Below are positions 1-64,000 of a DNA stretch of 64,000 nt, in pieces. The DNA is from Gammaproteobacteria bacterium (GTDB lineage: Bacteria; Pseudomonadota; Gammaproteobacteria; UBA4575). Location of the stretch: positions 606,926-670,925 of the forward strand of contig OZ241890.1 of assembly GCA_965203475.1 (NCBI GenBank), read 5' to 3'. The notes below the pieces were generated by a model that saw only the letters and a program-made list of their open reading frames with translations, was not told the DNA's origin and did not search any database. Every line of letters starts with the position of its first letter. Positions within the stretch are counted from its first letter, which is position 1. The position numbers were made by a program, and so were the translations under genes.

Positions 1-548
1 TCCGCTGCGTAGAGGCGTGGTCCATGGTCATTCCCTGGGTAGGTATAGAGCTTGGACCTGTATTGAAAAAGTTTAAGCCGACTTCTAAGGCAAAATTTGT
101 TCAGTTTAAAACCATATTTGACCCTGAAAATTTGCCGGGTCAAAAGCGAACCGTACTACAATGGCCATACCGTGAAGGTTTACGTATGGATGAAGCCATG
201 CATCCATTAACTATTTTATCGGTAGGTTTGTATGGAAAAGAGCTTCCAAATCAAAATGGGGCACCGCTACGAATAATAGTTCCGTGGAAATACGGATTTA
301 AGAGTATTAAATCAATTGTTAGTTTAAAGTTTACTGAAATTCAACCAGAAACAAGTTGGAATGTTGCAGGACCAAGGGAATATGGATTCTATTCAAATGT
401 TAACCCCGAAGTAGATCATCCTCGCTGGAGTCAAAAGCGTGAACGGCGAATTGGAGAATTTTTAAAACGAGAAACCCTACCTTTCAATGGCTATGCTGAA
501 GAGGTTGCTAGCTTATATGAAGGCATGGATCTTAAAAAACATTATTAA
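1..548 (+). CDS. msrP: Protein-methionine-sulfoxide reductase catalytic subunit MsrP (YedY-type molybdopterin oxidoreductase), 5'-truncated at the window edge
   Basis: The reading frame is open from base 3. The C-terminal region is YedY/MsrP-like, and msrQ follows immediately. Confidence 0.75.
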
Positions 549-592
549 AAACTCACACCTTTTTAATAATAAAACTAAATCTTGTAAACCTA

Positions 593-1189
593 GTGAATAG
601 TTTACTTGCGAGTAAATATACGAAGCCTATTGTATTTATGCTTTGTCTAATGCCTCTTGGAGTATTATTCTACTGGTATCTTGTGGATAGTCTTGGGGCA
701 AATCCCATTGAAACAGTAAACAGAAGAACGGGTGATTGGGCTTTACGTTTTCTTTTAATTACTTTGGCAATTACACCGATTAGAAGACTTACTAGATGGA
801 ATAGTCTAGTCAATTATCGAAGAATGTTGGGGTTGTTTACTTTCTTTTACGTCTGTGTGCATTTAACTTCGTATACAGTTCTCGATCAATTTTTCAATTT
901 CTCAGAAATATTTGCTGACATTTTAAAACGCCCGTTTATCACAGCAGGATTTTCTGCATTTATCCTGCTTATTCCTCTTGCCATTACATCAAATGACAAA
1001 ATGGTAGAAAAATTACAACACCACTGGGTAAAGCTACATAAGTTGGTTTATATTGTTGCTATGTTGGCAGTGTTGCATTTTTGGTGGATGGTGAAAATCG
1101 ACACGCGCGAACCCATGATTTACGCGGTTATTTTATTTTTCTTGCTTGCGTTTCGTTTGTTTTTCTATTTTAAGCGCAAAATTTCATAG
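593..1189 (+). CDS. msrQ: Heme-binding membrane subunit MsrQ (YedZ family)
   Basis: 198 aa polytopic membrane protein with conserved His residues, directly downstream of msrP. Confidence 0.75.
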   Translation: MNSLLASKYTKPIVFMLCLMPLGVLFYWYLVDSLGANPIETVNRRTGDWALRFLLITLAITPIRRLTRWNSLVNYRRMLGLFTFFYVCVHLTSYTVLDQFFNFSEIFADILKRPFITAGFSAFILLIPLAITSNDKMVEKLQHHWVKLHKLVYIVAMLAVLHFWWMVKIDTREPMIYAVILFFLLAFRLFFYFKRKIS

Positions 1190-1229
1190 CTTTTCAAATC
1201 TTTTTTCTTCTGTGTTATAGGAAATTAAA

Positions 1230-1961
1230 TTGAAAGATCGGTTAGTTGCTCACCGAGGGGATATGACTTCTTATCCTGAGAATAGTTTATATGCCTTTAA
1301 AAAAGCTGCAGAGCTTGGCTTTTCCTATATTGAGTTAGATATTCAAATCTCAAAAGATTCTAAAGCTATTGTTATTCATGATGAAGATTTGCTAAGAACC
1401 GTGGGTATAAAGGAAATGGTGTGCAATCTTACATCAGAAGAATTATCCAAAATCACACTACTTTCCGAAAACAAAAATATTCAAAACTCTCATTTACTAC
1501 AGATAGCAACTTTAAAGAAGGCTATATCAGCTTTGAATTCATTTAAAGATATAACCTTATTTGTCGAAATAAAAGAACAAAGTATCGAAAAATTTGGTTT
1601 GCAAAAAGTTATGAACAGTGTTTTAGGTGAATTGGAGCATGCAAAGATAAACATTGTTATTATTTCATTTTCGCATGAAGTGGTGAAGTTCGTTAAGGAA
1701 TTTAAAAATGTTAATAATGGGTGGGTATTGCGAAAATATAATCAATCGACAGTAGAGCAGGTCGTAGAGCTAAATCCTGGCTATATTTTTTGCAATGTTA
1801 AAAAGATTAGTAAACCTGCTGAGTTATTGAAAGGAGCTTGGAAGTGGGCATTATATGATGTAATGAATCCGGCTTTTGCATGTGAACTTTTGATGCAAGG
1901 TGTTGATTTGATAGAGACGGGAGATATTGTCAGGCTTAATTCCTCGGAAGAGTTTCAATAA
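1230..1961 (+). CDS. Glycerophosphodiester phosphodiesterase (GDPD/UgpQ family)
   Basis: N-terminal HRGD...PENSLYAF...ELD motif of the GP-PDE domain. TTG start. Confidence 0.7.
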   Translation: MKDRLVAHRGDMTSYPENSLYAFKKAAELGFSYIELDIQISKDSKAIVIHDEDLLRTVGIKEMVCNLTSEELSKITLLSENKNIQNSHLLQIATLKKAISALNSFKDITLFVEIKEQSIEKFGLQKVMNSVLGELEHAKINIVIISFSHEVVKFVKEFKNVNNGWVLRKYNQSTVEQVVELNPGYIFCNVKKISKPAELLKGAWKWALYDVMNPAFACELLMQGVDLIETGDIVRLNSSEEFQ

Positions 1962-1969
1962 ATGTATAC

Positions 1970-3157
1970 ATGAACATTCAGTATGATGTAGTAATAATTG
2001 GTGGAGGTATTCACGGCGTTGGGGTCGCACAAGCAGCTGCTGTTAAAGGCTATAAGACAATATTATTGGAACAATATGATCATCTGGCAGAAGGGACTTC
2101 TTCACGTTCCAGCAAGCTTATTCATGGTGGTTTGCGTTACTTAGAGCAATTTGAATTTCCATTGGTGCATGAATGTTTAGTGGAGCGTAGCTATTTATTA
2201 AAAAATGCTCCAGATTTAGTAAAGCTCACACCCGTCTACATTCCAATCTATAGCCATTCTCAGCGCACTCCTTGGATGATATGGGCAGGCCTCACTTTGT
2301 ATGCGTTGCTTGGCAGTTTCAAGAAAGATGCTGCCTTTAAAATAATTCCAAAAGCTGAATGGAGTAAGCTTCATAATATCGAAACAAATGAATTACGCGC
2401 TGTTTATCAATATTATGAAGCACAAACCGATGACCAATTATTAACACAAGCTGTAATGAACTCTGCGATTGAATATGGTGCAGAGCTAAATTTGGATGCA
2501 AAAGTTGTAAATATTAAATTAGTAGACGATTCTTGCGAAGTTACTTATCAAACACACTCAGGCAAGCAATCTATTTTAACGAGTTCAACCGTTGTAAATG
2601 CGGCAGGCCCGTGGGCAAGACAAGTTTTACAAAATGTAGCTCCTCAACAAAAATTAATAGATGTCGATTTAGTACAGGGTGCGCATATTGTTTTGCCAAT
2701 TCAATTAGGCGAAGTGATTTTCTATATTGAAAGTCCGCAAGATGGTCGGCCCATTTTTATTATGCCTTGGTATGGCAAAACTATGATTGGCACCACGGAA
2801 ACTATATATAAGAATGATCCAGCTGAGATACGGGCGACAGACAAAGAAATAGAATATTTATTACATGCATTTTATTCCTATTTTCCAAACTATAAATCAC
2901 AAAATATTGAGCTAAGAGAGCATTTTGCTGGATTACGCGTATTACCTAAAAATTACAAAGATGCTAATCAACGCTCCAGAGAAACGATTTATTTGCGAGA
3001 CCGAAAACATAAACCACGTTTGTTATCCATATTTGGCGGAAAGTTAACGGCGTATCGGGCCACCTCTGAACAAGTTATAAAATATTTACATAGTTCACTT
3101 CCGCCTTCAAAGAGTGTTCTAAAAACAAGTGAAGTCAAATTAAGTAGGCCAAGCTGA
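1970..3157 (+). CDS. FAD-dependent glycerol-3-phosphate dehydrogenase/oxidase-like oxidoreductase (GlpD-like, short 395 aa form)
   Basis: N-terminal DVVIIGGGIHG dinucleotide-binding fold and a LIHGGLRYLEQ motif. Sits next to the GDPD gene. Confidence 0.7.
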   Translation: MNIQYDVVIIGGGIHGVGVAQAAAVKGYKTILLEQYDHLAEGTSSRSSKLIHGGLRYLEQFEFPLVHECLVERSYLLKNAPDLVKLTPVYIPIYSHSQRTPWMIWAGLTLYALLGSFKKDAAFKIIPKAEWSKLHNIETNELRAVYQYYEAQTDDQLLTQAVMNSAIEYGAELNLDAKVVNIKLVDDSCEVTYQTHSGKQSILTSSTVVNAAGPWARQVLQNVAPQQKLIDVDLVQGAHIVLPIQLGEVIFYIESPQDGRPIFIMPWYGKTMIGTTETIYKNDPAEIRATDKEIEYLLHAFYSYFPNYKSQNIELREHFAGLRVLPKNYKDANQRSRETIYLRDRKHKPRLLSIFGGKLTAYRATSEQVIKYLHSSLPPSKSVLKTSEVKLSRPS

Positions 3158-3169
3158 GATTATCTGTTC

Positions 3170-3646
3170 TCACATAGCAATTGATTTCAGATAATTTGAA
3201 TAGCGTGTGGAAACTTCAAAAGAATGTTTAGATGCGTTATTAATCCATTCATCAATTATAACCTTCATTTCAAAATGAAAATTATCAAAAAAGTAATGAG
3301 TTAAAGGGTTTTTCCCTGTAGGTAATGCAATCACTTTCTGTTTGAGTTTCATTGCGAAAAATTCTTCTTGTTCAAAATTTAATTTCATTGCAAATACCCA
3401 GCGCCAATCCCAGGCATACGGCGATATAGAATTTTTTCCAAAATGCATTTTGAATAATTCGCCCGTACTGGTGTCTCCTTCACTATAAATAGCGGCTTCA
3501 AAGGAATGTAGGTTATTTGAGCAAATAAGATTTGCTTCTACTATTTCGGAACTATGTGAAAATGGAGCTAAGGCTTGGTATAAATCGGGATACAATAGCT
3601 GAAGAAATGCCAAGAATTTTGGATATTGCTTAGCCTGTTCTACCAT
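3170..3646 (-). CDS. Hypothetical protein (158 aa)
   Basis: Clean ORF convergent with the GlpD-like gene. No recognisable motif. Confidence 0.4.
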   Translation of the reverse strand: MVEQAKQYPKFLAFLQLLYPDLYQALAPFSHSSEIVEANLICSNNLHSFEAAIYSEGDTSTGELFKMHFGKNSISPYAWDWRWVFAMKLNFEQEEFFAMKLKQKVIALPTGKNPLTHYFFDNFHFEMKVIIDEWINNASKHSFEVSTRYSNYLKSIAM

Positions 3647-3692
3647 AATTTGATACTGGGCTAATCCAAAAACATGTGCAAGCCGCTATACT

Positions 3693-3800
3693 TATAAATA
3701 TGCGCCTGTAGCCCAGCTGGACGATGGACAGGAGTCCGAGTGTCGCGAGAGACAGGGAAAGTCGAAAGCGACTAGAGTTACAGCGCATAGCGCTGTTAGT
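3693..3800 (+). other. tRNA-like 5' fragment (19/20 nt identical to the 5' end of the downstream tRNA-Arg) followed by three short hairpins; degenerate tRNA or structured RNA
   Basis: GCGCCTGTAGCCCAGCTGGA matches the start of the tRNA at 3843. The 3' part does not fold as a cloverleaf. Hairpins present are TGTC-GCGAGA-GACA, GTCG-AAAG-CGAC and ACAGCGC-ATA-GCGCTGT. Confidence 0.3.
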
Positions 3801-3842
3801 ATGGATTCTCATAGATGTTTGAAAAATAACTTAACCTAAATT

Positions 3843-3919
3843 GCGCCTGTAGCTCAGCTGGATAGAGTACCTGGCTTCGAACCAGGTGGTCGGGGGTTCG
3901 AATCCCTCCGGGCGCGCCA
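3843..3919 (+). tRNA. tRNA-Arg (anticodon TCG)
   Basis: Full cloverleaf: acceptor GCGCCTG/CGGGCGC, D-arm GCTCAGCTGGATAGAGT, anticodon arm CCTGG-CTTCGAA-CCAGG, T-arm GGGGGTTCGAATCCCTCC, discriminator G and CCA. Close to E. coli tRNA-Arg(ACG) apart from the anticodon. Confidence 0.85.
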
Positions 3920-3960
3920 ATAACAACTCAGAATTTAAAATTAATTTTTAGGATTATCTG

Positions 3961-5634
3961 ATGCTAAAAGGTTTTACGTGTTTATACTTGAGAGAGTTAA
4001 CGATTCTGGCCATTTGTTTCATTATAGTACCGCCAGTTTCAGCAGCTAATTCTCCGATACAAGAGCAAATTCGTCAAAAAATTGAAAAATTACGTAACGA
4101 TAACCAGCTATCAATATCAGGAGCAGAAATTGCGTCTAAAAAAGTGCTGCCTGAATTATATGAACGCAGATCTTATACAGCTGCGTGGGATAATCCTGTA
4201 AGAATTGACGATCTAATCCAAATGGTTGGAAGAGCAGAAGAAGAAGGCTTACTACCACATGACTATCACTACAGTGAACTATCATCTTTACGAGATACAA
4301 ATAGTAATGATGCGAGTGATATTGCAGATTTAGACATTCTTTTAACTGATAGTTTGATCCGTTATGGCTACCATCAAAATTTTGGGAAAGTAATTCCATC
4401 CGAATTGGATTCAAATTGGAACTTCACACGCAATATTGGAGATAAAGACCCGGTTAGTTTAGTGCAAGGTGCCATCGATTCCGACGGCATTCGGCAATAT
4501 ATTTCAGATGTACTTGAGAGAGGTCCCTATTATCGGCGATTAAAAAAATTGTTGGCCGAATATCGTATGCGTGCTGCTAGTGAAGAGGCAGATATACCTA
4601 CGATTCCTGCAGGTCCAGCTTTAAAAAAAGGAATGAACGATTCGAGAGTTTCAATAGTAAGGAAAAGACTTATAAGTACTGGTGATTTGAGCGATAGTGA
4701 TGTATTGGATCCAAATTTATTTGATGAAACGTTAGAGGGGGCGGTTAAACAATTTCAGAAAAATGCAAATATTGCTATTGATGGAATTGTGGGTCCAGGA
4801 ACATTGGCGTTACTGAATCCTACGTTGCAAAGTCGTATCGACCAGCTGCGTGTGAATATGGAACGTATTCGATGGATATTTCGCGATATACGTGACAACA
4901 AAGATTTTGTAATCGTGAATATTGCCGATTTTAAAACAGCATTTGTACGTGATCATAAAGTCGTCTGGGAAACAAAATCACAAGTTGGGCGTACGTATTA
5001 CAAAACTCCTGTTTTTCGTGCAGATATGGAATATGCACAATTTAATCCAACGTGGACGATTCCGCCAGGTATTCTTCGACGAGATATCATTCCAAAAATT
5101 AAAGTAGATCCTGGCAGTTTGGCTGCAAACGACATGCGGTTAATAGATAATAAAACAGGCAAAGTGGTAGATCCTGCGACCTTGGACTGGTCAAAATTAG
5201 AAGGAAAAGGATTTCCGTATCAAGTTGTGCAAGCTCCTGGCCCTAAAAATCCATTAGGCTTAGTAAAATTTATTTTTCCAAATCCTCATTTTGTTTATTT
5301 GCATGATACAACTGCAAAAGATAAATTTTCTGAAGATGTAAGGGCATTTAGTGCAGGTTGTATTCGCATTCAGAAACCGTTTGAGTTTGCAGAATTATTG
5401 CTAAATGATCCAGAGTGGAATCAGACAACAATACAGAAAACCTTAGATTCTAAAAAAATTAAAACAGTATATTTGAAAGAGAAAATTCCGGTTTTGGTAC
5501 TTTATTGGACTGTCGTCGCGACGAATGAGCACGAGGCTAGATTTTTGCCAGATATATATGAAAGAGATCTGGCTATACTGAAGGAATTAAATGAACCATT
5601 TAAGCCTTTTAAGTTGAAGGGTGTAACTCATTGA
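3961..5634 (+). CDS. L,D-transpeptidase (YcbB/LdtD family) with peptidoglycan-binding domain
   Basis: N-terminal signal sequence, PG-binding-like region, YkuD catalytic region with YLHDT...AFSAGCIRI (His/Cys motif). Confidence 0.8.
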   Translation: MLKGFTCLYLRELTILAICFIIVPPVSAANSPIQEQIRQKIEKLRNDNQLSISGAEIASKKVLPELYERRSYTAAWDNPVRIDDLIQMVGRAEEEGLLPHDYHYSELSSLRDTNSNDASDIADLDILLTDSLIRYGYHQNFGKVIPSELDSNWNFTRNIGDKDPVSLVQGAIDSDGIRQYISDVLERGPYYRRLKKLLAEYRMRAASEEADIPTIPAGPALKKGMNDSRVSIVRKRLISTGDLSDSDVLDPNLFDETLEGAVKQFQKNANIAIDGIVGPGTLALLNPTLQSRIDQLRVNMERIRWIFRDIRDNKDFVIVNIADFKTAFVRDHKVVWETKSQVGRTYYKTPVFRADMEYAQFNPTWTIPPGILRRDIIPKIKVDPGSLAANDMRLIDNKTGKVVDPATLDWSKLEGKGFPYQVVQAPGPKNPLGLVKFIFPNPHFVYLHDTTAKDKFSEDVRAFSAGCIRIQKPFEFAELLLNDPEWNQTTIQKTLDSKKIKTVYLKEKIPVLVLYWTVVATNEHEARFLPDIYERDLAILKELNEPFKPFKLKGVTH

Positions 5635-5639
5635 CAGGT

Positions 5640-6500
5640 TGAGTATAGCGCTGATTAAAAGTTATTTATTGATTGTACTTCTTCAACCCAAGAACAGCCT
5701 GTATAAAATTGGGTAACTAAAACTATTTGTTGAGATATTATTTCTAATGGTAAAGCTATTGCTCTTGCAGAAATGGAAGGAATTCGTGGATTGTTACGGC
5801 ATCCTTTATAGGCCTCTAATACACTAGAGACCTATATTGGTGCATCTATTTTTATAATACTAAAGTTTGGAGCACAATTCATTTTTCATCAACAGCAGTA
5901 CGCAAAAAAGATATTTCTCAAGTAAAAGTAGAGTTAGTAGAAAATGATGCCAAGCTGATGAGTGAATCATTAATCATTAGTTTAGGATAAGAATTCGTTC
6001 TCCTTTTTTTAAATTATATGTTGCGTGAAGACACAAATTCCATGTTGCATGGTTTATGTATTTTCATTGCTGTTTGCAATCGATAAAATAATCTAAATGA
6101 ATTTTCTAGTGATGGTTACTCATTATTTCCAGATAGCTCTTTAATTGATGAAAAAGATTGGTGTGAATGTTGTTTTAAGCATGATTTAGCGTATTGGTGT
6201 GGAGATATATATGAAAGTGTAAAAATGCTGATTTAATAGTAAAGTAATGTATATTCAATAAAACTCAAAACGAACAACTAGCACAAATTATGTACAACAG
6301 TGTAAGTTTTGATGGTAGCCCTTATTTTTATAATTGATATCGTTGGGAATATGGATGGTCTTACCATGGAAAGTATAAGACTTTAAGTGAGAAGGAATTA
6401 AAACAAGCAACGACTTAAAGAAAATTTTTTAACAGTAAAGATTCAAATTATTGCAACTCTGAGATAACGCAGTAATTTTTGTCCTTGATTTAAAATTCCT
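5640..6500. pseudogene. Degraded gene remnants (frame-shifted ORF fragments, including a Cys-rich fragment DWCECCFKHDLAYWCG)
   Basis: About 0.9 kb without an intact ORF in an otherwise gene-dense window. Several 20-50 codon open stretches lack start codons. Confidence 0.35.
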
Positions 6501-6531
6501 TGAAAAACAATATCTTTTGAAACTGTTGAAA

Positions 6532-6572
6532 GTTCTCTATAAGTTCTCTATTATGAGAACTTATGGAGAACA
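6532..6572 (+). promoter_or_regulatory. Candidate LexA operator: two tandem GTTCTC half-sites followed by two GAGAAC half-sites (nested palindromes), overlapping the lexA RBS
   Basis: AGTTCTCTAT-AAGTTCTCTAT-TATGAGAAC-TTATGGAGAAC ends immediately before the lexA start at 6575. Confidence 0.45.
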
Positions 6573-6574
6573 TT

Positions 6575-7165
6575 ATGCTAACCGAGCGGGAACAAGCTAC
6601 GCTCCAGTTCATTACTGACTATCTTGCTAAGTACCGTAAAGCGCCTTTGCTTATCGAGATTGCACAAGGTTTGGGTATTCACTCCAAAGGCGTAGTGCAT
6701 CGTTATTTATCTGTGCTAGAAGAGCAGGGCTATATCCGCCGGCAACAAAGGCACCGTGGCATCGAACTAGTGGGCCATCCTAATCATGACGAGGTGCCGT
6801 TGTTGGGGCGCATTGCGGCCGGCAAACCTATCGAAGCGATTGAAGATCGTGAATTAATAAATTTTACACATTTATTGGGAGGTCCTAATCGATTTGTGTT
6901 ACAGGTAAAAGGACATTCCATGATTGATGAAGGTATTCGTAGTGGTGATCTTGTCGTTATTGAACAAGCCAGTCATGCGCGGAGCAATCAAATTGTTGTG
7001 GCACTTATTGATGATCATGAAGCTACACTTAAGCGCATTAAATTTCCAGATCGAAATACAATTCGCTTAATTCCTGCGAATAAAAATATGCAGCCTAAAG
7101 AATACCCAACTGAGCGTGTAACCATACAAGGTGTATTGGTTGGGCAGGTAAGAATGTACACCTGA
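6575..7165 (+). CDS. lexA: LexA repressor (S24 peptidase with N-terminal wHTH)
   Basis: Colinear with E. coli LexA: Ala-Gly cleavage site in IAAGKP, Ser in GHSM and Lys in LKRIK. The ATG at 6575 is preferred over 6563 because of the GGAG RBS. Confidence 0.85.
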   Translation: MLTEREQATLQFITDYLAKYRKAPLLIEIAQGLGIHSKGVVHRYLSVLEEQGYIRRQQRHRGIELVGHPNHDEVPLLGRIAAGKPIEAIEDRELINFTHLLGGPNRFVLQVKGHSMIDEGIRSGDLVVIEQASHARSNQIVVALIDDHEATLKRIKFPDRNTIRLIPANKNMQPKEYPTERVTIQGVLVGQVRMYT

Positions 7166-7179
7166 CTTTATGTCGCTAA

Positions 7180-8403
7180 GTGATGAAACGCTGGGATCGT
7201 GCGATTGTATTTATCGATATGGATGCTTTTTTTGCAAGCATTGAGCAGCATGATCAGCCCGAATTACGTGGACAACCTATTGGTATTACAAATGGATTAA
7301 CGGGCACATGTTTTATTACTTGTTCTTATGAAGCTAGAGCGTATGGCATTAAAACGGCAACAAGAATTAAAAAAGCAAAAGAATTGTGTTCTGATGTAAT
7401 TCAAGTTCCAGCTCGACCTTATCGCTATGCAGAAGTTTCCACGAATATTATGTCTGCACTGCAAAACATTACGCCGGATATTGAAGTTTTTTCTGTAGAT
7501 GAAGCTTTTTTAGACATTACTCATTGCCAGGGCATTTATGGAGATCCTGCAAAAATGGGCACTCTTATTAAAAGTACAGTGTATGAGGCAGGAGGAGTAT
7601 CCTGCAGTATTGGCATTAGTGGGGACAAAACCACTGCCAAAGTTGCAGCCAAACAAGATAAACCTGATGGATGTGTAGTGGTTCCACCTTGGGAAGCTAG
7701 AAATTTTCTTAAAAATAAACCGGTGACTGATTTATGTGGTGTTGCAAAGGGTATTGGTCGATATCTAGGGGACCGTGGTGTTGAATTATGTGGCGACATG
7801 CAGCATTTACCCATCGGTGAACTGGGACATCGTTTTGGAAACCCAGGGCGGCGTATTTGGTATATGGCACAGGGTTTGGATCCTGAACCTTTACAACCGA
7901 ATGTTGCAGCACCTAAGTCAATTGGTCATGGCAAAATTATGCCGCCCAACACCAAGCAACATTCTGTATTGAAAATATATTTGCATCATATGGCAGAAAA
8001 AGTAGGTGCGCGATTGCGCAAACATCATTTTGAAGCACAGCACTTTTTTATTGGTTTTCGAACCGAACAGGGCTGGCTAGCCAAAAAAATGAAAACAGTG
8101 GATCCAACAGATGATAGTCAGCAGATTAAGGCATTGGCCAATGATTTGCTCAATCACTACTGGCAGGGGCAGGGATGTTTTCAGGTACAGATTACTGCAC
8201 TTGATCCGAAAGACCAGGGTAATCAACTGTCATTATTTCGACAGAAAGACATTAAACGTGAGCAAATTAACCAGACCATGGATCGTATTAACGAGCGCTA
8301 TGGAGAATTTACTCTGGCCCCTGCTGTGTTATTGAATCGCTCGAACATGCCCAATGTGATTGCACCTGCATGGAAACCAGCAGGTCATAGAAAGACAGTA
8401 TGA
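7180..8403 (+). CDS. Y-family DNA polymerase (DinB/Pol IV-like, catalytic residues intact)
   Basis: IDMDAFFASIE and SVDEAFLDIT catalytic motifs and a KVAAKQDKPDG motif. Lies 15 nt downstream of lexA. Confidence 0.8.
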   Translation: MMKRWDRAIVFIDMDAFFASIEQHDQPELRGQPIGITNGLTGTCFITCSYEARAYGIKTATRIKKAKELCSDVIQVPARPYRYAEVSTNIMSALQNITPDIEVFSVDEAFLDITHCQGIYGDPAKMGTLIKSTVYEAGGVSCSIGISGDKTTAKVAAKQDKPDGCVVVPPWEARNFLKNKPVTDLCGVAKGIGRYLGDRGVELCGDMQHLPIGELGHRFGNPGRRIWYMAQGLDPEPLQPNVAAPKSIGHGKIMPPNTKQHSVLKIYLHHMAEKVGARLRKHHFEAQHFFIGFRTEQGWLAKKMKTVDPTDDSQQIKALANDLLNHYWQGQGCFQVQITALDPKDQGNQLSLFRQKDIKREQINQTMDRINERYGEFTLAPAVLLNRSNMPNVIAPAWKPAGHRKTV

Positions 8404-8448
8404 GCACATGATCGAAATTCAAAGTAAGCCAGGACATCGCAAGACGGT

Positions 8449-8895
8449 ATGAGTAGTGGTGTGTTGTATACAATCGAGGAACAAGATAGAAGAATCTATT
8501 TTCACAATCCACTTGCCACACTTCCAGTCATTACCAAGCAAGACAATATCATCATGATGCCTTGGGGCAGGCGAAAAAAACAAAAAGGTATGCTGCCATT
8601 AGGAGGCTGGGCCAGATTAGAGGGGATATATAAAGGCCAGTGGGATCGGTGGTTGCCAAAATCTGTAAAAATTCCAGTCAAATCATTTATGGAAAAATCA
8701 CATGATGGTTCGAATCACTGGTTTGATTTAGTAAAAGGGCAATGTTTACAAGGATTGGTTGCACGTAACAAATATGAGCAACGAGTATATGTTGTTACCA
8801 TAGAACCAGAGCAAGAGTATGCGTGGTATTACCGATGGCCTCGTATTATAAATAAAGGTTATAAAAATAATTTAGAAGTTTTCGATGTAAATTAG
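8449..8895 (+). CDS. Hypothetical protein (148 aa), third gene of the lexA-polymerase cassette
   Basis: ORF 45 nt after the polymerase on the same strand. No recognisable domain. Confidence 0.45.
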   Translation: MSSGVLYTIEEQDRRIYFHNPLATLPVITKQDNIIMMPWGRRKKQKGMLPLGGWARLEGIYKGQWDRWLPKSVKIPVKSFMEKSHDGSNHWFDLVKGQCLQGLVARNKYEQRVYVVTIEPEQEYAWYYRWPRIINKGYKNNLEVFDVN

Positions 8896-9098
8896 AAATT
8901 CAAAAAAATAATCAGATCAAAAGTCATTACCATTAATGCACTATAAAACCCACGTTTGTCTTATTTATCTTTAAAAAACAACCATCTATACATACAAATA
9001 ATGACTCGGTAACTTACATAAATACAATGAGTTATATCGCGGATAGGATGAAGCGTAAGTAATGGAAAATACCATTGTGATTGTGAAAAGGAGTTTTC

Positions 9099-9284
9099 AT
9101 GATATTTGCAAAAAGTATCCAAAGGCTTTATCGGCCATCCAGATTGCGAAAGCACCGCGCAACTAATTCCGCGCATTCAAAATCAAACCAAAATACTAAA
9201 TTAAACGAGCAGCATTTGACTCGTGATCAAGTTATAGAAATATATGATTGGATTGCAAAATTGAATGCCCAGCAAAGTGCATAG
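9099..9284 (+). CDS. Small basic hypothetical protein (61 aa)
   Basis: Strong AAAGGAG RBS 7 nt upstream of the ATG. Confidence 0.25.
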   Translation: MIFAKSIQRLYRPSRLRKHRATNSAHSKSNQNTKLNEQHLTRDQVIEIYDWIAKLNAQQSA

Positions 9285-9337
9285 GATGAATCTGGGGAAC
9301 GTAAAAATATTAACTAACGCATATAAGGAAAGTTAAA

Positions 9338-9436
9338 ATGGAAGTTACACATACTATTTTAATATTTGATGTAATTGCTTTGGTTGGAATTATGGTTGCA
9401 AGTGCTGTGTACTTGTATCGTCATAAGTACCACTAA
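9338..9436 (+). CDS. 32-aa hydrophobic single-TM micro-protein candidate
   Basis: AAGGAAAG RBS. Translation is MEVTHTILIFDVIALVGIMVASAVYLYRHKYH. A terminator follows at 9494. Confidence 0.3.
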   Translation: MEVTHTILIFDVIALVGIMVASAVYLYRHKYH

Positions 9437-9493
9437 AATATTCAAAGCAAAAAAACGGGTCCAACTCCAAGCGTATCTATATACGCTTAAGAT

Positions 9494-9522
9494 AAAAAAG
9501 CCCCTATTCAGGGGCTTTTTTT
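9494..9522. terminator. Bidirectional rho-independent terminator
   Basis: AAAAAAGCCCCT-ATTC-AGGGGCTTTTTTT, placed between convergent transcription units. Confidence 0.6.
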
Positions 9523-9538
9523 CATTAAAACTAACTGA

Positions 9539-10117
9539 TTAAACAGAAGAAAATACGGTGCTATGTAATGCACTGTATAAAAATTCATGAAAAATTTCAG
9601 TTTCATGAGTACCGATGGTTTGACGAATAGCGTTAATAAGCTGATCTGTATAGTTCATACCATCTTCAGCAATTTTTTGGCCTTTTAAAGACAGTGATAA
9701 ATTAACTACACGTCTATCTTTTTTGCTGTGGTCACGGATTACTAAGCCTTTAGCCTCTAATAACTCAAGTTGGCGGCTAATTGTGCTTGAATCAGTATAG
9801 GTAGTTTCAGATATTTTGGCAGGTGTTGCCGCAAGATTTAAATATATAGATTTTAATATTCGCCATTGTTGATAGTTGACTTTATGTTTTTTTAAATAAG
9901 TAGTGATTTTTTTTCGGGAAATACTATTGATGGCTTCTATATAGGTAATGATGTCAGCATCAAATGGATTTACGCTTGGCTTATGTTTATTTAACGTTGC
10001 TATGATTTCTTCTTGAGGGGTAATCATGGTTTGTCGCATAAACAGGTTAAATTCATTTAGTTGGTACAGCAGGTTATAGGTACTTAATAAATAAGGAGAC
10101 CGATTAAAAGAGGCCAA
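9539..10117 (-). CDS. MarR-family transcriptional regulator
   Basis: Winged-helix region QQWRILKSI...TDSSTISRQLELLEAKGLVIRDHSKKDRRVVNLSLSLKG. The true start may be internal. Confidence 0.7.
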   Translation of the reverse strand: MASFNRSPYLLSTYNLLYQLNEFNLFMRQTMITPQEEIIATLNKHKPSVNPFDADIITYIEAINSISRKKITTYLKKHKVNYQQWRILKSIYLNLAATPAKISETTYTDSSTISRQLELLEAKGLVIRDHSKKDRRVVNLSLSLKGQKIAEDGMNYTDQLINAIRQTIGTHETEIFHEFLYSALHSTVFSSV

Positions 10118-10320
10118 AATTACAAGTAAATAAGAATAAAATTCTAGCTATTTTTATTCATTTAGACGTTTAATAATTTTATATATCTTTTTGAAAGATA
10201 AAGCATTATCCTAACCATACTAATTTAAATTGTGCACTTATCACCTTTACACTAACGTCTAGCCAGATCTGGGTTCACACACCTTATTTAATGTAAATAC
10301 CATGTAGCATCCAAGCAAAA

Positions 10321-10563
10321 TTGAGGCATGTCATGAGCTATTTTGGTGAAAGTACACTCGAGCACAAGGTGCTCTTATATATGGAAGGCATTAAAAACAG
10401 TAATAATCTAAAGGATTACGAAGTCATCCGTATGATGAATAAAGTAGTGGAATATTATCGAGATAATCTTGTGTACGAATTCAACGAAGATGAAGCAAAT
10501 ACTATTTTGAAAGAAGCCAGTGATACTAATATCAAGGATACGAAAGATTCATCTACTTCATAA
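10321..10563 (+). CDS. Hypothetical protein (80 aa)
   Basis: ORF only. Confidence 0.35.
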   Translation: MRHVMSYFGESTLEHKVLLYMEGIKNSNNLKDYEVIRMMNKVVEYYRDNLVYEFNEDEANTILKEASDTNIKDTKDSSTS

Positions 10564-10595
10564 ATACTAGTATTTATTAAATAATTTCCTTCAAA

Positions 10596-11072
10596 TTAAA
10601 TTATTTTCTGTGATTTTTTTATGTTAGTCACAGCGCCTGCTGTGGCAAGAATAGCCATTCGTGCCAAACTGTATTTCGGCAACAGAGGAGATAAGGCTAC
10701 TCCAAACACAGCACCAGCAATAGCTTGATGAAGTTGTTTGCTTTCTACTTTTAGGCCATGAACAAAGCGTACAAAATGTTCGCAATTACATGTAAATAGG
10801 TTATATCGCAAACTAGAATTTATATAAGATCGAGCAAATTGAATCACTTCTAGTGCAGGCCTCTTGCCGCGAATAGGACTTATTTCCACTCTGCGGTTTC
10901 CAATCACCTTGTCCCAGGGTTCTTCAAGTACACCACACATGCGAAAAGATAGTGAGATTACGTTGGGCGCCCCATTGCTATATCGATCACTGACAATTGC
11001 ATAATGAATGTAAAAAGGATAGTAGATGGCGATTACCATTCCTGGTTTTGGGTAATGGTTAGATAAATTCAA
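10596..11072 (-). CDS. LRAT/PLAAT (H-Ras-like suppressor) family thiol acyltransferase/phospholipase homolog with C-terminal hydrophobic anchor
   Basis: NCEHFV active-site Cys motif, an upstream His in YIHYAIV, and a C-terminal hydrophobic segment AIAGAVFGVALSPLL...AILATAGAV, as in eukaryotic PLAAT proteins. Confidence 0.6.
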   Translation of the reverse strand: MNLSNHYPKPGMVIAIYYPFYIHYAIVSDRYSNGAPNVISLSFRMCGVLEEPWDKVIGNRRVEISPIRGKRPALEVIQFARSYINSSLRYNLFTCNCEHFVRFVHGLKVESKQLHQAIAGAVFGVALSPLLPKYSLARMAILATAGAVTNIKKSQKII

Positions 11073-11294
11073 TTTTAATAATTCACTGATTCTATTTTAA
11101 ATTGGATTGCCTGACTTATTTAAAGTTCCTAAGGGCTGTTTGGATTTTACGATTTCAATCCATTGGAAATTAGTTTCTGATAAAACTATACACACCTTCT
11201 ATTCTAAAAAATACTCCGTTCATCTTTGTTGCTAAATGAGAAAGTTGTTTGAATTGTTATAGTTTTTGCGGTTGTTTTCATTTGGCGCTTTTCC

Positions 11295-12146
11295 ATGTTT
11301 TATTTCAAATTCTATAAAACTTTGATCTTTTTCATATGTATGTTGCTGCTTATGTTTCAGGTACATGCAGAGGAAGATATTTTGTCTAAAATTTGGAATG
11401 CAGAAGATACTAAATTAGTTGAGAAATGCGTTTCAAATATTAATCAATCTGCTAATGAGAAGTTAGGCGCAGCAGAGCGACTATATCAAACAAGCATGTG
11501 CTACTTTTGTGCAGGTTGTGATTTTGAAAATGATCAAGGCGTCATCTTTAGTGGTCGTAGTATACATTCAGGAAATGAGCTGCCAAACTCTCAATCTTAT
11601 GAAATAGCCTATAAATTAATGAATCAAGCAGTTGAGCTTGGTAGTGTCAAAGCATTTTACGGCTTAGCTGCAATTCAATTTGTAAGTGAAACGGGGCAAG
11701 GAAAAATTTCAAAAACTGAGCTATCGGCAGAGAAGACAGAAGAATATAGGCAGAAAGCATTACAAAACGATTTTAGTGAAGAAAAATTAAATAGTGATTT
11801 AGAAGCATTGGTGCAGTCAATTCATTACAAGCAGCATGAGCAAGATTATTCACGATCTATACATGTTAATTTGCTAAATGCGGCTAGATTCGGACATTTA
11901 TCTTCACAATTTGCATTGGGTGAAATTTATTCACGAGGCATTGGAGTTGCGCCAGACAATATTGAAGCATATGCATGGACCGCTGCAGCAGTTGCACAAA
12001 ACCCTCCTTTTGGAAGTACTAGACGTGATAAATTGGGGGAGAATTTAGACTATATGGAACTCAATGAGGCTGATTTGCTAGCAGAAACCTATATGAAGGA
12101 ACACACAGATATATTTGATCGTGCTTCAGTAACTGTCATGCGTTAG
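11295..12146 (+). CDS. Secreted Sel1-like repeat (SLR/TPR-like) protein
   Basis: Signal peptide MFYFKFYKTLIFFICMLLLMFQVHA. Sel1-type repeats, e.g. FALGEIYSRGIGVAPDNIEAYAWTAAAVAQN. Confidence 0.65.
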   Translation: MFYFKFYKTLIFFICMLLLMFQVHAEEDILSKIWNAEDTKLVEKCVSNINQSANEKLGAAERLYQTSMCYFCAGCDFENDQGVIFSGRSIHSGNELPNSQSYEIAYKLMNQAVELGSVKAFYGLAAIQFVSETGQGKISKTELSAEKTEEYRQKALQNDFSEEKLNSDLEALVQSIHYKQHEQDYSRSIHVNLLNAARFGHLSSQFALGEIYSRGIGVAPDNIEAYAWTAAAVAQNPPFGSTRRDKLGENLDYMELNEADLLAETYMKEHTDIFDRASVTVMR

Positions 12147-12748
12147 TACTTAACGCTTAAATTTTCTTTATAAATATTTTCTATTTCGTCTTTAATAGTT
12201 AGTTCAGAAAATTTAATATCTATCTCTGCAAAGATGATGCGCATTATTTGCATAAATTCAGCTTTTGTGTTGATTTCTGGGTTTTTATCAAATTTTTGTT
12301 TATAGAGTTTTGCCGTTTTTCGAATCAAGATTTTGAGACGGTGAGATTCATCATTGTTTGTCTCGCCTTGTATATTATCCGTTGTCCAATTAATGATGTC
12401 TCGAATATGCATTAAGTCAGAACGAGTGCGATCCAGAATTGCAGGCAGATAGCCTAACCCAGAAAAAGATGCCTTGGCTTTAAGTAGTGGAATGCCAAAT
12501 GTAGGCAATGTATTCAAATCATTCAGTACAGTATTAATATCATCTGCAGTTTTATTCAAATTTTCTGCAGTTTTATTTGCTTGTGGGATTTCTAAACTAC
12601 TTTTCACTATGGATCGATAGTCTTCAATAAAGGTTTCTATTTGTTCAATGAATTCTTTAACAATATGATTCCGGTAGGGGAGTAGCTTATAAAGCGTACT
12701 AGAAGAATAAGGGTCTAGCGTATGATATTTGACTTTATATATTGGCAT
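12143..12748 (-). CDS. Hypothetical protein (201 aa)
   Basis: ORF convergent with and overlapping the Sel1 gene by 4 nt. No motif recognised. Confidence 0.45.
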   Translation of the reverse strand: MPIYKVKYHTLDPYSSSTLYKLLPYRNHIVKEFIEQIETFIEDYRSIVKSSLEIPQANKTAENLNKTADDINTVLNDLNTLPTFGIPLLKAKASFSGLGYLPAILDRTRSDLMHIRDIINWTTDNIQGETNNDESHRLKILIRKTAKLYKQKFDKNPEINTKAEFMQIMRIIFAEIDIKFSELTIKDEIENIYKENLSVKY

Positions 12749-12789
12749 ATAAACTGATTACGAAATGTACATACATAATTATACTGTAT

Positions 12790-14733
12790 TTACGCAGATG
12801 ACAATAAATTAGATATTATTTTCTGTAGTGATTGTGCGTTTACATTTTTAGCCTCGACTGGAATCGAAGCAAGTAGAGTAATTTTTCGCCACAATCTAGT
12901 CGGGATTCCGGTCATTGGTTTGCCTTTATAGTTACTAAAATAACTCCCCCATAGTCCTTGTAATGCCATCGGGACAACTTTAATCGGTGTTTCTGACAGT
13001 ATGCGATTAATTCCAGGTTTGAAGGTATCTACATTTCCATTTGTAGTGAGCTTACCTTCGGGGAAAATTCCAACTAAATTTCCGCTATTTAATTCACGCG
13101 CAATATTAATGTAGGCTTTTTCTAGTAACTCAGGATTTTCTTTTTTTGGCGCAATAGGAATAGCATTAGCTGTTTTAAATATAAATCGTAAAAAAGGTAT
13201 ATTAAATATTTTGTGGTACATAACAAATCGTATCGGACGACTTACGCAGCCACCAATGATCAGGGCGTCCATCAAACTTACGTGATTAGATACAATAATT
13301 GCTGGACCTTCCTGTGGAATTAAGTCTAAATTAATTTTTTTCACGCGGTAAACAATATGGACTAAAATCCAAATAACGAAACGCATAAAAAATTCTGGAA
13401 TTAATGTATAAATGTAGACTGCTACAACTGCATTTAAAATGGCAGCAACTAAAAATAGTTGCGGAATAGTTAAACCAGAATTTAAAAGGAAGATCGCGTA
13501 TAAACCAGAACTAACAATAAAAATCGCATTTAATATATTGTTACCGGCTATAACGCGTGATCGTCTTTGTGCTTTAGATCGCGTTTGAATTAAGGCATAT
13601 AGCGGGACTATATAGATTCCCCCTGATACACCAATTAAAAATATGTCCAGAATTAAGCGCCAATTCTGTTTATTAGTAATGAATTCTTGAAATCCTACAA
13701 GGTGAGTTGTATTTTGCATGTGAGCGGCAAAAAATACATCGATTCCAAAAATTGTTAAGCCGATTGAGCCTATAGGCACGAGCCCTAACTCAATTGTGTG
13801 GTTGGAAAGTCTTTCACAAAGAAGAGAGCCAATTCCTATACCTATACAAAATAGCGCTAGAAACAATGTAACCACTTGTTCGTTTGCCCCAATAGAGAGT
13901 CTGGTGAAATTTGGAAGCTGTGTTATGTATGTAGCACCTAAAAACCAAAACCATGAAACGCCTAACACAGAATGAAATACAATTCTATTTTCACGAAGCG
14001 AACTTAAATTTCGAAATGTTTCAAGGAAAGGGTTCCAATTAATTTTTAAGTTTGGGTCTGTAGCTTCTGCTTTTGGAATTTTAAGACTGCTTAAATAACC
14101 TAGGCATGCTAGAATTATAATCGTGTAGGAAACAAGCATTTTAAATTCTGTAGCTATTCCTATTAGAATTCCACCAAGCATCGTCCCAATCAAAATGGCG
14201 GCAAATGTTCCAGTTTCTACAATAGCGTTACCCCCAACAAGCTCATGTTTTTCCAGATGTTGAGGGATGATTGAATATTTTATGGGCCCAAATAGTGATG
14301 ATTGTGTGCCCATCAAAAATAAGGCCAGTAACAGCAGTGGTACGTTTTTAGAATAAAACCCTATTGCTGCAAGAAACATTATTAAAATTTCTGCAATTTT
14401 TATTTTTCGAATGAGAGAGGATTTTTCAAATCGATCAGCGATTTGCCCTGCGATTGCAGAGAAAAAGAAAAAAGGTAATATGAACAGAATTGCAGCTAGA
14501 TTTATTAAGAGGTTTGAGCTATCACTGCCTGCGTAACTTGTTTGAAATGCGATTAATATAAAAAGAGCATTTTTAAATACATTATCATTGAATGCACCAA
14601 AAAACTGCGTCATAAAAAATGGACCGAAGCGCGATTCTTTAAGAAGCTGAAACTGATTTGTCGTTTTGGAGTTTATTTTGCTTTGCAAAGTGATTAAAGG
14701 CAGCAGGCTTGTCCAAATTTTTTCAATCGCCAA
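12790..14733 (-). CDS. Lysophospholipid transporter (LplT-like MFS) fused to a PlsC-type acyltransferase domain
   Basis: N-terminal 12-TM MFS with MTQFFGAFNDN. C-terminal NHVSLMDA (HX4D) and FPEG acyltransferase motifs. The true start is probably internal, near 14611. Confidence 0.7.
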   Translation of the reverse strand: MAIEKIWTSLLPLITLQSKINSKTTNQFQLLKESRFGPFFMTQFFGAFNDNVFKNALFILIAFQTSYAGSDSSNLLINLAAILFILPFFFFSAIAGQIADRFEKSSLIRKIKIAEILIMFLAAIGFYSKNVPLLLLALFLMGTQSSLFGPIKYSIIPQHLEKHELVGGNAIVETGTFAAILIGTMLGGILIGIATEFKMLVSYTIIILACLGYLSSLKIPKAEATDPNLKINWNPFLETFRNLSSLRENRIVFHSVLGVSWFWFLGATYITQLPNFTRLSIGANEQVVTLFLALFCIGIGIGSLLCERLSNHTIELGLVPIGSIGLTIFGIDVFFAAHMQNTTHLVGFQEFITNKQNWRLILDIFLIGVSGGIYIVPLYALIQTRSKAQRRSRVIAGNNILNAIFIVSSGLYAIFLLNSGLTIPQLFLVAAILNAVVAVYIYTLIPEFFMRFVIWILVHIVYRVKKINLDLIPQEGPAIIVSNHVSLMDALIIGGCVSRPIRFVMYHKIFNIPFLRFIFKTANAIPIAPKKENPELLEKAYINIARELNSGNLVGIFPEGKLTTNGNVDTFKPGINRILSETPIKVVPMALQGLWGSYFSNYKGKPMTGIPTRLWRKITLLASIPVEAKNVNAQSLQKIISNLLSSA

Positions 14734-15122
14734 TAATTATAAGGCCATGGGGTTAAAAACCCTACTAGTAACATAATCGGAATCACCCACCAGACAAGTT
14801 TTGCGCCACCTGTTAAAACATAATCAGTGATGTTCATAACAACTTCCATTGAAATCATTGATATAAAACTCATTCCCATGGCCGTTTTAAATGCAAATTT
14901 TAACTGCATCCCTTTGTTTGAAAGAATAAATGTTTCTAATGCAATACTAGTAATTAGTCCATTAATGATGGCTAACGTTAAAACATATAATGCTGGTAAA
15001 CTAAATTTGGAAAACTGGAAAAAAGCAATGGTCCCAAAATCACCTATAGAACAGCCGATTAGGCACCACATAGTATTATATGCACTTTCTTTCCAGGCTT
15101 TAATGTCACTCCAGAATGTCAT
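14694..15122 (-). CDS. Small integral membrane protein
   Basis: 142 aa with 4 predicted TM segments. The predicted N-terminally extended ORF of the downstream gene overlaps it. Confidence 0.5.
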   Translation of the reverse strand: MTFWSDIKAWKESAYNTMWCLIGCSIGDFGTIAFFQFSKFSLPALYVLTLAIINGLITSIALETFILSNKGMQLKFAFKTAMGMSFISMISMEVVMNITDYVLTGGAKLVWWVIPIMLLVGFLTPWPYNYWRLKKFGQACCL

Positions 15123-15142
15123 GTGGCAAAATAGTTACATAT

Positions 15143-15181
15143 AAAAAAAGCGTAACAGAAAGTTCCTGTTACGCTTTTGTT
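15143..15181. terminator. Rho-independent terminator (serves the minus-strand ferredoxin gene; T-run on both sides)
   Basis: AAAAAAAGCGTAACAG-aaagttc-CTGTTACGCTTTTGT. Confidence 0.55.
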
Positions 15182-15199
15182 GAATCAAATAGGGAAGGA

Positions 15200-15532
15200 T
15201 TATGACTTGTAGTCTGGGTTAATTGCACCTTGATCAAAATTTACTTCAACTTCTAAATCTGTTTTTAAACGCGATTGGCAGGCTAAAATATAGTTTTCTT
15301 TTAGCATGTCTCCATCCAGTGTATAGGCAAAATCTGTTAATTCTTTAATCTTGCCACTAATTAATTTTGCACGACAAGATCCACACGAACCCACTTTGCA
15401 GTCACATGGCCATTCTATCCCGGCATTGATTGCAGCCTGCAAAAGGTTTATACCGCCTTTTACTTCAAACGTTTGACCTGTATTTTTAATGGTTACTTTA
15501 TAGTCCTTATTTTTCCCACCTAATCCAAACAT
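15200..15532 (-). CDS. 2Fe-2S ferredoxin
   Basis: CDCKVGSCGSCRAK...LACQ cysteine pattern of plant-type ferredoxins. Confidence 0.75.
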   Translation of the reverse strand: MFGLGGKNKDYKVTIKNTGQTFEVKGGINLLQAAINAGIEWPCDCKVGSCGSCRAKLISGKIKELTDFAYTLDGDMLKENYILACQSRLKTDLEVEVNFDQGAINPDYKS

Positions 15533-16108
15533 ATGTCTCTCCTATTTCGAAGGTTTAATACAGCGTGGGGCTATATTGCTGTTCTGTAGATAGCTGAATC
15601 ATATCGTTTTATAGGGTTGATACGAAGAGATTTAGCATTTTATCTTCTTAAGCATCGTAAATTATCGAATATAGGCCAAATAGAAAACCATTAATAGTGA
15701 CTTGGCTATATTTGAAGGGAAATTAATAGTAACTCTGTGCTACGAATTTTGCTTGATGGCTATCAAATGGACAATTTTATGTAATCAATACGAACCATAT
15801 ACATGATGCTATAACCGCATGAACCTTACATCTAAATATTCAATAATTATTAATTAAATACAATAACTTATTGAGATATAACAAGTTTTTAGTTTAATTC
15901 AAAAATACAGCCCATCCGCTAATTTACTGCTTATACGCTAAATGATTCAGTCGCTCTACTAGTTCACGGTTTTCCCATCCTCAACCGCTAGAATTCACTC
16001 ATAATCAATACATTGGAGCTGGAACAAACATACGAGTGTGGTGGGTTGCTCGCAGTGTGGGAGCAGCATTAACCGCTAATCTCAACGAAAGGATTCCTCT
16101 ACAAATCT

Positions 16109-19000
16109 GTGAAATTACGTCCCAAAGTAAGCAAATTTAGAAAGTCTGCTGAACCTGCTTTAGCGCAGACAACCGTTTCAGGCCCAATTGAAGTGGCTTG
16201 TCGCTTTGATGGGAGAATTATTGATGCTAACCATGTTGCGAGAACATTATCGAAGCAGCTTGGTTTAGAAAAATTAAATCGCCTATTACCCGATGATCAT
16301 TTTGAATTAATTAATTCATCATTGCATAGCGGCAAGGTTTTGGTTACCAGTCATCATATCAATGGTTGTGAAATCAAGTGGAAATATTATCTAGATAAAG
16401 GACGTAAATTAATAAAAGTTGAAAGCACGAATTATTTAATACGAAAAAATAACTCCGTATCTAGTATTAGCAATGAAGGAACAAGAAGTAATGCTAGCTG
16501 GGCTGATTTTATCAACTCTATTCCAGTTGCGGTTTGTGTAACGGAAAATAATAGTGATGAAATCTTATATATCAACCAAATTGCAACAAAATTATTAAAT
16601 ATTGCTCCTGGGAAAGAAAAAAATGTACGTCTTAGAAATATTTTTTCAGAGACAGATACAATTAAAAGGCTTAACAATTTATTAGTAGATAAAGGATTTG
16701 TTAAGGACTTCAGGCTTTCTGTTAAAAACAGAGGGAGTAATCGTTGGAGTAATGAACCTCTGCACTTATTAGTTAATATCAAGCTAGTGAGAAAAGTTAA
16801 CGGCTCATTTTTAGTTTGGACATTTACAGATTATACGGTGGGCTCAAAAGCAGAAGTTGCATTAAAAGAAAGTGAAAGCAAGTTTCAAAATGCAATACAA
16901 GGCGCGCAAGAAGGTATATGGGAATGGCACTCAGGTCTTGATGGATCAGAGTGGTGGTCTGAACCCATGTATGATTTATTAGGTTTAGAGTATGGAAAAC
17001 ATGCGCCTGGTCTAGTTCAACTAAAAAAATTATTACACCCAGATGATCGTCCAAATTTTGAGAATGCCTGGGGTGAACTTACTGCAAAATATACAAATGA
17101 GCTTACTATCGAAGCTCGATTCGCTGTTAAGAAAGGTGGTTATCGCTGGTTTTTGATTAAAGGTACAGCAAGTTATGATTTTAAGGGCAACATAAAAAAG
17201 GTTGTAGGTTCAATAGTAGATATTCATTTGCAGAAAAAAGCACAGGCCCAATTAGCAAATGAGAAAGACAAAGTTGTTGCAACATTGCGCTCTATTGTAG
17301 ACGCAGTATTTACGACCAATGAGCGTGGGCAACTTCAATATTTTAATAAAGCCGCAACACGCTTTTTAAACTGCAAGGAAAATGAAGCACACGGAAAACA
17401 CATCGAAAAAGTAATCGATTTATATGAGGAAGAATCTGAACACCTAATTGATAATCCAATTCTTTCTTGCTTATCTGGCCAAGAGAACACCAATCAAAAA
17501 GTGAATGCTGACATCGTAACAAAGTCAGGTGCGAGATATACAGTGCAAGTTATGGTAACACCATTAATTGCAAAAAATGGCAAACTATTTGGTGCAGTGC
17601 TGGTAATGAACGATGTAACCAGCTTACGTTTACTGGCAAGGCGTCTACGTTACCAAGCTAGTCATGACTCATTAACAAATTTGATTAATCGCTCTGAATT
17701 TGAACGTAAAGTTAGAAAACAGATTCTTGAGGCAAAATCTAGGCAGAAAATTTCATCTTTGGTATATATCGATCTCGATCGATTTAAAATGATTAATGAC
17801 TTGTATGGTCATGCAGCAGGAGATGAGTTGTTAATACAGTTTAGTAATTTGGTTAAAAGCAGACTCAGAGGTTCTGATGTTTTGGCGCGTTTAGGTGGTG
17901 ATGAGTTTGCTTTGTTATTGCCTGATTGTTCATTAAAGCAAGCCGAAGAAAAAGCCAATGAAATTTTAAGCACAGTTAGAAACTTTAAATTTATTTGGGA
18001 GCAGAAATCATTCAATGTTGAAGCAAGTTTTGGTGTTGCTGAAATTAATGAAAAATGTTTTGACTTATCCTATGCATTATCGGCTGCAGATAGCGCGTGT
18101 TATCTTGCAAAAGAGTCTGGAAGGAATTGTGTACGAATATTCAGAGTTGGCGATGAAGATATTAACCGGCGTCGAGGCCAGGAACGTTGGTTGCAAAGAT
18201 TTGATAAAGCTTTGAACGATGGGAAGCTCGTTATTACCGCACAATCTATTATTAATATTAAGCCTGACAAAGAACCAAGAACCGAAAAGAATGGATTTGA
18301 AATTCTAATCCGCATGGAAGATGAATCAGGTCGTTTGGTTCCTCCTAGTGCATTTTTGCCCGCAGTAGAACGTTATAACCGAGCTCCAAAATTAGATCGA
18401 TGGATATTAAATACAGTATTTGCATTATTAGCGGATCACAGAAATATACTTTCACAAATTGATAAGTGTTCGATTAATTTATCTGGTCAATCTTTAGTGG
18501 CGGATGGATTTCTACCATTCATTGTTGCCAAATTGAAAGAATATTCAATATCGCCTGGGAAAATATGTTTTGAAATTACAGAAACAGCTGCAATTGCAAA
18601 CTTAAATCAAGCTACATCTTTTGTGCAAAAACTTAAAGATCTTGGTTGTTATTTTGCATTGGATGATTTTGGCGCAGGACTGTCTTCATTCGCTTATTTG
18701 AAAACTTTACCGGTGGACTATCTAAAAATTGATGGGATGTTTGTAAAAGACATTCATCATGATAACGTCAGCCGTGCAATGGTAAGAGCCATTAACGAAA
18801 TGGGCCATGTGTTAGGGAAACAAACGATTGCAGAATATGTTGAAAACGAAAGAATTTTAGAAATATTAAAAGAAATTGGTGTCGATTATGCGCAAGGATT
18901 CCATGCAGGTCGCCCAGAACCCGTGATTGAATTTTTTGAGTCTACGGATTTTCGTGTAGCAAGACCCACATTGCGAAAACTATTTGCAGTATCTCGTTAA
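16109..19000 (+). CDS. Multidomain c-di-GMP turnover protein: N-terminal unknown region, PAS domains, GGDEF and EAL
   Basis: RLGGDEFALLL (GGDEF). EAL-region motifs EITETAA, ALDDFGAGLSS and KIDGMFV. No in-frame ATG near the 5' end, so probably a GTG start. Confidence 0.85.
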   Translation: MKLRPKVSKFRKSAEPALAQTTVSGPIEVACRFDGRIIDANHVARTLSKQLGLEKLNRLLPDDHFELINSSLHSGKVLVTSHHINGCEIKWKYYLDKGRKLIKVESTNYLIRKNNSVSSISNEGTRSNASWADFINSIPVAVCVTENNSDEILYINQIATKLLNIAPGKEKNVRLRNIFSETDTIKRLNNLLVDKGFVKDFRLSVKNRGSNRWSNEPLHLLVNIKLVRKVNGSFLVWTFTDYTVGSKAEVALKESESKFQNAIQGAQEGIWEWHSGLDGSEWWSEPMYDLLGLEYGKHAPGLVQLKKLLHPDDRPNFENAWGELTAKYTNELTIEARFAVKKGGYRWFLIKGTASYDFKGNIKKVVGSIVDIHLQKKAQAQLANEKDKVVATLRSIVDAVFTTNERGQLQYFNKAATRFLNCKENEAHGKHIEKVIDLYEEESEHLIDNPILSCLSGQENTNQKVNADIVTKSGARYTVQVMVTPLIAKNGKLFGAVLVMNDVTSLRLLARRLRYQASHDSLTNLINRSEFERKVRKQILEAKSRQKISSLVYIDLDRFKMINDLYGHAAGDELLIQFSNLVKSRLRGSDVLARLGGDEFALLLPDCSLKQAEEKANEILSTVRNFKFIWEQKSFNVEASFGVAEINEKCFDLSYALSAADSACYLAKESGRNCVRIFRVGDEDINRRRGQERWLQRFDKALNDGKLVITAQSIINIKPDKEPRTEKNGFEILIRMEDESGRLVPPSAFLPAVERYNRAPKLDRWILNTVFALLADHRNILSQIDKCSINLSGQSLVADGFLPFIVAKLKEYSISPGKICFEITETAAIANLNQATSFVQKLKDLGCYFALDDFGAGLSSFAYLKTLPVDYLKIDGMFVKDIHHDNVSRAMVRAINEMGHVLGKQTIAEYVENERILEILKEIGVDYAQGFHAGRPEPVIEFFESTDFRVARPTLRKLFAVSR

Positions 19001-19010
19001 ATTTAATGAT

Positions 19011-19574
19011 TTAATTTGAACTTGGTGTACCAACTATAGAAGAATAAGAGTTACTCGTCTGAAATCTGGCAAAAGACGAGAAGTGGTTGGGCGTATTCAT
19101 ATGTTGTAATTCAATGATAAATTTCTTATTGTCATCGGAACATTCGTGTTGACGTAAAGTCTCTGCTGTTGCCTCAGCCGTTTCCTTGCTGTCTAAACTA
19201 TAGAATTTTGTTGCAAATACAAATTGATCTTCCGCGTTATAAATCACATCTTGGCGTAAACGATACTCATTTTTATTTTCGGCTGATAAGTTAGATTTCA
19301 CCCGCTGTATAGCAATTTCGACTTCTCCACTTTCAAGTTGCAGCATCATTTTGCTGTCTCGATCTAATTCGGCATCCATGTAAGCAGATTTTTTAATATA
19401 TGCTTCAATGCTCTCTCGGAGCTGGGCTTTTCGAAGTTGGCGATCCATTTGTTCATCGCCACTAATTTCTCGATATTGGATACGAACTCCAGCACGGTTA
19501 ATATAAATTCCGAGAATCTCAATGGGATAATCGTCTTGCAGATGGTCACGTAATTTTTCGGTATTAAGTGCCAT
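19011..19574 (-). CDS. Hypothetical protein (187 aa)
   Basis: ORF only. Confidence 0.4.
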   Translation of the reverse strand: MALNTEKLRDHLQDDYPIEILGIYINRAGVRIQYREISGDEQMDRQLRKAQLRESIEAYIKKSAYMDAELDRDSKMMLQLESGEVEIAIQRVKSNLSAENKNEYRLRQDVIYNAEDQFVFATKFYSLDSKETAEATAETLRQHECSDDNKKFIIELQHMNTPNHFSSFARFQTSNSYSSIVGTPSSN

Positions 19575-19693
19575 GAGGTGTAATTTGTCTGGTTAATTTG
19601 ATATGAAAACCATAACCTAAACCTTGAAGACCAGACAATCTTCAGGGTATGGACGGGCTAAACAAAAGCTAAATGGATATTCTAGCTAAAGAT

Positions 19694-19879
19694 TTATTTA
19701 GTAGAACACTTGAGTGGTATGTAGGCAGGGCACCATCCCATGAGTCCTGTAAATACAGGGATTATGCCAAGCAGGCCCCACCACCAGTTTCCACCTAATG
19801 CAAATGCAAGGCCAATAAACAAAAGTCCAATCAAAATTCTTAATAAGCGTTCTACGTCGCCAACATTTTCAGTCATCAT
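19694..19879 (-). CDS. DUF2892/YgaP-like small inner-membrane protein
   Basis: RILIGLLFIGLAF...GIIPVFTGLMGWCPAY signature. Confidence 0.55.
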   Translation of the reverse strand: MMTENVGDVERLLRILIGLLFIGLAFALGGNWWWGLLGIIPVFTGLMGWCPAYIPLKCSTK

Positions 19880-20229
19880 GTTCTCCCGGGTGTTAGTAGG
19901 CGTTCTGATTTGTTATTAGTTTTGCCGAAGTTTAAAACCAGTACTAATCGTACAAAAGTTAATGATTGATGGCTATATTGAATAGTGAATTTTGCTAAAT
20001 AATTTCAACTAGAATTTAAAAAATCCATAAATTTTAGATATTTAGTAGTCTCTAAACGATTGAATTTTTAAGCCAATGCCTGACCGTTGAATACAGTATT
20101 TTGACCATTTGTAATTTTGGTAGTCAAAATTGTGAGTTTAAGCAACGCAGGCGATCAACCAGCTGATATAACACTCTATAATTATATGTAATCTTTAGAT
20201 TGCAGGATGTAACACATAGAGGAGTTATC

Positions 20230-20448
20230 ATGCTAAAAAAATTCCAAGACGTATTAGGGAATCAAGAAGGTCTAAATGTAGATGCAGTTTCTAATGCAGT
20301 AGAAGATATCAAGTCTATGTGGAAGACAGGGAAAAAGCAGTCAAAAAGTGAAGCTGTGAAACCTGAAATTAAGAAGCAAAACAGAGTTGATACTGCAATT
20401 TTGCGAGATCGTATTGCAGAAAAAATTGCAAAAATGAATAACAATTAG
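20230..20448 (+). CDS. Small hypothetical protein (72 aa)
   Basis: GAGGAG RBS 6 nt before the ATG at 20230. Confidence 0.4.
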   Translation: MLKKFQDVLGNQEGLNVDAVSNAVEDIKSMWKTGKKQSKSEAVKPEIKKQNRVDTAILRDRIAEKIAKMNNN

Positions 20449-20524
20449 TTGTTATTTAATCTTTAATAATTACTCGTACTTTTCTACACTAATTCTATAA
20501 AGCTACCTTGGTTTCAAGGTAGAT

Positions 20525-21421
20525 TTGCTTGTATGCTTGCATTATTTATTCCTGATGTTGAAATGCGCATTAATAATGCAATGTATTTGTAAAATATTGT
20601 TCGCGATTTATAGTTTTTTGCTTAGTCCAATTTTGTATGCCGATGAAGGTTTAATTTCATTACAGGGAAATTTCATACAAGGTGGATTAGTATTTGGTCA
20701 AGTGAAACCAGGCGCTGTTGTTCGTATTGATACTCGAACCGTTAGGGTATCGAAGAACGGGGATTTCATCATAGGGTTTGGGCGCAATCACCCAGCAATC
20801 TCATTACTTACCATTGACGCTGGAAGTGCTGAGAAATTTGTGCATAAGATAAAAATCGAAGTACGAGAATATGATGTGCAACACATAGCAGGTCTTCCCG
20901 ACAAAAAAGTAAATCCTGATCCTGAAATATTAGAACGTATTCGAAATGAAGCTGCAGCTATAGCAAAAGCACGATCACGTGATGACTCACGATTGGATTT
21001 TAAGGATAAGTTTATATGGCCTGTGAAGGGACCAATTACTGGCGTCTATGGAAGTGAACGAATTCTAAACGGTGAACCAAGACAACCGCACTATGGAATT
21101 GATATTGCGGCTCCAACGGGAACAAAAGTTTTGGCGCCAGCCGCTGGAATTGTTACATACATAAATAAAGAAATGTATTTCTCAGGAGGTACATTAGTTT
21201 TAGATCACGGACATAATCTATCTTCCTCTTTTCTTCATCTGCACAAAATTCATGTCAAATTAGGAGATCGAATTCAGCAAGGACAAATGTTTGCGGAAGT
21301 GGGCGCAACAGGGAGGGCGACTGGCCCACACCTTGATTGGAGGATGAATTGGAAACAGCAGCGTATAGATCCAAGCCTTTTAATTAATCAACAACCTACA
21401 AAATCAACTACTTTAGAATAA
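20525..21421 (+). CDS. M23 family (LytM-type) metallopeptidase
   Basis: HYGIDIAAPTGTKV and LDHGHNLSSSFLHL motifs. The signal peptide starts at an internal Met. Confidence 0.8.
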   Translation: MLVCLHYLFLMLKCALIMQCICKILFAIYSFLLSPILYADEGLISLQGNFIQGGLVFGQVKPGAVVRIDTRTVRVSKNGDFIIGFGRNHPAISLLTIDAGSAEKFVHKIKIEVREYDVQHIAGLPDKKVNPDPEILERIRNEAAAIAKARSRDDSRLDFKDKFIWPVKGPITGVYGSERILNGEPRQPHYGIDIAAPTGTKVLAPAAGIVTYINKEMYFSGGTLVLDHGHNLSSSFLHLHKIHVKLGDRIQQGQMFAEVGATGRATGPHLDWRMNWKQQRIDPSLLINQQPTKSTTLE

Positions 21422-21460
21422 ATCAGTGTATATTATTGTCTGATTACTAATCTGAAAGTA

Positions 21461-22012
21461 TTGGAGAAAACTTCCGGTCCTATGAATGATGGAGCTAGAT
21501 CTTCTCAGTTTGAAGCAATAGTAAATGCCTATTCTAAGGATCTTTATCGCTATGGTTTATGGCTAACCAAGGATGCGCAGGTTTCCGAAGACTTAGTGCA
21601 AGAAACTTTTTTGCGTGCATGGAAAGCCATGGATTCTTTAAAAGATCCAAACGCTGTGAAAAGCTGGTTGTTTACAATATATCGTCGTGAAAATGCTAGA
21701 CGATTTGAAAAAATTAGACCTGAGACAAGTTCTATAGACAATGTAAACATCGACCAATTCGTACAGCTGGAAGATAGTTTTGCTAAAGCAGAAGTGATTG
21801 CATTACGAAATGCATTAAAGCAATTGCCCGAGGAGTATTTGGAGCCGCTATTATTGCAAGTGATAGGCGGGTATAGCTGCGAAGAGATTGGAGATATTGT
21901 TGGTATTAAAGCAGGAGCTGTGATGACACGTGTTTTTCGTGCACGTAAAAAATTACGTGCAATACTAGAAGATGATAGTAATGACGAAAGTGAAAAGCTT
22001 GTAGAAATTTAG
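21461..22012 (+). CDS. ECF-type RNA polymerase sigma factor (sigma-70 regions 2 and 4)
   Basis: Region 2 DLVQETFLRAWKA. Region 4 HTH in the EEIGDIVGIKAGAVMTRVFRARKKL stretch. Confidence 0.8.
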   Translation: MEKTSGPMNDGARSSQFEAIVNAYSKDLYRYGLWLTKDAQVSEDLVQETFLRAWKAMDSLKDPNAVKSWLFTIYRRENARRFEKIRPETSSIDNVNIDQFVQLEDSFAKAEVIALRNALKQLPEEYLEPLLLQVIGGYSCEEIGDIVGIKAGAVMTRVFRARKKLRAILEDDSNDESEKLVEI

Positions 22013-22021
22013 TGTAGTAGT

Positions 22022-22777
22022 ATGGAAATATATTGCATAGATGTACGTAGAGAACTCACTACGGACCCAAGAAACAAAGACGCTAATCTATTGCAACATC
22101 TTGTAGGGTGCGATGATTGTTCTGATTTTTTGCAAAGACTAAAAAGCTTTGAAGATAAGCTTGGTAAGGCAGTAAAGCTAGATGTGCCAGAAGGGTTAGA
22201 GTCAAGAATTATTTTGGCTCAACGAATGGAATCTTCAAATGCAGAGAATGTCGAGCAACTCAAATCGCGTGCTTCATATACAAATAATTACAAGTGGATG
22301 TCTATAGCCGCTGCACTTGTACTTGCAATTGGGCTGTCTTTGGGGATGTTCAAGCTTGGAGAATCCTATGCAGTACAAAATGAAGTATTAGCACACGTGT
22401 ATGAAGATTTATATGCATTAGAAAAAGATAACAGAATTAGTTTAGTTGCATTTAATCAAAGATTAAAACCGTTTGGCGTAAAGGCAAGTGAAAGTATTGG
22501 ACATGTGCGTTATGCCACTTTATGCCCGTTAGACAATAAAAAGGTACCGCACTTTGTGCTTGATTATGAAGGTCGTCCTATTACAGTCATGTTTGTTCCT
22601 TGGGAAAAATCCAATAAAAGAATTGAGTTTCATGACCAAAGATTCAAGGGTTTGTTGTTTGGTGCAGATTACGGAACGTTTGTCGTATTAACGGAAGAAC
22701 AGGATTCAGATAAAAGCCAATACGAACTCAATATGATGCAGCAACGCCTTATGGATGCTATAGAAGTCGAAATTTAA
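22022..22777 (+). CDS. Putative zinc-finger anti-sigma factor (DUF3379-like) with one TM segment
   Basis: HLVGCDDCSDF (HxxxCxxC) near the N-terminus and a TM helix. Follows the sigma gene by 10 nt. Confidence 0.6.
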   Translation: MEIYCIDVRRELTTDPRNKDANLLQHLVGCDDCSDFLQRLKSFEDKLGKAVKLDVPEGLESRIILAQRMESSNAENVEQLKSRASYTNNYKWMSIAAALVLAIGLSLGMFKLGESYAVQNEVLAHVYEDLYALEKDNRISLVAFNQRLKPFGVKASESIGHVRYATLCPLDNKKVPHFVLDYEGRPITVMFVPWEKSNKRIEFHDQRFKGLLFGADYGTFVVLTEEQDSDKSQYELNMMQQRLMDAIEVEI

Positions 22778-22783
22778 TTTTAA

Positions 22784-23968
22784 TTATAGACTTTGATAGT
22801 AATCCATTAATATTTTTGCAACTTCTGGGCGCGCAAACTCTTTAGGTAAATCTTCGCCTGCAGCCAACATGCCCCGTACTTTGGTGCCCGATAGTAAAAC
22901 AAAATCTTCTTTATCGTGATCAGGTGCGTCACGCATCATGACAACTTTGTTTAGTTTTTTAGAATAGGCCGTATGATCGGCACGGAAAATTTGAATTTGA
23001 AGTGCGTTTTCAGGGACTTCGTTATCAAAAATCGTTTGGGCATCAAAAGCACCATAGTAATCTCCGACACCTGCATGATCGCGCCCAATAATAAAGTGGG
23101 TGCAGCCGCAGTTTTGTCTAAACACGGCATGCAGTACGGCTTCACGCGGTCCTGCATATAACATGTCAAAACCATAACCCGTGATCATCACAGTATTGGG
23201 TGGAAAATAAAGTTCTACCATTTTTCGAATTGCAGCATCACGAATCGGCGCTGGGATATCACCAGGTTTTAATTTGCCTAATAGCATATGAATGAGCACT
23301 CCATCAGCATTCACTGCTTGTTGTGCCATTTTGCATAACTCTTCATGTGCTCGATGCATTGGATTGCGAGTTTGGAATCCAACTACAGTTTTCCAACCAC
23401 GTTCTTCAATTTCATTTCTAATTTCACTTGCAGTTCGAAATGTGCCTTCGAACTCACTTCTGAAATAGCTAAAATTTAGTACTTGAATCGGACCCGATAT
23501 CGCCGTGTTACCCAAAGATAAAAATGTTGCTACACCGGGATGTTCTTGATCCGTTGTGCCATACACTTTTTCAGCAATTATTTTGAGTTGGTCATCTGTG
23601 AGCATATCAATTGATTCAATGTCTTGAATTGCTAATACTGGATTACCGTCAATATTTGGATCACGCAATGCAATTCGTTTTGTATCTGCAATTTCACGTG
23701 TTTCGTGTACTAAATTTAATACTGGAGTAGGCCAGAATAAGCCATTGCTGGTATGCATATTATCTGCAACTGAAATAGCATCAGCCGCATTCATATAACC
23801 TTGTAAAGGTGTAAAGTAGCCGGCGCCCAACATAACAGCATTTGAGGCCGCGGCAGAATTTACAGTGATGCAAGGTAAACTTTCGGCTTCGGCTTCTAAT
23901 TGTTTGCGTTGGGAATCATCTTCCACATATAGAGGGGTTAAAGTTTCCGATCCATGCGGCTTGTACAT
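22784..23968 (-). CDS. sat: Sulfate adenylyltransferase (ATP sulfurylase)
   Basis: QTRNPMHRAHEEL motif and overall colinearity with single-chain ATP sulfurylases. Confidence 0.8.
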   Translation of the reverse strand: MYKPHGSETLTPLYVEDDSQRKQLEAEAESLPCITVNSAAASNAVMLGAGYFTPLQGYMNAADAISVADNMHTSNGLFWPTPVLNLVHETREIADTKRIALRDPNIDGNPVLAIQDIESIDMLTDDQLKIIAEKVYGTTDQEHPGVATFLSLGNTAISGPIQVLNFSYFRSEFEGTFRTASEIRNEIEERGWKTVVGFQTRNPMHRAHEELCKMAQQAVNADGVLIHMLLGKLKPGDIPAPIRDAAIRKMVELYFPPNTVMITGYGFDMLYAGPREAVLHAVFRQNCGCTHFIIGRDHAGVGDYYGAFDAQTIFDNEVPENALQIQIFRADHTAYSKKLNKVVMMRDAPDHDKEDFVLLSGTKVRGMLAAGEDLPKEFARPEVAKILMDYYQSL

Positions 23969-24218
23969 TATATTCTCCTGGTACCAATTGAGTGGCTAAT
24001 AAAATCAAAGCGCAAATTACAGTATGAAATTTCCTTGTGAGCTAGTCGATTTTCTTAATACTGCCATTAGCAAACCTGTTTCGAAAAATAGATATCCCTC
24101 ACATTTTGCTTGGTTTTTACAGGTAAAAAGGTACAAATCCCCCCAATTTTTTTGAGCTCTTCCTCAATTTCCTCAAATTTACTATGACAATATAAATTAC
24201 TCGAAATTTTGTATTGGA

Positions 24219-24458
24219 ATGATGGAGTTGGATGATATGAAAAATGACTATCAACATGCATTAAATGAAGTGCTTGAGGAATTTGATTCGGTACAGAGCA
24301 CGGAAGATCCTCGCACGGGAGGAGATCGTCGTAAGAAGGCTGCAACAAAATTTCCTTTAACGGATAACCAGGGGAATATCATTGCAGAAGATCGGCGCAA
24401 GCAAGATCGTCGAAACGTAGATGTCGATATCAATGATATCGATGACTACACTTCATAA
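24219..24458 (+). CDS. Small hypothetical protein with DRRK-type repeats (79 aa)
   Basis: ORF only. A competing antisense ORF exists at 24067-24348. Confidence 0.25.
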   Translation: MMELDDMKNDYQHALNEVLEEFDSVQSTEDPRTGGDRRKKAATKFPLTDNQGNIIAEDRRKQDRRNVDVDINDIDDYTS

Positions 24459-24482
24459 TCAGTATTTTTAATTACACTGTTT

Positions 24483-24965
24483 TCAGCTACTGGCATCTGC
24501 TGTTAAACCTGCAGCTTCTATGCCGGTTATGGCGCAGTGCTCGTCTTCATCAGATAAATCTCCGGTGATTCCTACCGCACCCAAAATTTTATTTTCTTTG
24601 TTCCTTATTAATACACCACCTGGAACGGGTAACAAGCGTTGATCTGATAGATTAATTAGAGCATTCATAAACATGGGCCTTTCATCTCCCATTTGACCAA
24701 GTTTTCTAGACGATACTCCTACTCCTACGGCACCCCATGCTTTTGCCATGGCAATTTGAGGTCGCATAATACTTGCGCCATCTTCTCTTGCTGATGCTTT
24801 TACGTGACCACCTGCGTCAAGAATTACAATAGTAAGTGGAGCAAGTTCGCGTTTTCTTCCTTCTGATATTGCTCCTGTAATGATTGAATTGGCTTGTTTT
24901 AACGTTAGCTCTGACATGAAAATGAAATCCTTATTATAATAATCTATGTTATGAATTTTGCACAC
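24483..24965 (-). CDS. GlcG/HbpS-like (DUF336) heme-binding protein
   Basis: Family-typical LPVPGG and ILGAVGITGDLSDEDE motifs. Confidence 0.7.
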   Translation of the reverse strand: MCKIHNIDYYNKDFIFMSELTLKQANSIITGAISEGRKRELAPLTIVILDAGGHVKASAREDGASIMRPQIAMAKAWGAVGVGVSSRKLGQMGDERPMFMNALINLSDQRLLPVPGGVLIRNKENKILGAVGITGDLSDEDEHCAITGIEAAGLTADASS

Positions 24966-25008
24966 ATGTTAGTAAAATATACAAATAATAAAAATTAGCC
25001 TAACCATA

Positions 25009-27171
25009 ATGACAAACATCTTTTCTGGTAACGCCATAAAAGTCGAATTAATTGAGAATAATATTGCTCAATTAACCTTTGATCTTGTTGATGAAAGTAT
25101 TAATAAACTTAGTAAGGCTGTTGTCGAAGAGTTAGATTCGGCGATTAGCGAAGTAGAAAAACATCAAGATGCCAAAGCTTTATTAATTTGTAGTAATAAA
25201 GATGTATTTATTGTTGGTGCCGATGTAACCGAATTTCTTGGTTTCTTTGCACTATCCGATAAAGAGTTATTGCATTGGATTGAAACCACACAGGCATTGT
25301 TCAGTCGCATAGAAGATTTACCCATGCCAACTGTGACAGCAATAAATGGCTATGCACTGGGAGGTGGTTGCGAACTTGCACTTTGCTCAGATTATCGTGT
25401 CATGGCGGATACGGCACGCATAGGACTACCAGAAGTAAAACTTGGAATTTTTCCAGGTTGGGGCGGTACAGTTCGATTACCACGATTAATAGGTGCCGAT
25501 AATGCGCTGGAATGGATTTGCACTGGAGGAGAGCAAAAAGCGCAGCAAGCTTTTGTGCAACATGCGGTAGATGCCGTTGTAACTCTTGAGCAATTACAAG
25601 ATGCCGCTTTACATATCATTCAACAGTGTTTCGCTGGAAAGTTGGATTTTCAGTCACGTAAAACAGAAAAGCGGCAACCTTTACAGCTCAATCAGTTAGA
25701 AAGCATCATGGCTTTTGAATCAGCAAAAGCGGTGGTTGCTGCTAAAGCTGGACGCAATTTTCCTGCACCCATAGCCGCCATCGAAACAGTACAGCATCAT
25801 GCCACCATGATGCGTGATGAAGCCATGAAAGTAGAAGCGCATGGTTTTATAAAAATGGCAAAAACCAATGTCGCTAGAAATTTAGTGGGCTTATTTCTAA
25901 ATGATCAACGCATAAAGAAAGTCAGCAAAGGGTATGTAAAACATGCACAAGATGTAAAGCAAGCAGCTGTTTTGGGAGCTGGCATTATGGGCGGAGGAAT
26001 CGCTTATCAATCGGCTTGTAAAGATGTTCCGGTCATCATGAAAGATATTAAGCATGAAGCGTTAGAGCTTGGTCAAAATGAGGCGGCAAATTTACTAATG
26101 AAACAAGTTAAACGTGGAAAACTAAAGGCCGAAGAAGTGCCCGAAACACTGAATAAAATCGATTCCACGTTAAGTTATGGAGATTTTTCCAATGTAGATT
26201 TGGTGGTTGAAGCCGTCGTTGAAAACAAAAGCATTAAAACTGCAGTCCTTTCAGAGGTAGAGCGTGTTATCAAGGACAGCTGTGTGCTGACGTCTAATAC
26301 TTCTACTATCTCAATTACTGAACTTTCCACATCGCTACAAAGGCCAGAATTATTTTGTGGCATGCATTTTTTTAATCCTGTGTATCGAATGCCTCTTGTT
26401 GAAGTAATTCGTGGAGAAAAAACAAACGAGACGGCTATTGCAACCACTGTCGCGTATGCCAAAAAGATGGGCAAAACACCAATTGTGATAAATGATTGCC
26501 CGGGCTTTTTAGTAAACCGCGTTTTATTTCCATATTTTGCTGGTTTTGATGCCTTGGTACGCGATGGTGTTGAGTTTCAACGTATTGATAAGGTGATGGA
26601 ACAGTTTGGTTGGCCCATGGGGCCTGCTTATTTGTTGGATGTTGTTGGAATCGATACTGCGCACCATGCATCAGAAGTTATGGCAGCCGGTTACCCTGAT
26701 CGGATGAGTAAAGAATACAAAACAGCTACAGATGTTATGTTTGAGGCAAATCGCTTTGGTCAAAAAAATAATTTAGGTTTCTACAAATATGAGTTGGATA
26801 GAAAAGGCAAACAGAAAAAACAATTGGATGATGAGGCAGTATCAATGTTACGTCAGGTTCAATCTTCTTCCGAAGAAATTAGCGATGAAGAAATCATTGA
26901 AAGGATGATGATTCCAATGTGTATGGAAACCGTTCGCTGTGTTGAAGATAACATTGTCGAGCACCCTTTAGATGTCGATATGGGACTAATTCTTGGAATT
27001 GCCTTTCCAAGCTTTCGCGGAGGTGCATTACGTTACATTGATGATTATGGAATACAAAAATTTTGCGAGCGTGCAGAATCTTTTGCTCACGTGAGTCCTA
27101 TTTATAAGCCTACGCAAGCATTGGTGAAAATGGCACAACATAATGAAAAGTTTTATCCCACAACAAATTAA
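25009..27171 (+). CDS. fadB: Fatty acid oxidation complex alpha subunit (enoyl-CoA hydratase / 3-hydroxyacyl-CoA dehydrogenase)
   Basis: Crotonase N-terminal half, and GAGIMGGGIA NAD-binding motif in the C-terminal half. Followed by the thiolase gene. Confidence 0.9.
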   Translation: MTNIFSGNAIKVELIENNIAQLTFDLVDESINKLSKAVVEELDSAISEVEKHQDAKALLICSNKDVFIVGADVTEFLGFFALSDKELLHWIETTQALFSRIEDLPMPTVTAINGYALGGGCELALCSDYRVMADTARIGLPEVKLGIFPGWGGTVRLPRLIGADNALEWICTGGEQKAQQAFVQHAVDAVVTLEQLQDAALHIIQQCFAGKLDFQSRKTEKRQPLQLNQLESIMAFESAKAVVAAKAGRNFPAPIAAIETVQHHATMMRDEAMKVEAHGFIKMAKTNVARNLVGLFLNDQRIKKVSKGYVKHAQDVKQAAVLGAGIMGGGIAYQSACKDVPVIMKDIKHEALELGQNEAANLLMKQVKRGKLKAEEVPETLNKIDSTLSYGDFSNVDLVVEAVVENKSIKTAVLSEVERVIKDSCVLTSNTSTISITELSTSLQRPELFCGMHFFNPVYRMPLVEVIRGEKTNETAIATTVAYAKKMGKTPIVINDCPGFLVNRVLFPYFAGFDALVRDGVEFQRIDKVMEQFGWPMGPAYLLDVVGIDTAHHASEVMAAGYPDRMSKEYKTATDVMFEANRFGQKNNLGFYKYELDRKGKQKKQLDDEAVSMLRQVQSSSEEISDEEIIERMMIPMCMETVRCVEDNIVEHPLDVDMGLILGIAFPSFRGGALRYIDDYGIQKFCERAESFAHVSPIYKPTQALVKMAQHNEKFYPTTN

Positions 27172-28362
<1,191 letters not shown>

Positions 28363-28368
28363 ATAAGG

Positions 28369-28728
28369 CTATTGGCGAGGGCTGATTAATTCAATAATTT
28401 CATCAATATAATCCAGTAATGCGCAGGCCATCATATCGTCCTGCTTGGATTCTCCTATCTTAATTAAAGCATTCAGTGCGTTATGTATTACTTGTGAATC
28501 TTGTTTCTCAAGTTGTACCTGCTCTTCTATGTTTTTTATATGTATTTGTGCAGCTGACTTATCACGCTCATGATCCAAAATACTTGGAAAATGCATGCTA
28601 ATTTGTTGAGAAAATTTAATTAATGCTTGGCGTTTATCTTCTTCAGTAAATCCGCTGTAAGCCTGCTCTAGGGGTGGGATCTTTGTATCTATATTTCCAA
28701 CATGTATTTTGTCGTTTTTATTATTCAT
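28369..28728 (-). CDS. Hypothetical protein (119 aa)
   Basis: ORF only. Confidence 0.4.
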   Translation of the reverse strand: MNNKNDKIHVGNIDTKIPPLEQAYSGFTEEDKRQALIKFSQQISMHFPSILDHERDKSAAQIHIKNIEEQVQLEKQDSQVIHNALNALIKIGESKQDDMMACALLDYIDEIIELISPRQ

Positions 28729-29159
28729 CTTTTAGTAATAATATTGAATTAATTGTTTAAAAATTAGAATATAGTATTTTCAATAACCGCTGGGAACTAT
28801 TAGATTCAGTTAGACAGATATTGTTGGCTGAATCACATAATTAAACGGGGATAGGCTGTAAGATCCCTAATTCAGTGACTTAAGTTCAGTGTTTCGCTGG
28901 GCTTGGGCTGAGAAAATTTACAAGGAAGAAAAAGTAAAATTTTCAGGAGGACATTAAGTGGCCGCTAGCGTTTTTGTTATTGCATGGTTGTTTGGATTTT
29001 TGTTCATTGTTAATGGGCTGGAGCGCTCGCAACAGCTTAATAAAGGCGTACTTACTGTATCAAAAGATCGCAAAATGCTTTTTGCGTGCAGCTTAGTGAT
29101 TTATCTGGTGCTATCGACAGTATTGATCGTTACGTATTTATCGACTAGTTAAATCGTAT

Positions 29160-29654
29160 TTAGACAGGCCTAAATTCCAATACTTGTCCGTTGTTACACC
29201 AACGCTGTCCACTCGGTAGTGGCCCGTCCATAATTAAGTGCCCATGATGACCTCCGCACTGTGCACAACGATAACCTGTACTCGGCCACATGCCTCGTAA
29301 ATCAGTATAGGTTTCTAAGTGGCCGCGAATATGGTCATTAAAACTTGGCCACCCTGTTTTACTGTCATATTTCATTTCAGAATTAAATAATGCGAGATCG
29401 CAGGCGACACAGTGATATATTCCAGGATCTGTAAGTTGCACCAGCTCACTGGAATAGCGTGGTTCAGTGGCACCTTCGCGCAAAATGGAATATTGAGCTT
29501 GCGTCAAATTTTCTTGCCAAAAATCCTCCGGGCGGTGAATTTTTTTAATATTTGCAGAGGCTTTGATCGCGGACTTATTATGACGCGAACTAAGCTGTAA
29601 CAAGGTGAATAGGCTAAATCCGCCTGCAGCCAGGATAAATACTCTTCGATTCAA
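29160..29654 (-). CDS. msrB: Peptide-methionine (R)-S-oxide reductase MsrB with twin-arginine (Tat) signal peptide
   Basis: CVACDLALF...GWPSF and HHGHLIMDGPLPSGQRWCNNG motifs. N-terminus MNRRVFILAAGG. Confidence 0.75.
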   Translation of the reverse strand: MNRRVFILAAGGFSLFTLLQLSSRHNKSAIKASANIKKIHRPEDFWQENLTQAQYSILREGATEPRYSSELVQLTDPGIYHCVACDLALFNSEMKYDSKTGWPSFNDHIRGHLETYTDLRGMWPSTGYRCAQCGGHHGHLIMDGPLPSGQRWCNNGQVLEFRPV

Positions 29655-29773
29655 TGTAGATCCTTAATATTGAGCTAACATAGCAATGAATAGCTATTAG
29701 ATTCCTACAAGAGCACATAGTTTCACAATCCACACAATAATTAACTAATACTTTAGGTATCTCACATAACTAC

Positions 29774-30352
29774 ATGATTAAAAAGAATTATTACGTTCTG
29801 ATAACTATTGCTATTTGTATCGTTGCCCAGAGTAGTCTTAGTTTGGGCTTAGATGTTTGGCAGTATGCCAAAGTTGATGTAGAAGCCGGTCAATGGTGGA
29901 GATTTCTAACCGCTAATTTTGTGCATCTAGGATGGCGCCATCTTTTCATGAATGCAGTGGGCCTGATATTTATTGCACTACTTTTCCCAAAAGCTATTTC
30001 CTCTCGAACTGCTCTACTTGTGTTGTTGTTATGTGGTCTAGGTGTAACCATTGGAATATGGATGTTTTGTGAAAGTATTCGGTGGTATGTAGGGCTATCT
30101 GGCGCTTTGCATGGTTTGTTAATAGTTTTGATAGTGATGGACTATCAGTGTCAAAAAAATGTTCTAAATCTCGTATTACTTGGCTTAGTCATTTTAAAAT
30201 TAGCATGGGAGTCAGTTTGGGGCCCGTTGCCGGGAAGCGAATCTACGGCTGGAGGTACTGTAGTCGAGGAATCACATTTATATGGTGCAATTGCAGGAAC
30301 AATTATTGGTATTGTGATGTATATAAAAAAATCAAAATTCTTAACAGGTTAA
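29774..30352 (+). CDS. Short rhomboid-family intramembrane serine protease (rhombosortase-like)
   Basis: 192 aa with six TM segments, GLSGALHG (GxSG) and a downstream His in HLYGAIAG. Confidence 0.6.
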   Translation: MIKKNYYVLITIAICIVAQSSLSLGLDVWQYAKVDVEAGQWWRFLTANFVHLGWRHLFMNAVGLIFIALLFPKAISSRTALLVLLLCGLGVTIGIWMFCESIRWYVGLSGALHGLLIVLIVMDYQCQKNVLNLVLLGLVILKLAWESVWGPLPGSESTAGGTVVEESHLYGAIAGTIIGIVMYIKKSKFLTG

Positions 30353-30359
30353 CGATGAT

Positions 30360-30665
30360 ATGAGAAGTAAAATCTTAGATGAATTGCAAATGGAATTTTT
30401 ACAATTAAATCGAAAACTGACCTATGCCACGTTAATTTTGTTGGGCTTGATGGCAGTATTGTTTTGGCTGGTTGAGATTGAGGTGTTTGGGAAAACCTCA
30501 ACCCTGGTAGGTGTTGTATTTATGCTATTGGCTGTATTTTTTTTTCAAATTCCACATATTTCTTACAATTGGCTGGTAAGAAAATACCAGCAAGTACCGG
30601 ATAAACTCGCTTTACTGGGGCCTAATTGGAGACATTTCAAAAAACAATCTATGCAGCGAAATTAG
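30360..30665 (+). CDS. Small membrane protein (101 aa)
   Basis: Two TM helices. Contains a T9 homopolymer. Confidence 0.4.
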   Translation: MRSKILDELQMEFLQLNRKLTYATLILLGLMAVLFWLVEIEVFGKTSTLVGVVFMLLAVFFFQIPHISYNWLVRKYQQVPDKLALLGPNWRHFKKQSMQRN

Positions 30666-30805
30666 AGAAATTTTTATGAGACCCGTTCAGCCTAAATAGT
30701 TTGCTTGTCGTCGGCGCAAAGGGTTACTAAATTTTCTAAACCCTTAAGGTAGAACCTATTCCAGTAAAAACAGTAAATTAGTTACCCACACAGCCAATAA
30801 CTAAT

Positions 30806-31177
30806 ATGCTTGGTATTTTTCGAAAAAAACCTCTCAGATCGCAATTCTATCCACGTGAAGAACGGGTTCCACTGGAAGGTCAGGTGTTTATCAAACGAAT
30901 TGGCATGGTCACACTACGGGCTTGTCGTGGCAATATCAGTAAGGGTGGTCTCTACGTTGAAATTACGAATCATGATATGGAGCGGGGGAAAAAGGTCGAA
31001 ATTATCCTAGTCAAGGAAGAGGGAGCCATTCGCCGCTTAACCCGCATGATGGGAATTACCATTCGGGTCGATAAAAAGGGAGCCGCATTTGTCACCTATA
31101 AAAAAGAGGATATTCACTCAGAAAAAGACGTAAAACATGAAGAAGCTTTGCTGCAGCAGGAATTTGGGACGCTGTAG
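30806..31177 (+). CDS. PilZ-domain c-di-GMP binding protein
   Basis: REER... and NISKGG (RxxxR / D-N-x-S-x-x-G) motifs. Confidence 0.55.
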   Translation: MLGIFRKKPLRSQFYPREERVPLEGQVFIKRIGMVTLRACRGNISKGGLYVEITNHDMERGKKVEIILVKEEGAIRRLTRMMGITIRVDKKGAAFVTYKKEDIHSEKDVKHEEALLQQEFGTL

Positions 31178-31291
31178 ACACTTTCCCGAGCAATCCAGGC
31201 TGAATGGATGGAATTTACGGATGAACTGTAGGGGGGGCTAATCACATCCACCGTATAATTAAGACTGTAGTTTCTCTCCTTCTGAAGCTGA

Positions 31292-31323
31292 CCCACGTCC
31301 CCTATATGACGTGGGTTTTTTTT
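31292..31323 (+). terminator. Rho-independent terminator
   Basis: CCCACGTC-ccctatat-GACGTGGG followed by T8. Confidence 0.65.
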
Positions 31324-31379
31324 GCGCGTAAGAGAATGCATTTTTTATCGCCAAAAAATTGACGTGATACCATGATTTT

Positions 31380-31748
31380 ATGCAAGCGCTACTATTGATT
31401 GCTCATGGAAGTCGACGTGAAGAGTCTAATCAAGAAATTCAAGCCTTAACTCAAAAATTACGTCGTATACAAGAATCATCTTATGATGTTGTCGAATGTG
31501 CATTTCTGGAATTAACAGGACCTTCCATCCCTGAAGGTATAAATCGATGCGTGAAAATGGGTGCCCAGGAGATAACTGTATTGCCTTATTTTTTGTCGGC
31601 AGGTAGACATGTAGTGACCGACATTCCGAATGAGCTCAATAAAGCTAAACAGATGCATTCCAATATTAAAATAAAAGTAGCGCCTTATTTTGGTTCGACA
31701 ACTGAAATAGTGGATTTGTTATATAAATTAGGTGCCAAAGCTTCTTAG
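31380..31748 (+). CDS. CbiX/SirB-type small sirohydrochlorin chelatase
   Basis: LLIAHGSRREESN N-terminus typical of CbiX(S). Confidence 0.65.
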   Translation: MQALLLIAHGSRREESNQEIQALTQKLRRIQESSYDVVECAFLELTGPSIPEGINRCVKMGAQEITVLPYFLSAGRHVVTDIPNELNKAKQMHSNIKIKVAPYFGSTTEIVDLLYKLGAKAS

Positions 31749-31761
31749 AAATTTATAATTT

Positions 31762-32844
31762 ATGTCGATCACAAATAAGGTTGAAGTATCTGAACGAAAA
31801 AGAGGGCGCGGCTATAGTCAAGACATAAACAACCGATTCGCATCACTACATAAATCTATTGATGTACATATCGAGTCTTCTTCATCAAATATTGTGCTGA
31901 CTCGTCTTAATTCGAATTCAGCAAAATCAATTGTAACCACTAATCAGTCACCAGATGTTCCCTTTGAGCGTAGTGTTAATCCCTACAGAGGATGTGAACA
32001 TGGCTGCAGCTACTGCTTTGCTCGGCCAACACATGCCTATCTTGATTGTTCCCCAGGATTAGAATTCGAGTCTAAAATTTTTTATAAAGAAAATGTGATT
32101 TCGCTATTAGAAAAGGAATTTATTAAATCAAAATATGTGCCTAAACCAATATCTTTGGGGAATATTACTGATGTATACCAACCCATTGAAAAGAAGTTAG
32201 GCATCACGCGTAAATTACTGCAACTGTTTTTAAAGTACAGGCATCCCGTCAGCATTGTCACTAAGTCTTCTTTAATTGAAAGAGATATTGATTTACTAGA
32301 GGAGTTAGCCAAAAACAAGCTAGTCCATGTTGCTATATCATTAACTACTTTAAATAAACAGTTGGCTCGCAAGTTAGAACCTCGTGCCCCAACCCCCAAG
32401 CGTAGATTACAGGTGATACAAAATCTAAAGTACCAACATATTCCAGTGAGTGTGCTAGTGGCGCCGGTAATTCCTGTACTAACTGATTATGAAATAGAAA
32501 ATATTTTAAAAGCATCAAAACAAGCCGGCGCGAGTCGAGCTAATTTTGTGATGTTACGTTTACCGAGCGAGATGAAATTTTTATTTACGCAGTGGCTTGA
32601 AGATCACTATCCATTAAAATCTAAACATATTTTAAATCGATTAAAAGAAATGCATGGAGGAGAGCTGTATCAGTCAAAATATGGAAGCCGAATGCGTGGA
32701 GAAGGTGAATATGCTCGAATGATTGAAGCACGCTTTAAACTTGCTATTAAAAAATTAGGTTTAACGCAAAATAGAGTTGAACTCGATTCCACTCAGTTTA
32801 TTAGGCCTGCTGTAATAAAATCACAGCAATTAGAATTATTATAA
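31762..32844 (+). CDS. Radical SAM protein (SplB/DNA-photolyase-like COG1533 family)
   Basis: CEHGCSYC (Cx3Cx2C). Confidence 0.7.
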   Translation: MSITNKVEVSERKRGRGYSQDINNRFASLHKSIDVHIESSSSNIVLTRLNSNSAKSIVTTNQSPDVPFERSVNPYRGCEHGCSYCFARPTHAYLDCSPGLEFESKIFYKENVISLLEKEFIKSKYVPKPISLGNITDVYQPIEKKLGITRKLLQLFLKYRHPVSIVTKSSLIERDIDLLEELAKNKLVHVAISLTTLNKQLARKLEPRAPTPKRRLQVIQNLKYQHIPVSVLVAPVIPVLTDYEIENILKASKQAGASRANFVMLRLPSEMKFLFTQWLEDHYPLKSKHILNRLKEMHGGELYQSKYGSRMRGEGEYARMIEARFKLAIKKLGLTQNRVELDSTQFIRPAVIKSQQLELL

Positions 32845-33558
32845 TTACGTAATTTTTAATTCTTTTTTAGAAACGGCAGAGTAGGGCGAATTTCTCACTT
32901 GATCGTGTATTTTCATTCGGTAGCGTACGAATTGATCGACTTCAGTGAAATGCATAAATGGATTACCTTCAAACTCCTCAGCCAATGTTGAAGTTTTTTG
33001 AACTGCATAATGGTGACCAGGATGGATTACAATACTGTCGGGTAATTCATCACGAAACTTTTTTAATGTGGTATGCATTTGTTCTGGGTCTCCACCATGC
33101 AAATCACAACGGCCACAGCCGAAAACAAAAAGTGTATCCCCGGTGAGTAGATCATTTTGAATTCGATAACAGGTAGAGCCTGGTGTATGTCCAGGGGTAT
33201 GCATAATGTTTATTTCAGTCTCACCTAGAACAATTTTATCCCCGCCATGATGTAAACTGGGTTTTGTAAGTTTTTGATTCCAGAATTCAGCTTCAGCCTT
33301 CAGCAAGTTTACAGTCGCATCAAAATGATTTAATACGCCCTCGATTCCATTGATGTGATCATGATGACTATGGGTCAATAAAATGTCTGTAATTTTTACA
33401 TCTAATTGTTTTGCGCGGCTTACGATTGCCGGTACGTCCCAAGCTGGATCCACCACGGCCGCCTTTTTGGTTTTTTCATCAACGATAAGATATACAAAAT
33501 TTTCCATCGGGCCTAATTCCATGGCTTCGATACTGTAATGTTGTTTATTGTTTTGCAT
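32845..33558 (-). CDS. MBL-fold metallo-hydrolase (glyoxalase II-like)
   Basis: THSHHDH motif. Confidence 0.75.
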   Translation of the reverse strand: MQNNKQHYSIEAMELGPMENFVYLIVDEKTKKAAVVDPAWDVPAIVSRAKQLDVKITDILLTHSHHDHINGIEGVLNHFDATVNLLKAEAEFWNQKLTKPSLHHGGDKIVLGETEINIMHTPGHTPGSTCYRIQNDLLTGDTLFVFGCGRCDLHGGDPEQMHTTLKKFRDELPDSIVIHPGHHYAVQKTSTLAEEFEGNPFMHFTEVDQFVRYRMKIHDQVRNSPYSAVSKKELKIT

Positions 33559-33600
33559 GATGTATAAAATTGTAACAGCCTTAGTGTTTTAATCCCATAT

Positions 33601-34167
33601 ATGAATACGCTAAAAGATTATATTAGCCATGATTTGAAAATTTTATCTATCGGATTAAATCCTTCTACTATTTCAGTTCAAAATGGTTTTTATTTTGCTA
33701 ATCCTAGAAATAGATTTTGGCGTGCATTAAATGCCAGTAATTTATTAGAAGAGGAGCTAATCCCTTCTGAACAGTCACAAGAGATCTTATTTACAAGATA
33801 TAAAATTGGGTTTACAGATGTAGTGAAACGTCATTCATCGATGGGGAAAGATTTAAAAGCAAGTGATTTTAAAAAGTATGCTCCAGCGCTAAATCATAAT
33901 ATTAAAAAATATGCGCCGAAAATTTGCTGGTTTCATGGCAAGGTAGCCATTAAAAAATTTCTCAATTACTCGGGAGTAGAAGAGTATAAACCCTATATTT
34001 CAGAAATTGACTGGGGCAAACAAAAGTTTAACTTGCATCAATCTTGGGTATTTGTATCCCCAAATCCAAGTCCTGCTAATGCAGCATTTTCATTAAATGA
34101 GATAACATCCTGGTATAGAAAGTTATACAATTTAATCCATGGAGTTAGCATTAACATGCCTTGTTAA
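33601..34167 (+). CDS. mug: G/U mismatch-specific DNA glycosylase (Mug/TDG family)
   Basis: ILSIGLNPS...GFYFANPRNRFW motif. Confidence 0.75.
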   Translation: MNTLKDYISHDLKILSIGLNPSTISVQNGFYFANPRNRFWRALNASNLLEEELIPSEQSQEILFTRYKIGFTDVVKRHSSMGKDLKASDFKKYAPALNHNIKKYAPKICWFHGKVAIKKFLNYSGVEEYKPYISEIDWGKQKFNLHQSWVFVSPNPSPANAAFSLNEITSWYRKLYNLIHGVSINMPC

Positions 34168-34577
34168 ATATAAAAAATAAAGGAGATATGCAAATGACGA
34201 ATGAGCAAAAACTAAAAAGTTTAAAAATAGCTTTGTATGTATTTGGAATATTTTTCATATTTGGTGTGTATGCAATGATGATGTACATCTGGCCTGAAGG
34301 ATGGGGATGGACACCTAGACAACCTGAGTATGAACAAATGATTATGGGGGTGTATGCAACACTCGGCGTATTTTTAATTCTTGCTGCTAAAAATCCAATG
34401 GAACACCGTAGCCTAATTTGGTTTACAATTTGGTCAAGTATAGTGCATGCAGGCATTATGTTGATTCAGGCAATTGTAGATGAAACTGAAAGAATGAATT
34501 TAATTGGAGATGTTCCTGCGTTATTTCTAGTAGCGATAATTCTTTGGTATTTAATGCCCGACAAGTCTGCTCAGTAA
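34161..34577 (+). CDS. Hypothetical membrane protein
   Basis: Three or four TM helices. The real start is probably the internal Met at 34194. Confidence 0.45.
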   Translation: MLNIKNKGDMQMTNEQKLKSLKIALYVFGIFFIFGVYAMMMYIWPEGWGWTPRQPEYEQMIMGVYATLGVFLILAAKNPMEHRSLIWFTIWSSIVHAGIMLIQAIVDETERMNLIGDVPALFLVAIILWYLMPDKSAQ

Positions 34578-34618
34578 AAATTTGAATTCATAAATTGATT
34601 AAGAGCATTCATTATTGA

Positions 34619-35122
34619 ATGCTCTTGGAATTATATATGCGAATAAAATTACTATTAAGTTTCTTTGTTCTTATATGTCTCATATCTTGTACTGAGAATT
34701 CCGAGCTTAAAAATAATGACCAATTAGCAAGAGATGCGTTATCAGGTGTTTGGCGTGGAGAAGGGAAATACCAAAATGAACAGGATCAGGGCTGGGTAGA
34801 ATATTGGAAAATAATTAGACATCAAGATGGAACTTTTGAAGTCCAATATTTGGTCATACACAAAGAAGATAAATTTTACGAATATGCCAATGATACGGGC
34901 CAATGGTTCTATGAGAATGGTAGTTATTCCGAAATCAATAAAAATAATCAAAAATCTGTTTACACTGTGTATTCAGTTAAGAAAGATAGTTTTGAGTACA
35001 ATTTGGTTCAGAATGAGACCACAACTAAAATTAGCGAAATTAAGACCGTGGCTGAATATCAGTTACAGGACCCACCTGATGGGTATAAAGAGCTAAAGCA
35101 TGAAAAAGAATCAGGACATTAG
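34619..35122 (+). CDS. Hypothetical lipoprotein
   Basis: Signal peptide with LISC lipobox. Confidence 0.5.
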   Translation: MLLELYMRIKLLLSFFVLICLISCTENSELKNNDQLARDALSGVWRGEGKYQNEQDQGWVEYWKIIRHQDGTFEVQYLVIHKEDKFYEYANDTGQWFYENGSYSEINKNNQKSVYTVYSVKKDSFEYNLVQNETTTKISEIKTVAEYQLQDPPDGYKELKHEKESGH

Positions 35123-35136
35123 AGAATTTAGATTAA

Positions 35137-35634
35137 ATGTTTAGTTATCGCGCATTTAATGTATATGGGTTTTTGCTTTGTGTATTTGCAATGCTATTTG
35201 CCGTTCTTTATTTAGAAAGAACACTATATTTAGATCCTTGCCCTTTATGCGTAATGGATCGGGCAGTGATTATAGGAATTGCTGTGCTATTTTTTATCGC
35301 ATTGATTTTCAATCCAAAGTCTACAATGAAGATAATTCTTGGAATCCTCACTTCAATTTTGTGTGTCATTGGGATTGGGTTCGCCTCAAGGCATATTTGG
35401 TTGCAAAATTTACCAAAAGACCAAGTTCCAGAGTGTGGACCCGATATCTACTACATGCTAGATACCTTGCCGTTGTTTGATGTGTTAGGAAAAGTTTTAA
35501 CAGGCTCAGGATCCTGTGCTGATATAAGCTGGACATTTATGGGGTTAACCATACCCGAACAAACCCTAATTTTATTTCTTGGGCTATTGGTATTAGCCTT
35601 GATTCAGACGTTTAGAACCAATAAGTCTTTCTAA
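35137..35634 (+). CDS. dsbB: Disulfide bond formation protein B
   Basis: PCPLCVMDR first Cys pair. Second Cys pair in the periplasmic loop. Four TM helices. Confidence 0.75.
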   Translation: MFSYRAFNVYGFLLCVFAMLFAVLYLERTLYLDPCPLCVMDRAVIIGIAVLFFIALIFNPKSTMKIILGILTSILCVIGIGFASRHIWLQNLPKDQVPECGPDIYYMLDTLPLFDVLGKVLTGSGSCADISWTFMGLTIPEQTLILFLGLLVLALIQTFRTNKSF

Positions 35635-35741
35635 AGAGGAATTAATTCCGTTAACATTTGTCATCGAACCATTGATGCAATATCTGCATTACTTTAAGGT
35701 TCTAATAATTATGATGAAGATTAATTTGTGCCTACGAGCAT

Positions 35742-36908
35742 ATGGAAATGAGTACTGTAGCTGAAGAATTACACCCAATACCTAATCGAGTACCACCGGC
35801 GACTCGATTTGTGCAATTGCATGGTGACTATGGGACAAGCGACTTCATTATGCGACGAGGAGGCCGACTTCCTGAAGTTAATATTGCTTATGAGTCTTGG
35901 GGAAAACTGTCAGAGATGCATGACAATGCGGTATTAGTGTTTACTGGTTTGTCGCCCTCTGCGCATGCATGTTCTTCAGAGAAAGATCCAACGCCTGGCT
36001 GGTGGGAGTACATGATTGGGCCTGGCAAACCTATCGATACAAATCGATTTTATGTCGTGTGTGTCAACTCCTTGGGAAGCTGTTTTGGATCTACTAGCGC
36101 AACTTCAATTAATCCTTTAACTGGTAAACAATATTGTGCTGAATATCCTGAATTAACGATAGAAGACATAGCGAAAGCAGGACATCACGCAGTGCAGGAA
36201 TTAGGCATTGATCATTTATGTGCGGTGGTGGGGGCATCGATGGGTGGGATGTCTTCTTTAGCCTATGCACTTCAATATCCTGATGAGGTAGATTACTTAG
36301 TTACTATTTCTGCGGCTTGTCGTTCATTGCCATTAGCGATTGCGATGCGTTCGTTGCAACGTGAAATTGTACGTTGCGATCCAGAATGGAAAAACGGATG
36401 TTATGAGCCTGATGAAGAACCAAAACGTGGTATGGTGCTCGCAAGAAAATTAGGGCTTATGTCTTATCGAGCAGCAGCTGAATGGAATGAGCGATTTAAT
36501 CGTGCTCGTGTAGATGCTTCTCGGAAAAGTAAAGATATATTTGGGATCGAGTTTGAAGTTGAATCCTATCTTGATTATAACGCGCATAAATTTGCAGAAG
36601 GCTTTGATGCTAACAGTTATTTATATCTATCGCGAGCTATGGATTTATTCGATGTCGCTGAGCATGGAGGTTCAGTTAATGCAGGATTGGCTAAGATTCA
36701 CACCAAAAAAACATTAGTCATTGGCGTAGAAACCGATATTTTATTTCCTGTGCATCAGCAGCAGGAAATTTACAATGGTGTAAAGAATGCGGGACGCGAC
36801 GTTGAATTTGCTCGTTTACCATCCATTAAAGGGCATGATTCTTTTTTAATTGATGATGAGCAATTCTCACCTGTGATGAATAAGTTTTTTGCCGAGATAG
36901 ATATTTAA
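35742..36908 (+). CDS. metX: Homoserine O-acyltransferase (MetX family alpha/beta hydrolase)
   Basis: VVGASMGGM nucleophile elbow and overall MetX colinearity. Confidence 0.85.
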   Translation: MEMSTVAEELHPIPNRVPPATRFVQLHGDYGTSDFIMRRGGRLPEVNIAYESWGKLSEMHDNAVLVFTGLSPSAHACSSEKDPTPGWWEYMIGPGKPIDTNRFYVVCVNSLGSCFGSTSATSINPLTGKQYCAEYPELTIEDIAKAGHHAVQELGIDHLCAVVGASMGGMSSLAYALQYPDEVDYLVTISAACRSLPLAIAMRSLQREIVRCDPEWKNGCYEPDEEPKRGMVLARKLGLMSYRAAAEWNERFNRARVDASRKSKDIFGIEFEVESYLDYNAHKFAEGFDANSYLYLSRAMDLFDVAEHGGSVNAGLAKIHTKKTLVIGVETDILFPVHQQQEIYNGVKNAGRDVEFARLPSIKGHDSFLIDDEQFSPVMNKFFAEIDI

Positions 36909-36928
36909 TTCTTCTCGGCAAAAATTTT
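36885..36928. terminator. Bidirectional terminator between convergent metX and gltA
   Basis: TTTTTT-GCCGAGA-n15-TCTCGGC-AAAAATTTT. Confidence 0.55.
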
Positions 36929-38231
36929 AACGTTTACTGATATCTACGTAATCACGCTCGTCAGGGCCAGTATATAATTGTCTTGGCCTTCCAATTTTCG
37001 CATCGGGCTGTCCCATATGCTCTTTCCAATGCGAAATCCAACCAACAGTGCGTGCCAGCGCAAAGATCACGGTAAACATGTTGAGTGGAATTCCCATGGC
37101 GCGCAAAATGATACCTGAATAGAAATCTACATTTGGATATAGTTTACGTTCAACAAAGTAATCATCTTCTAAGGCAATTTTTTCCAATTCCATTGCAGTA
37201 TCAAATAGTGGTTTATTAGGATTATCATCACCTAATTCGCCTAAAAGTGCGTGACACACTTCGCGAATAATTTTTGCTCTGGGGTCATAATTTTTATAAA
37301 CACGATGACCAAAGCCCATTAAACGAAATTGTGAATCTTTATCTTTAGCACGTTCAATGTAGTACTGAACGTCATTATCAGATTCAACAATGTCTTCCAA
37401 CATTCTAATTACAGCTTCATTTGCACCGCCATGTGCAGGGCCCCAAAGAGAACTAATTCCAGCAGATAATGCGGCATATGGGTTAGCGCCTGAACTACCT
37501 GCAAGTCGCACGGTAGAGGTTGATGCATTTTGCTCATGGTCCGCATGCAAGATCAAAATCACATCCATGGCGCGCACAAAGACGGGACTAGGCTGATAAT
37601 TCATGCTCGGTAATCCAAACATCATATGTAAGAAGTTGGATACATAATCCAGGCTGTTGTCAGGATACATAAATGGTTGACCAATCGAGTATTTGTGTAC
37701 CCATGCACACATGGTTGGCATTTTTGCAATCATACGTTTGGCTGCAATTTCTCGTGACTCTGCATCATGTACATCAATTTGATCATGATAAAATGCAGAT
37801 AATGCGCCCACTGTGGCTACCATCATGGCCATGGGGTGAGAATTATTGTGGAAACCTAAATAGAAACGTCTCATTTTTTCGTCGAGCAGGGTGTGTAATT
37901 TCTGCCGGTTTTCAAACGACTCAAATTGCTGTTTGGTGGGAAGTTCTCCGTATAACAGCAAATAGCACACCTCGAGATAGGTACTTTTTTCAGCCAGCTG
38001 TTCAATCGGATAACCCCGATAACGCAATAACCCTAAATCCCCATCAATAAAGGTAATTTCACTTTCGCAACTACCCGTTGAAACAAAGCCTGGATCATAT
38101 GTGAAATATCCAAGTTCATTATAAAGGCTACGAATATCAATGGTGCTGGGGCCATTGACCCCATCAATGATTGGTAGGTCGACCTGTTTCCCTGTTGTAT
38201 TGTCCGTCACTGTTACGGTGCGATCTGCCAT
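36927..38231 (-). CDS. gltA: Citrate synthase
   Basis: [14 protein letters not shown] signature. Confidence 0.9.
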
Positions 38232-38460
38232 CGGTATCTCCTAGTTAAATTGCCTTTTTGAGCAATATGAGGCTATTCCACGTAATGTGGAATCTCCCAT
38301 CTAAATATTAATTTATAAGTTAGATTACTAAGTTAATGTAATTTATTGTAATTATTAAATCTTACTACTACCCAAAATTGATCTGAGCAGCATAGAACTT
38401 CATCTACTGTACCCAGATTATAGCATTTTTGAATTCTCTAGTAGAGAAGGGTGTTCGAGC

Positions 38461-38997
38461 TTATGTAGACCAATTGCTTAAAAATTGTTCAATAAAACTA
38501 GAAATCTCTTCGATTTCGTTTAAATTGAGTAACGGTAGAGCGCTTGTGACGCCCTCGGGTTGATCGGTGGCAATGGCAATTACATGCCTGTCATTGGCTG
38601 AAATCAGTGGCTTATCTAAGCTTGGGCGGTGAATCTCAATCTTTGGTATAGGCGCAGCCTTAAACCCCTCCACCATGACAACATCGATTGTATCGGTGCA
38701 AATATGCTGTAATGCTTGTTCCAGGGATAGCTCTTTGCTGGTTTCTTCATGCTCAACCATTAATGCCCAACGCTTTTGCGAAGAGATCAGCATTTGTTGG
38801 GCTCCTGCTTTACGAATTTTATAGCTATCTTTCTGAGGGTGATCGATATCAAACGTATGATGTGCGTGTTTAATCACTGCCACCTGCCGTCCATTAGCCG
38901 TTAATCGTGGAAGTAACTTTTCCAGGAGTGTTGTTTTCCCTGATCCGCTATAGGCACACAAGCCAAGGACCGGTTTTTTAAACTTTATGCTTTCCAT
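38461..38997 (-). CDS. mobB: Molybdopterin-guanine dinucleotide biosynthesis adapter protein B
   Basis: P-loop GSGKTTL, and its position after mobA. Confidence 0.8.
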   Translation of the reverse strand: MESIKFKKPVLGLCAYSGSGKTTLLEKLLPRLTANGRQVAVIKHAHHTFDIDHPQKDSYKIRKAGAQQMLISSQKRWALMVEHEETSKELSLEQALQHICTDTIDVVMVEGFKAAPIPKIEIHRPSLDKPLISANDRHVIAIATDQPEGVTSALPLLNLNEIEEISSFIEQFLSNWST

Positions 38998-39000
38998 GTT

Positions 39001-39603
39001 TTACGTTTGTAGATAGCCAGAAATTTCTTGCTGATCTTGCGGAGTGTTGACATTCATAAAACATTCCGGTTTATCAGAAAAGTCGACCTCACCACATCGA
39101 TGTTGAGTAAACCAACGATCAATTTTTCGTTCTCCGCTTTCTAAATATTGTTCCAGGCTATGTATTAAATTCTGTTTAAGCAAGCAGTAAACAGGTTGTA
39201 TTCGGTTTCCGTCATGTGCGACACAAATTTCATAATGCTTTTTTTCCATTGCACCTAATAATCGAGACACTAAGTCTTCTGGAATTAGAGGTCCATCGCA
39301 TGGGCAGGTACACAAATAATCCGTATTGGAATTTTTCAATCCAACTACAATTCCTGCTAATGGGCCTTGAAAGTCGGCTAACTGATCAGAAATAACAGGA
39401 TAGCCCAATTTTTCATAGGTACTGATGTTTCTATTTGCATTGATGATGATTGTCTGCACTTGTGGCTCCAAAGATTGAACTACGTACTGAATCATTGGTA
39501 AGCCCTTAATTTCAACTAAACCTTTATCCTGACCTCCTAGGCGTCTTGCTTTACCGCCGGCAAGTATCATTCCAGTGACGTTCTGAGTACGGGTAGATGT
39601 CAT
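39001..39603 (-). CDS. mobA: Molybdenum cofactor guanylyltransferase
   Basis: GMILAGGKARRLGGQDKGL N-terminal motif. Confidence 0.8.
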   Translation of the reverse strand: MTSTRTQNVTGMILAGGKARRLGGQDKGLVEIKGLPMIQYVVQSLEPQVQTIIINANRNISTYEKLGYPVISDQLADFQGPLAGIVVGLKNSNTDYLCTCPCDGPLIPEDLVSRLLGAMEKKHYEICVAHDGNRIQPVYCLLKQNLIHSLEQYLESGERKIDRWFTQHRCGEVDFSDKPECFMNVNTPQDQQEISGYLQT

Positions 39604-39688
39604 TTATTCATGTGTACTTTTTTGCTAAAAGAGATTGTGCGTAAGATTTGCCATAATATAAATACACAATTTTAGTTTAGGGCCGATT

Positions 39689-40006
39689 ATGAGTGAGAAG
39701 ATGGACAAGTTAGATCAACTGGAAATAGAAGCAGCAGTATATCGAAGGCTAGTAGAACATCTTCGTGCAAATACTGAGGTTCAGAATATCGATTTGATGA
39801 ATTTGGCAGATTTTTGTAGGAATTGTTTGTCAAAGTGGTATGTAGCGGCAGCCAAGGACAAAGGCATTGAAATCGACTATGAAAATGCTCGAGAGCTTGT
39901 CTATGGAATGCCTTACTCGGAATGGAAAGCAAAATATCAAAAAGAAGCGACCCCAGAACAAATGCAGGCATTTAAAGAGGCCGAAGAACGCCGTAATCAA
40001 AGTTAG
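39689..40006 (+). CDS. Small conserved hypothetical protein (105 aa) upstream of moeB
   Basis: Good ORF. The longer overlapping ORF at 39867 is a spurious N-terminal extension of moeB. Confidence 0.5.
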   Translation: MSEKMDKLDQLEIEAAVYRRLVEHLRANTEVQNIDLMNLADFCRNCLSKWYVAAAKDKGIEIDYENARELVYGMPYSEWKAKYQKEATPEQMQAFKEAEERRNQS

Positions 40007-40043
40007 ACCAACAGTGTCATTAGCATCAAATAAGCCATCCAAA

Positions 40044-40802
40044 ATGAACGAGTTTAGTGACGAAGAATTGCTTCGTTATAGTCGGCAAATTTTATTGCCT
40101 CAAATTGATCTTGTTGGACAACAGAAGCTTTGTGATTCAAAAGTTTTGCTATTGGGTGCTGGAGGGTTAGGTTCTCCAGTGGCAATGTACTTAACTGCCT
40201 GTGGTATAGGTGAAATTACAATTGTTGATCCCGATACAGTTGATTTGTCTAATTTGCAACGCCAAATTTTGCATAACAGCAACAATATTGGTGATATGAA
40301 AGTGCATTCTGCAGAACAAACGCTAGTGAAATTAAATCCTGCAGTATCCGTTAATGCCATTGATAAAAGACTTTCTAGCCTAGCACTTAAAGATGAAGTA
40401 GCGAAGGCAGATGTGGTGGTTGATGCTACAGATAATTTTGAGTCTCGGTTTGAAATTAATCATGCCTGTGTAGCAACTAAAACTCCACTTGTAGTAGGGG
40501 CTGCAATACGATTTGAAGGGCAGGTAATGGTGTTTACTATGCAAAATAATAGCGCGTGTTATCAGTGTCTGTATCCGAAGCAGAATAGTGATGAAAGCAA
40601 TGTACAGGAAAGTTGTGCAGAAAATGGAATTTTGGGACCAGTTACCGGGCAAATCGGTTGTGTTCAAGCCATTGAGGTAATCAAGCTACTTGTCAATTGT
40701 GGCGAATTACTTACCAATAAGCTTTTAATTGTAGATACACTTAATAACGAGTGGCATAAAGTGAAAATTAACAAAGATCCAAAATGTAAAATTTGTTCGT
40801 GA
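40044..40802 (+). CDS. moeB: Molybdopterin-synthase adenylyltransferase (MoeB/ThiF family)
   Basis: LRYSRQILLPQI...GAGGLGSP motif and C-terminal CxxC...CxxC. Start placed at the ATG at 40044. Confidence 0.85.
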   Translation: MNEFSDEELLRYSRQILLPQIDLVGQQKLCDSKVLLLGAGGLGSPVAMYLTACGIGEITIVDPDTVDLSNLQRQILHNSNNIGDMKVHSAEQTLVKLNPAVSVNAIDKRLSSLALKDEVAKADVVVDATDNFESRFEINHACVATKTPLVVGAAIRFEGQVMVFTMQNNSACYQCLYPKQNSDESNVQESCAENGILGPVTGQIGCVQAIEVIKLLVNCGELLTNKLLIVDTLNNEWHKVKINKDPKCKICS

Positions 40803-40817
40803 TAAATTAGAAACACC

Positions 40818-42209
40818 ATGAAAGTTATTAAAGAAAAAATTCACAATCTCATTTGGGGAGTAGATATAAAACAGATGCCTTGGTGGATGTCAGCTGTTGT
40901 GAGTGTAATTCGATTTATACACATCATGATTATAGATTTTACGGATGGGCAACTAAATTTACGTGCGATGAGTTTAGTTTTTACAACCGTGCTCTCAATT
41001 GTTCCGTTATTTGCCGTCAGCTTTTCAGTTATGGCTGCTTTTGGTCTACGCACCCAAATGGAACCAATGTTATTAAATTACTTGGCTCCGTTAGGAGCAC
41101 AAGGGCAGGAAATCGCGAATAACATTACAAGTTTCGTGAATAACATAAATATTAAAGGTCTGGGGGCAATCGGCCTGATCACGTTATTTTTAATTATTAT
41201 TCGTTTAATCAATAAAATTGAGCTTGCATTTAATTATACCTGGCGAGTTCAGCAAACAGGATCACTCATTCGTAGACTTGCCAATTACTTACTAGTAATT
41301 GTTTTTGGCCCAATTTTGGTGTTAGGCGCATTGGCGATCACCGGAACTGTATTAAACACGACTGTAGCGCAAGCAATTATTTCAGTAGAGCCATTTGGCA
41401 CATTACTAAGCTTTGCATCTAAATTAGTTCCTTATTTATTGGTAATTGTCGCATTTACATTTACCTATTTATTTATTCCAAATGCAAAAGTACGAGTGAT
41501 ACCTGCACTGGTTGGTGGAATTGCGGCAGGTATTCTTTGGCAAACAGTTGGTTGGGTTTTTGCAACTGCAGTTTCCACTTCCATGACAGCGAATTACACG
41601 GCTATCTATTCTGGCTTTGCATTTTTGTTTGTATTCATGATTTGGTTATGGTGGAGTTGGTTAATATTGTTAGTGGGCTCCAGTGTAGCTTTTTATCGCC
41701 AATATCCAGAGTATTTGTTTGTCAACACGTTAACGCTTGTATTAACGAATCGACAAAGAGAAGAGCTGGCGTTAATTATCATGACTAATATTGGGCAAAG
41801 ATTTTATTCCAATACTTGTCCGGTTTCAGCAAATGATTTGGTTGAAATCTTACAATTACCAAAGCAATCAATTGAGAGAGTATTAAATTTATTTGAGGAG
41901 AGAAAGATTTTAACGAAAGTGGATGACGAGGATCCGATGTATACTCCAGCCCGCCCATTAGAAGAGTTATCATTAAAGGAGGTCATAGATTGTGTGCGAG
42001 AACCAGAACCTGGCAATGTATTACAGACATCTATCGAACATCAGAATTCTAAAATTATTCAATATATAGATTCAATTGATTCTAAAATTGACGAAATTAT
42101 GGGGAACAAAATGTTAAAGGAAGTCATTCTTGAAACGATGCAAAATGAAGATGAAAATGGTAGTGCAGCTATTACACCAATCAAGATTGCGGAACGTAAT
42201 AAAAATTGA
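40818..42209 (+). CDS. YihY/BrkB family membrane protein with a roughly 170 aa C-terminal cytoplasmic extension
   Basis: LRAMSLVFTTVLSIVPLFAV family signature. Six TM helices followed by an extra soluble domain. Confidence 0.7.
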   Translation: MKVIKEKIHNLIWGVDIKQMPWWMSAVVSVIRFIHIMIIDFTDGQLNLRAMSLVFTTVLSIVPLFAVSFSVMAAFGLRTQMEPMLLNYLAPLGAQGQEIANNITSFVNNINIKGLGAIGLITLFLIIIRLINKIELAFNYTWRVQQTGSLIRRLANYLLVIVFGPILVLGALAITGTVLNTTVAQAIISVEPFGTLLSFASKLVPYLLVIVAFTFTYLFIPNAKVRVIPALVGGIAAGILWQTVGWVFATAVSTSMTANYTAIYSGFAFLFVFMIWLWWSWLILLVGSSVAFYRQYPEYLFVNTLTLVLTNRQREELALIIMTNIGQRFYSNTCPVSANDLVEILQLPKQSIERVLNLFEERKILTKVDDEDPMYTPARPLEELSLKEVIDCVREPEPGNVLQTSIEHQNSKIIQYIDSIDSKIDEIMGNKMLKEVILETMQNEDENGSAAITPIKIAERNKN

Positions 42210-42243
42210 ATTGACTAGCCTAAGAACATAGAGAGAATACATT

Positions 42244-42606
42244 ATGAGTGAACCTGCGTTGGATGAAATTAAATTAAAACTTAGAGAGTTTGCACAAAAG
42301 CGCGACTGGGAACAGTTTCATAGCCCCAAGAATTTATCCATGGCGCTTTCTGTTGAAGCATCGGAAATTGTTGAACATTTTCAATGGATGACAGAACAAG
42401 AGAGCTCAGAATTAACCGCGAAGCGTCATGCGGCTGTGGCGTTTGAAATGGCAGATGTATTTATATTTTTATTGCGCCTGTCTGATATATTAAATATCGA
42501 CCTTATGGAAGTTACCAAAAGAAAAGTCGAACTCAATGAAAAGCGCTATCCCATTGATTTGGTAAAGGGTAGTGCTAAAAAGCATTCTGAATATGAGGAA
42601 TCGTGA
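42244..42606 (+). CDS. MazG-like nucleoside triphosphate pyrophosphohydrolase (small single-domain form)
   Basis: EASEIVEHFQW and EMADVFIFLLRL motifs of the all-alpha NTP pyrophosphatase fold. Confidence 0.65.
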   Translation: MSEPALDEIKLKLREFAQKRDWEQFHSPKNLSMALSVEASEIVEHFQWMTEQESSELTAKRHAAVAFEMADVFIFLLRLSDILNIDLMEVTKRKVELNEKRYPIDLVKGSAKKHSEYEES

Positions 42607-42651
42607 AATAAATATTCCTTCATTTCTTTAAATTTCTAGTAATCAAATTTC

Positions 42652-43833
42652 GTGTCTGAACCAACTCAAGAGCTTTCGGTTCAAGAAAGCAATGTAACTA
42701 TTTTGGGAACCGCGCATGTATCCCGCGCAAGTGCTGATAAAGTGAAAGAGCTTGTGCAGTCGGGAAGCTTTGATGTGGTCTGTATAGAACTATGTCAAAG
42801 TCGCTATAACGCAATTATGAATCCAAATTTATTGGCGGAGATGGATTTATTTAAAGTCATTAAAGAAGGTAAGGCAAGTATGGTTACGGCGAGTCTTGCG
42901 CTTGGCGCTTATCAGCAAAGAATGGCAGAACAGCTGGGGATTGAGCCAGGGGTAGAAATGAAAACGGCTATCAACGAAGCACAAGCTTTAAGTTTGCCCG
43001 TCGTTTTAATCGACAGAGAAATTGGGACTACACTGAAGCGAGTGTATCGAAATGTCCCTTTTTGGAAGCGCTTATATTTAGTGTCTGGATTATTTGCCAG
43101 TGTCTTGTCGCGCGAGAAAGTTTCTGAAGAAGAAATAGAAAAATTAAAAAGTGGCGACATGTTGGAAACCACTTTTGCTCAATTTTCTGAAGATGCAAAA
43201 GATTTATTTGTCCCACTTATTGATGAGAGAGACCAATACATGTCTGCAAAAATTGTAAATGCCGCGAGTGATCACGCAGGGAAAAATCTTTTAGCCGTAG
43301 TTGGTGCAGGACATATCAGTGGAATGAAAAATTACTTACAACAAGATGATTTGGATGCTCAAGTTATTATTAGTGAATTAGATATAGTCCCCAAGAAAAC
43401 ATCATGGTTCAAGTTTGTTCCTTGGATTATTGTCGCTTTAATTTGTTTTGGTTTTTATTTGGGCTTTCAAAAAAGCCCTGAATTAGGTTGGAATTTAGTG
43501 TGGCAATGGATAATTATTAATGGAAGTCTATCTGCTTTAGGAGCAGCCATTGCGGGCGCACATATTATAACCATCGTTACTGCATTTGTTGCAGCACCTA
43601 TTACTTCATTAAATCCCACAATCGGTGCAGGGATGGTCACAGCAGCCGTTGAATTATTTATCCGAAAACCAACAGTGAGTGATTTTAGTAATCTTCGTGC
43701 AGATACAGCCAATGCTAAGGGTTGGCGAAAGAATAGGGTGGCAAGAATTTTATTAATATTTTTCTTAAGTTCTTTAGGTTCAGCGATTGGAACCTATGTA
43801 GCAGGATTTAGAATTTTTAATCAGTTGACTTAG
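42652..43833 (+). CDS. TraB/GumN/PrgY family protein with C-terminal TM region
   Basis: ILGTAHVS signature near the N-terminus. Confidence 0.65.
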   Translation: MSEPTQELSVQESNVTILGTAHVSRASADKVKELVQSGSFDVVCIELCQSRYNAIMNPNLLAEMDLFKVIKEGKASMVTASLALGAYQQRMAEQLGIEPGVEMKTAINEAQALSLPVVLIDREIGTTLKRVYRNVPFWKRLYLVSGLFASVLSREKVSEEEIEKLKSGDMLETTFAQFSEDAKDLFVPLIDERDQYMSAKIVNAASDHAGKNLLAVVGAGHISGMKNYLQQDDLDAQVIISELDIVPKKTSWFKFVPWIIVALICFGFYLGFQKSPELGWNLVWQWIIINGSLSALGAAIAGAHIITIVTAFVAAPITSLNPTIGAGMVTAAVELFIRKPTVSDFSNLRADTANAKGWRKNRVARILLIFFLSSLGSAIGTYVAGFRIFNQLT

Positions 43834-45929
43834 TAATTTCTAAATACAAATGAACTAGAATTGTTAGCATCGAGTTGTTTTGCAAGATCAATTGCGATAT
43901 GCGCGGTTTCATCCAATAAAACATCTATCTGGGCATCGTCATCATCTAGCTTGTTTAAATTTGCTTCTGTATCTTTTAGCAGATTCTGATAAGACTCACG
44001 ACTATCTTCAATTCGTGCAAATTCTTGTTTTCTGGTTTTCTCTAATAAAGAAATCGTTTTGTTATTTCTTAATTCGTTATCCAATTGTAGTATTTCATAA
44101 AGAGATTTAAACTTTTTATCGTTTTTTGTTCTTGAGCGATGCAAAGAAGAAGTTTCTTTCAGAATATTTTTATTTACAGACCACACGTAATGTTTAACAG
44201 GTGAAATTGAGCTCCAAGGTAAGGCATTATCTAGAGAGCGTTCACCATATTTTTCTTGTGAATATACAGTATTAAAATTAATATCAGGTACTACACCTCG
44301 ATATTGTGTGCTACCCCCTTCAATACGAAAGTACTGGGCAATCGTGGCTTTTAATTGTCCCAGTTTTGCATCGTTTGCTCTGGCAAAATTATTTAGATCA
44401 ACCAGTTGTTGTACAGTACCTTTGCCAAAAGTTGTTTCACCGACGACGATTCCTCTTTGATAGTCTTGGATGGCGCTGGCGACTATTTCTGAAGCCGAAG
44501 CGCTAAATCGGTCAACCAAAACAACTAAGGGACCACTGTAGGATATTCCAGAATCATGGTCTCGGTGTACTTCGATGTGGCCGCTTGAATCTTGTACCTG
44601 AACAATGGGCCCTTCATCAATAAATAATCCAGTTAGCTGAGTCGCTTCTGTTAAAGAGCCACCACCATTTCCACGAAGATCAAGAATCAACGCATCAATT
44701 TTTTCAGATTTTAACTTTGAAATTAAATTTTCAACATCGTGGGTAGTGCTGCGGTAATTTTTATCACCGCGCTGATAAGCAGCAAAGTCGATATAAAATG
44801 TTGGTACATCAATTATTCCAACCTTGTATATGTAATTATTGTCAGGAATTTCTATAACTTCGCTTTTCGCAGCTTGTTCTTCAAGTTTAATTTTGTCGCG
44901 TGTAATTTTAATTTCACGAATTTTCGCTGCTTGTCCTTCATCTCCTGGCAAAATTTGTAATTTAACAATTGTGCCTTTAGCTCCACGAATTAATTTAACG
45001 ACTTCCTCTAGTCTCCAACCTACAACGTCTTTGTATTGACTATTGTTTTGTTGCGCAACACCTACAATTCGATCTTCGGCATGCAATAAGTCACTAAGAT
45101 CTGCTGGTCCACCGGGAATAACGCGTTCAACTACAGTGTATTCGCCATCCGTTCTTAATAATGCGCCAATTCCTTCAAGAGAAAGACTCATTCTGATTTC
45201 AAAATTTTCCGAGCTTCTAGGAGAAAGGTAATTAGTGTGAGGTTCTAGTGTGCTGGCAAACGCATTCATAAATAGCTGGAAAACGTCTTCAGCATCTACT
45301 TGTTGGCTACGCTTTGCTATTGCTTTGTAACGTTTTTCTAAAGTTTCAGTAATTTCCTTTGGTTTTTTATCTGCAAGTCTTAATGTTAAAACATCGTTTT
45401 TAACTCGCTTTCTCCAAACTTCGTCTAATTCCTTGCGGGTTTTAGCCCAGGGATATTCAGATCGATCGATCACCATCTCTTCATCAATAGAAAAGTCAAA
45501 ATTAGATTTAAGTTGATTAAGCGCAAACAAACTTCTTTCATCAACTCGTGCTTGATACAAATGAAACATTTGAAAAGGCGCGCTTAATTCGGGATGTGTT
45601 AATGCATCATCTAACTTGTAACGAAAAATTTGAAAACTATCGATGTCTTTTTGGTAGAAATAACTTTTGTTTGGATCAAGAGAAGTAATGTAAGCATCTA
45701 AGATTTTATCTGAAAGAGTATTATTCAAATTGATTTCTTTGTAATGATATTTGTCTAAAAAATGTGTAATTAATTTTGTTGCTCGTAAATGTTGATTTTG
45801 AGGCTCTAGTCGTTGATCCGTACTTGCATACGAAAATGCACTAGTAAAAACCAACAGCACGACCAGGGTAGCTAAGGCGAGCTTAGGCGGCACATTAATT
45901 TGCTTTGTTAATATCCTGGACAACTTCAT
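43830..45929 (-). CDS. prc: Carboxy-terminal processing (tail-specific) protease
   Basis: PDZ and S41 peptidase regions with the Ser/Lys dyad context. 699 aa. Confidence 0.85.
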   Translation of the reverse strand: MKLSRILTKQINVPPKLALATLVVLLVFTSAFSYASTDQRLEPQNQHLRATKLITHFLDKYHYKEINLNNTLSDKILDAYITSLDPNKSYFYQKDIDSFQIFRYKLDDALTHPELSAPFQMFHLYQARVDERSLFALNQLKSNFDFSIDEEMVIDRSEYPWAKTRKELDEVWRKRVKNDVLTLRLADKKPKEITETLEKRYKAIAKRSQQVDAEDVFQLFMNAFASTLEPHTNYLSPRSSENFEIRMSLSLEGIGALLRTDGEYTVVERVIPGGPADLSDLLHAEDRIVGVAQQNNSQYKDVVGWRLEEVVKLIRGAKGTIVKLQILPGDEGQAAKIREIKITRDKIKLEEQAAKSEVIEIPDNNYIYKVGIIDVPTFYIDFAAYQRGDKNYRSTTHDVENLISKLKSEKIDALILDLRGNGGGSLTEATQLTGLFIDEGPIVQVQDSSGHIEVHRDHDSGISYSGPLVVLVDRFSASASEIVASAIQDYQRGIVVGETTFGKGTVQQLVDLNNFARANDAKLGQLKATIAQYFRIEGGSTQYRGVVPDINFNTVYSQEKYGERSLDNALPWSSISPVKHYVWSVNKNILKETSSLHRSRTKNDKKFKSLYEILQLDNELRNNKTISLLEKTRKQEFARIEDSRESYQNLLKDTEANLNKLDDDDAQIDVLLDETAHIAIDLAKQLDANNSSSFVFRNY

Positions 45930-46213
45930 TCGTCAAAACACATCTAATGGAGCGTACTCATGTATCGGTAACGTCCAATAATAGAAATGGAATTTTGTAA
46001 TCAGTAGATTTAAATAATTATGAGTAAAATTAAGTATATATTTGTAAGCATTTGATTGTAAGGACTATATTTAACTTGCTATGCTTTGCCTCTGTTGGCC
46101 GCTCTAGCCGGTAGAGTTGAGGTGATATGCGGAAATTGTCGTGTGTCATTAATATTTCAACCAGAATGTTGTGGTCATCATAATAATTTTAATAAGTAAA
46201 TTCAGATTACCCT

Positions 46214-47719
46214 TTGACTAAGCAGGAAATTACATCTTTACCCTCGATTGTGGTTGGGAAAAGTGATGCCGTACAAACACTTTTCCTCAAGCGTGCCAAT
46301 CGACATGGGTTAGTTGCGGGGGCTACGGGCACAGGCAAAACGGTTACTTTGCAAATTTTGGCAGAAGGTTTTTCTCAGGTCGGTGTACCGGTGTTTGCAG
46401 CTGATATCAAAGGTGATTTAAGTGGTATTAGCCAAGCCATAACCGCCAAGCCCAAACTTGTGGAGCGAGCTGCTAAGACTGGTGTTGAGAACTACTCTCC
46501 ACGTGGATTTCCGACCCTATTTTGGGACATCTTTGGTAAGCAAGGACATCCAGTAAGGACCACGATTTCGGAAATGGGCCCTCTCTTGTTGTCGAGGTTA
46601 CTAGAACTCAATGATACGCAAGAAGGTGTGCTGAATATTGCTTTTAAGATGGCCGATGATGAAGGGCTACTATTGTTAGATTTCAAGGATTTGCGAGCAA
46701 TTCTTAATCATGTAGGCGAGAATTCATCTGCGATTACGGTGGATTATGGGAATGTAAGTAAGCAGTCGATAGGTGCGATTCAACGAAGATTGTTAGTGCT
46801 TGAACAGCAGGGCGGCAAGAAATTTTTTGGTGAACCGGCATTACAGCTCAATGACTTAATGCGTACCAACACAGATGGAATGGGTTATATCAATTTATTT
46901 GCTGCAGATGAGTTGATGCAAAATCCAAGGTTGTATTCGACATTTTTGCTATGGCTATTATCCGAGCTATTTGAGGAGCTTCCTGAGGTTGGCGATCCGG
47001 AAAAACCAAAATTGGTGTTTTTCTTTGATGAAGCGCATTTACTATTTAAAGATGCTCCGAAAGCACTCATCCAGAAAGTGGAGCAAGTAGTGCGGTTGAT
47101 TCGTTCAAAAGGAGTTGGGGTGTATTTTGTGACTCAGAATCCTGTGGATATTCCTGATGAGATTTTGGGACAGTTGGGGAATCGTATTCAGCATGCATTA
47201 CGGGCGTATACTCCACGCGATAAAAAAGCTGTAAAAGTTGCAGCAACCACCTTCAGAGCCAATCCAGACCTAAATACAGTTCAGGTGATTACAGAACTTG
47301 GAGTGGGGGAAGCATTGGTTTCAGTGCTTGATCCTGAAGGGGTGCCTACCATTGTTCAACAAACAAAAATTCGACCTCCAGAATCTCGTATGGGGCCTGC
47401 AACGAAGTCGGAACGAAAAATCATATTTGAAAAAAGTCCTATTAAAGACGTATACGATAAAGCAATAGATCGGGAAAGTGCATCAGAATTACTCAAACAG
47501 CGTGCAGAACAAGCAGCGAAACACGCCAAAGAAATGGAAAAAGAACGAGAATATAAAGCAGCAAAATCCAAGAAAAAATCTCGTCAATCAACGCGTAGAA
47601 AAACTCGTCGCGAATCAACAACACAAACTGTGATAAAAAGTGCAACAAAAATTGCAACTTCAAGAATGGGTCAAGCAATTATTCGTGGCATTATGGGTTC
47701 AATATTTAAAGGAAAATAA
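46214..47719 (+). CDS. HerA-like / DUF853 (YjgR family) P-loop NTPase
   Basis: Walker A GATGTGKT. Walker B FFFDEAH. Lys/Arg-rich C-terminal tail. Confidence 0.75.
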   Translation: MTKQEITSLPSIVVGKSDAVQTLFLKRANRHGLVAGATGTGKTVTLQILAEGFSQVGVPVFAADIKGDLSGISQAITAKPKLVERAAKTGVENYSPRGFPTLFWDIFGKQGHPVRTTISEMGPLLLSRLLELNDTQEGVLNIAFKMADDEGLLLLDFKDLRAILNHVGENSSAITVDYGNVSKQSIGAIQRRLLVLEQQGGKKFFGEPALQLNDLMRTNTDGMGYINLFAADELMQNPRLYSTFLLWLLSELFEELPEVGDPEKPKLVFFFDEAHLLFKDAPKALIQKVEQVVRLIRSKGVGVYFVTQNPVDIPDEILGQLGNRIQHALRAYTPRDKKAVKVAATTFRANPDLNTVQVITELGVGEALVSVLDPEGVPTIVQQTKIRPPESRMGPATKSERKIIFEKSPIKDVYDKAIDRESASELLKQRAEQAAKHAKEMEKEREYKAAKSKKKSRQSTRRKTRRESTTQTVIKSATKIATSRMGQAIIRGIMGSIFKGK

Positions 47720-47743
47720 AGCTTTAGTAAAAGAGGTTATGTT

Positions 47744-48103
47744 ATGGATGATCTAATTAAAAAATGGGAAATATGTTTAAATCGTAAAGATTTAGATGGG
47801 ATGATTGAACTATATGCAAAAGATGCAATTTTATGGGGAACGTTTTCAGAAATAATTCGAGATAAGCACGAATTAATTCGTGAATATTTTCAGCAACTTT
47901 TTATAAAAAATGAATTAAATGTAAGGTTTTCTAAAACAATTTGTCGTAACTATATGGAAACAACTATTGTTTCTGGACTTTATGAATTTTCCTATACGGA
48001 AGAAAATCTAATTACACATCCTGCTCGATTTACTTTTGTAATTTGCAATATTGGAGACGGTAAATTTAAAATTGTTGAACATCACTCTTCTTTATTGCCT
48101 TAA
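47744..48103 (+). CDS. NTF2-like (SnoaL/DUF4440-type) small protein
   Basis: 119 aa. Alpha+beta cone-fold sequence pattern WEICLNRKDLDGMIELYAKDAILWGTF. Confidence 0.45.
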   Translation: MDDLIKKWEICLNRKDLDGMIELYAKDAILWGTFSEIIRDKHELIREYFQQLFIKNELNVRFSKTICRNYMETTIVSGLYEFSYTEENLITHPARFTFVICNIGDGKFKIVEHHSSLLP

Positions 48104-48109
48104 GCTGGT

Positions 48110-49267
48110 TTAACAACCAGCAAGACCATTAATTAAATTTTCCATCCCGATTTCAATATCTTGATCAGATAGAGCTCCATAGGAAATTCGTAAGTAACAA
48201 CCTGTGCTTATGCCGAATGCAGATCCCGGTATGGTTGCAACTTTGTGTTTTTTGATAAGAGCTTTAGCAAGTTGTATGTCATTCAGTGCTTTATCTATAT
48301 TTAATAATGTATAAAAAGCACCTTCTGAAACTGGTTTTTGTTTGAGACAGTTTAGCTTTTCAAGCATATTTAATACCAGGTTTCGTTTCTTCTGCAACTT
48401 CGCTCTTTTCTCTTGTAAAAAATTTTGGCCTGTTTCTAATGCACCAATTGCAGCATATTGAGAAATAATCGGCGGCGATATTAATATTGTGTCCTGGATT
48501 TTTTTCACGGCATCAAATAAATGTATAGGAATTACCATGTAACCAATTCGCCATCCGGCAAACCCATATCCTTTCGAAAATGAATAAAGAGAAATCGTAT
48601 GCTCTGTATTCTCTTTATTAGAAGCAACAGAGTAATGAAGATTTTTGTCGTAATAAAAATCTTCATATGCTTCATCACTAATGTGATAAATATTATGTTT
48701 TTTGCATAACAAATTTACAGCGTCGAGTTCTGTTTTTGTATAAACAGCTCCACTTGGATTATTAGGGCTAATAGTGACGATTGCTTTAGTGCGTTCTGTA
48801 ATTGCTGCTTCAAGTTTATCTATATACAAATGGAAGTCTTTACCTGTAGCAACCAATACCGCTTTGCAGCGTTCCATGGCTAATGACATTTCATGATTAA
48901 AGTAATAGGGGATCGGAAGTATTACCTCATCGCTCGGATCTGTGATTGCAAGAATTGCAGTGTTAAAGGCCATATTAGATCCGGCTGTTACAACAATAAT
49001 GTTATTGTCATTAATTACTACGTTATTTTGAGTCTCAAGTTTTTTAATCAAAGCTTGCTGTAGTTCTGGAATACCTTCTACAGGACCATATCGGTTAATT
49101 GATTCGTCATTTATGTGATTTTGCACCTTAGTAAAGGCTTCGGGAGGAGGCCCGTAATAAGCAACTCCTTGACCAAAAGAAATGGTGCCAGGGTTTTCTC
49201 GAGAGAGTGCGCCTATTAATGGAATAATAGGTGCTTGCACAGCTTCCATGCGCTGACTACTTTTCAT
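48110..49267 (-). CDS. Class I/II PLP-dependent aminotransferase
   Basis: SFSKGYGFAGWRIGY PLP-lysine motif. Confidence 0.8.
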   Translation of the reverse strand: MKSSQRMEAVQAPIIPLIGALSRENPGTISFGQGVAYYGPPPEAFTKVQNHINDESINRYGPVEGIPELQQALIKKLETQNNVVINDNNIIVVTAGSNMAFNTAILAITDPSDEVILPIPYYFNHEMSLAMERCKAVLVATGKDFHLYIDKLEAAITERTKAIVTISPNNPSGAVYTKTELDAVNLLCKKHNIYHISDEAYEDFYYDKNLHYSVASNKENTEHTISLYSFSKGYGFAGWRIGYMVIPIHLFDAVKKIQDTILISPPIISQYAAIGALETGQNFLQEKRAKLQKKRNLVLNMLEKLNCLKQKPVSEGAFYTLLNIDKALNDIQLAKALIKKHKVATIPGSAFGISTGCYLRISYGALSDQDIEIGMENLINGLAGC

Positions 49268-49279
49268 AATCTAGTTAAA

Positions 49280-51520
49280 TTAATTTGTAATGCGACGATA
49301 AATGTCAGAAACTTTATACGGAAGCTTGTCTACTTTATCAACGACGGCAAAATTTACTGCGCCATACATATGTTTTAAGTAATCCATCGCTTCTTGGTCA
49401 ATCGTAATGCAGAACGGATGAATTCCTAAAAATTTTGCCTCAATTAATGCGCGTCGAGTATCTTCAATTCCATAGGGGCCACGATAACCGTCCCTATCGT
49501 CTGGTCTGCCGTCCGATAGTGTTATCAACAGCTTCGTGCGGGCTTCTATTTGGTTGAGCAGCATCGTCAAATGTCGAATTGCGGCACCCATGCGGGTGTA
49601 ATCTTGCGGCTCAATACCATTGATTCGTGCTTTTATTTCATCGTTGTATGTTTCTTTAAAATTCTTAATCTTGTATAGCTCGCAGCTTTCGTGGGTAGCG
49701 CCTGAAAATCCATAGATTGCATATCGATCACCTAAGGTTTCTAAAGCTTCACACAATAATATGAGTGATACTCGTTCCATTTCGTTGACCCAGCCCGTAG
49801 TAGAGCCACTCATGTCAATCATAAACATTACAGCAATGTTGCGATCCATTTTTCGAGATTTTATGAATAAATTTTGCGAGGCTTCTAAACCAATTTGTGT
49901 ATCGCTATATGCTTCGATGACAGCATCTAGATCTATATCTTCACCATAGGGTTGGTGTTTTAGTCTTTTATCATCTTCTCGTAAAGCCTCAAAGGTTCGG
50001 TGTAAATGTTTTAATAAAGATCGATGTTTGAATAATGTTTCATCTACAAAATTGTTATATACAGGCTTTATGTCGTGCTCTCTTAGATGACACCATTCTT
50101 TACGATATCTTTGCCTAGAATGATCCCACTCATCGTATAAATACACTTTATCTTTATCGATTGTGTTTGAATCGTCTAGGTTAGGTTGATCAGTAGTATA
50201 CTCAGTTTCAATTTCTTCGTTTTGAATTTCTGTTATTAAGTAAGGATCTGGAATTTCTCCTAGGTCCTGTAAAATAGACTGTAAAAGTTGTTGAATATCC
50301 TCTGGAGGGTCAATTGCTTGTTCGTTGAAGTTTAATTGGATTGAAAAACCTTCTGGTGAATCCTCGTCTTCAATTTCTTCAATTGAAAATCTTTCACTGT
50401 CTTCTAATTCAGTATTTGTGTATACCACATTGGTATCTAATTCTTGTTGTAGTTCTGTCAGTCGTTGCTGAAGTTGTTCTTGCTCTTTTTCGATTCTTGA
50501 TTGAATTGTCTTCCAAGTTCTTCTCGGCTCTAAGGTTCCTTGATAAATTTTATCTTCAGGAAACAAATTTTCTTTGTAAACAGATTCTAAAAAAAACATT
50601 GTGTCTTTAACGGTTGCATCTTTTTGTTGCAATACCTCATGAGCGCGTTTCCAGTTTTTTGATAATGAGTCTGTGTTTAGTGTCCCACTAATATTTTTCA
50701 TAACACGTGCTACTCCGGGTAACTCACGTGCAATGCATGCATCTAAGCGAATTGTTTCAAGTTTATGAAATATAGATTGTGCACGTTCAGAATCTTTGAA
50801 GGTTTTAACTAAAGCATCTACATTCATTCGCCATGTTCCAAACCAAGTTTGCGCCCATTGGTGAACTGTCATTGCTTTATATAAAGTAAAATTTTCATCC
50901 TGATTGTTGTAGGTTGATATAAATTCAGGAAGTCGAATAGATTCTGTATCACAAAAATGTTGATCACTAATTTCAATATTTAGACGACGCCCGCTAAGTC
51001 CAATGACGAAGCTTTCAAGAATTCTTGAGATGTCATTAATGGATACACTCGCAGGGGCATGAGATATGGACGCAACATATTCTTTAACCTTGTGTAGCTG
51101 TTCTATAGCACTATTTAAGCCATTTTCTTGGTGATTTTTTAATAACTTAGAAATCCAGTCATCCCATTGACTTTCGTCTAGGGTTTGTAAACCTACATGG
51201 CCTAAATGACAAAAATTAAATCCGAGCTCAATATCGGTGTTGCATAATTGTTCTACTGTGGATAAAAAACGATCTTGGTCCACTTTAGGAAATTCCGCTA
51301 AATTCTTTGCAGGCTCAAATACTCCTCGTTGTGCGGAAAGAACAGGCTCAACAAGTAATTCCATACGTAATTGCAATTCGCGAATGCCCATTCCACCATA
51401 AGAAGCACTGGTAGTTAATCCTTGTCGTTCCAAGGATTTTATAAATCCACCTTCTTCACTGTAAGCACGTATTTCTACTTTTTCACGCTTCTTTTTAGGT
51501 TTCTTTTTTTTCCAAAACAT
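49280..51520 (-). CDS. NorD/CbbO-like large vWA-domain protein (polybasic N-terminus)
   Basis: C-terminal MIDMSGST (DxSxS MIDAS). DGRPDD motif. About 750 aa, as for CbbO/NorD. Confidence 0.6.
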   Translation of the reverse strand: MFWKKKKPKKKREKVEIRAYSEEGGFIKSLERQGLTTSASYGGMGIRELQLRMELLVEPVLSAQRGVFEPAKNLAEFPKVDQDRFLSTVEQLCNTDIELGFNFCHLGHVGLQTLDESQWDDWISKLLKNHQENGLNSAIEQLHKVKEYVASISHAPASVSINDISRILESFVIGLSGRRLNIEISDQHFCDTESIRLPEFISTYNNQDENFTLYKAMTVHQWAQTWFGTWRMNVDALVKTFKDSERAQSIFHKLETIRLDACIARELPGVARVMKNISGTLNTDSLSKNWKRAHEVLQQKDATVKDTMFFLESVYKENLFPEDKIYQGTLEPRRTWKTIQSRIEKEQEQLQQRLTELQQELDTNVVYTNTELEDSERFSIEEIEDEDSPEGFSIQLNFNEQAIDPPEDIQQLLQSILQDLGEIPDPYLITEIQNEEIETEYTTDQPNLDDSNTIDKDKVYLYDEWDHSRQRYRKEWCHLREHDIKPVYNNFVDETLFKHRSLLKHLHRTFEALREDDKRLKHQPYGEDIDLDAVIEAYSDTQIGLEASQNLFIKSRKMDRNIAVMFMIDMSGSTTGWVNEMERVSLILLCEALETLGDRYAIYGFSGATHESCELYKIKNFKETYNDEIKARINGIEPQDYTRMGAAIRHLTMLLNQIEARTKLLITLSDGRPDDRDGYRGPYGIEDTRRALIEAKFLGIHPFCITIDQEAMDYLKHMYGAVNFAVVDKVDKLPYKVSDIYRRITN

Positions 51521-51525
51521 AATAC

Positions 51526-52257
51526 TTAGGCAGCTTTTTTTAGTAGTATGTTTTTAGCTTGATTAATCTTCGCAGCAAGGTAATCATTGCCGCCACGGTC
51601 TGGATGTAGTTTTTGCATTAATCTTCGATGTGCATCAATAATTTCTTCTTCACTTACATTCTTGTCCAGTCCTAAGATGTTATACGCTTCATCAATCGAC
51701 ATGGTAGCCCTCGAATTGTCTGCTTGTTGAGATTGATTTGCTTCATCAACATAGTCACGCCAAGTATCTTGATGAGTTCTATCAAGATAGGCTTCTAAGA
51801 GTTGTTTTGAGTCCGAATCTAATTGCGAAAGTTCTGCATGTAGTTTCATTAACCCCGATAGAGACATATCTGATAAGTTTTTCCCTATGAATTTTCCTTT
51901 TTTTACTTTTCCATGCATATGGCCGGTGGCATGTTCTAGGCTCATAGATAGATATTCAGTTTCTACATTTGAAGTTTGATTTGTTGAAGCTCCAGACTGC
52001 ATGTTGCGAAATTGTGTAAATAACCTGCCAAACATTGGGATATAACTCATTAATCCAAGTATGCGTCGAAACACAGGAACAATTGCAGCAAGCGCTGCAA
52101 ACAACCAATGAGCTCTTCCAGTAGCTACTAATCCAATAAGAATAATTGCTACAAAAATTGCAATGGCTTGAAATTGTTTTTGTTTTGGTTGCTTACTTAC
52201 CCAACGTATGAAAATCAATACACCTATGATGCCTATGATGAGTAAAATTTGCTGCAT
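51526..52257 (-). CDS. Membrane-anchored J-domain protein (DjlA-like)
   Basis: Two N-terminal TM helices. C-terminal J domain AYNILGL...LHPDRGG. Confidence 0.65.
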   Translation of the reverse strand: MQQILLIIGIIGVLIFIRWVSKQPKQKQFQAIAIFVAIILIGLVATGRAHWLFAALAAIVPVFRRILGLMSYIPMFGRLFTQFRNMQSGASTNQTSNVETEYLSMSLEHATGHMHGKVKKGKFIGKNLSDMSLSGLMKLHAELSQLDSDSKQLLEAYLDRTHQDTWRDYVDEANQSQQADNSRATMSIDEAYNILGLDKNVSEEEIIDAHRRLMQKLHPDRGGNDYLAAKINQAKNILLKKAA

Positions 52258-52970
52258 TAGGATGATTGATCCGTTAGTTGATTGATGATCTCATTTTTTA
52301 AATTGGCATTAGTTTTACTATGAGCTTTGAGTGCTTTTACGCCTCCCACTGCGTACACAGCAACCGCTTTTAATAAAGCGCGTAATTGCTCGGCACTGGA
52401 CTGATCAAATTTACAATATGCGCCTTTCGTAATCTTCGCCATTTGGCGAAATGTACGTTCAGCCATAACATCTTGGCCTTCGTGGAAAATAAATATGGGG
52501 ATGCCATGTAATGCCAGTTTTCCTGCTTGGCCTAGCAATTTGTCTGCTAACTCTTCCATACAATCGCCAACAAATACCAGCGCATTAATTTTATGTTGTT
52601 TAGCTTCGAGTAGTGTATGGTCTAAAATTCTTGAAATTTGAGTTTGTCCGGCTTTACATCGCACTATAGACATTACATTTTGCAATTGTGATGCATTTTG
52701 AGTCCAATCATGCGCTTGAAATTCGCCATACCCATGGTAATAGCATAATTGAATGAGTAACTTTCCTAGTGCAGCTGTTTCGGTGAACATATCTGCCTGA
52801 ATTTGGCATGCCATGTCCCAACAGGGTTCACGACTAGCCGTTGCATCCATTGCAAATATCAATCTTCCACAAGATTCCGTTTGTATGGGAACTGGTGATT
52901 TTGCTACTTGGTCCAGAAACTCTGCTACAGATGAATTTTGTGTAGAAATGCTTTTCTTATTACTGCCCAT
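52257..52970 (-). CDS. Small vWA-domain protein
   Basis: LIFAMDATASREP MIDAS-like motif. Its stop overlaps the start of the J-domain gene (TAATG). Confidence 0.55.
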   Translation of the reverse strand: MGSNKKSISTQNSSVAEFLDQVAKSPVPIQTESCGRLIFAMDATASREPCWDMACQIQADMFTETAALGKLLIQLCYYHGYGEFQAHDWTQNASQLQNVMSIVRCKAGQTQISRILDHTLLEAKQHKINALVFVGDCMEELADKLLGQAGKLALHGIPIFIFHEGQDVMAERTFRQMAKITKGAYCKFDQSSAEQLRALLKAVAVYAVGGVKALKAHSKTNANLKNEIINQLTDQSS

Positions 52971-53069
52971 TGAAAACTAAGAATTGACTTACAAATTTTT
53001 TATAGTTTAACCCATATTGGACGTTTGATCGTTTAACCATATAAACCTAGCAAAATAAAAGGATTAACC

Positions 53070-54530
53070 ATGAAACGATTAAAACTATTATCTGTATTTA
53101 TAGTCAGTACCATAATTAACATTTTCTCAGGTGCTGCAGTTGCCACAGCTGATCTACGCGAAGTTAATAGTAATTTAGCAGATCAAAAGGAGGTAGCACT
53201 TACCATCTACAACGATCAATTGGCACTTGTAAAGGATTTGCGAGTTATTCGCTTAGAGCGCGGATTTAATCAGTTGGCATTTCGTGAAGTAAGTGCACAG
53301 ATGAGACCAGAGACAGCATTATTTCGAAATTTGAGTAAAGTTGATGATTATCGTCTTATAGAACAGAACTTTAATTTTGATTTATTAACGCCTCAAAAGT
53401 TACTCGAGAAATATGTTGGCAAAGAAGTTCGTATAGTTAAAACACATCCTCAGACAGGAGAGGAATCGATTGTGGTTGCTACTGTATTAAGTGTAAACAA
53501 TGGAGTTGTACTGAGAATCGGCGATCAAATTCATACAGGAGTACCCGGTAGAATTGTGTTTGACAAAATTCCTGAAAATCTTCGTGATAGGCCTACATTA
53601 GTAATGCAACTAAATAGTGGAACATCTAATCCTCAAGATGTACAGCTTACATATTTAACAGGCGGATTATCATGGAAAGCCGATTATGTGGCGGAGTTGG
53701 ATAAAAGTGATAAATATTTAGATTTAACAGGGTGGGTAACATTAAGCAATCTAAGTGGTACAAGCTATAAAAATGCAAAACTACAACTTGTTGCGGGTGA
53801 TGTAAACCGTGTTAAAAATGATTACAAAGAAGCCAGCAAAAAATTTCGAATGCTAGCATCCGATACAGCAGTTGCAGAACAGGATATGATAGAAGAAGCA
53901 TTATTTGAATATCATTTATATACCTTACAACGACCTACTGATATTTTAGAAAATCAAACGAAACAGGTTTCATTGCTGAATGCTACGAGAGTGCCTGTTA
54001 AAAAAGAATTTTTACTTCAAGGCCAACATTATTATTACCAAAGTTCTTATGGATCTATTGGGGAAAAAATGAAAGTTGGCGTGTATGTAGAATTTAACAA
54101 CAGCAAAACTTCGAATCTTGGACTACCATTGCCGAAGGGTGTAGTCCGTGTATATAAAAACGATCGATCAGGTAATGCGCAATTCGTAGGCGAGGATCAT
54201 ATTGATCATACACCTAAAAAGGAAAATGTTAAGCTTAAGCTTGGAGATGCGTTTGATGTAACTGCAGATAAAAAACAGACAAGCTTTAAAAAAGCCCACG
54301 CCATTGGTAAATATGACTATGCGTATATTGCCAGTTTCCAAGTTGATCTTAAAAATGCCAAGTCTGAAGAAGTGGAAGTTGTTGTGCGGGAACCCATTCC
54401 AGGTGATTGGCAAATGAGAAAAGAAAGTCATAAACATGTTAAAGTGGCTGCCGGAACAGCAGAATGGAAAATTAAAGTGCCTGCTGAAGGGAAAACATCA
54501 CTCATCTATGACGTTTTAGTCCGCTATTGA
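53070..54530 (+). CDS. Secreted protein, possibly DUF4139/DUF4140 (MuiA-like) family
   Basis: Signal peptide and beta-rich 486 aa sequence. The family assignment is from memory only. Confidence 0.45.
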   Translation: MKRLKLLSVFIVSTIINIFSGAAVATADLREVNSNLADQKEVALTIYNDQLALVKDLRVIRLERGFNQLAFREVSAQMRPETALFRNLSKVDDYRLIEQNFNFDLLTPQKLLEKYVGKEVRIVKTHPQTGEESIVVATVLSVNNGVVLRIGDQIHTGVPGRIVFDKIPENLRDRPTLVMQLNSGTSNPQDVQLTYLTGGLSWKADYVAELDKSDKYLDLTGWVTLSNLSGTSYKNAKLQLVAGDVNRVKNDYKEASKKFRMLASDTAVAEQDMIEEALFEYHLYTLQRPTDILENQTKQVSLLNATRVPVKKEFLLQGQHYYYQSSYGSIGEKMKVGVYVEFNNSKTSNLGLPLPKGVVRVYKNDRSGNAQFVGEDHIDHTPKKENVKLKLGDAFDVTADKKQTSFKKAHAIGKYDYAYIASFQVDLKNAKSEEVEVVVREPIPGDWQMRKESHKHVKVAAGTAEWKIKVPAEGKTSLIYDVLVRY

Positions 54531-54543
54531 TATTCATTGAACC

Positions 54544-55446
54544 ATGCAACGTGCCAGTAGTTTAGATTGGCTAGGGCTTATTGCCCTAGTCATTATGTTT
54601 GGTAGTGCATTTATGTTTACTAAATTTGCAGTAGAGGATTTTAATCCTTATGTGGTTGCAGCGGGTAGAATAATTATTGCGGCTTTATTTTTACTTGGTG
54701 TTTCGTTGGTACGAAAAGAAAAGTTCTATTTTGTTAGAACTACTTGGCCATTATTAACTGCTCTGGCTATATTTGGGGATTGTTTGCCATTTTATCTTAT
54801 TAGTTGGGGTCAGCAAACAGTAGATAGCAGTATTGCTGGAATTCTGATGGCAGTCATGCCTTTAACAACAATTGTTTTGGCACATTTTTTTGTGATTAAT
54901 GAACGATTAACATTAAATCGAGTGGTTGGTTTTTTTCTAGGGTTTTTAGGAATATTAATTTTATTAGGACCGGCCGCATTTCAAAAGATAGAGCATGGGC
55001 ATTACATTTTAATTCCGATGTTAGCCATTTTGGGCGGCGCCGTGAGTTATGCTGTAAATACCATATTGGCTAAAAGATTACCCAATGAAAGTTTTATTGC
55101 GATATCTACAGCAGTGTTATTAATTGCAAGTCTTATTATGCTTCCTTTTTTGTTTTTCTCGTTTGGATCATTTAGCTGGAGTGTGACTGTGGAATCGGTT
55201 GTGTCTTTGATAGTTTTAGGATTATTCCCAACTGCAATAGCTACAATAATTTATTTTGCAATTATTGCGCGTATAGGCCCATCATTCCTTTCGCAGATTA
55301 ACTATCTAATACCCGTCTGGGCCGTTTTAATGGGAGTTATATTTCTAAAAGAACATATCAATGCTAATGCATATATTGCATTAATTGTAATTCTGCTTGG
55401 AATTGCAATAGCACAAAGAAGAAAGATGTCCTTTGCGCGATTTTAA
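54544..55446 (+). CDS. EamA/DMT family transporter
   Basis: Ten TM helices in two EamA-like halves. Confidence 0.75.
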   Translation: MQRASSLDWLGLIALVIMFGSAFMFTKFAVEDFNPYVVAAGRIIIAALFLLGVSLVRKEKFYFVRTTWPLLTALAIFGDCLPFYLISWGQQTVDSSIAGILMAVMPLTTIVLAHFFVINERLTLNRVVGFFLGFLGILILLGPAAFQKIEHGHYILIPMLAILGGAVSYAVNTILAKRLPNESFIAISTAVLLIASLIMLPFLFFSFGSFSWSVTVESVVSLIVLGLFPTAIATIIYFAIIARIGPSFLSQINYLIPVWAVLMGVIFLKEHINANAYIALIVILLGIAIAQRRKMSFARF

Positions 55447-55451
55447 TTAGA

Positions 55452-55982
55452 CTAATTAGATTTTCTATTGATAAATTCTTCTAAGGCTTCGATTTTAACG
55501 GGCCCTGGATTATGTCCAACTAATTGCCCTTCAGGATTAAACATTAAATAGGTGGGAGTGCCACGCAACGGTTCATCAGTTGATGATTGATAATTAAATG
55601 CGACTACTGATAGTTCACCGACTAAGTTTTTAAATGACATTGGCATTTCATCGATATGTTGCGTAATGCTTTCCAGATTTGAATAACCATCGAGTGAAAC
55701 ACCAATAACTTTTGCAACAGTACTTTTATGTTTATCATGAAATTCAGACATAATGGGATATTCGCGAACACAAATACCACAGGTGCTGGACCAAAGCATT
55801 ACAAGAGTCCATTTCCCTTCTTCAAAGTGTTGGAAGAGGGTTGTAAATTTGCCATCCAATGTCCTCACTTCTGTCCAGTTTGATGCAATACCAATACTAG
55901 GCAGTGACAGTATTAAAGTTATTGCTATAAATAACTTAGTTGCATGAAGCATATGTACAAATTTTAAAACCATGCTTATCAT
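55452..55982 (-). CDS. Thioredoxin-fold thiol-disulfide oxidoreductase (TlpA/ResA-like), membrane-anchored
   Basis: WSSTCGIC (CxxC). Signal-anchor MISMVLKFVHMLHATKLFIAITLIL. Start trimmed from 56141 to avoid overlap with the divergent gene. Confidence 0.65.
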   Translation of the reverse strand: MISMVLKFVHMLHATKLFIAITLILSLPSIGIASNWTEVRTLDGKFTTLFQHFEEGKWTLVMLWSSTCGICVREYPIMSEFHDKHKSTVAKVIGVSLDGYSNLESITQHIDEMPMSFKNLVGELSVVAFNYQSSTDEPLRGTPTYLMFNPEGQLVGHNPGPVKIEALEEFINRKSN

Positions 55983-56062
55983 CCTTGAATCTGAGAACTT
56001 TTTGTAGGCTTTAATAATACCTAGTTCAGACATCCATTCCCAATTAAAAGTGAGAATAATTA

Positions 56063-56920
56063 ATGAAAAATAGTATTCAATGCGTTTTGGACGAAGTTGG
56101 ATCACTGGCTTTCCCAGGAATTTATGACACCTTGTCTGCAAAAATTGCGGAACAAGTGGGGTTTCCCATGGCCTTTATTTCTGGGTATTCATTGGCTGCC
56201 GCCACCATTGGTGAGCCAGACTTTGGCTTGCTCACACAAACAGAAGTTGTAGAACGCGCTCGAGCAATATGCACAAGTGTTTCAATACCAATCATAGTAG
56301 ATGCAGATACTGGCTATGGAAATCCTTTAAATGTGTACCGGACCGTTGAGCAATTAATTGATGCCGGAGCTAAAGGTTGTTTTTTAGAAGATCAAGTTTG
56401 GCCAAAAAAATGTGGTCATATGCGAAATAAAAAAGTAATCGAGCGTGAAGAGTATCTAAATAAGATTAAGGCTGCTGTAGATGCAAGAGGCGATGCTGAT
56501 TTTTTTATTGTTGCGCGAACAGATGCAGAAGCTGTTGTAGGGCTCGAAGAAGCAATTACACGTGTTAAGCAAGCTAGGGAATTAGGGGCTGATGCCAGTT
56601 TTGTAGAAGCTCCTGGTTCGCTTGAACAAATGAAGAAAATAGGATTCGAAGCACCTAAACCTATTGTTGCAAATATGATAGAAGGTGGAAAAACACCAGT
56701 ATTACAAAAACAAGAATTGTCCGAATTAGGATTCCAGTTAATTTTATATCCTTTAACTGGGTTATTTGCAGCAGGTAAAACAATTCAAAAATTTTATTCA
56801 ACATTACATAATAATGGAACTACATTGGGCATGGAGGCCGATCTTTTAAACTTTACTGAGTTTAATGAATTAATAGGGGTAGAAGAAAAGTATCAATTAT
56901 CAGAAAAATATGAGGCTTAG
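56063..56920 (+). CDS. Isocitrate lyase/PEP mutase superfamily enzyme (2-methylisocitrate lyase / oxaloacetate decarboxylase-like)
   Basis: Motifs YDTLSAKIAEQVGF, IVDADTGYGN and EDQVWPKKCGH. Confidence 0.75.
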   Translation: MKNSIQCVLDEVGSLAFPGIYDTLSAKIAEQVGFPMAFISGYSLAAATIGEPDFGLLTQTEVVERARAICTSVSIPIIVDADTGYGNPLNVYRTVEQLIDAGAKGCFLEDQVWPKKCGHMRNKKVIEREEYLNKIKAAVDARGDADFFIVARTDAEAVVGLEEAITRVKQARELGADASFVEAPGSLEQMKKIGFEAPKPIVANMIEGGKTPVLQKQELSELGFQLILYPLTGLFAAGKTIQKFYSTLHNNGTTLGMEADLLNFTEFNELIGVEEKYQLSEKYEA

Positions 56921-58425
56921 TTTAGTAGGGCTATTATGTAGTCGCTGAAAAAGTATGTCAGTAATGTAAGCATTATGATGCAAATAATGTTAAGTCTAAA
57001 ACCAGACCTTAACATTTGCTGCGAAGTAATATAGCCAGAACCAAATACAATTGCATTGGGGGGCGTTGCAATTGGCAACATAAATGCGCAACTTGCTGCA
57101 ATGGCCGCAGGAATGATTAATAAATAAGGATGTATATTAAGTGCTGGCGAAATTGCAGCGAGCACTGGAACTAATGTAGCTGTTGTTGCAGTATTCGATG
57201 TCAGTTCTGTCAAAAAAACCACTGCACTAATTATTATCAGAAGTATAATTAGTGTCGGCATAGATGATAGTACACCCGCTTGTGCGCCTATAAACTCTGT
57301 CACACCATTATTTTTAACAGCAGCAGCCAGACTTAATCCGCCACCTAAAAGTATCAAAATACCCCAGGGTAAATCTCGTAAATTCTTCCATTGAAGAATA
57401 AATTTATTGGATGTATTTTTTGCAGGAATAATAAATAGTAAAATTGCAGAAAAAATAGCAATACTAGAATCCGTTAAACCTGCGAAAGGCGTTAAATAAT
57501 TTCCATTAAGTTTGATTTCGATACTTTGAAGAAATGTTCTACTTAGCCATAATAAAACTGTAAAACTAAAGACGATTAGAACAGCTTTTTCTTCATAGCT
57601 CATGCGACCCAAGTTCTTACTTTCTTTTTTCAAAAATTCTGAAGAATGTCCAAGTTGTACAGTATCTATTTTGTATATTATTTTGGTCAGTAACCACCAA
57701 CATATAGGCAATAGAACACAAACTACTGGAACACCAACCTTTGCCCATTCCAGAAAGCTAATGTCATTAATATATTGAGCGTCAATTGAGTCTCGTATAA
57801 ATGAAACAACAAATAAATTAGGCGCAGTACCAATTACAGTAGCTATTCCACCAATATTGGCAGCATATGCAACACCAAGCATGATGCAAGTTGCAAATGC
57901 AAAATTACTTTTATTGTTCTTTTTTACATGTAATAGTGCAATTACACTTAACCCAATGGGAAGCATCATTGCAGTGGTGGCTGTGTTTGAAATAAACGCG
58001 CTTAAAAATGCAGTTGCAAGCATAAAACCACCGACGATGCGTGATGGTGTATTTCCAATTTTTCTCAAAATCCCCAAAGCAATTCTCCTATCTAAGCCCC
58101 AGACTTGCAGAGCAATTGCAATAATAAAACCCCCAAGAAATAGAAAAATTATGTGAGAAGCATACGGTGCGGCAGCCTCTTTAATACTGGTGATGTCAAA
58201 TAGTGGAAAAAAGGCAATAGGTAGTAGTGCTGTGACACTAATATCCGTGGCTTCAGTTAACCACCAAATAGCCATCCAAACCAACATGGCCATTGTTGCT
58301 TTTGCAGATGTATCAAAAATTTGAGTACTTCCAGTAACACTTGTGTATTGATCTGGTAATAACAAAAAAGTGAATAAGGCAGCAATTGGGCCAGCAATAA
58401 GCCAAAAAACCTTATTTTTATGCAT
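56917..58425 (-). CDS. DASS/SLC13-type anion (sulfate or di/tricarboxylate) sodium symporter
   Basis: 502 aa. Two-repeat topology with SNTAT-type hairpin motifs (SNTATTAM, TSNTATTATL). Confidence 0.7.
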   Translation of the reverse strand: MHKNKVFWLIAGPIAALFTFLLLPDQYTSVTGSTQIFDTSAKATMAMLVWMAIWWLTEATDISVTALLPIAFFPLFDITSIKEAAAPYASHIIFLFLGGFIIAIALQVWGLDRRIALGILRKIGNTPSRIVGGFMLATAFLSAFISNTATTAMMLPIGLSVIALLHVKKNNKSNFAFATCIMLGVAYAANIGGIATVIGTAPNLFVVSFIRDSIDAQYINDISFLEWAKVGVPVVCVLLPICWWLLTKIIYKIDTVQLGHSSEFLKKESKNLGRMSYEEKAVLIVFSFTVLLWLSRTFLQSIEIKLNGNYLTPFAGLTDSSIAIFSAILLFIIPAKNTSNKFILQWKNLRDLPWGILILLGGGLSLAAAVKNNGVTEFIGAQAGVLSSMPTLIILLIIISAVVFLTELTSNTATTATLVPVLAAISPALNIHPYLLIIPAAIAASCAFMLPIATPPNAIVFGSGYITSQQMLRSGFRLNIICIIMLTLLTYFFSDYIIALLN

Positions 58426-58492
58426 GGAGATATCTCTTACGTCTACTATTCTAATGTTACGAAGGAAAAGTTATTTCGTTAAAATAATTATT

Positions 58493-59515
58493 ATGGAGAA
58501 CAATTTTCAGATTCTAGATTCTTTGTCACGACCTGTGCGTGATTTGAGAATATCCATTACCGACCGTTGTAATTTTCGATGTACCTATTGTATGCCAAAA
58601 GATATTTTTAATTCAGATTATCAATTCATGCAACGAGATGAATTATTAAGTTTTGAGGAAATTACAAGAATATCCAGAATTTTTTCGGATTTAGGCGTTA
58701 AAAAATTACGTATCACAGGTGGTGAGCCTTTACTACGAAAAAATGTGCCTGTACTTATCGAACAATTGGCAAAAATCGATTCAATCGAAGATATTAGTTT
58801 AACCACGAATGGAATTTTGCTTACAAAAGAAATTACACAGCAGTTAAAAAATGCTGGTTTAAACCGAATAACTATCAGCTTGGATGCATTAGAAGATACC
58901 GTTTTTAAAAAAATTAGTGATGTTTCATTTTCGGTTAACCAAGTATTGCAAGGAATAGAAAATGCAGACGTAGTAGGACTAGTGCCGATTAAGATAAATA
59001 TGGTTGTAAAAAAAGGAGTGAATGATCGTTCAATTGTACCAATGCTCAAATATTTTAGAGGAACAGATATTATAGTACGCTTTATTGAGTTTATGGATGT
59101 GGGAAGTACTAATCAATGGAAATTAGATGATGTATTTACAGCAAAAGATATTCTTTCGGAGATAAAAAAAGAATTTTCTATCGAAGAAATAGAAGCAAAT
59201 TACAGAGGAGAAGTAGCTAAGCGTTGGAAGTTTAAAAACAGTAGCGGCGAATTTGGAATTATTTCGTCGGTTACACAACCTTTCTGCAGTGATTGTACTC
59301 GTGCAAGGCTATCTGCTGAAGGTAAATTGTATACATGCTTGTTTGCAACCAAAGGTACAGACTTAAGACACCTGTTACGAGAAAGAGCAGAGGATGAATT
59401 TATTACAGAAGTTATCAAAACGACTTGGTCAAAGCGTGGTGACAGATATTCTGAACTTAGAAATTCAGAAACTGTATTGCTGCCAAAAGTTGAAATGTCA
59501 TATATTGGCGGTTAG
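58493..59515 (+). CDS. moaA: GTP 3',8-cyclase (radical SAM)
   Basis: CNFRCTYC cluster motif and C-terminal second cluster cysteines. Start at the ATG at 58493; the predicted ORF from 58370 is an extension. Confidence 0.85.
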   Translation: MENNFQILDSLSRPVRDLRISITDRCNFRCTYCMPKDIFNSDYQFMQRDELLSFEEITRISRIFSDLGVKKLRITGGEPLLRKNVPVLIEQLAKIDSIEDISLTTNGILLTKEITQQLKNAGLNRITISLDALEDTVFKKISDVSFSVNQVLQGIENADVVGLVPIKINMVVKKGVNDRSIVPMLKYFRGTDIIVRFIEFMDVGSTNQWKLDDVFTAKDILSEIKKEFSIEEIEANYRGEVAKRWKFKNSSGEFGIISSVTQPFCSDCTRARLSAEGKLYTCLFATKGTDLRHLLRERAEDEFITEVIKTTWSKRGDRYSELRNSETVLLPKVEMSYIGG

Positions 59516-59572
59516 TTTGATCATGTAGCCTGCATGATCCTTTTCATAAAAAGTACAGTTAAAAGAACACCT

Positions 59573-59631
59573 TTTGTGATCGGTTATCTATATTTTGTGA
59601 TCGGTTATCTATATTGATAACCGGTTAATGT
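59573..59631. repeat. Tandem 21-bp direct repeat (TTGTGATCGGTTATCTATAT x2) ending in an inverted repeat GGTTATC-N6-GATAACC-GGTTAAT
   Basis: Read directly. Lies between moaA and the EAL ORF. Confidence 0.6.
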
Positions 59632-59788
59632 AGATGATACTGAAATTAGTAATGTTCGGTCTGATTCTCAATCGTATATTAGAATTAATAATGCGTTAGA
59701 GAATGATAGTTTTTCAATTCATCTACAGCCAATTTGTAAAATAGATCAAATTCAAAACGACTGGGATTGTTTTGAGGCGTTAATTCGA

Positions 59789-60460
59789 ATGCATAGTGGA
59801 GACACCTCTATCATTGGGCCAGCAAGGTTTTTGCCAACGGCGGAGCGTTATAACTTAATTACAAATATTGATCGTTGGATGGTTAAAAATTGTGTATTAA
59901 AATTGAGTCAACTGGATAATGTTGGTAAAAACTTAAAAATGTTATCTATCAATATTTCTGGCGCCTCTCTTAGTGATCCAAAATTTTTGAAGTATGTAAA
60001 GTCAGTGTTTGATCAATATAGTGTTGCAACAGAAAAAATATGTTTTGAGATTACAGAGACAGTTGCCGTATCAAATCTAGTAGAAGCAAATTCATTTATA
60101 AAATATTTACGAGACCTTGGTTGTAAATTTGCATTGGATGACTTCGGAACAGGATTTTCATCGCTAGAAAGCTTGAAACATTTGCCGGTCGATTTTATTA
60201 AGATTGATGGTGTTTTTGTTCGTGATATTGATACTAATGCCGTTGACCATGAAATGGTACGTTCACTTCATAAAATTGCAAAATTAATGAATATTGAGAC
60301 TATTGCAGAGTTTGTTGAAACTATAAATGTATTAGATACTTTAAGAGATATTGGTGTTAATTACGTGCAAGGATTTGCCATTAGCGAACCTATGTTGATG
60401 GAAGAAATGCTAAATTTCCAAAATACACAAACAAGTCAAAATATAAAATTTGCTAGCTAG
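59789..60460 (+). CDS. EAL-domain protein, apparently 5'-truncated (frame open back to 59666 without a start codon)
   Basis: EITETVA, ALDDFGTGFSS and KIDGVFV motifs. The EAL motif itself (FEALIRM) lies upstream of the first ATG. Confidence 0.5.
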   Translation: MHSGDTSIIGPARFLPTAERYNLITNIDRWMVKNCVLKLSQLDNVGKNLKMLSINISGASLSDPKFLKYVKSVFDQYSVATEKICFEITETVAVSNLVEANSFIKYLRDLGCKFALDDFGTGFSSLESLKHLPVDFIKIDGVFVRDIDTNAVDHEMVRSLHKIAKLMNIETIAEFVETINVLDTLRDIGVNYVQGFAISEPMLMEEMLNFQNTQTSQNIKFAS

Positions 60461-60472
60461 TTAAATATTTAT

Positions 60473-60994
60473 TTAAGTTTCTTTTAACCTAGGAATTAAT
60501 TCAACTAAATTACAAGGTCTATTTCGATAGTCTAATTGATGTGTAATTAATTTATCCCAAGCTTCTGCGCATGCACCACTTGAGCCTGGTAAACAAAATA
60601 CGTAAGTACCATTTGCTACACCTGCAAATGCACGTGACTGTAACGTAGATGTCTTTATCGTCTCATAGGATAAAACTCTAAACATTTCACCAAATCCAGA
60701 AATTTCTTTATCAAGCAATGGCCGAATTGCTTCTGGTGTACCATCTCTGCCTGTTACACCGGTACCTCCCGTGGTAATAATTACGTCAGGGGCAAGATTG
60801 GCTATCCATCTCGAAGTTATTTCACGTATCTTATAAAGATCATCTGCGACAATTACTTTTTCGTTAAGTTTATGTCCTGTGTCAGTAATTCGATCACACA
60901 GTAATTTTCCAGATTTGTCCTCAGCTTCTGTTCTTGTATCAGAAATTGTGAGTACAGCAATTTCTAATGCAATAAATTTTCTATCTTCGTTCAT
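60473..60994 (-). CDS. moaB: Molybdenum cofactor biosynthesis protein B (MoaB/MogA family)
   Basis: LTISDTR and GGTG motifs. Confidence 0.8.
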   Translation of the reverse strand: MNEDRKFIALEIAVLTISDTRTEAEDKSGKLLCDRITDTGHKLNEKVIVADDLYKIREITSRWIANLAPDVIITTGGTGVTGRDGTPEAIRPLLDKEISGFGEMFRVLSYETIKTSTLQSRAFAGVANGTYVFCLPGSSGACAEAWDKLITHQLDYRNRPCNLVELIPRLKET

Positions 60995-61052
60995 TTTTTA
61001 CTGCCTTGAATAACAATCTGGTTCATAATGTACATATCACGTTATTGAGTCA

Positions 61053-61493
61053 ATGAAAATGAAAATTGAAATTAAAGAGCAAGCATTTGATCCATGGCAG
61101 GAAATAACTGCCTATCAAAAACAAACATTTAGACCAGGTGAATATGGTGCAACGTCAATTTTCATAGGCAGTATGCGGGATATGAATGATGGCTTTGAAC
61201 TTTCAGACATGACGTTAGAGTTTTATCCAGAGATGACGCAAAAACATATTGAACAAATTGTGGATACTGCTATGCAAAAATGGGAAATATTAGATGCATT
61301 TATTTTACATCGAGTTGGGCAAGTATTTCCGAGTGATCCTATTGTGTGTGTTGCAGTGTGGTCAGAGCATCGAGCAGCTGCTTATGATGCAAATCGATTT
61401 ATAATGGAAGATTTAAAATCTAATGCTCCATTTTGGAAAAAAGAAAGTACTGAAAATAAAGACCGATGGGTAGAAAAGAATACTCCAGGTTAA
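61053..61493 (+). CDS. moaE: Molybdopterin synthase catalytic subunit
   Basis: GATSIFIGSMRD, VAVWSEHR and PFWKKE motifs. Confidence 0.8.
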   Translation: MKMKIEIKEQAFDPWQEITAYQKQTFRPGEYGATSIFIGSMRDMNDGFELSDMTLEFYPEMTQKHIEQIVDTAMQKWEILDAFILHRVGQVFPSDPIVCVAVWSEHRAAAYDANRFIMEDLKSNAPFWKKESTENKDRWVEKNTPG

Positions 61494-61499
61494 ATTAAC

Positions 61500-62768
61500 C
61501 TAAACAATTCCAATAAATGGTAAAACTAATACAGCATCACCTTCTTTTACACCTTCTGATTCCATCGGTAAGATAATAAAGCAATTAGCATCAGACATTG
61601 AGCGTAAAATTCCCGAACCTTGTGCGCCTGTTTTTTGTACTTCGTAAGTAGCTTCATCAATTTTTTCATAAATTCCACGTTGATATTCGATTCTTCCTGG
61701 TCTTTTGCGTAATGTAGATGTACATGTGGCAGTTATCATCATAGGTTCATAATGGTTTATGCCCATCATTTTTCTAAGCGCGGGCTGTACAAACATATAA
61801 AAAGTAACCATGACAGATACGGGATTTCCCGGTAATCCAAAAAACCACGCGTCATTAATTTTACCAAAAGCCAACGGTCTTCCAGGTTTCATAGCTACTT
61901 TCCAAAAATTCACCTGGCCGATTTTTTCTAATATTTCTTTTACAAAATCCGCTTCACCCACCGAAACACCACCAGATGTAATAATTACGTCGGCTTGCTT
62001 GGCTGCTTTTGAGAATGCATTTTCCACTGCTGATTGATTATCCTTAACCACACCCATATCGATAATTTCGATCCCGCTCAACCTATGCAGCATACCGAAA
62101 AGTGTATACCGATTACTGTCATAAATTTGACCAATTTCAAGTGAAGTTCCTACGGATCTTAGTTCATCGCCTGTTGAAAAAAATGCAACACGAATTTTTT
62201 TGAATACATTAATTTTTGGAATTCCTACAGAAGCTAGTAGTCCTAATTCGGCAGGTGTAATGAGTTTTCCTTTACCAAGTACAGTTTCATGTATCGCAAT
62301 ATCTTCACCGGCAAGCCGTACATTTTGACTCGATTTATTTGAAGAGTTGATAGTTATTATGTTGTCATTTTTCTCAACATGTTCTTGCATAATCACAGTA
62401 TCAGTAAAGTTAGGCATCACTGCTCCCGTCATTATGCGTACACATTCACCTTTATTTACGTGTCCAGTAAAAGGCTTTCCTGCAAAGGCAGTACCTATTT
62501 CTATAAATGTTTTTGTACCTTCGTTTGGAATTTCTTCCCCATAAATTGCATAACCATCCATAGCAGAATTGGTATGACCGGGCACATTAATTTTTGACTG
62601 AACTTCAGTGGCAACAACACGACCTAATGACTCACGAATAGGCAAAGTTTCGTAAGTGGAAATTTGATTTACTGTATTAATAATTTGATTTTGAGCTTGA
62701 TTTGCATCCATCGAGGCTGGATCAAAATCATCCATACAGCTTGGATCGTATTTAATGTTCGTAGACAT
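61500..62768 (-). CDS. moeA: Molybdopterin molybdotransferase
   Basis: MoeA N-terminal domain plus MogA-like domain with GGVSVG. Confidence 0.85.
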   Translation of the reverse strand: MSTNIKYDPSCMDDFDPASMDANQAQNQIINTVNQISTYETLPIRESLGRVVATEVQSKINVPGHTNSAMDGYAIYGEEIPNEGTKTFIEIGTAFAGKPFTGHVNKGECVRIMTGAVMPNFTDTVIMQEHVEKNDNIITINSSNKSSQNVRLAGEDIAIHETVLGKGKLITPAELGLLASVGIPKINVFKKIRVAFFSTGDELRSVGTSLEIGQIYDSNRYTLFGMLHRLSGIEIIDMGVVKDNQSAVENAFSKAAKQADVIITSGGVSVGEADFVKEILEKIGQVNFWKVAMKPGRPLAFGKINDAWFFGLPGNPVSVMVTFYMFVQPALRKMMGINHYEPMMITATCTSTLRKRPGRIEYQRGIYEKIDEATYEVQKTGAQGSGILRSMSDANCFIILPMESEGVKEGDAVLVLPFIGIV

Positions 62769-62856
62769 AATTTTTACATGACTTAAGAATTCTTATTATA
62801 TAATAATTATGTATTTAATTTGGATGCGATTAGACTTTTTGCACTACTAAATTTAT

Positions 62857-63858
62857 ATGAAATTCGTTCTTACTTCTGTCAATCAAATCATACTTTGTTT
62901 GCTAATCAGCTTGCCTATAGTTCCGTTAAATTTATTTGCAGAATGGCAATCGGAAGATGCAGCCATTATGGGCACTACAATAAGAGTAGAGCTTTGGCAT
63001 GAAGATAAGAATATTCGCAAACAAGCAATATCTTCTGCGTTAGGTGTAATGGAAGATGTAAATCAATTAATGAGCCCCTATATTGAATCCAGTCAATTAT
63101 CTCAAGTTAACAAAAATGCTCATCTCAATCCTGTAAAGGTGAATAAAGAATTATTTGATGTCATTCAGCGGTCGATAGAAGTTTCTACTCTCAGTGATGG
63201 CGCATTTGATATTACGTATGCAAGTGTTGGGCATTTATTTAACTATCGAAAAAAAATTAAACCCAGTGAAAGTGAACTAGAAGAAGCTTCAGCATTTATT
63301 GATTTTAATAATATTGAAATGGATGAAGACAATAGAACTATTTCGTTTACTAAACCCGGTGTGAAAATTGATTTGGGAGGAATTGCCAAGGGATACGCTG
63401 TGGATCTGGCGATCCTAAAAGTTCAAAAATTAGGAATACAACATGCATTAGTCTCAGCAGGCGGTGATACACGAATTTTAGGGGATCGATTGGGGCGGCC
63501 ATGGATTGTTGGTATTCGAGATCCTAAAAATCCAAAAGATGTCATTGTTAAAATGCCTTTAGTGAATGAAGCTTTGTCGACTTCCGGTGACTATGAACGA
63601 TTTTTCATCGAAGATGGTGTTCGTTACCATCACATCATTCACCCTGCCACGGGAAAATCAGCGAAAGAAGTACGTAGCGTTTCAATTATTGGTAAAGACT
63701 CCACGACCACCGATGCACTATCCACTACCGTATTTGTACTCGGTGTAGAAAAAGGACTGAAACTGCTCAATTCTATGTATGAAATTGAGGGTGTAATCAT
63801 AGATCAGCAAGGCCAGCTGTTTTATTCTGAAGGCCTACAATCTCTTGCAAATCACTGA
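62857..63858 (+). CDS. apbE: FAD:protein FMN transferase (ApbE family)
   Basis: DLGGIAKGYAVD and SGDYERFF motifs. Signal/lipoprotein-like N-terminus. Confidence 0.8.
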   Translation: MKFVLTSVNQIILCLLISLPIVPLNLFAEWQSEDAAIMGTTIRVELWHEDKNIRKQAISSALGVMEDVNQLMSPYIESSQLSQVNKNAHLNPVKVNKELFDVIQRSIEVSTLSDGAFDITYASVGHLFNYRKKIKPSESELEEASAFIDFNNIEMDEDNRTISFTKPGVKIDLGGIAKGYAVDLAILKVQKLGIQHALVSAGGDTRILGDRLGRPWIVGIRDPKNPKDVIVKMPLVNEALSTSGDYERFFIEDGVRYHHIIHPATGKSAKEVRSVSIIGKDSTTTDALSTTVFVLGVEKGLKLLNSMYEIEGVIIDQQGQLFYSEGLQSLANH

Positions 63859-64000
63859 CATGTGAGATAACCCACTGAGTTATTGTGAGGCGATTCACAT
63901 AAAGAATTGGGGCTATTTTTAATAGACCATTCGTCCGTTCATTAATACCGTTTACTCGTCTTGAACGGTTACACATTATTAACCCTAGAATAATTCTTTA

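What the first reader, a model, noticed from the sequence alone, without database searches (positions are those of the whole stretch)
6520..8900. Compact lexA / DinB-type Y-polymerase / orphan-ORF cassette with elevated GC, embedded in AT-rich accessory DNA
Three co-directional genes with 15-45 nt spacers: a full-length LexA, a catalytically intact Y-family polymerase and a 148-aa unknown. By eye they are clearly GC-richer (about 45-50%) than the flanks (about 35%). The cassette is bordered upstream by about 0.9 kb of gene debris and downstream by AT-rich DNA with micro-ORFs, which is the signature of horizontally acquired DNA. It sits about 2.7 kb downstream of a tRNA-Arg. The gene content otherwise looks Legionellales-like, and my recollection is that the best-studied Legionella is reported to lack LexA and a classical SOS response. 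A self-contained repressor plus mutagenic polymerase module would be notable in that lineage.
Basis: partly seen in the sequence, partly recalled or inferred. Interest (0 to 1): 0.7.

Follow-up and report, generated by a model that had tools for sequence, protein, structure and literature searches.

The report
SOS operon: LexA, translesion polymerase, mini-SRAP
The three genes are a real, self-repressed DNA-damage operon in which the "orphan" gene is a conserved, shrunken relative of the abasic-site-crosslinking SRAP proteins that always sits next to this polymerase; the operon is inherited in its lineage, not recently imported, and nothing shows the host is Legionella-like.

Summary
The three genes exist as described: lexA 6563-7165, Y-family polymerase 7180-8403, ORF3 8449-8895. 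The compositional argument is overstated. The cassette is 41.8% GC, not 45-50%. GC3 and codon usage are ordinary. The downstream neighbours are syntenic in related genomes, so this is not a recent island.

The operon carries a conserved operator, GTTCTC-N5-GTTCTC, that fills the -35/-10 spacer. Where lexA is not adjacent, the polymerase gene is preceded by this repeat or by a canonical CTGT-N8-ACAG box.

The polymerase has intact catalytic residues, a QLSLF clamp motif and a RecA-NT-like motif. The module therefore resembles the "UmuC-SRAP-like-RecA" mutasome predicted in 2026 for Planctomycetes (hhalign 98% for the small subunit).

In the window's clade the SRAP nucleophile Cys2 is Ser and the conserved His is Tyr, yet dN/dS is below 0.1. 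A Legionellales host is not supported.

The parts
6526..6554 (+). Sigma-70-type promoter of the operon: -35 TTGAAA (6526-6531), 17-nt spacer, -10 TATTAT (6549-6554).
   Evidence: Best consensus match in 6300-9700, 10 of 12. In 31 of 43 lexA-led promoters a TTGAnn hexamer directly abuts the operator.
6532..6548 (+). Operator unit 1: direct repeat GTTCTC-tataa-GTTCTC (equivalent to GTTC-N7-GTTC). It fills the promoter spacer exactly.
   Evidence: Exact match. A match with at most 2 mismatches lies within 150 nt upstream in 41 of 42 lexA-led operons, against 1.85% of random 161-nt segments. Outside cassette or lexA promoters there is only one site with at most 1 mismatch in 731 kb of loci, and that site lies upstream of another lexA.
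6555..6571 (-). Operator unit 2: the same repeat in inverted orientation (GAGAAC-ttatg-GAGAAC on the + strand). It overlaps the lexA start codon (6563).
   Evidence: Exact match on the - strand. 19 of 43 lexA-led promoters have a direct repeat followed by an inverted repeat within 70 nt. L053 and L057 carry symmetric changes in both inner hexamers.
6563..7165 (+). lexA: self-cleaving SOS repressor of 200 aa. Recognition-helix region SKGVVHRYLSVL (aa 41-52); Ala86-Gly87 cleavage site; Ser119 and Lys157.
   Evidence: TIGR00498 143.7 bits, above cut-off. Pfam LexA_DNA_bind and Peptidase_S24. Alignment with E. coli LexA at 36% identity with the catalytic residues invariant.
7180..8403 (+). Y-family DNA polymerase of 407 aa. 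Catalytic D13, D107, E108; steric gate F17; beta-clamp motif QLSLF (aa 349-353, nt 8224-8238); RecA-NT-like motif INQTMDRINERYGEFTL (aa 363-379, nt 8266-8316); clade-specific tail NRSNMPNVIAPAWKPAGHRKTV (aa 386-407).
   Evidence: Pfam IMS and IMS_C, with DUF4113 at E = 0.02 on aa 362-383. Below every DinB and UmuC NCBIfam cut-off. Alignments with DinB, UmuC and a planctomycete UmuC-like polymerase. Motif positions.
8404..8448 (+). 45-nt spacer that is a partial duplication of the polymerase 3' end. Most clade relatives instead have an ATGA stop/start overlap between the two genes.
   Evidence: Junction sequences of L001, L002, L003, L006 and L009 compared with the window and L007.
8449..8895 (+). 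ORF3: minimal SRAP-fold protein of 148 aa. Ser2 stands where the family has Cys2 (codon 8452-8454). GGWAR at aa 52-56, FMEK at aa 80-83, AWYYRWPR at aa 125-132, with Tyr127 where the family has His.

Best explanation
This is a LexA-autorepressed SOS operon encoding a two-subunit translesion polymerase of the Pol V type.

In undamaged cells LexA most likely binds the GTTCTC-N5-GTTCTC repeat, which fills the spacer between -35 and -10, and an inverted copy that overlaps its own start codon. That would shut off lexA, the polymerase gene and ORF3. This step is inferred from conservation, not shown.

After DNA damage, RecA filaments are expected to trigger LexA self-cleavage at Ala86-Gly87 through Ser119 and Lys157, and the operon is then transcribed. 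The residues are shown; the reaction is inferred from the LexA family.

The polymerase is catalytically intact. It carries a QLSLF beta-clamp motif followed by a RecA-N-terminus-like motif, as UmuC does. It would therefore be recruited to stalled forks through the clamp and RecA (inferred).

ORF3 is a stripped-down SRAP domain, the fold with which YedK and HMCES recognise abasic sites in single-stranded DNA. It acts as the polymerase's dedicated small partner, analogous to UmuD' in Pol V. The obligate gene pairing and the ancestral ATGA translational coupling are shown. Physical association is inferred.

Most family members keep the N-terminal Cys2 and the His of the SRAP active site, so they could crosslink to abasic sites. 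The window's clade has Ser2 and Tyr127 under strong purifying selection. Here the subunit most likely works without the thiazolidine crosslink, as a non-covalent DNA or polymerase-binding subunit.

The operon is an inherited chromosomal feature of an uncultured gammaproteobacterial lineage, not a recent import.
For: - Gene identities and intact catalytic or cleavage residues.
- Pairing: the polymerase gene is immediately upstream of the ORF3 homologue in 79 of 80 genome loci from many gammaproteobacterial families, and lexA is immediately upstream of that in 45. No other gene is conserved around the module. Most clade relatives have an ATGA stop/start overlap.
- Regulation: the direct-repeat operator is found in 41 of 42 lexA-led operons against 1.85% of controls. 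Among the 27 operons scored as polymerase-led (one of them, L053, is actually lexA-led), 15 carry the direct repeat and 10 a canonical CTGT-N8-ACAG box; L064 has both. The operator occurs essentially only at these promoters in 731 kb. It lies between -35 and -10.
- In the related genome OZ244982.1, lexA and the polymerase-ORF3 pair lie about 120 kb apart and both carry the operator, which implies action in trans.
- Homology of ORF3 to the SRAP-like subunit of the predicted UmuC-SRAP-like-RecA mutasome: hhalign probability 98.2%, E = 3e-14 (PMC12926913). The polymerase aligns with UmuC and with the planctomycete UmuC-like polymerase through QxSLF and the RecA-NT motif.
- Cys2 is present in 70 of 70 loci outside the clade, and Ser2 in 10 of 10 inside it. 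Within the clade dN is 0.09-0.24 with dS saturated, and dN/dS is below 0.1 for all three genes.
- Vertical inheritance: synteny and codon usage.
Against: - No experiment or complex model was run here. Subunit contact, RecA binding and LexA binding are all inferences.
- No sequence method links ORF3 to SRAP: the Pfam SRAP model hits none of 31 members even at E <= 10, a profile search of PDB sequences finds nothing relevant, and hhalign against YedK is not significant. The equivalence of Cys2, Glu and His therefore rests on fold, position and motif resemblance.
- One related genome has a lexA-polymerase pair with no ORF3 next to it (L084), so the polymerase may not always need a cis-encoded partner.
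- Stand-alone mini-SRAP genes exist on plasmids without any polymerase, so the protein can have a polymerase-independent role.
- Whether this LexA is the cell's only LexA could not be determined from 64 kb.
Confidence: 0.72

Rival explanations
1. One reading: a recently acquired genomic island, integrated near tRNA-Arg, that brings a foreign SOS module into a lineage that otherwise lacks LexA (Legionellales-like).
For: The cassette is 41.8% GC against 30-33% in the immediate flanks. A tRNA-Arg lies 2.6 kb upstream and a 21-nt copy of its 5' end lies at 3701-3721. A pseudogene remnant lies upstream. The module sits in different genomic contexts in different orders. A complete copy exists on a Methylophaga megaplasmid.
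Against: GC3 and codon usage are within the host range. No integrase and no repeat of the tRNA 3' end flank the cassette. A housekeeping L,D-transpeptidase gene lies between the tRNA and the cassette. The same downstream neighbours occur in relatives L003, L006, L007 and L084, and the same upstream pseudogene in L007 and L084. All ten members of the clade share the derived Ser2/Tyr state, so the module predates their divergence. The Legionellales assignment is not supported.
Confidence: 0.08
2. ORF3 is an independent abasic-site sensor or shield of the YedK type. It is merely co-transcribed with the polymerase and is not a subunit of it.
For: It has the SRAP fold. Aravind et al. 2013 described SRAP genes in operons with DinB and LexA without requiring a complex (PMC3765255). 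Stand-alone mini-SRAP genes occur on Pseudomonas and Nitrosomonas plasmids. L084 has a lexA-polymerase pair without ORF3.
Against: Pairing is near-obligate (79 of 80 loci), and most clade relatives show translational coupling. The window's clade has lost Cys2 and His, which are needed for the covalent shield (established SRAP chemistry; 6oe7 and 8d2m are among the structural hits). The protein is nevertheless still under dN/dS below 0.1, which favours a role that does not depend on crosslinking. The homologous planctomycete SRAP-like proteins give confident complex models with their polymerase in PMC12926913.
Confidence: 0.2
3. In this clade ORF3 is an inactivated relic on its way to loss, because its catalytic Cys and His are gone.
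For: Ser2 and Tyr127 replace the conserved Cys2 and His. The translational coupling to the polymerase gene is broken by a 45-nt duplication in the window. One relative lacks ORF3 at the syntenic site.
Against: All ten clade members keep a full-length ORF. 51 columns of alignment A1, which includes the clade members, are invariant. dN is 0.12-0.20 while synonymous sites are saturated, giving dN/dS of about 0.06. The relative that lacks ORF3 at the syntenic site has an intact polymerase-ORF3 pair elsewhere.
Confidence: 0.04

Closest known systems
UmuC-SRAP-like(-RecA) predicted mutasome (Timinskas, Kazlauskas, Timinskas and Venclovas, NAR 2026, PMC12926913)
   Same: A Y-family polymerase with a clamp motif and a RecA-NT motif is encoded next to a 137-156-aa SRAP-like protein that starts Met-Cys. 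The small proteins are homologous to the ORF3 family (hhalign 98.2%, E = 3e-14, 102 columns). The polymerases align end to end (27% identity, E = 1e-38).
   Different: All examples in that paper's data file are Planctomycetes; this family is gammaproteobacterial. The small subunits share only 26% identity. The polymerase here has a distinct conserved C-terminal tail and is as close to DinB (32% over the core) as to UmuC (27%). lexA is part of the operon here. The window's clade lacks Cys2. I could not establish whether that paper's polymerase grouping already includes the gammaproteobacterial family, because the supplements are truncated.
LexA-DinB-SRAP operons (Aravind, Anand and Iyer, Biol Direct 2013, PMC3765255)
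   Same: The same three functional classes sit in one SOS-linked operon.
   Different: That work concerns the 220-260-aa DUF159/SRAP domain. ORF3 is 136-148 aa and is invisible to the Pfam SRAP model. By eye, it lacks the helical insert after the first strand and the C-terminal ~55 residues of YedK.
E. coli Pol V (UmuD'2C-RecA)
   Same: A LexA-repressed operon encodes a Y-family polymerase plus a small accessory protein. The polymerase C-terminus carries QLxLF and then a RecA-NT-like motif that aligns with UmuC QLNLF...MDTLNAKEG.
   Different: The accessory protein has the SRAP fold, not an S24 peptidase like UmuD. The gene order is polymerase then accessory. The S24 protein in the operon is a full LexA with a DNA-binding domain.
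YedK / HMCES (SRAP abasic-site crosslinking proteins)
   Different: ORF3 is about 40% shorter. There is no significant sequence similarity. In the window Cys2 is Ser and the His is Tyr.
Alphaproteobacterial SOS box GTTC-N7-GTTC (Caulobacter; PMC9578287)
   Same: Both are direct repeats of GTTC with 7-nt spacing.
   Different: The hosts here are Gammaproteobacteria, whose known box is CTGT-N8-ACAG. The conserved unit is the hexamer GTTCTC, and it is often followed by an inverted second copy. Whether this is common descent or convergence was not tested.
lexA-imuA-imuB-dnaE2 mutagenesis cassette
   Same: Both are compact LexA-led, self-regulated mutagenic polymerase cassettes, found on chromosomes and (for this module) also on a plasmid.
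   Different: There is no imuA, no dnaE2 and no inactive ImuB. The Y-family protein here is catalytically intact.

Membership tests
LexA repressor | N-terminal LexA winged-helix DNA-binding domain plus C-terminal S24 peptidase domain, scoring above the curated family cut-off | tested here: met
   PF01726 and PF00717. TIGR00498 143.7 bits against a cut-off of 110.95.
LexA repressor | Ala-Gly cleavage site and Ser/Lys catalytic dyad | tested here: met
   A86-G87, S119 and K157 are invariant in the alignment with E. coli LexA.
LexA repressor | Binds an operator in its own promoter, and RecA-stimulated self-cleavage relieves repression | not testable with these tools
   Only comparative support is available: the conserved repeat between -35 and -10.
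Y-family DNA polymerase | IMS catalytic core and little-finger domain with the three catalytic carboxylates | tested here: met
   PF00817 at 5.5e-42 and PF11799 at 5.6e-12. D13, D107 and E108 are invariant.
DinB / Pol IV orthologue | Reaches the curated score of an NCBIfam Pol IV equivalog model | tested here: not met
   Best scores are 254.8 bits against a cut-off of 381 (PRK03103) and 233.2 against 256 (PRK02406). Identity to E. coli DinB is 32%, over the core only.
UmuC / Pol V catalytic subunit | Reaches the UmuC model cut-off and is paired with a UmuD-type S24 protein lacking a DNA-binding domain | tested here: not met
   NF002955 scores 99.3 bits against a cut-off of 431. The adjacent S24 protein is a full LexA.
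UmuC / Pol V catalytic subunit | C-terminal beta-clamp motif followed by a RecA-NT (DUF4113) motif | tested here: inconclusive
   QLSLF is present at aa 349-353. DUF4113 scores only E = 0.02, but the region aligns with UmuC QLNLF...MDTLNAKEG and with the planctomycete UmuC-like polymerase.
SRAP (DUF159, PF02586) superfamily | SRAP fold | tested here: met
SRAP (DUF159, PF02586) superfamily | Match to the Pfam SRAP model, with a domain of about 220-260 aa | tested here: not met
   No hit for ORF3 at E <= 0.1, and none for any of 31 family members at E <= 10. Length is 136-148 aa.
SRAP (DUF159, PF02586) superfamily | N-terminal Cys2 nucleophile | tested here: not met
   The window and all nine clade relatives have Met-Ser-Ser. 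The other 70 loci have Met-Cys (one is read as Val-Cys).
SRAP (DUF159, PF02586) superfamily | Active-site Glu and His | tested here: inconclusive
   E82 in the FMEK motif is invariant, but its equivalence to YedK E105 is by eye only. The His position is Tyr127 in the window, and the remaining 67 of the 70 Cys2 loci keep His (3 have Tyr). The only alignment to YedK H160 is not significant.
UmuC-SRAP-like-RecA module (PMC12926913) | Small SRAP-like protein homologous to the published ones and encoded next to a Y-family polymerase | tested here: met
   hhalign A1 against A2 gives 98.2%, E = 3e-14. Adjacency holds in 79 of 80 loci.
UmuC-SRAP-like-RecA module (PMC12926913) | The polymerase belongs to the same 'UmuC-like' Y-family group | tested here: inconclusive
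   27% identity, E = 1e-38, over the full length. No clustering or tree was made.
UmuC-SRAP-like-RecA module (PMC12926913) | The polymerase, the SRAP-like protein and RecA form a complex | not testable with these tools
   No multimer prediction is available here.
tRNA-associated genomic island | Integrase, flanking direct repeats derived from the tRNA 3' end, and absence from close relatives | tested here: not met
   No integrase ORF. The only tRNA-derived repeat is a 5'-end copy upstream of the tRNA. The cassette and its neighbours are syntenic in relatives.
tRNA-associated genomic island | Atypical base composition and codon usage | tested here: not met
   GC is +2 SD for lexA, +1.5 SD for the polymerase and average for ORF3. 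GC3 is at most +1.8 SD. Codon-usage z scores are -1.43, +0.74 and +0.47.

The most novel reading that the evidence does not exclude
The ~136-aa SRAP-fold family is the UmuD'-like regulatory subunit of a widespread, so far unannotated gammaproteobacterial SOS mutasome. The mutasome is controlled by a LexA that reads an alphaproteobacterial-style direct repeat. The window's lineage is a natural separation-of-function variant: it has given up the Cys2/His thiazolidine chemistry (Ser2/Tyr127) but keeps the subunit under strong selection. If so, the essential job of the SRAP-like subunit in the complex is not covalent capture of abasic sites. Alternatively, an N-terminal serine supports a weaker, reversible oxazolidine or Schiff-base link.
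Probability: 0.3. Interest if true: 0.65.

Novelty: new variant of a known kind. Interest (0 to 1): 0.48.

Why it matters
- SRAP proteins (YedK, HMCES) are known as stand-alone shields that crosslink to abasic sites. Their recruitment as polymerase subunits has been proposed only computationally, in 2026, and only for Planctomycetes.
- This window shows a second, larger branch of that idea. It has 362 species-level genome loci and 561 representative clusters at 50% identity. It is annotated everywhere as 'hypothetical protein' and is invisible to Pfam.
- The branch has a clear LexA link and cultured carriers (Methylophaga plasmids) in which it can be tested.
- The Ser2/Tyr clade offers a natural experiment on whether crosslinking chemistry is needed for the subunit's role.
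- The direct-repeat operator adds a non-canonical LexA motif within Gammaproteobacteria.
- None of this supports the original headline of LexA in a Legionella-like lineage.

Tried and rejected
- A PDB search with YedK to harvest diverse SRAP sequences for a profile printed only YedK duplicates.
- The afdb50 fold library was not available.
- Exact look-ups of the window's ORF3 and citrate synthase found no record, so the source contig and its name could not be retrieved. Cluster look-ups gave no names.
- I looked for natural polymerase-SRAP fusions among the profile hits as evidence of physical association. The six long proteins found are instead membrane plus winged-helix proteins with a C-terminal mini-SRAP domain.
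- I looked for a fourth conserved gene around the module and found none.
- I looked for further operator copies to define a regulon. There are none elsewhere in the window and only one in 731 kb of loci, at another lexA. Canonical CTGT-N8-ACAG boxes in the window are at chance level.
- I looked for phage carriage and found none.
- Reading the supplements of the 2026 paper could not show whether gammaproteobacterial polymerases were grouped with its 'UmuC-like' set.


Full report
**1. The observation**

The window holds three co-directional ORFs. They are 6563-7165 (200 aa), 7180-8403 (407 aa, GTG start, ATG at 7183) and 8449-8895 (148 aa), separated by 14 and 45 nt.

The first ORF is a bona fide LexA. 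It scores 143.7 bits against TIGR00498, cut-off 110.95. It has LexA_DNA_bind and Peptidase_S24 domains. Aligned with E. coli LexA (36% identity), it keeps Ala86-Gly87, Ser119 and Lys157.

The second ORF is a Y-family polymerase with IMS and IMS_C domains. It has intact D13, D107 and E108 and an aromatic steric gate, F17.

tRNA-Arg(TCG) lies at 3843-3919.

**2. Composition**

The compositional claim is overstated. GC is 43.8, 42.2 and 38.0% for the three genes and 41.8% overall. The window is 37.3%, and its 58 long ORFs average 37.8 +/- 3.0%. The sharp visual contrast comes from the non-coding or pseudogene flanks at 30-33%.

GC3 is 0.37, 0.31 and 0.34 against 0.297 +/- 0.043. I also scored each ORF's fit to the pooled synonymous codon usage of the window. 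The polymerase scores z = +0.74 and ORF3 z = +0.47, both better than the average gene. lexA scores z = -1.43, rank 6 of 58. There is no compositional case for foreign origin.

**3. Context**

The window is ordinary chromosome. It encodes MsrPQ, GlpD, an L,D-transpeptidase, FadBA, citrate synthase, MetX, Tsp, sulfate adenylyltransferase and MoaA.

- Between the tRNA and lexA lie the L,D-transpeptidase gene (3961-5634) and a gene remnant at about 6060-6410. The remnant is interrupted by stops, carries a CCxxHDxxYW motif, and is also interrupted in a related genome.
- There is no integrase and no repeat of the tRNA 3' end. The only tRNA-derived repeat is a 21-nt copy of its 5' end at 3701-3721, on the far side of the tRNA.
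- Downstream, the small ORFs 9099-9284 and 9339-9437, the MarR gene (9539-10117), 10321-10563, the Sel1-repeat gene and the acyltransferase 12790-14613 occur in the same order next to the cassette in relatives L003, L006, L007 and L084.

The cassette is therefore ancestral to a clade of related genomes.

**4. The host**

The window's citrate synthase is 100% identical to one on a 2,409,838-bp contig. A block of relatives at 82-89% identity comes from 1-2.9-Mb contigs labelled only 'Gammaproteobacteria' or 'Pseudomonadota bacterium'. The next named hits are Thioalkalivibrio and Ectothiorhodospiraceae at 69-71%. No Legionella appears among the best 120.

This does not place the lineage precisely, and it gives no support to 'Legionellales-like'. 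The literature statement that L. pneumophila lacks an SOS response is correct (PMC3820712), but it is not shown to be relevant here.

**5. ORF3**

ORF3 has 269 homologues in the first search. Many are 55-67% identical over 91-95% of its length and come from diverse Gammaproteobacteria. All are annotated as hypothetical, with no Pfam domain.

The family consensus is about 136 aa. It begins MCGGVYY and ends AVHxRWPRI. An AlphaFold2 model built on the family alignment is confident (pLDDT 85.3, pTM 0.80).

Sequence methods do not see the relationship. So this is a minimal SRAP domain. By eye, it lacks YedK's helical insert after the first strand and its C-terminal ~55 residues. It keeps an N-terminal Met-Cys, an invariant Glu in the FMEK motif and an H-x-R-W-P motif. 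These residue equivalences are inferred, not statistically supported.

**6. Linkage**

I scanned one genome per GTDB species with the family profile and found 362 loci. Among the best 80:

- The polymerase gene lies directly upstream of the ORF3 homologue in 79. The 80th locus is cut by its contig end.
- lexA lies directly upstream of the polymerase in 45.
- No other gene is conserved around the module. The largest neighbour cluster covers 10 loci, on the opposite strand.

In most close relatives the polymerase stop and the ORF3 start overlap as ATGA. In the window this junction has been split by a 45-nt partial duplication of the polymerase 3' end.

A profile search of 1.84 billion representative proteins gives 561 clusters at E <= 1e-3.

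The complete lexA-polymerase-ORF3 operon also sits on a 320-kb plasmid of the cultured Methylophaga thalassica. It is annotated there as LexA, DNA polymerase IV and hypothetical protein. No phage carries the family.

**7. Regulation**

Upstream of lexA the window reads TTGAAA-GTTCTCtataaGTTCTC-TATTAT-GAGAACttatgGAGAAC.

- The promoter hexamers at 6526-6531 and 6549-6554 are the best sigma-70 match in the region.
- The direct repeat at 6532-6548 is exactly the 17-nt spacer between them.
- An inverted copy at 6555-6571 overlaps the lexA start codon.

The repeat, allowing up to 2 mismatches, is present within 150 nt upstream in 41 of 42 lexA-led operons. In random segments of the same loci the rate is 1.85%. 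In 31 of 43 promoters a TTGAnn hexamer abuts it, and 19 of 43 also have the inverted copy. L053 and L057 have both inner hexamers changed symmetrically (GTAGCC and GGCTAC), which argues that the four-hexamer arrangement is read as a unit.

One search scored 27 operons as polymerase-led; one of these, L053, is actually lexA-led and was misclassified because its polymerase match is split. Of the 27, 15 carry the direct repeat within 150 nt upstream and 10 a textbook gammaproteobacterial SOS box such as TACTGTATATAATTACAGTA (L064 has both), and 3, including L053, carry neither.

In 731 kb of fetched loci, the only other operator with at most 1 mismatch lies upstream of another lexA.

In genome OZ244982.1, lexA (with a polymerase paralogue, L084) and the polymerase-ORF3 pair (L001) lie about 120 kb apart. 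Both carry the operator, so this LexA acts in trans.

The motif equals the GTTC-N7-GTTC direct repeat known from Caulobacter and relatives (PMC9578287). The LexA recognition-helix region differs from that of E. coli, and is similar in the six cassette LexAs aligned.

**8. The polymerase**

It fails every curated DinB and UmuC cut-off. It is 32% identical to E. coli DinB over the catalytic core and 27% identical to UmuC over its full length.

Like UmuC, it has a clamp motif (QLSLF, aa 349-353) followed by a RecA-N-terminus-like motif (INQTMDRINERYGEFTL). That motif aligns with UmuC QLNLF...MDTLNAKEG and gives a weak DUF4113 hit. The meaning of this motif is taken from PMC6511836.

A 22-residue tail, NRSxMPxVIAPAWKPxGHRxT, is conserved in the four clade polymerases aligned and absent from DinB, UmuC and the planctomycete polymerase.

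**9. What is already known**

Aravind et al. (2013) described DinB-SRAP(-LexA) operons for the full-length 220-260-aa domain.

Timinskas et al. (2026) list 'UmuC-SRAP-like(-RecA)' among 11 predicted mutasome types. Their modelled examples are all Planctomycetes, with 137-156-aa SRAP-like proteins.

The ORF3 family is homologous to those proteins (hhalign 98.2%, E = 3e-14, 26% identity). The polymerases align end to end at 27% identity. The window therefore holds a gammaproteobacterial, LexA-led relative of that recently predicted module.

**10. The clade-specific twist**

All 70 loci outside the window's clade keep Cys2. All 10 inside it (the window plus L001-L009) have Met-Ser-Ser. They also have Tyr where the remaining 67 of the 70 Cys2 loci have His (3 have Tyr).

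Within the clade, synonymous sites are saturated while dN is 0.09-0.24. This gives dN/dS below 0.1 for all three genes. The Ser2/Tyr protein is therefore functional.

Established SRAP chemistry needs the N-terminal cysteine for the thiazolidine link. This clade therefore most likely uses the subunit non-covalently. That conclusion is an inference.

**11. Verdict**

The finding is real.

- It is not an imported SOS module in a Legionella-like host.
- It is an inherited member of a widespread, unannotated family of polymerase plus mini-SRAP SOS operons.
- The family has a non-canonical LexA operator.
- The window's clade carries a natural catalytic-residue swap in the small subunit.

The kind of system is known or recently predicted. 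This is a new variant of it.

Noticed in passing
window 3701-3721: A 21-nt copy (20 of 21 identical) of the 5' end of tRNA-Arg lies 141 nt upstream of the real tRNA (3843-3919). Neither ARAGORN nor Rfam calls it a tRNA. It may be the scar of an old rearrangement.
   Followed up: partly
window 8404-8448: The 45-nt spacer between the polymerase gene and ORF3 is a partial duplication of the polymerase 3' end (GGTCATAGAAAGACAGTATGA versus GGACATCGCAAGACGGTATGA). L001, L002, L003, L006 and L009 have a 4-nt ATGA stop/start overlap instead. L007 has a similar insertion.
   Followed up: yes
window about 6060-6410: An interrupted gene remnant encodes ...SDGYSLFPDSSLIDEKDWCECCFKHDLAYWCG... and ...YRWEYGWSYHGKYKTLSEKELKQ in two frames. 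The homologous stretch in L084 also contains in-frame stops. L007 has a longer match.
   Followed up: partly
window 9099-9284 and 9339-9437: Two small ORFs of 61 and 32 aa, the second hydrophobic, lie in the AT-rich stretch downstream of ORF3. They are conserved in L003, L006, L007 and L084, so this is not junk DNA.
   Followed up: partly
L001 and L084 (both OZ244982.1): One related 2.67-Mb genome has two polymerase paralogues that are 67% identical to each other. lexA-polymerase without ORF3 sits at the syntenic MarR-adjacent site. Polymerase-ORF3 without lexA sits about 120 kb away. Both carry the same operator.
   Followed up: yes
L086 (Methylophaga thalassica plasmid NZ_CP143310.1, 67641-69920): The complete lexA-polymerase-mini-SRAP operon lies on a 320-kb plasmid of a cultured bacterium. 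Cys2 and His are retained, and the upstream repeat variant is ATTCTC-N5-ATTCTC. M. pinxianii has a similar plasmid hit. These are usable as experimental systems.
   Followed up: partly
L087 (Pseudomonas pXWY) and L088 (Nitrosomonas plasmid): Stand-alone mini-SRAP homologues (44-47% identical) lie on conjugative plasmids next to Xre-antitoxin or RelE/ParE-type genes, with no polymerase. As annotated, they lack Cys2.
   Followed up: partly
P0396, P0416, P0427, P0487, P0490, P0499: These proteins of 508-610 aa carry the mini-SRAP domain at the C-terminus of a hydrophobic (probably membrane-spanning) protein with a possible winged-helix region (both judged by eye). Some have an internal Cys at the domain start and some have none. 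This is a different, undescribed architecture.
   Followed up: no
L053 and L057, upstream of lexA: An operator variant reads GTTCTC-N5-GTAGCC ... GGCTAC-N5-GAGAAC. Both inner hexamers are changed symmetrically, which suggests the four hexamers are read together.
   Followed up: partly
L037 6479-7908: In this MAG a second operator and lexA lie downstream of the polymerase-mini-SRAP pair. They are followed by a distant Y-family-like gene (25% identity), possibly part of an imuB-type cassette.
   Followed up: no
window 9449-9551 (- strand): A weak Rfam hit to the rimP leader scores 32.5 bits against a gathering threshold of 47 (E = 0.022). It overlaps a GC-rich hairpin followed by a T-run between convergent genes, so it is most likely a terminator and not a leader.
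   Followed up: no

What the first reader, a model, noticed from the sequence alone, without database searches (positions are those of the whole stretch)
6532..6572. Unusual operator candidate: two direct GTTCTC half-sites then two GAGAAC half-sites forming nested palindromes over the lexA RBS
The sequence AGTTCTCTAT AAGTTCTCTAT TATGAGAAC TTATGGAGAAC gives GTTCTC at 6532 and 6543, and GAGAAC at 6555 and 6567. The inner pair is a perfect 6-6-6 palindrome and the outer pair flanks it. The classical gammaproteobacterial CTGT-N8-ACAG box is absent upstream of lexA. GTTC/GAAC cores recall the alphaproteobacterial (GTTC-N7-GTTC) and Gram-positive (GAAC-N4-GTTC) LexA boxes, which would fit a foreign origin of this LexA. 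The site covers the -10/RBS region, consistent with autorepression.
Basis: seen in the sequence. Interest (0 to 1): 0.6.

Follow-up and report, generated by a model that had tools for sequence, protein, structure and literature searches.

The report
Direct-repeat LexA operator at lexA promoter
The four GTTCTC/GAGAAC hexamers are real and are best read as two LexA (DNA-damage repressor) binding sites laid over the lexA promoter, of a direct-repeat type conserved in many little-studied Gammaproteobacteria and not found described in the papers I could search.

Summary
That is four of the window's 19 such hexamers within 40 bp; 2000 resamples never gave more than two.

The hexamers sit on the best sigma-70 promoter match in the region: TTGAAA (6526) - 17 nt - TATTAT (6554). 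They run into the ribosome-binding site of a bona fide lexA.

In 81 lexA promoters from relatives 46-86% identical in LexA, the spacing inside each direct pair is always N5. The gap between the two pairs varies from 6 to 22, and 18 promoters carry only one pair. The unit is therefore the direct repeat aGTTCTC-nnnAn-GTTCTC (= GTTC-N7-GTTC), present twice in convergent orientation. It is not a nested palindrome.

The same box precedes recA, umuD-like and dinB-like genes in metagenome contigs. It is absent from 481 kb of lexA flanks.

This LexA is a separate lineage (about 35% identity to both alphaproteobacterial and E. coli LexA). Its recognition helix is closer to the alphaproteobacterial one.

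Conserved neighbouring genes argue against recent foreign origin.

LexA binding itself is inferred, not shown.

The operon continues into a Y-family polymerase and a compact SRAP-fold protein.

The parts
6526..6531 (+). -35 hexamer TTGAAA
   Evidence: Best sigma-70-like match in 6200-9600: TTGAAA-17-TATTAT, 10 of 12. TTGAAA or TTGAAT directly precedes unit 1 in 39 of the 62 related promoters that have both units.
6532..6548 (+). Operator unit 1: direct repeat GTTCTC-TATAA-GTTCTC (= GTTC-N7-GTTC). It fills the 17-nt spacer between -35 and -10.
   Evidence: PWM score 26.0 bits. A comparable unit is present in 72 of 81 lexA promoters with invariant N5 spacing.
6549..6554 (+). -10 hexamer TATTAT, lying between the two operator units
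   Evidence: In related promoters the gap after unit 1 usually starts with TATnnT (TATTAT 13, TATTCT 8, TATGAT 6, TATGCT 6 and others).
6555..6571 (-). Operator unit 2: GAGAAC-TTATG-GAGAAC on the + strand (GTTCTC-CATAA-GTTCTC on the - strand). It covers the predicted transcription start region and the Shine-Dalgarno GGAGA (6565-6569).
   Evidence: PWM score 26.8 bits. Present in 70 of 81 lexA promoters. It ends 3-6 nt before the start codon in 54 of 62.
6575..7165 (+). lexA, 196 aa from ATG 6575 (the longest ORF starts at ATG 6563, inside unit 2). Winged-helix DNA-binding domain plus S24 peptidase domain. Ala82-Gly83 cleavage site, Ser115 and Lys153 are conserved.
   Evidence: TIGR00498 lexA 143.7 bits against a cutoff of 110.95. 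Pfam LexA_DNA_bind plus Peptidase_S24. Most homologs start at MLT. Invariant A81 A82 G83 S115 K153 in alignment A1. Aligned to E. coli LexA.
7180..8403 (+). Y-family (DinB-like) translesion DNA polymerase, 14 nt after lexA, presumably co-transcribed
   Evidence: Pfam IMS 5.5e-42 and IMS_C. It scores below the NCBIfam Pol IV cutoffs. A significant Y-family polymerase match lies downstream of lexA in 58 of 80 related loci; 56 are clear orthologs (45% identity or more) and two are weak.
8449..8895 (+). 148-aa compact SRAP-fold protein, third gene of the operon. The window copy has Ser where relatives have the nucleophile Cys2.

Best explanation
The 40-bp element is the autoregulatory operator of a lexA / Y-family polymerase / SRAP-like operon. 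It consists of two copies of a 17-bp direct-repeat LexA box, aGTTCTC-nnnAn-GTTCTC (core GTTC-N7-GTTC, 11-bp period), placed in convergent orientation. Unit 1 fills the spacer between the -35 and -10 hexamers. Unit 2 covers the transcription start region and the ribosome-binding site. Inferred mechanism: one LexA dimer binds each unit and shuts out or blocks RNA polymerase. After DNA damage, RecA-stimulated self-cleavage at Ala82-Gly83 (Ser115/Lys153 dyad) releases LexA and the operon is expressed. The same box type appears to control recA and other translesion-synthesis genes in organisms with this box, so it is probably the SOS box of a large, mostly uncultured set of Gammaproteobacteria. Shown here: the sequence, its promoter overlap, its conservation and fixed internal spacing, its specificity for SOS gene promoters, and the integrity of the LexA catalytic and DNA-binding domains. 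Inferred: that LexA is the binding protein, the one-dimer-per-direct-repeat stoichiometry (by analogy with alphaproteobacterial LexA), and damage inducibility.
For: (1) Cluster statistics: 4 hexamers in 40 bp against a maximum of 2 in 2000 resamples. These are the only two GTTC-N7-GTTC matches in 64 kb. (2) Promoter overlap: TTGAAA-17-TATTAT at 6526-6554. (3) Footprint: of 81 lexA promoters (LexA 46-86% identical), 72 have the forward unit, 70 the reverse unit and 62 both, while flanking sequence is unalignable. Exact hexamer pairs occur only at spacer 5 (49 forward, 50 reverse), whereas the inverted spacing is 6-22. Both units give the same consensus, including a conserved A at spacer position 4. 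(4) Specificity: no other site of 17 bits or more in 481 kb flanking those lexA genes, and none in the rest of the window above shuffle noise. (5) Regulon: a capped, unbiased metagenome scan for the box gave 120 loci, mostly chance. Their downstream genes include lexA three times, recA, a umuD-like gene plus Y-family polymerase, and a dinB-like gene. Four further recA loci keep an identical box as the only strong hit in 14-21 kb each. (6) The protein is a genuine LexA with cleavage site and catalytic dyad. Its helix 3, SKGVVHRYL, resembles alphaproteobacterial SKSGIHRLI rather than E. coli SPNAAEEHL. (7) Alphaproteobacterial lexA promoters show the same two-box layout around the -10. (8) LexA binding to direct repeats is established for Alphaproteobacteria and Balneolaeota (PMC4951493, PMC3323433, PMC7739468).
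Against: No binding experiment exists. The recA, umuD-like and dinB-like examples come from metagenome contigs that I could not tie to genomes carrying this LexA type, and the five recA loci are close relatives of one another. No second site was found in the 64-kb window, so regulon membership in this particular organism is untested. I could not check whether the genome also encodes a second, E. coli-type LexA. Part of the conservation of the last hexamer may reflect its overlap with the Shine-Dalgarno sequence (GGAGA).
Confidence: 0.85

Rival explanations
1. Nested palindromes. One LexA dimer binds the inner inverted pair GTTCTC-N6-GAGAAC and another binds the outer pair, as with classical palindromic SOS boxes.
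For: In the window and its close relatives the inner pair is a perfect 6-6-6 palindrome. 23 of 81 promoters have the N6 gap.
Against: In the wider family the inverted spacing is 6, 9-18, 21 or 22. 18 promoters have only one direct-repeat unit. The recA, umuD-like and dinB-like sites are single direct repeats with no inverted partner. A dimer cannot span half-sites whose distance varies that much.
Confidence: 0.06
2. The 17-nt inverted arms act as a nucleic-acid hairpin (RNA attenuator or terminator, or DNA cruciform) rather than as protein-binding sites.
For: As RNA, 6526-6580 folds into a perfect 17-bp stem, -26.7 kcal/mol, z = -8.8.
Against: The left arm lies between -35 and -10, upstream of the predicted transcription start, so it would not be in the lexA mRNA. 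No U-tract follows. Across the family only the hexamers are conserved. The spacers of the two arms are complementary at 0.49 of positions against 0.42 for shuffled partners, and that excess is explained by close relatives. Many promoters have one arm only.
Confidence: 0.03
3. The box is bound by a different regulator (not LexA) that happens to control lexA and recA.
For: No direct binding data. A MarR-family gene lies nearby (9539-10117).
Against: The box follows lexA genes across very different gene neighbourhoods. It tracks a LexA family defined by a shared recognition helix (the IxSKGV[VI]HRY pattern used). It has the core and spacing of an experimentally established LexA box type. Self-regulation of lexA is near-universal (established knowledge).
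Confidence: 0.04

Closest known systems
Alphaproteobacterial LexA box, GTTC-N7-GTTC direct repeat (Rhodobacter, Rhizobium, Caulobacter; also Acidobacterium capsulatum by lateral transfer of the alpha lexA)
   Same: Same GTTC core, same 7-nt spacing (11-bp period) and same direct-repeat structure. Same layout at lexA: two boxes flanking the -10, the first starting right after the -35 (L201, L203, L205). Similar recognition helix, with SK..(V/I)HR shared.
   Different: The half-site is a hexamer, aGTTCTC, rather than tGTTC. A PWM built from the gamma sites scores the three alpha lexA promoters at 8 bits or less. Polarity is mirrored: GTTC..GTTC / GAAC..GAAC here, GAAC..GAAC / GTTC..GTTC in the three alpha promoters. 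The LexA is only 34-35% identical, is 196 aa long, and lacks the roughly 40-aa linker insertion of the 234-239-aa alpha proteins. The hosts are Gammaproteobacteria.
E. coli-type SOS box CTGT-N8-ACAG with tandem boxes at lexA (most Beta- and Gammaproteobacteria)
   Same: An autoregulated lexA with two adjacent operators overlapping the promoter. Same repressor family and same cleavage chemistry.
   Different: The motif is absent from the window. The structure here is a direct repeat, not a palindrome. The recognition helix differs (H42-R43 here, E44-E45 in E. coli).
Other non-canonical LexA motifs: Xanthomonadales, P. putida LexA2, Gallionellales GAACGaaCGTTC, Verrucomicrobia TGTTC-N4-GAACA, Balneolaeota direct repeat (PMC4951493, PMC7739468)
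   Same: Lineage-specific change of LexA specificity, often tied to translesion-polymerase operons. GTTC/GAAC cores recur. Direct-repeat recognition has arisen more than once.
   Different: None of these has the GTTCTC-N5-GTTCTC consensus. None is described for these gammaproteobacterial lineages in the literature I could search.
SRAP / YedK / HMCES (for the third gene of the operon)
   Different: About 135-148 aa against about 215. Not detected by Pfam PF02586 or by hhalign. The window copy has Ser2 and Tyr in place of Cys2 and His.

Membership tests
LexA autoregulatory SOS operator (generic) | Lies in the promoter or 5' region of lexA and overlaps RNA polymerase binding elements | tested here: met
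   Units at 6532-6548 and 6555-6571 bracket the -10 of TTGAAA-17-TATTAT and reach the RBS.
LexA autoregulatory SOS operator (generic) | The cognate gene encodes a LexA with a winged-HTH domain, an Ala-Gly cleavage site and a Ser/Lys dyad | tested here: met
   TIGR00498 above cutoff. A82-G83, S115 and K153 are invariant in A1. Aligned to E. coli LexA.
LexA autoregulatory SOS operator (generic) | Motif conserved upstream of orthologous lexA genes while the flanks diverge | tested here: met
   80 of 81 promoters carry at least one unit and 62 carry both.
LexA autoregulatory SOS operator (generic) | The same motif sits upstream of other SOS genes (recA, translesion polymerases) | tested here: inconclusive
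   Found at recA (L122, L207-L210), at a umuD-like gene plus Y-family polymerase (L121) and at a dinB-like gene (L139) in metagenome contigs. Those contigs are not linked to a genome with this lexA, and no second site exists in the window.
LexA autoregulatory SOS operator (generic) | Specific binding by purified LexA, and derepression after DNA damage | not testable with these tools
   Needs EMSA or footprinting and expression assays.
Alphaproteobacterial-type LexA box (GTTC-N7-GTTC) | Direct repeat of GTTC with a 7-nt spacer | tested here: met
   GTTC-N7-GTTC at 6532-6546 and, on the - strand, at 6557-6571. The spacing is invariant in the family.
Alphaproteobacterial-type LexA box (GTTC-N7-GTTC) | The binding protein belongs to the alphaproteobacterial LexA clade | tested here: not met
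   34-35% identity to four alpha LexA proteins, against 36% to E. coli LexA. No linker insertion. No formal phylogeny was made.
Alphaproteobacterial-type LexA box (GTTC-N7-GTTC) | Same extended half-site and same orientation at lexA | tested here: not met
   Alpha sites read GAACA/TGTTC and score 8 bits or less with the gamma PWM. Polarity is mirrored (only three alpha promoters were examined).
E. coli-type SOS box (CTGT-N8-ACAG) | Palindrome CTGT-N8-ACAG upstream of lexA | tested here: not met
   No match anywhere in the window.
Gram-positive Cheo box (GAAC-N4-GTTC) | Inverted repeat GAAC-N4-GTTC | tested here: not met
   The orientation here is GTTC...GAAC with a gap of 6 or more between hexamers, and that gap is variable.
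SRAP domain (third gene of the operon) | SRAP fold | tested here: met
   [not shown]
SRAP domain (third gene of the operon) | Catalytic Cys2 (with Glu and His) | tested here: not met
   The window copy begins MSSG and has WYYRWPR. More distant relatives have MCGG and HDRWPR. Equivalence of the Glu and His positions rests on motif order by eye, not on a residue-level superposition.

The most novel reading that the evidence does not exclude
A large assemblage of non-enteric Gammaproteobacteria uses a direct-repeat SOS box, GTTCTC-N5-GTTCTC, read by a LexA lineage with an alpha-like recognition helix. By their record titles these lineages include Woeseia, Acidiferrobacteraceae, Thiohalomonadales, Granulosicoccaceae, tubeworm symbionts, HTCC5015 and several uncultured groups. 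If this state is ancestral and not convergent, the GTTC-N7-GTTC architecture predates the Alpha/Gamma split. The textbook CTGT-N8-ACAG box would then be a later invention inside Beta/Gammaproteobacteria, which would redraw the accepted history of LexA motif evolution. The operon would also add a previously unrecognised minimal SRAP family, with a Cys2-to-Ser variant, to the core SOS cassette.
Probability: 0.3. Interest if true: 0.7.

Novelty: new variant of a known kind. Interest (0 to 1): 0.55.

Why it matters
LexA is the standard example of a transcription factor whose binding motif changes between bacterial groups. The field's summary is that Beta- and Gammaproteobacteria use CTGT-N8-ACAG, with a few exceptions.

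A second, widespread gammaproteobacterial motif would have three consequences:
1. SOS regulons in many environmentally important but uncultured or poorly studied lineages become predictable from sequence.
2. It offers a natural intermediate for studying how a symmetric dimer comes to read direct repeats.
3. It bears on which LexA motif was ancestral in Proteobacteria.

It is directly testable by EMSA with one purified protein. Cultured carriers such as Woeseia or HTCC5015 could be used for in vivo work.

Tried and rejected
1. Nested-palindrome model: rejected on spacing statistics.
2. Hairpin model: the window folds well, but there is little covariation across the family and the position relative to the promoter is wrong.
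3. Other sites in the window: the best is 42222-42238 at 16.3 bits, inside shuffle noise. No GTTCTC-N6-GAGAAC elsewhere beyond two 2-mismatch hits at chance level.
4. Other sites within 3 kb of 80 related lexA genes: none.
5. Other classical SOS genes in the window: not found among the ten ORFs annotated, including most of the largest.
6. Metagenome scan for the box: mostly chance hits, including 11-bp minisatellites (L099, L104, L131). Only the SOS-gene subset was informative.
7. Recent foreign origin: GC of the operon is 0.41-0.43 against 0.32-0.39 for the flanks. That difference is small, and synteny in relatives argues against it.
8. Literature: seven full-text searches found no description of this motif in Gammaproteobacteria. 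The GTTCTC+LexA search was swamped by noise. Subscription-only papers are not covered.
9. ORF148: Pfam, NCBIfam, a PDB profile search and hhalign against YedK were all negative. The single-sequence AF2 model was useless (pLDDT 31.5). Only the AF2 model built on A4 resolved the fold.
10. Exact-sequence look-up of the window's polymerase found no record, so the source genome was not identified.

Full report
**Observation**

The stretch 6530-6571 reads AAGTTCTCTATAAGTTCTCTATTATGAGAACTTATGGAGAAC.
- GTTCTC starts at 6532 and 6543.
- The window holds 19 such hexamers on both strands, which is the chance level overall. Four of them lie within 40 bp.
- In 2000 first-order Markov resamples of the window, no 40-bp stretch held more than two.
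- The exact inner palindrome GTTCTC-N6-GAGAAC is unique in the window.
- The only two GTTC-N7-GTTC matches in 64 kb are these.
- There is no CTGT-N8-ACAG anywhere in the window.

**Context**

The downstream gene is a genuine lexA.
- It scores 143.7 bits on TIGR00498 (cutoff 110.95) and has Pfam LexA_DNA_bind plus Peptidase_S24.
- Most homologs start at MLT, so the likely start is ATG 6575 (196 aa), preceded by GGAGA at 6565-6569.
- The cleavage site Ala82-Gly83 and the Ser115/Lys153 dyad are invariant in the family and align with those of E. coli LexA.

The best sigma-70-like match in 6200-9600 is TTGAAA (6526) - 17 nt - TATTAT (6554), 10 of 12 positions.
- The first two hexamers and their spacer fill the -35/-10 spacer exactly.
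- The other two run from just after the -10 to the ribosome-binding site.

Two more genes follow lexA.
- A Y-family polymerase gene starts 14 nt after lexA (7180-8403; IMS domain 5.5e-42).
- A 148-aa ORF follows at 8449-8895.

**Related sequences**

A genome scan with a LexA alignment returned 80 loci.
- LexA in these loci is 46-86% identical to the window protein.
- All loci are from Gammaproteobacteria or unclassified Pseudomonadota by record title.
- The titles include uncultured 'Thiotrichales', HTCC5015, Thiohalomonadaceae, Granulosicoccaceae, Woeseia, Acidiferrobacteraceae, Candidatus Tenderia, tubeworm endosymbionts and 'Legionellales' MAGs.
- The scan pattern included the recognition helix (IxSKGV[VI]HRY), so the set is defined by that helix.

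The upstream regions are otherwise unalignable, yet the hexamers persist. Counting the window, the 81 promoters break down as follows:

| Units present (3 or fewer mismatches) | Promoters |
|---|---|
| Forward unit GTTCTC-N5-GTTCTC, with or without the reverse unit | 72 |
| Reverse unit GAGAAC-N5-GAGAAC, with or without the forward unit | 70 |
| Both units | 62 |
| One unit only | 18 |
| Neither unit | 1 |

**What the unit is**

- Exact hexamer pairs in direct orientation occur only at spacer 5 (49 forward and 50 reverse of 81 promoters).
- The distance between the inner GTTCTC and GAGAAC is 6, 9-18, 21 or 22.
- The two units give the same consensus, aGTTCTC-nnnAn-GTTCTC, including the conserved A in the spacer.
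- The conserved element is therefore a 17-bp direct repeat with an 11-bp period, used twice in convergent orientation around the -10.
- The inner palindrome of the window is a by-product of the short 6-nt gap in its sub-clade.
- TTGAAA or TTGAAT precedes unit 1 in 39 of 62 promoters. The gap usually begins TATnnT. Unit 2 ends 3-6 nt before the start codon in 54 of 62.

**Specificity and regulon**

A PWM built from these sites scores the two window units at 26.0 and 26.8 bits.
- The next best window hit is 16.3 bits at 42222-42238, within the range of shuffles.
- The 481 kb flanking the 80 lexA genes contain no other site of 17 bits or more.

An exact-pattern scan of metagenome contigs (AGTTCTCNNNANGTTCTC) stopped at 120 loci, most of them chance matches.
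- The genes directly downstream of intergenic hits include lexA three times, recA once, a umuD-like S24 protein followed by a Y-family polymerase once, and a dinB-like gene once.
- The recA (L122) has a gamma-type N-terminus.
- Four further loci encode RecA 90-94% identical to it. Each keeps GTTCTCTTTATGTTCTC about 50-66 nt upstream of recA, and it is the only strong PWM hit in 14-21 kb.
- This supports an SOS regulon, not just a self-contained cassette. However, the contigs are not tied to genomes with this lexA, and the recA loci are mutually close.

**Relation to known LexA types**

Real alphaproteobacterial LexA sequences were retrieved from Xanthobacter, Nitratireductor, Brucella and Devosia.
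- The window protein is 34-35% identical to them and lacks their roughly 40-aa linker insertion.
- It is 36% identical to both E. coli and Thermotoga LexA. It is a separate lineage.
- BLAST bit scores are somewhat higher against alpha proteins for both domains: DNA-binding domain 43-46 against 35 bits, C-terminal domain 92-100 against 73 bits.
- Helix 3 reads SKGVVHRYL here, SKSGIHRLI in alpha and SPNAAEEHL in E. coli. The His-Arg pair occupies the positions that are Glu44-Glu45 in E. coli.

Three alpha lexA promoters show TTGCx-GAAC-N7-GAAC-(-10)-GTTC-N7-GTTC.
- This is the same two-box layout and the same core and spacing.
- The polarity is mirrored, the half-site is GAACA, and the sites score poorly with the gamma PWM.

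Published work gives GTTC-N7-GTTC as the alpha box. It notes that direct-repeat recognition arose more than once in LexA (Balneolaeota, Patescibacteria, Acidobacterium by transfer). It lists only Xanthomonadales and P. putida LexA2 as gammaproteobacterial exceptions to CTGT-N8-ACAG (PMC4951493, PMC3323433, PMC7739468). I found no description of this motif. That search covers open-access papers only.

**Origin**

- The MarR-family gene downstream is in the same place in ten relatives. The two genes upstream are conserved in L008 and L009.
- The lexA-polymerase pair is conserved in 58 of 80 loci.
- GC of the operon is only slightly above its flanks.
- Together these argue against a recent foreign acquisition.

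**Rivals**

- As RNA, the 17-nt arms would form a -26.7 kcal/mol hairpin.
- However, the left arm lies upstream of the predicted start and there is no U-tract. Spacer complementarity across the family barely exceeds shuffled partners (0.49 against 0.42), and many promoters have one arm only.
- A different binding protein cannot be excluded without experiments. It is unlikely, because the box follows this LexA family through changing neighbourhoods.

**Mechanism proposed**

- Two LexA dimers bind, one per direct repeat. They occlude the promoter core and the start/RBS region.
- RecA-stimulated self-cleavage then relieves repression of lexA, the polymerase and the third gene.
- Binding, stoichiometry and inducibility are inferred by analogy with alphaproteobacterial LexA.

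**Side result**

The third gene has no Pfam or NCBIfam match.
- It belongs to a family with 426 representative clusters.
- An AF2 model built on 50 of these has pLDDT 92.4.
- More distant members begin MCGG and end ..HDRWPR, echoing YedK's MCGR and IHDRRP.
- The window copy has MSSG and WYYRWPR, so it lacks the nucleophilic Cys2.

**Verdict**

This is a real, conserved LexA operator of an apparently undescribed direct-repeat variant. The nested-palindrome and foreign-origin parts are not supported.

Noticed in passing
[not shown]
   Followed up: yes
window 42222-42238 (-), upstream of ORF 42244-42606: AAGAACATAGAGAGAAT sits 5 nt before the ATG of a 120-aa ORF (MazG-like by eye, no NCBIfam hit). 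It is the third-best PWM hit at 16.3 bits, which is within shuffle noise. Conservation in relatives was not checked.
   Followed up: partly
L045, L050, L053, L055, L062, L067, L077, L078 (lexA promoters): In a subgroup of MAGs titled 'Legionellales' or 'Enterobacteriaceae', or simply Gammaproteobacteria, the second hexamer of unit 1 is GTACTC instead of GTTCTC (both hexamers in L067). Unit 2 keeps GAGAAC.
   Followed up: no
L201, L203, L205 (alphaproteobacterial lexA promoters): The two alpha LexA boxes flank the -10 in the mirrored order (GAAC-N7-GAAC then GTTC-N7-GTTC) compared with the gamma clade.
   Followed up: partly
P0398, P0413, P0414, P0450, P0469: The mini-SRAP domain also occurs at the C-terminus of 508-610-aa proteins. 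Their N-terminal parts have no Pfam match apart from weak HTH-like hits around residues 406-447. They are not polymerase fusions.
   Followed up: partly
window 5635-6525: About 900 bp without a long ORF lies between the L,D-transpeptidase gene and the lexA promoter. GC is 0.315 in the 5501-6500 window, and there is no Rfam hit.
   Followed up: no
window 46214-47719 (+) and 49280-51520 (-): A 501-aa protein has only weak HerA/CedD-like ATPase matches. A 746-aa ORF has no NCBIfam match at all.
   Followed up: no
L099 6283-6320, L104 357-451, L131 715-798: Unrelated metagenome contigs carry 11-bp tandem repeats (GAGAACTTTGA and similar) that mimic the box. These are false positives for any pattern scan with this motif.
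   Followed up: yes
window 3843-3919 (+): tRNA-Arg(TCG), the only RNA gene detected in the window.
   Followed up: no

What the first reader, a model, noticed from the sequence alone, without database searches (positions are those of the whole stretch)
49280..52970. Translationally coupled three-gene operon: small vWA protein, membrane J-domain (DjlA-like) protein, and NorD/CbbO-like 746-aa vWA protein, with no MoxR ATPase partner
The stop/start overlap is TAATG between genes 1 and 2, with a 5-nt gap between genes 2 and 3. NorD/CbbO-type vWA proteins normally work with a MoxR-class AAA+ ATPase (NorQ/CbbQ), which is absent here. Instead the module contains a J-domain protein (HPD motif present) that would recruit DnaK. 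This suggests an Hsp70-driven, vWA-mediated remodelling or activation module of unknown client. The large protein starts with a polybasic MFWKKKKPKKKREK tail encoded over an A/T homopolymer (T8 on the plus strand at about 51500-51512), a possible slip-strand switch.
Basis: partly seen in the sequence, partly recalled or inferred. Interest (0 to 1): 0.55.

Follow-up and report, generated by a model that had tools for sequence, protein, structure and literature searches.

The report
vWA–J-protein pair plus orphan NorD-like adaptor
The three genes are real and tightly packed, but they are two older units joined in one bacterial lineage: a widespread, uncharacterised pair (a small vWA protein plus a membrane-anchored Tim14/Pam18-type J-protein) and a NorD/CbbO-type adaptor that still carries everything needed to dock on a MoxR ATPase that is not encoded nearby.

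Summary
Three minus-strand ORFs (237, 243 and 746 aa) show the stated TAATG overlap, the 5-nt gap, an HPD motif and an A8 run. A fourth gene, an aminotransferase, follows 12 nt later.

- **g1+g2 is the ancient unit.** It is adjacent in 78 of 80 sampled loci from at least 568 Alpha-/Gammaproteobacterial species, all but six of them lacking g3.
- **g1 is a true vWA fold** with an invariant D-x-T-x-S…T…D site.
- **g2's J-domain is closest to mitochondrial Tim14/Pam18,** not DjlA. Its central domain is lost exactly where g1 is lost.
- **g3 is a genuine NorD/CbbO-family adaptor** (E 4e-43 to solved NorD). Of 69 informative relative loci, 46 have cbbQ/norQ just upstream.
- **The window's clade has no cbbQ/norQ nearby,** with the J-protein in that slot (16 of 16 loci). 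g3 still keeps the pore "finger" and C-terminal tail under strong constraint.
- **J+g3 arose only once,** inside a block of conserved synteny.

Most likely g3 uses an ATPase encoded elsewhere. An Hsp70-for-MoxR swap remains a roughly 20% possibility. The slip-strand idea is unsupported.

The parts
52257..52970 (-). g1: a 237-aa cytoplasmic stand-alone vWA protein. Its MIDAS-like site is D42-A-T44-A-S46 ... T110 ... D136.
   Evidence: ORF. No Pfam or NCBIfam hit. The AF2 model (pLDDT 79.7, pTM 0.78) matches vWA domains at probability 1.0. The MIDAS-like residues are invariant in 16 diverse homologs. No hydrophobic segment is present.
51526..52257 (-). g2: a 243-aa inner-membrane J-protein with N-terminal TM helices, a conserved central domain and a C-terminal Tim14/Pam18-type J-domain.
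   Evidence: ORF. Pfam DnaJ E 3.4e-9 and Pam16 E 6.6e-5. The family profile's best PDB hit is Tim14 (2guz_A, E 7.5e-16) against E. coli DnaJ at 1.4e-8. Family alignment A3.
52060..52251 (-). g2 residues 3-66: two to three hydrophobic transmembrane helices. Basic loops predict a cytoplasmic C-terminus.
   Evidence: Kyte-Doolittle windows above 1.6 at residues 1-23, 27-52 and 51-70. Positive-inside reasoning is inference.
51760..51972 (-). g2 residues 96-166: the conserved central domain (S.VET..L.M.LDHDSG.M.G.VL.G.F.G..L..L...LLEAYLDR.H..W). It is the inferred g1-docking domain.
   Evidence: Conserved across Alpha- and Gammaproteobacteria. The motif is present in 47/49 long and 0/67 short J-proteins. 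It is deleted in frame exactly where g1 is absent.
51529..51699 (-). g2 residues 187-243: the J-domain. HPD is at residues 218-220 (window 51598-51606).
   Evidence: HPD is kept in 116/116 family members examined.
49280..51520 (-). g3: a 746-aa NorD/CbbO-family vWA adaptor.
51389..51520 (-). g3 residues 1-44: a disordered N-terminal extension (MFW, then a polybasic stretch, then SAxYGGMG). It occurs only in the CbbQ-less clades.
   Evidence: pLDDT 32-36. F2/W3 and the GGxG motif are conserved. The motif is in 18/39 CbbQ-less loci and 0/46 CbbQ-adjacent loci.
51504..51511 (-). The A8 run (T8 on the plus strand) in g3 codons 4-6.
   Evidence: Relatives have A4-A8 at non-homologous positions. The window has 6 A/T runs of at least 8 nt against 8.2 expected.
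50426..51388 (-). g3 residues 45-365: the helical N-terminal domain, presumed to determine client specificity.
   Evidence: AF2 pLDDT 80-90. The profile gives only a faint, non-significant co-linear motif match to the NorD N-terminal domain (0.2 bits, i-E 1.4e+03). No solved structural counterpart was found.
50147..50425 (-). g3 residues 366-458: an acidic linker that is poorly conserved and partly disordered.
   Evidence: The architecture parallels the NorD linker (PMC13036017).
49838..49975 (-). g3 residues 516-561: the vWA 'finger', equivalent to PdNorD 403-448, which inserts into the NorQ pore.
   Evidence: Gap-free alignment to PdNorD. 54% of columns are at least 90% conserved in the CbbQ-less clade, against 37% in the CbbQ-adjacent clade. 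Role taken from PMC13036017 and PMC9976466.
49316..49837 (-). g3 residues 562-735: the vWA core with a canonical MIDAS (D569-x-S571-x-S573, T642, D670).
   Evidence: Invariant in 21 homologs. Pfam VWA_2. Structural matches.
49283..49315 (-). g3 residues 736-746: the C-terminal tail (KLPYKVSDIYRRITN). It ends in the same register as the NorD residues that bind the NorQ post-sensor-1 loop.
   Evidence: 73% of columns are at least 90% conserved, and all three clades end ...IYRR[IL]Tx. Role taken from PMC13036017.
48110..49267 (-). g4: a PLP-dependent class I/II aminotransferase, co-directional and starting 12 nt after g3. It follows g3 in every assessable clade member.
   Evidence: Pfam Aminotran_1_2 E 7e-68. 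NCBIfam NF004621, 549 bits against a cut-off of 498. Clade conservation.
52971..53069 (.). A 99-bp divergent intergenic region shared with the DUF4139 gene, and the likely operon promoter region.
   Evidence: No convincing terminator lies between g1 and g4 on the minus strand, and the promoter scan is not enriched. Promoter assignment is inference.

Best explanation
The locus is a four-gene, co-directional, probably co-transcribed operon (g1-g2-g3-g4). It joins two older, separable units in one gammaproteobacterial lineage.

**Unit A (g1+g2).** This is an ancient, self-contained pair.
- g2 sits in the inner membrane with a cytoplasmic Tim14/Pam18-type J-domain.
- g1 is a soluble vWA protein with a MIDAS-like metal site.
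- Inferred mechanism: g1 docks on g2's conserved central domain. Its MIDAS face holds an acidic residue of a still-unknown client at the membrane. The adjacent J-domain then triggers ATP hydrolysis in DnaK so that Hsp70 clamps and remodels that client.

**Unit B (g3, with g4 behind it).** g3 is a genuine NorD/CbbO-family adaptor.
- It keeps the pore-inserting finger, the C-terminal docking tail and a full MIDAS.
- It therefore most likely still plugs into a CbbQ/NorQ-type AAA+ hexamer encoded elsewhere in the genome.
- Its divergent N-terminal domain presumably selects an unknown client that is neither Rubisco nor NOR.

**Shown versus inferred.** Shown: folds, motifs, homologies, gene-order statistics and co-loss patterns. 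Inferred: the physical g1-g2 contact, DnaK recruitment, and the existence of an unlinked ATPase.
For: **g1+g2 is the conserved unit.**
- The g1 family occurs in at least 568 species.
- g2 is directly downstream in 78/80 loci. The median gap is 4 nt and 66/80 gaps are at most 30 nt.
- No other neighbour recurs in more than 22 loci, and those neighbours are unrelated housekeeping genes.
- g3 is present in only 6 of those 80 loci, all of them the window's closest relatives.

**g1 and g2 properties.**
- g1 is a vWA fold with invariant D-x-T-x-S/T/D residues.
- g2's J-domain is Tim14-type, with HPD kept in 116/116 members.

**Central domain and g1 co-vary.**
- The motif is in 47/49 long and 0/67 short J-proteins.
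- g1 is absent in all six short-J loci examined.

**g3 is NorD/CbbO-type.**

**cbbQ/norQ linkage in relatives.**
- 46/69 informative relative loci have an AAA_5+CbbQ_C gene upstream, 30 of them within 400 bp.
- 23/69 lack it within the fetched upstream flank (at least 1.5 kb, up to about 8 kb), so unlinked partners are common.

**Docking elements are still constrained.** The finger and C-tail are at least as conserved in the CbbQ-less clade as in the CbbQ-adjacent clade. The finger is described as a hallmark of AAA+-docking vWA domains (PMC9976466; PMC13036017).

**The J-g3 link looks incidental.**
- J+g3 adjacency is found only in this one clade.
- The whole ~15-kb neighbourhood is syntenic there.
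- Solitary short membrane J-proteins exist elsewhere.
Against: - No CbbQ/NorQ gene was actually found for this clade. It is absent from the 64-kb window and from 16 clade loci with 8-10 kb flanks. Whole genomes could not be scanned.
- The J-protein occupies exactly the slot that cbbQ occupies in sister clades. It stays intact and tightly coupled to g3 (gaps 2-28 nt) in 16/16 clade loci, including those that lost g1.
- The CbbQ-less clades share a new N-terminal extension that is absent from all 46 CbbQ-adjacent homologs. This hints at a changed partner.
- The g1-g2 contact and DnaK recruitment are untested.
- The co-loss pattern may reflect few independent events.
Confidence: 0.5

Rival explanations
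1. One reading: in this clade the membrane J-protein, and through it DnaK, has replaced CbbQ/NorQ as the motor for the NorD/CbbO-type adaptor g3. This would make an Hsp70-driven vWA remodelling module, with g1 as an optional accessory.
For: - No cbbQ/norQ in the window or in 16 clade loci.
- The J gene sits in the cbbQ slot directly upstream of g3 in 16/16 loci, with 2-28 nt gaps.
- The short J-protein stays intact, with HPD in 67/67, after loss of g1.
- The CbbQ-less clades gained an FW-polybasic-YGGMG N-terminal extension that is absent from 46/46 CbbQ-adjacent relatives.
Against: - The finger and C-terminal tail have AAA+ ring docking as their only known role, and they are not relaxed.
- A marine clade with the same N-terminal extension has no J-protein or g1 within 8 kb.
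- J+g3 arose only once, inside a block of conserved synteny.
- Short membrane J-proteins exist alone elsewhere.
- 23/69 relatives also lack an adjacent cbbQ, and none of those outside the clade has a J-protein nearby.
Confidence: 0.2
2. g3 works without any ATPase, as a static MIDAS scaffold or adaptor. It might be membrane-associated through its polybasic N-terminus, and could act on or with the downstream aminotransferase.
For: - No ATPase gene is nearby.
- g4 follows g3 in all assessable clade loci at 12-42 nt (195 nt in L163).
- The N-terminus is polybasic.
Against: - Strong conservation of the finger and C-tail is hard to explain without a ring partner.
- NorD could not even be expressed without NorQ (PMC9976466).
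- g4 is absent next to g3 relatives outside the clade.
Confidence: 0.12
3. The locus is an anti-phage or conflict system of the vWA-chaperone kind, such as the MoxR-vWA ternary systems.
For: vWA plus chaperone-cofactor themes occur in such systems (PMC7159879).
Against: - No PADLOC hit for any of the four proteins.
- No effector domains are present.
- The context is stable, housekeeping-type and syntenic.
- The pair is near-universal across large clades rather than patchy.
Confidence: 0.03
4. The A8 tract at the start of g3 is a slipped-strand phase-variation switch.
For: An A8 run lies in codons 4-6. One distant relative also has A8.
Against: - Relatives have A4-A8 at non-homologous codons. 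The tract simply encodes a Lys-rich tail in a 37% GC genome.
- The window has 6 A/T runs of at least 8 nt against 8.2 expected by composition.
- A second 8-nt run lies inside g3 itself, at 50589.
- No read data are available.
Confidence: 0.03

Closest known systems
NorQ/NorD (FeB insertion into cNOR) and CbbQ/CbbO (Rubisco activase): MoxR AAA+ with a vWA adaptor
   Same: - The g3 C-terminal 285 aa aligns with solved NorD (E 4e-43) with the same finger length and C-terminal register.
- It has a full MIDAS motif.
- Its architecture is an N-terminal domain, a disordered linker and a vWA domain.
- Its size is close to CbbO.
- Relatives at 41-47% identity sit next to AAA_5+CbbQ_C genes.
   Different: - No cbbQ/norQ within the 64-kb window, nor within 8-10 kb in 16 clade loci.
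- The N-terminal domain has no detectable similarity to the NorD N-terminal domain beyond one short motif.
- A clade-specific FW-polybasic-YGGMG extension is present.
- No NOR or Rubisco genes are among the annotated neighbours.
- A J-protein gene occupies the upstream slot.
Mitochondrial Tim14/Pam18 (with Tim16/Pam16), and the alphaproteobacterial homolog reported as 'TimB' (Clements et al. 2009, recalled from memory; the paper was not readable here)
   Same: - Membrane-anchored, with a C-terminal J-domain carrying HPD.
- The best solved match of the g2 family profile is Tim14 (2guz_A, E 7.5e-16).
- 13/18 family members hit the Pfam Pam16 model.
   Different: - g2 has 2-3 TM helices plus a ~70-aa conserved central domain.
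- It has an obligate vWA neighbour (g1) with no known mitochondrial counterpart.
- Orthology to 'TimB' was not tested.
DjlA (E. coli membrane-anchored class C J-protein)
   Same: An N-terminal membrane anchor and a C-terminal J-domain that would recruit DnaK to the inner membrane.
   Different: - It scores 36.8 bits on the NCBIfam DjlA equivalog against a cut-off of 162.
- There is no DjlA-type central-domain match.
- The J-domain is Tim14-type.
Dedicated J-protein operons such as AtcJ in Shewanella (PMC6715715)
   Same: A short specialised J-protein, used as an analogue for a J-protein encoded with the partner proteins it serves. That operon arrangement for AtcJ is recalled from memory and was not checked here.
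   Different: The partners are different, and no vWA or MIDAS protein is involved.
Rea1/Midasin MIDAS domain
   Different: It is eukaryotic, is fused to its own AAA+ ring, and functions in ribosome assembly.

Membership tests
NorD/CbbO-type MoxR-associated vWA adaptors | C-terminal vWA domain with a DxSxS...T...D MIDAS motif | tested here: met
   D569-M-S571-G-S573, T642 and D670 are invariant in 21 homologs. Pfam VWA_2. NorD VWA is the top structural hit.
NorD/CbbO-type MoxR-associated vWA adaptors | A vWA 'finger' insertion that enters the AAA+ pore | tested here: met
   g3 516-561 aligns without gaps to PdNorD 403-448, and 54% of its columns are at least 90% conserved. The AF2 model is low-confidence there (pLDDT below 50), so the shape itself is not confirmed.
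NorD/CbbO-type MoxR-associated vWA adaptors | A conserved extreme C-terminus that docks on the post-sensor-1 loop | tested here: met
   The protein ends two residues after the position aligned to PdNorD L636, as NorD does. The ...SDIYRR[IL]Tx tail is shared by all three clades.
NorD/CbbO-type MoxR-associated vWA adaptors | A partner CbbQ/NorQ (AAA_5+CbbQ_C) gene encoded adjacent | tested here: not met
   None in the window or in 16 clade loci. It is present upstream in 46/69 relative loci. Presence elsewhere in the genome could not be tested.
NorD/CbbO-type MoxR-associated vWA adaptors | N-terminal domain homologous to that of NorD or CbbO | tested here: inconclusive
   The profile gives only a short, non-significant co-linear motif (D.E...LP...F....N..LY; 0.2 bits, i-E 1.4e+03). 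The N-terminal domain gave no match among the top PDB hits. The AFDB library was unavailable. These N-terminal domains are reported to be non-conserved between systems (PMC9976466).
NorD/CbbO-type MoxR-associated vWA adaptors | The known client (cNOR or Rubisco) encoded nearby | tested here: not met
   The annotated neighbours are an aminotransferase, DUF4440, a HerA-like ATPase, a Tsp protease, DUF4139, EamA, an AhpC-like protein and a PEP mutase. The rest of the window was not fully annotated.
DjlA | A match to the DjlA equivalog model above its cut-off | tested here: not met
   NF006948 scores 36.8 bits against a cut-off of 162, covering the J-domain region only.
Tim14/Pam18-type membrane J-proteins | A membrane anchor plus a C-terminal J-domain with HPD that is closest to Tim14 | tested here: met
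   Hydrophobic helices at residues 1-70. HPD at 218-220. 2guz_A at E 7.5e-16 against DnaJ at 1.4e-8. The Pam16 Pfam hit is below its cut-off for the window protein (23.4 against 30.3).
Tim14/Pam18-type membrane J-proteins | Stimulation of the Hsp70 ATPase | not testable with these tools
   This needs biochemistry. No dnaK is in the window.
vWA/MIDAS domain proteins (g1) | A vWA Rossmann-like fold with metal-site residues | tested here: met
   The AF2 model (pTM 0.78) gives 189 PDB matches at E<=1e-3, and the 50 best listed are all vWA domains. D42/T44/S46/T110/D136 are invariant. The first motif is DxTxS rather than DxSxS, and there is no Pfam VWA hit.
Known anti-phage defence systems (PADLOC) | A match to any defence-system protein model | tested here: not met
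   No hits at E<=0.01 for g1-g4.

The most novel reading that the evidence does not exclude
In one gammaproteobacterial lineage, a CbbO/NorD-type MIDAS adaptor has been re-wired from its MoxR AAA+ motor to the Hsp70 system. A minimal membrane-anchored Tim14/Pam18-type J-protein, encoded in the former cbbQ slot, would recruit DnaK to the adaptor. The adaptor's newly acquired FW-polybasic-YGGMG N-terminal peptide might mediate this.

Separately, the ancestral partner of this J-protein family across Alpha- and Gammaproteobacteria would be a small vWA protein. That would make vWA-plus-J-protein a general Hsp70-based counterpart of the MoxR-vWA chaperone pair.
Probability: 0.2. Interest if true: 0.8.

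Novelty: new variant of a known kind. Interest (0 to 1): 0.55.

Why it matters
**The g1-g2 pair.**
- It is a near-universally linked, translationally coupled module in hundreds of Alpha- and Gammaproteobacterial species.
- I could find no description of it. None of the eight full-text literature searches run returned a paper describing it, and neither did the bacterial Hsp70 and J-protein surveys that were read.
- It carries no Pfam, NCBIfam or PADLOC assignment for the vWA partner.
- If g1 is a MIDAS adaptor that feeds clients to DnaK through a membrane J-protein, it would extend the vWA-plus-chaperone-ATPase logic, so far known for MoxR AAA+ proteins, to Hsp70.
- Because the J-domain is of the Tim14/Pam18 type, it also bears on what the bacterial ancestor of the mitochondrial import-motor J-protein did.

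**g3.**
- It defines a NorD/CbbO subfamily that is unlinked from cbbQ and carries a new N-terminal extension.
- It occurs in small-genome, MAG-only Gammaproteobacteria, with no NOR or Rubisco genes among its annotated neighbours. That implies a new client for this class of metallo-enzyme or assembly chaperones.

**Testable predictions.** The natural variants (long J with g1, short J without g1) give ready-made, testable predictions.

Tried and rejected
- **Slip-strand switch.** Rejected. The run length and position are not conserved, and runs are not enriched.
- **DjlA membership.** Rejected.
- **Defence system.** Rejected.
- **HerA-like ATPase (46214-47719) as substitute motor.** Considered and dropped. 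It lies on the opposite strand, is separated by two genes, is part of the general synteny, and is not a MoxR.
- **Client from sister-clade neighbours.** These gave only heterogeneous contexts: Hdr-like CCG/Fer4/FAD genes, ATP sulfurylase and ribonucleotide reductase.
- **Exact-sequence look-ups.** The window protein P0001 and the Microbulbifer short J-protein P0512 are not on record.
- **Literature.**
  - No paper describing a vWA and J-protein pair turned up.
  - Clements et al. 2009 is not held.
  - Kaur et al. 2020 describe other vWA/HSP70 conflict systems, not this one.
- **Finding a clade cbbQ through the 'longest contig' fingerprint.** Judged infeasible because only the top 120 hits are listed.

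Full report
**1. Observation**

One search lists three minus-strand ORFs at 52257-52970 (g1, 237 aa), 51526-52257 (g2, 243 aa) and 49280-51520 (g3, 746 aa).

The sequence shows the junctions:
- The g1 stop and g2 start share one base (TAATG).
- A 5-nt spacer (gtatt) lies between g2 and g3.
- g3 starts ATG TTT TGG AAA AAA AAG, an A8 run seen as T8 on the plus strand at 51504-51511.

A fourth co-directional gene, a PLP aminotransferase (g4, 48110-49267), starts 12 nt after g3.

The domain evidence is:
- Pfam finds a DnaJ domain in g2 and VWA_2 in g3, both above their cut-offs, and nothing in g1.
- HPD is at g2 residues 218-220.
- No terminator-like site separates the four genes, apart from one weak intragenic match.

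**2. What g1 and g2 are**

g1:
- Its AlphaFold model (pLDDT 79.7, pTM 0.78) matches Rpn10, vWF-A, integrin-I and TFIIH-p44 vWA domains at probability 1.0.
- D42-x-T44-x-S46, T110 and D136 are invariant in 16 homologs at 50-72% identity. This is a MIDAS-like site with Thr in place of the first Ser.
- It has no hydrophobic segment, so it is taken to be cytoplasmic.

g2:
- It has 2-3 N-terminal hydrophobic helices.
- It has a ~70-aa central domain conserved from Alpha- to Gammaproteobacteria.
- It has a C-terminal J-domain.
- It fails the DjlA model, at 36.8 bits against a cut-off of 162.
- The family profile's best solved match is mitochondrial Tim14/Pam18 (2guz_A, E 7.5e-16), far ahead of E. 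coli DnaJ at 1.4e-8.
- 13 of 18 family members hit the Pfam Pam16 model.

**3. The conserved unit is the pair, not the trio**

They include:
- Gammaproteobacteria: Arenicellales, Chromatiaceae, Sedimenticola and Acidiferrobacterales.
- Alphaproteobacteria: Rhodospirillales, Skermanella, Nisaea, Kiloniellales and Defluviicoccus.

In the 80 best loci:
- A g2 homolog lies directly downstream in 78. The two exceptions are contig ends, and one locus has it 3.9 kb away.
- The median gap is 4 nt, and 66 of 80 gaps are at most 30 nt.
- No other gene recurs in more than 22 loci. Those that do are unrelated housekeeping genes such as MipZ and UDP-glucose dehydrogenase.
- g3 and g4 occur in only six of the 80 loci, all of them the window's closest relatives.

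**4. What g3 is**

Sequence and structure:
- Residues 461-744 align with solved NorD at E 4e-43, or 4e-72 with a family profile.
- The MIDAS motif is canonical and invariant.

The NorQD structures show that NorD binds the NorQ hexamer in two ways:
- A finger (PdNorD 403-448) enters the pore.
- The last residues bind the post-sensor-1 loop. Deleting the last two residues abolishes co-purification.

The finger is reported for MoxR-associated vWA domains and is missing from vWA domains that do not use AAA+ motors. g3 aligns through the finger without gaps and ends in the same register as NorD.

The N-terminal domain (residues 45-365, pLDDT 80-90) shows only one short, non-significant co-linear motif match to NorD. 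It has no solved counterpart. This is expected if it determines the client.

**5. The MoxR question**

An exhaustive search shows full-length g3 relatives at 34-47% identity beyond the window's clade. I fetched 80 such loci from metagenomes. Of 69 loci with enough upstream sequence:
- 46 carry a ~270-aa gene upstream on the same strand, 30 of them within 400 bp.
- Eight of these genes were tested and all are AAA_5+CbbQ_C.

The window (64 kb) and every locus of its clade have none, by tblastn and by a 46-sequence profile with a 46/46 positive control.

So "no adjacent MoxR" is true and is a derived state. However, 23 of 69 relatives also lack it within the fetched upstream flank (at least 1.5 kb, up to about 8 kb), so unlinking is common. 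From memory, Pseudomonas encodes nirQ apart from norD, which would be a precedent.

The docking elements are not relaxed in the CbbQ-less clade:

| Element | Columns at least 90% conserved, CbbQ-less clade | Same measure, CbbQ-adjacent clade |
|---|---|---|
| Finger | 54% | 37% |
| C-terminal tail | 73% | 64% |

All three clades share the same ...SDIYRR[IL]Tx end.

**6.

In the window's clade the J-protein gene is directly upstream of g3 in 16 of 16 loci, with gaps of 2-28 nt. The loci are the window, L001-L006, L083-L086, L120 and L163-L165. This is exactly the slot that cbbQ occupies in sister clades.

A large sub-clade has lost g1, and its J-protein is a 158-167-aa TM+J form:
- It has lost the central domain in frame but keeps HPD (L085, L163-L165).
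- Among 116 J-proteins examined, HPD is present in 67/67 short and 49/49 long forms.
- The central-domain motif is in 0/67 short and 47/49 long forms.
- By contig fingerprint, 17 g3 contigs carry the short form and 9 the long form. None carries both the short form and g1.

Both CbbQ-less clades also share a ~45-aa disordered N-terminal extension (FW, a polybasic stretch, then SAxYGGMG). It is absent from all 46 CbbQ-adjacent homologs.

**7. Evidence against a functional J-g3 link**

- J+g3 adjacency occurs in no other lineage among 80 relative loci.
- The marine CbbQ-less clade with the same N-terminal extension has neither a J-protein nor g1 within 8 kb.
- The whole ~15-kb neighbourhood is syntenic across the window's clade, so adjacency there does not exceed background.
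- Short membrane J-proteins exist as solitary genes in other Gammaproteobacteria. The short form therefore does not need g3 to be retained.

**8. Synthesis**

- The co-variation of g1 with the g2 central domain is the best available evidence that g1 docks on that domain. Both are present in 78 loci, and both are absent in six loci from at least three lineages. Unit A then works as a membrane-tethered vWA/J-protein device that aims DnaK at a MIDAS-bound client. This is inference.
- g3 most likely remains a MoxR-dependent adaptor whose ATPase is unlinked. The Hsp70-swap model is a live minority alternative, at about 0.2.
- The homopolymer is not a credible switch. Its length and position vary among relatives (A4-A8), it encodes a Lys-rich tail, and such runs are not enriched in the window, at 6 observed against 8.2 expected.
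- No defence-system model matches any of the four proteins.

**9. Novelty**

- I found no description of a vWA and J-protein pair in the searchable literature.
- Clements et al. 2009, which I recall reporting an alphaproteobacterial Tim14 homolog ('TimB'), could not be read.
- I rate the locus a new variant of known kinds: dedicated J-protein modules, and NorD/CbbO adaptors.
- Interest is moderate, and would be higher if the pair's mechanism or the motor swap were confirmed.

Noticed in passing
window 51389-51520 (g3 residues 1-44); L090-L100 and L113: Both CbbQ-less clades of the g3 family share a disordered N-terminal extension (FW, a basic stretch, then SAxYGGMGxRE). It is absent from all 46 CbbQ-adjacent homologs. 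Its function is unknown.
   Followed up: partly
L085 7434-7916; L163, L164 and L165 at 8001-8504: A large sub-clade has a 158-167-aa J-protein with the TM helices and J-domain intact and HPD kept, but the central domain deleted in frame. g1 is missing, and g3 and g4 still follow.
   Followed up: yes
L166 8001-8501; L167 8001-8486: Solitary short membrane Tim14-like J-proteins (40-44% identical) occur in other Gammaproteobacteria with neither g1 nor g3 nearby. A Microbulbifer marinus member is named.
   Followed up: partly
L120 1-2980: This locus has a full-length g2, with its central domain, directly before g3. No g1 lies in the 2.9 kb upstream, which is an exception to the co-variation of g1 and the central domain.
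   Followed up: partly
L103-L149 (e.g. L118 968-2502, L105 3897-5240); L104 2180-3388; L106 8572-10731: The sister CbbQ and CbbO-like pairs sit near Hdr-like genes (CCG, 4Fe-4S and FAD oxidoreductase), ATP sulfurylase or ribonucleotide reductase. No single client is evident.
   Followed up: no
L092, L093, L096 and L098 at about 10200-11800: In the marine orphan clade, the g3-like gene is followed by a conserved 224-aa protein with no Pfam hit, a flavodoxin/FMN-reductase-like protein and a ~116-aa ORF.
   Followed up: no
window 46214-47719 (+): A HerA-like (HerA_C/DUF87) P-loop ATPase is the only Walker-A ORF near the operon. It is kept in the same neighbourhood in L004, L084, L085 and L163-L165.
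   Followed up: partly
window 50589-50596: A second 8-nt homopolymer lies inside g3. It is A8 on the plus strand, so T8 on the coding strand, encoding Phe-Phe-Leu.
   Followed up: no
L163 4880-7775: The DUF4139 gene that is divergent from the operon is tandemly duplicated in this relative (484 and 473 aa).
   Followed up: no
window 55452-56141 (-) and 56063-56920 (+): The AhpC/TSA-like ORF, with a TTG start, overlaps the start of the PEP-mutase-like gene by 79 nt. Its listed start is probably over-extended.
   Followed up: no
window 3843-3916 (+): This single tRNA gene is the only Rfam match in the window at gathering threshold.
   Followed up: no
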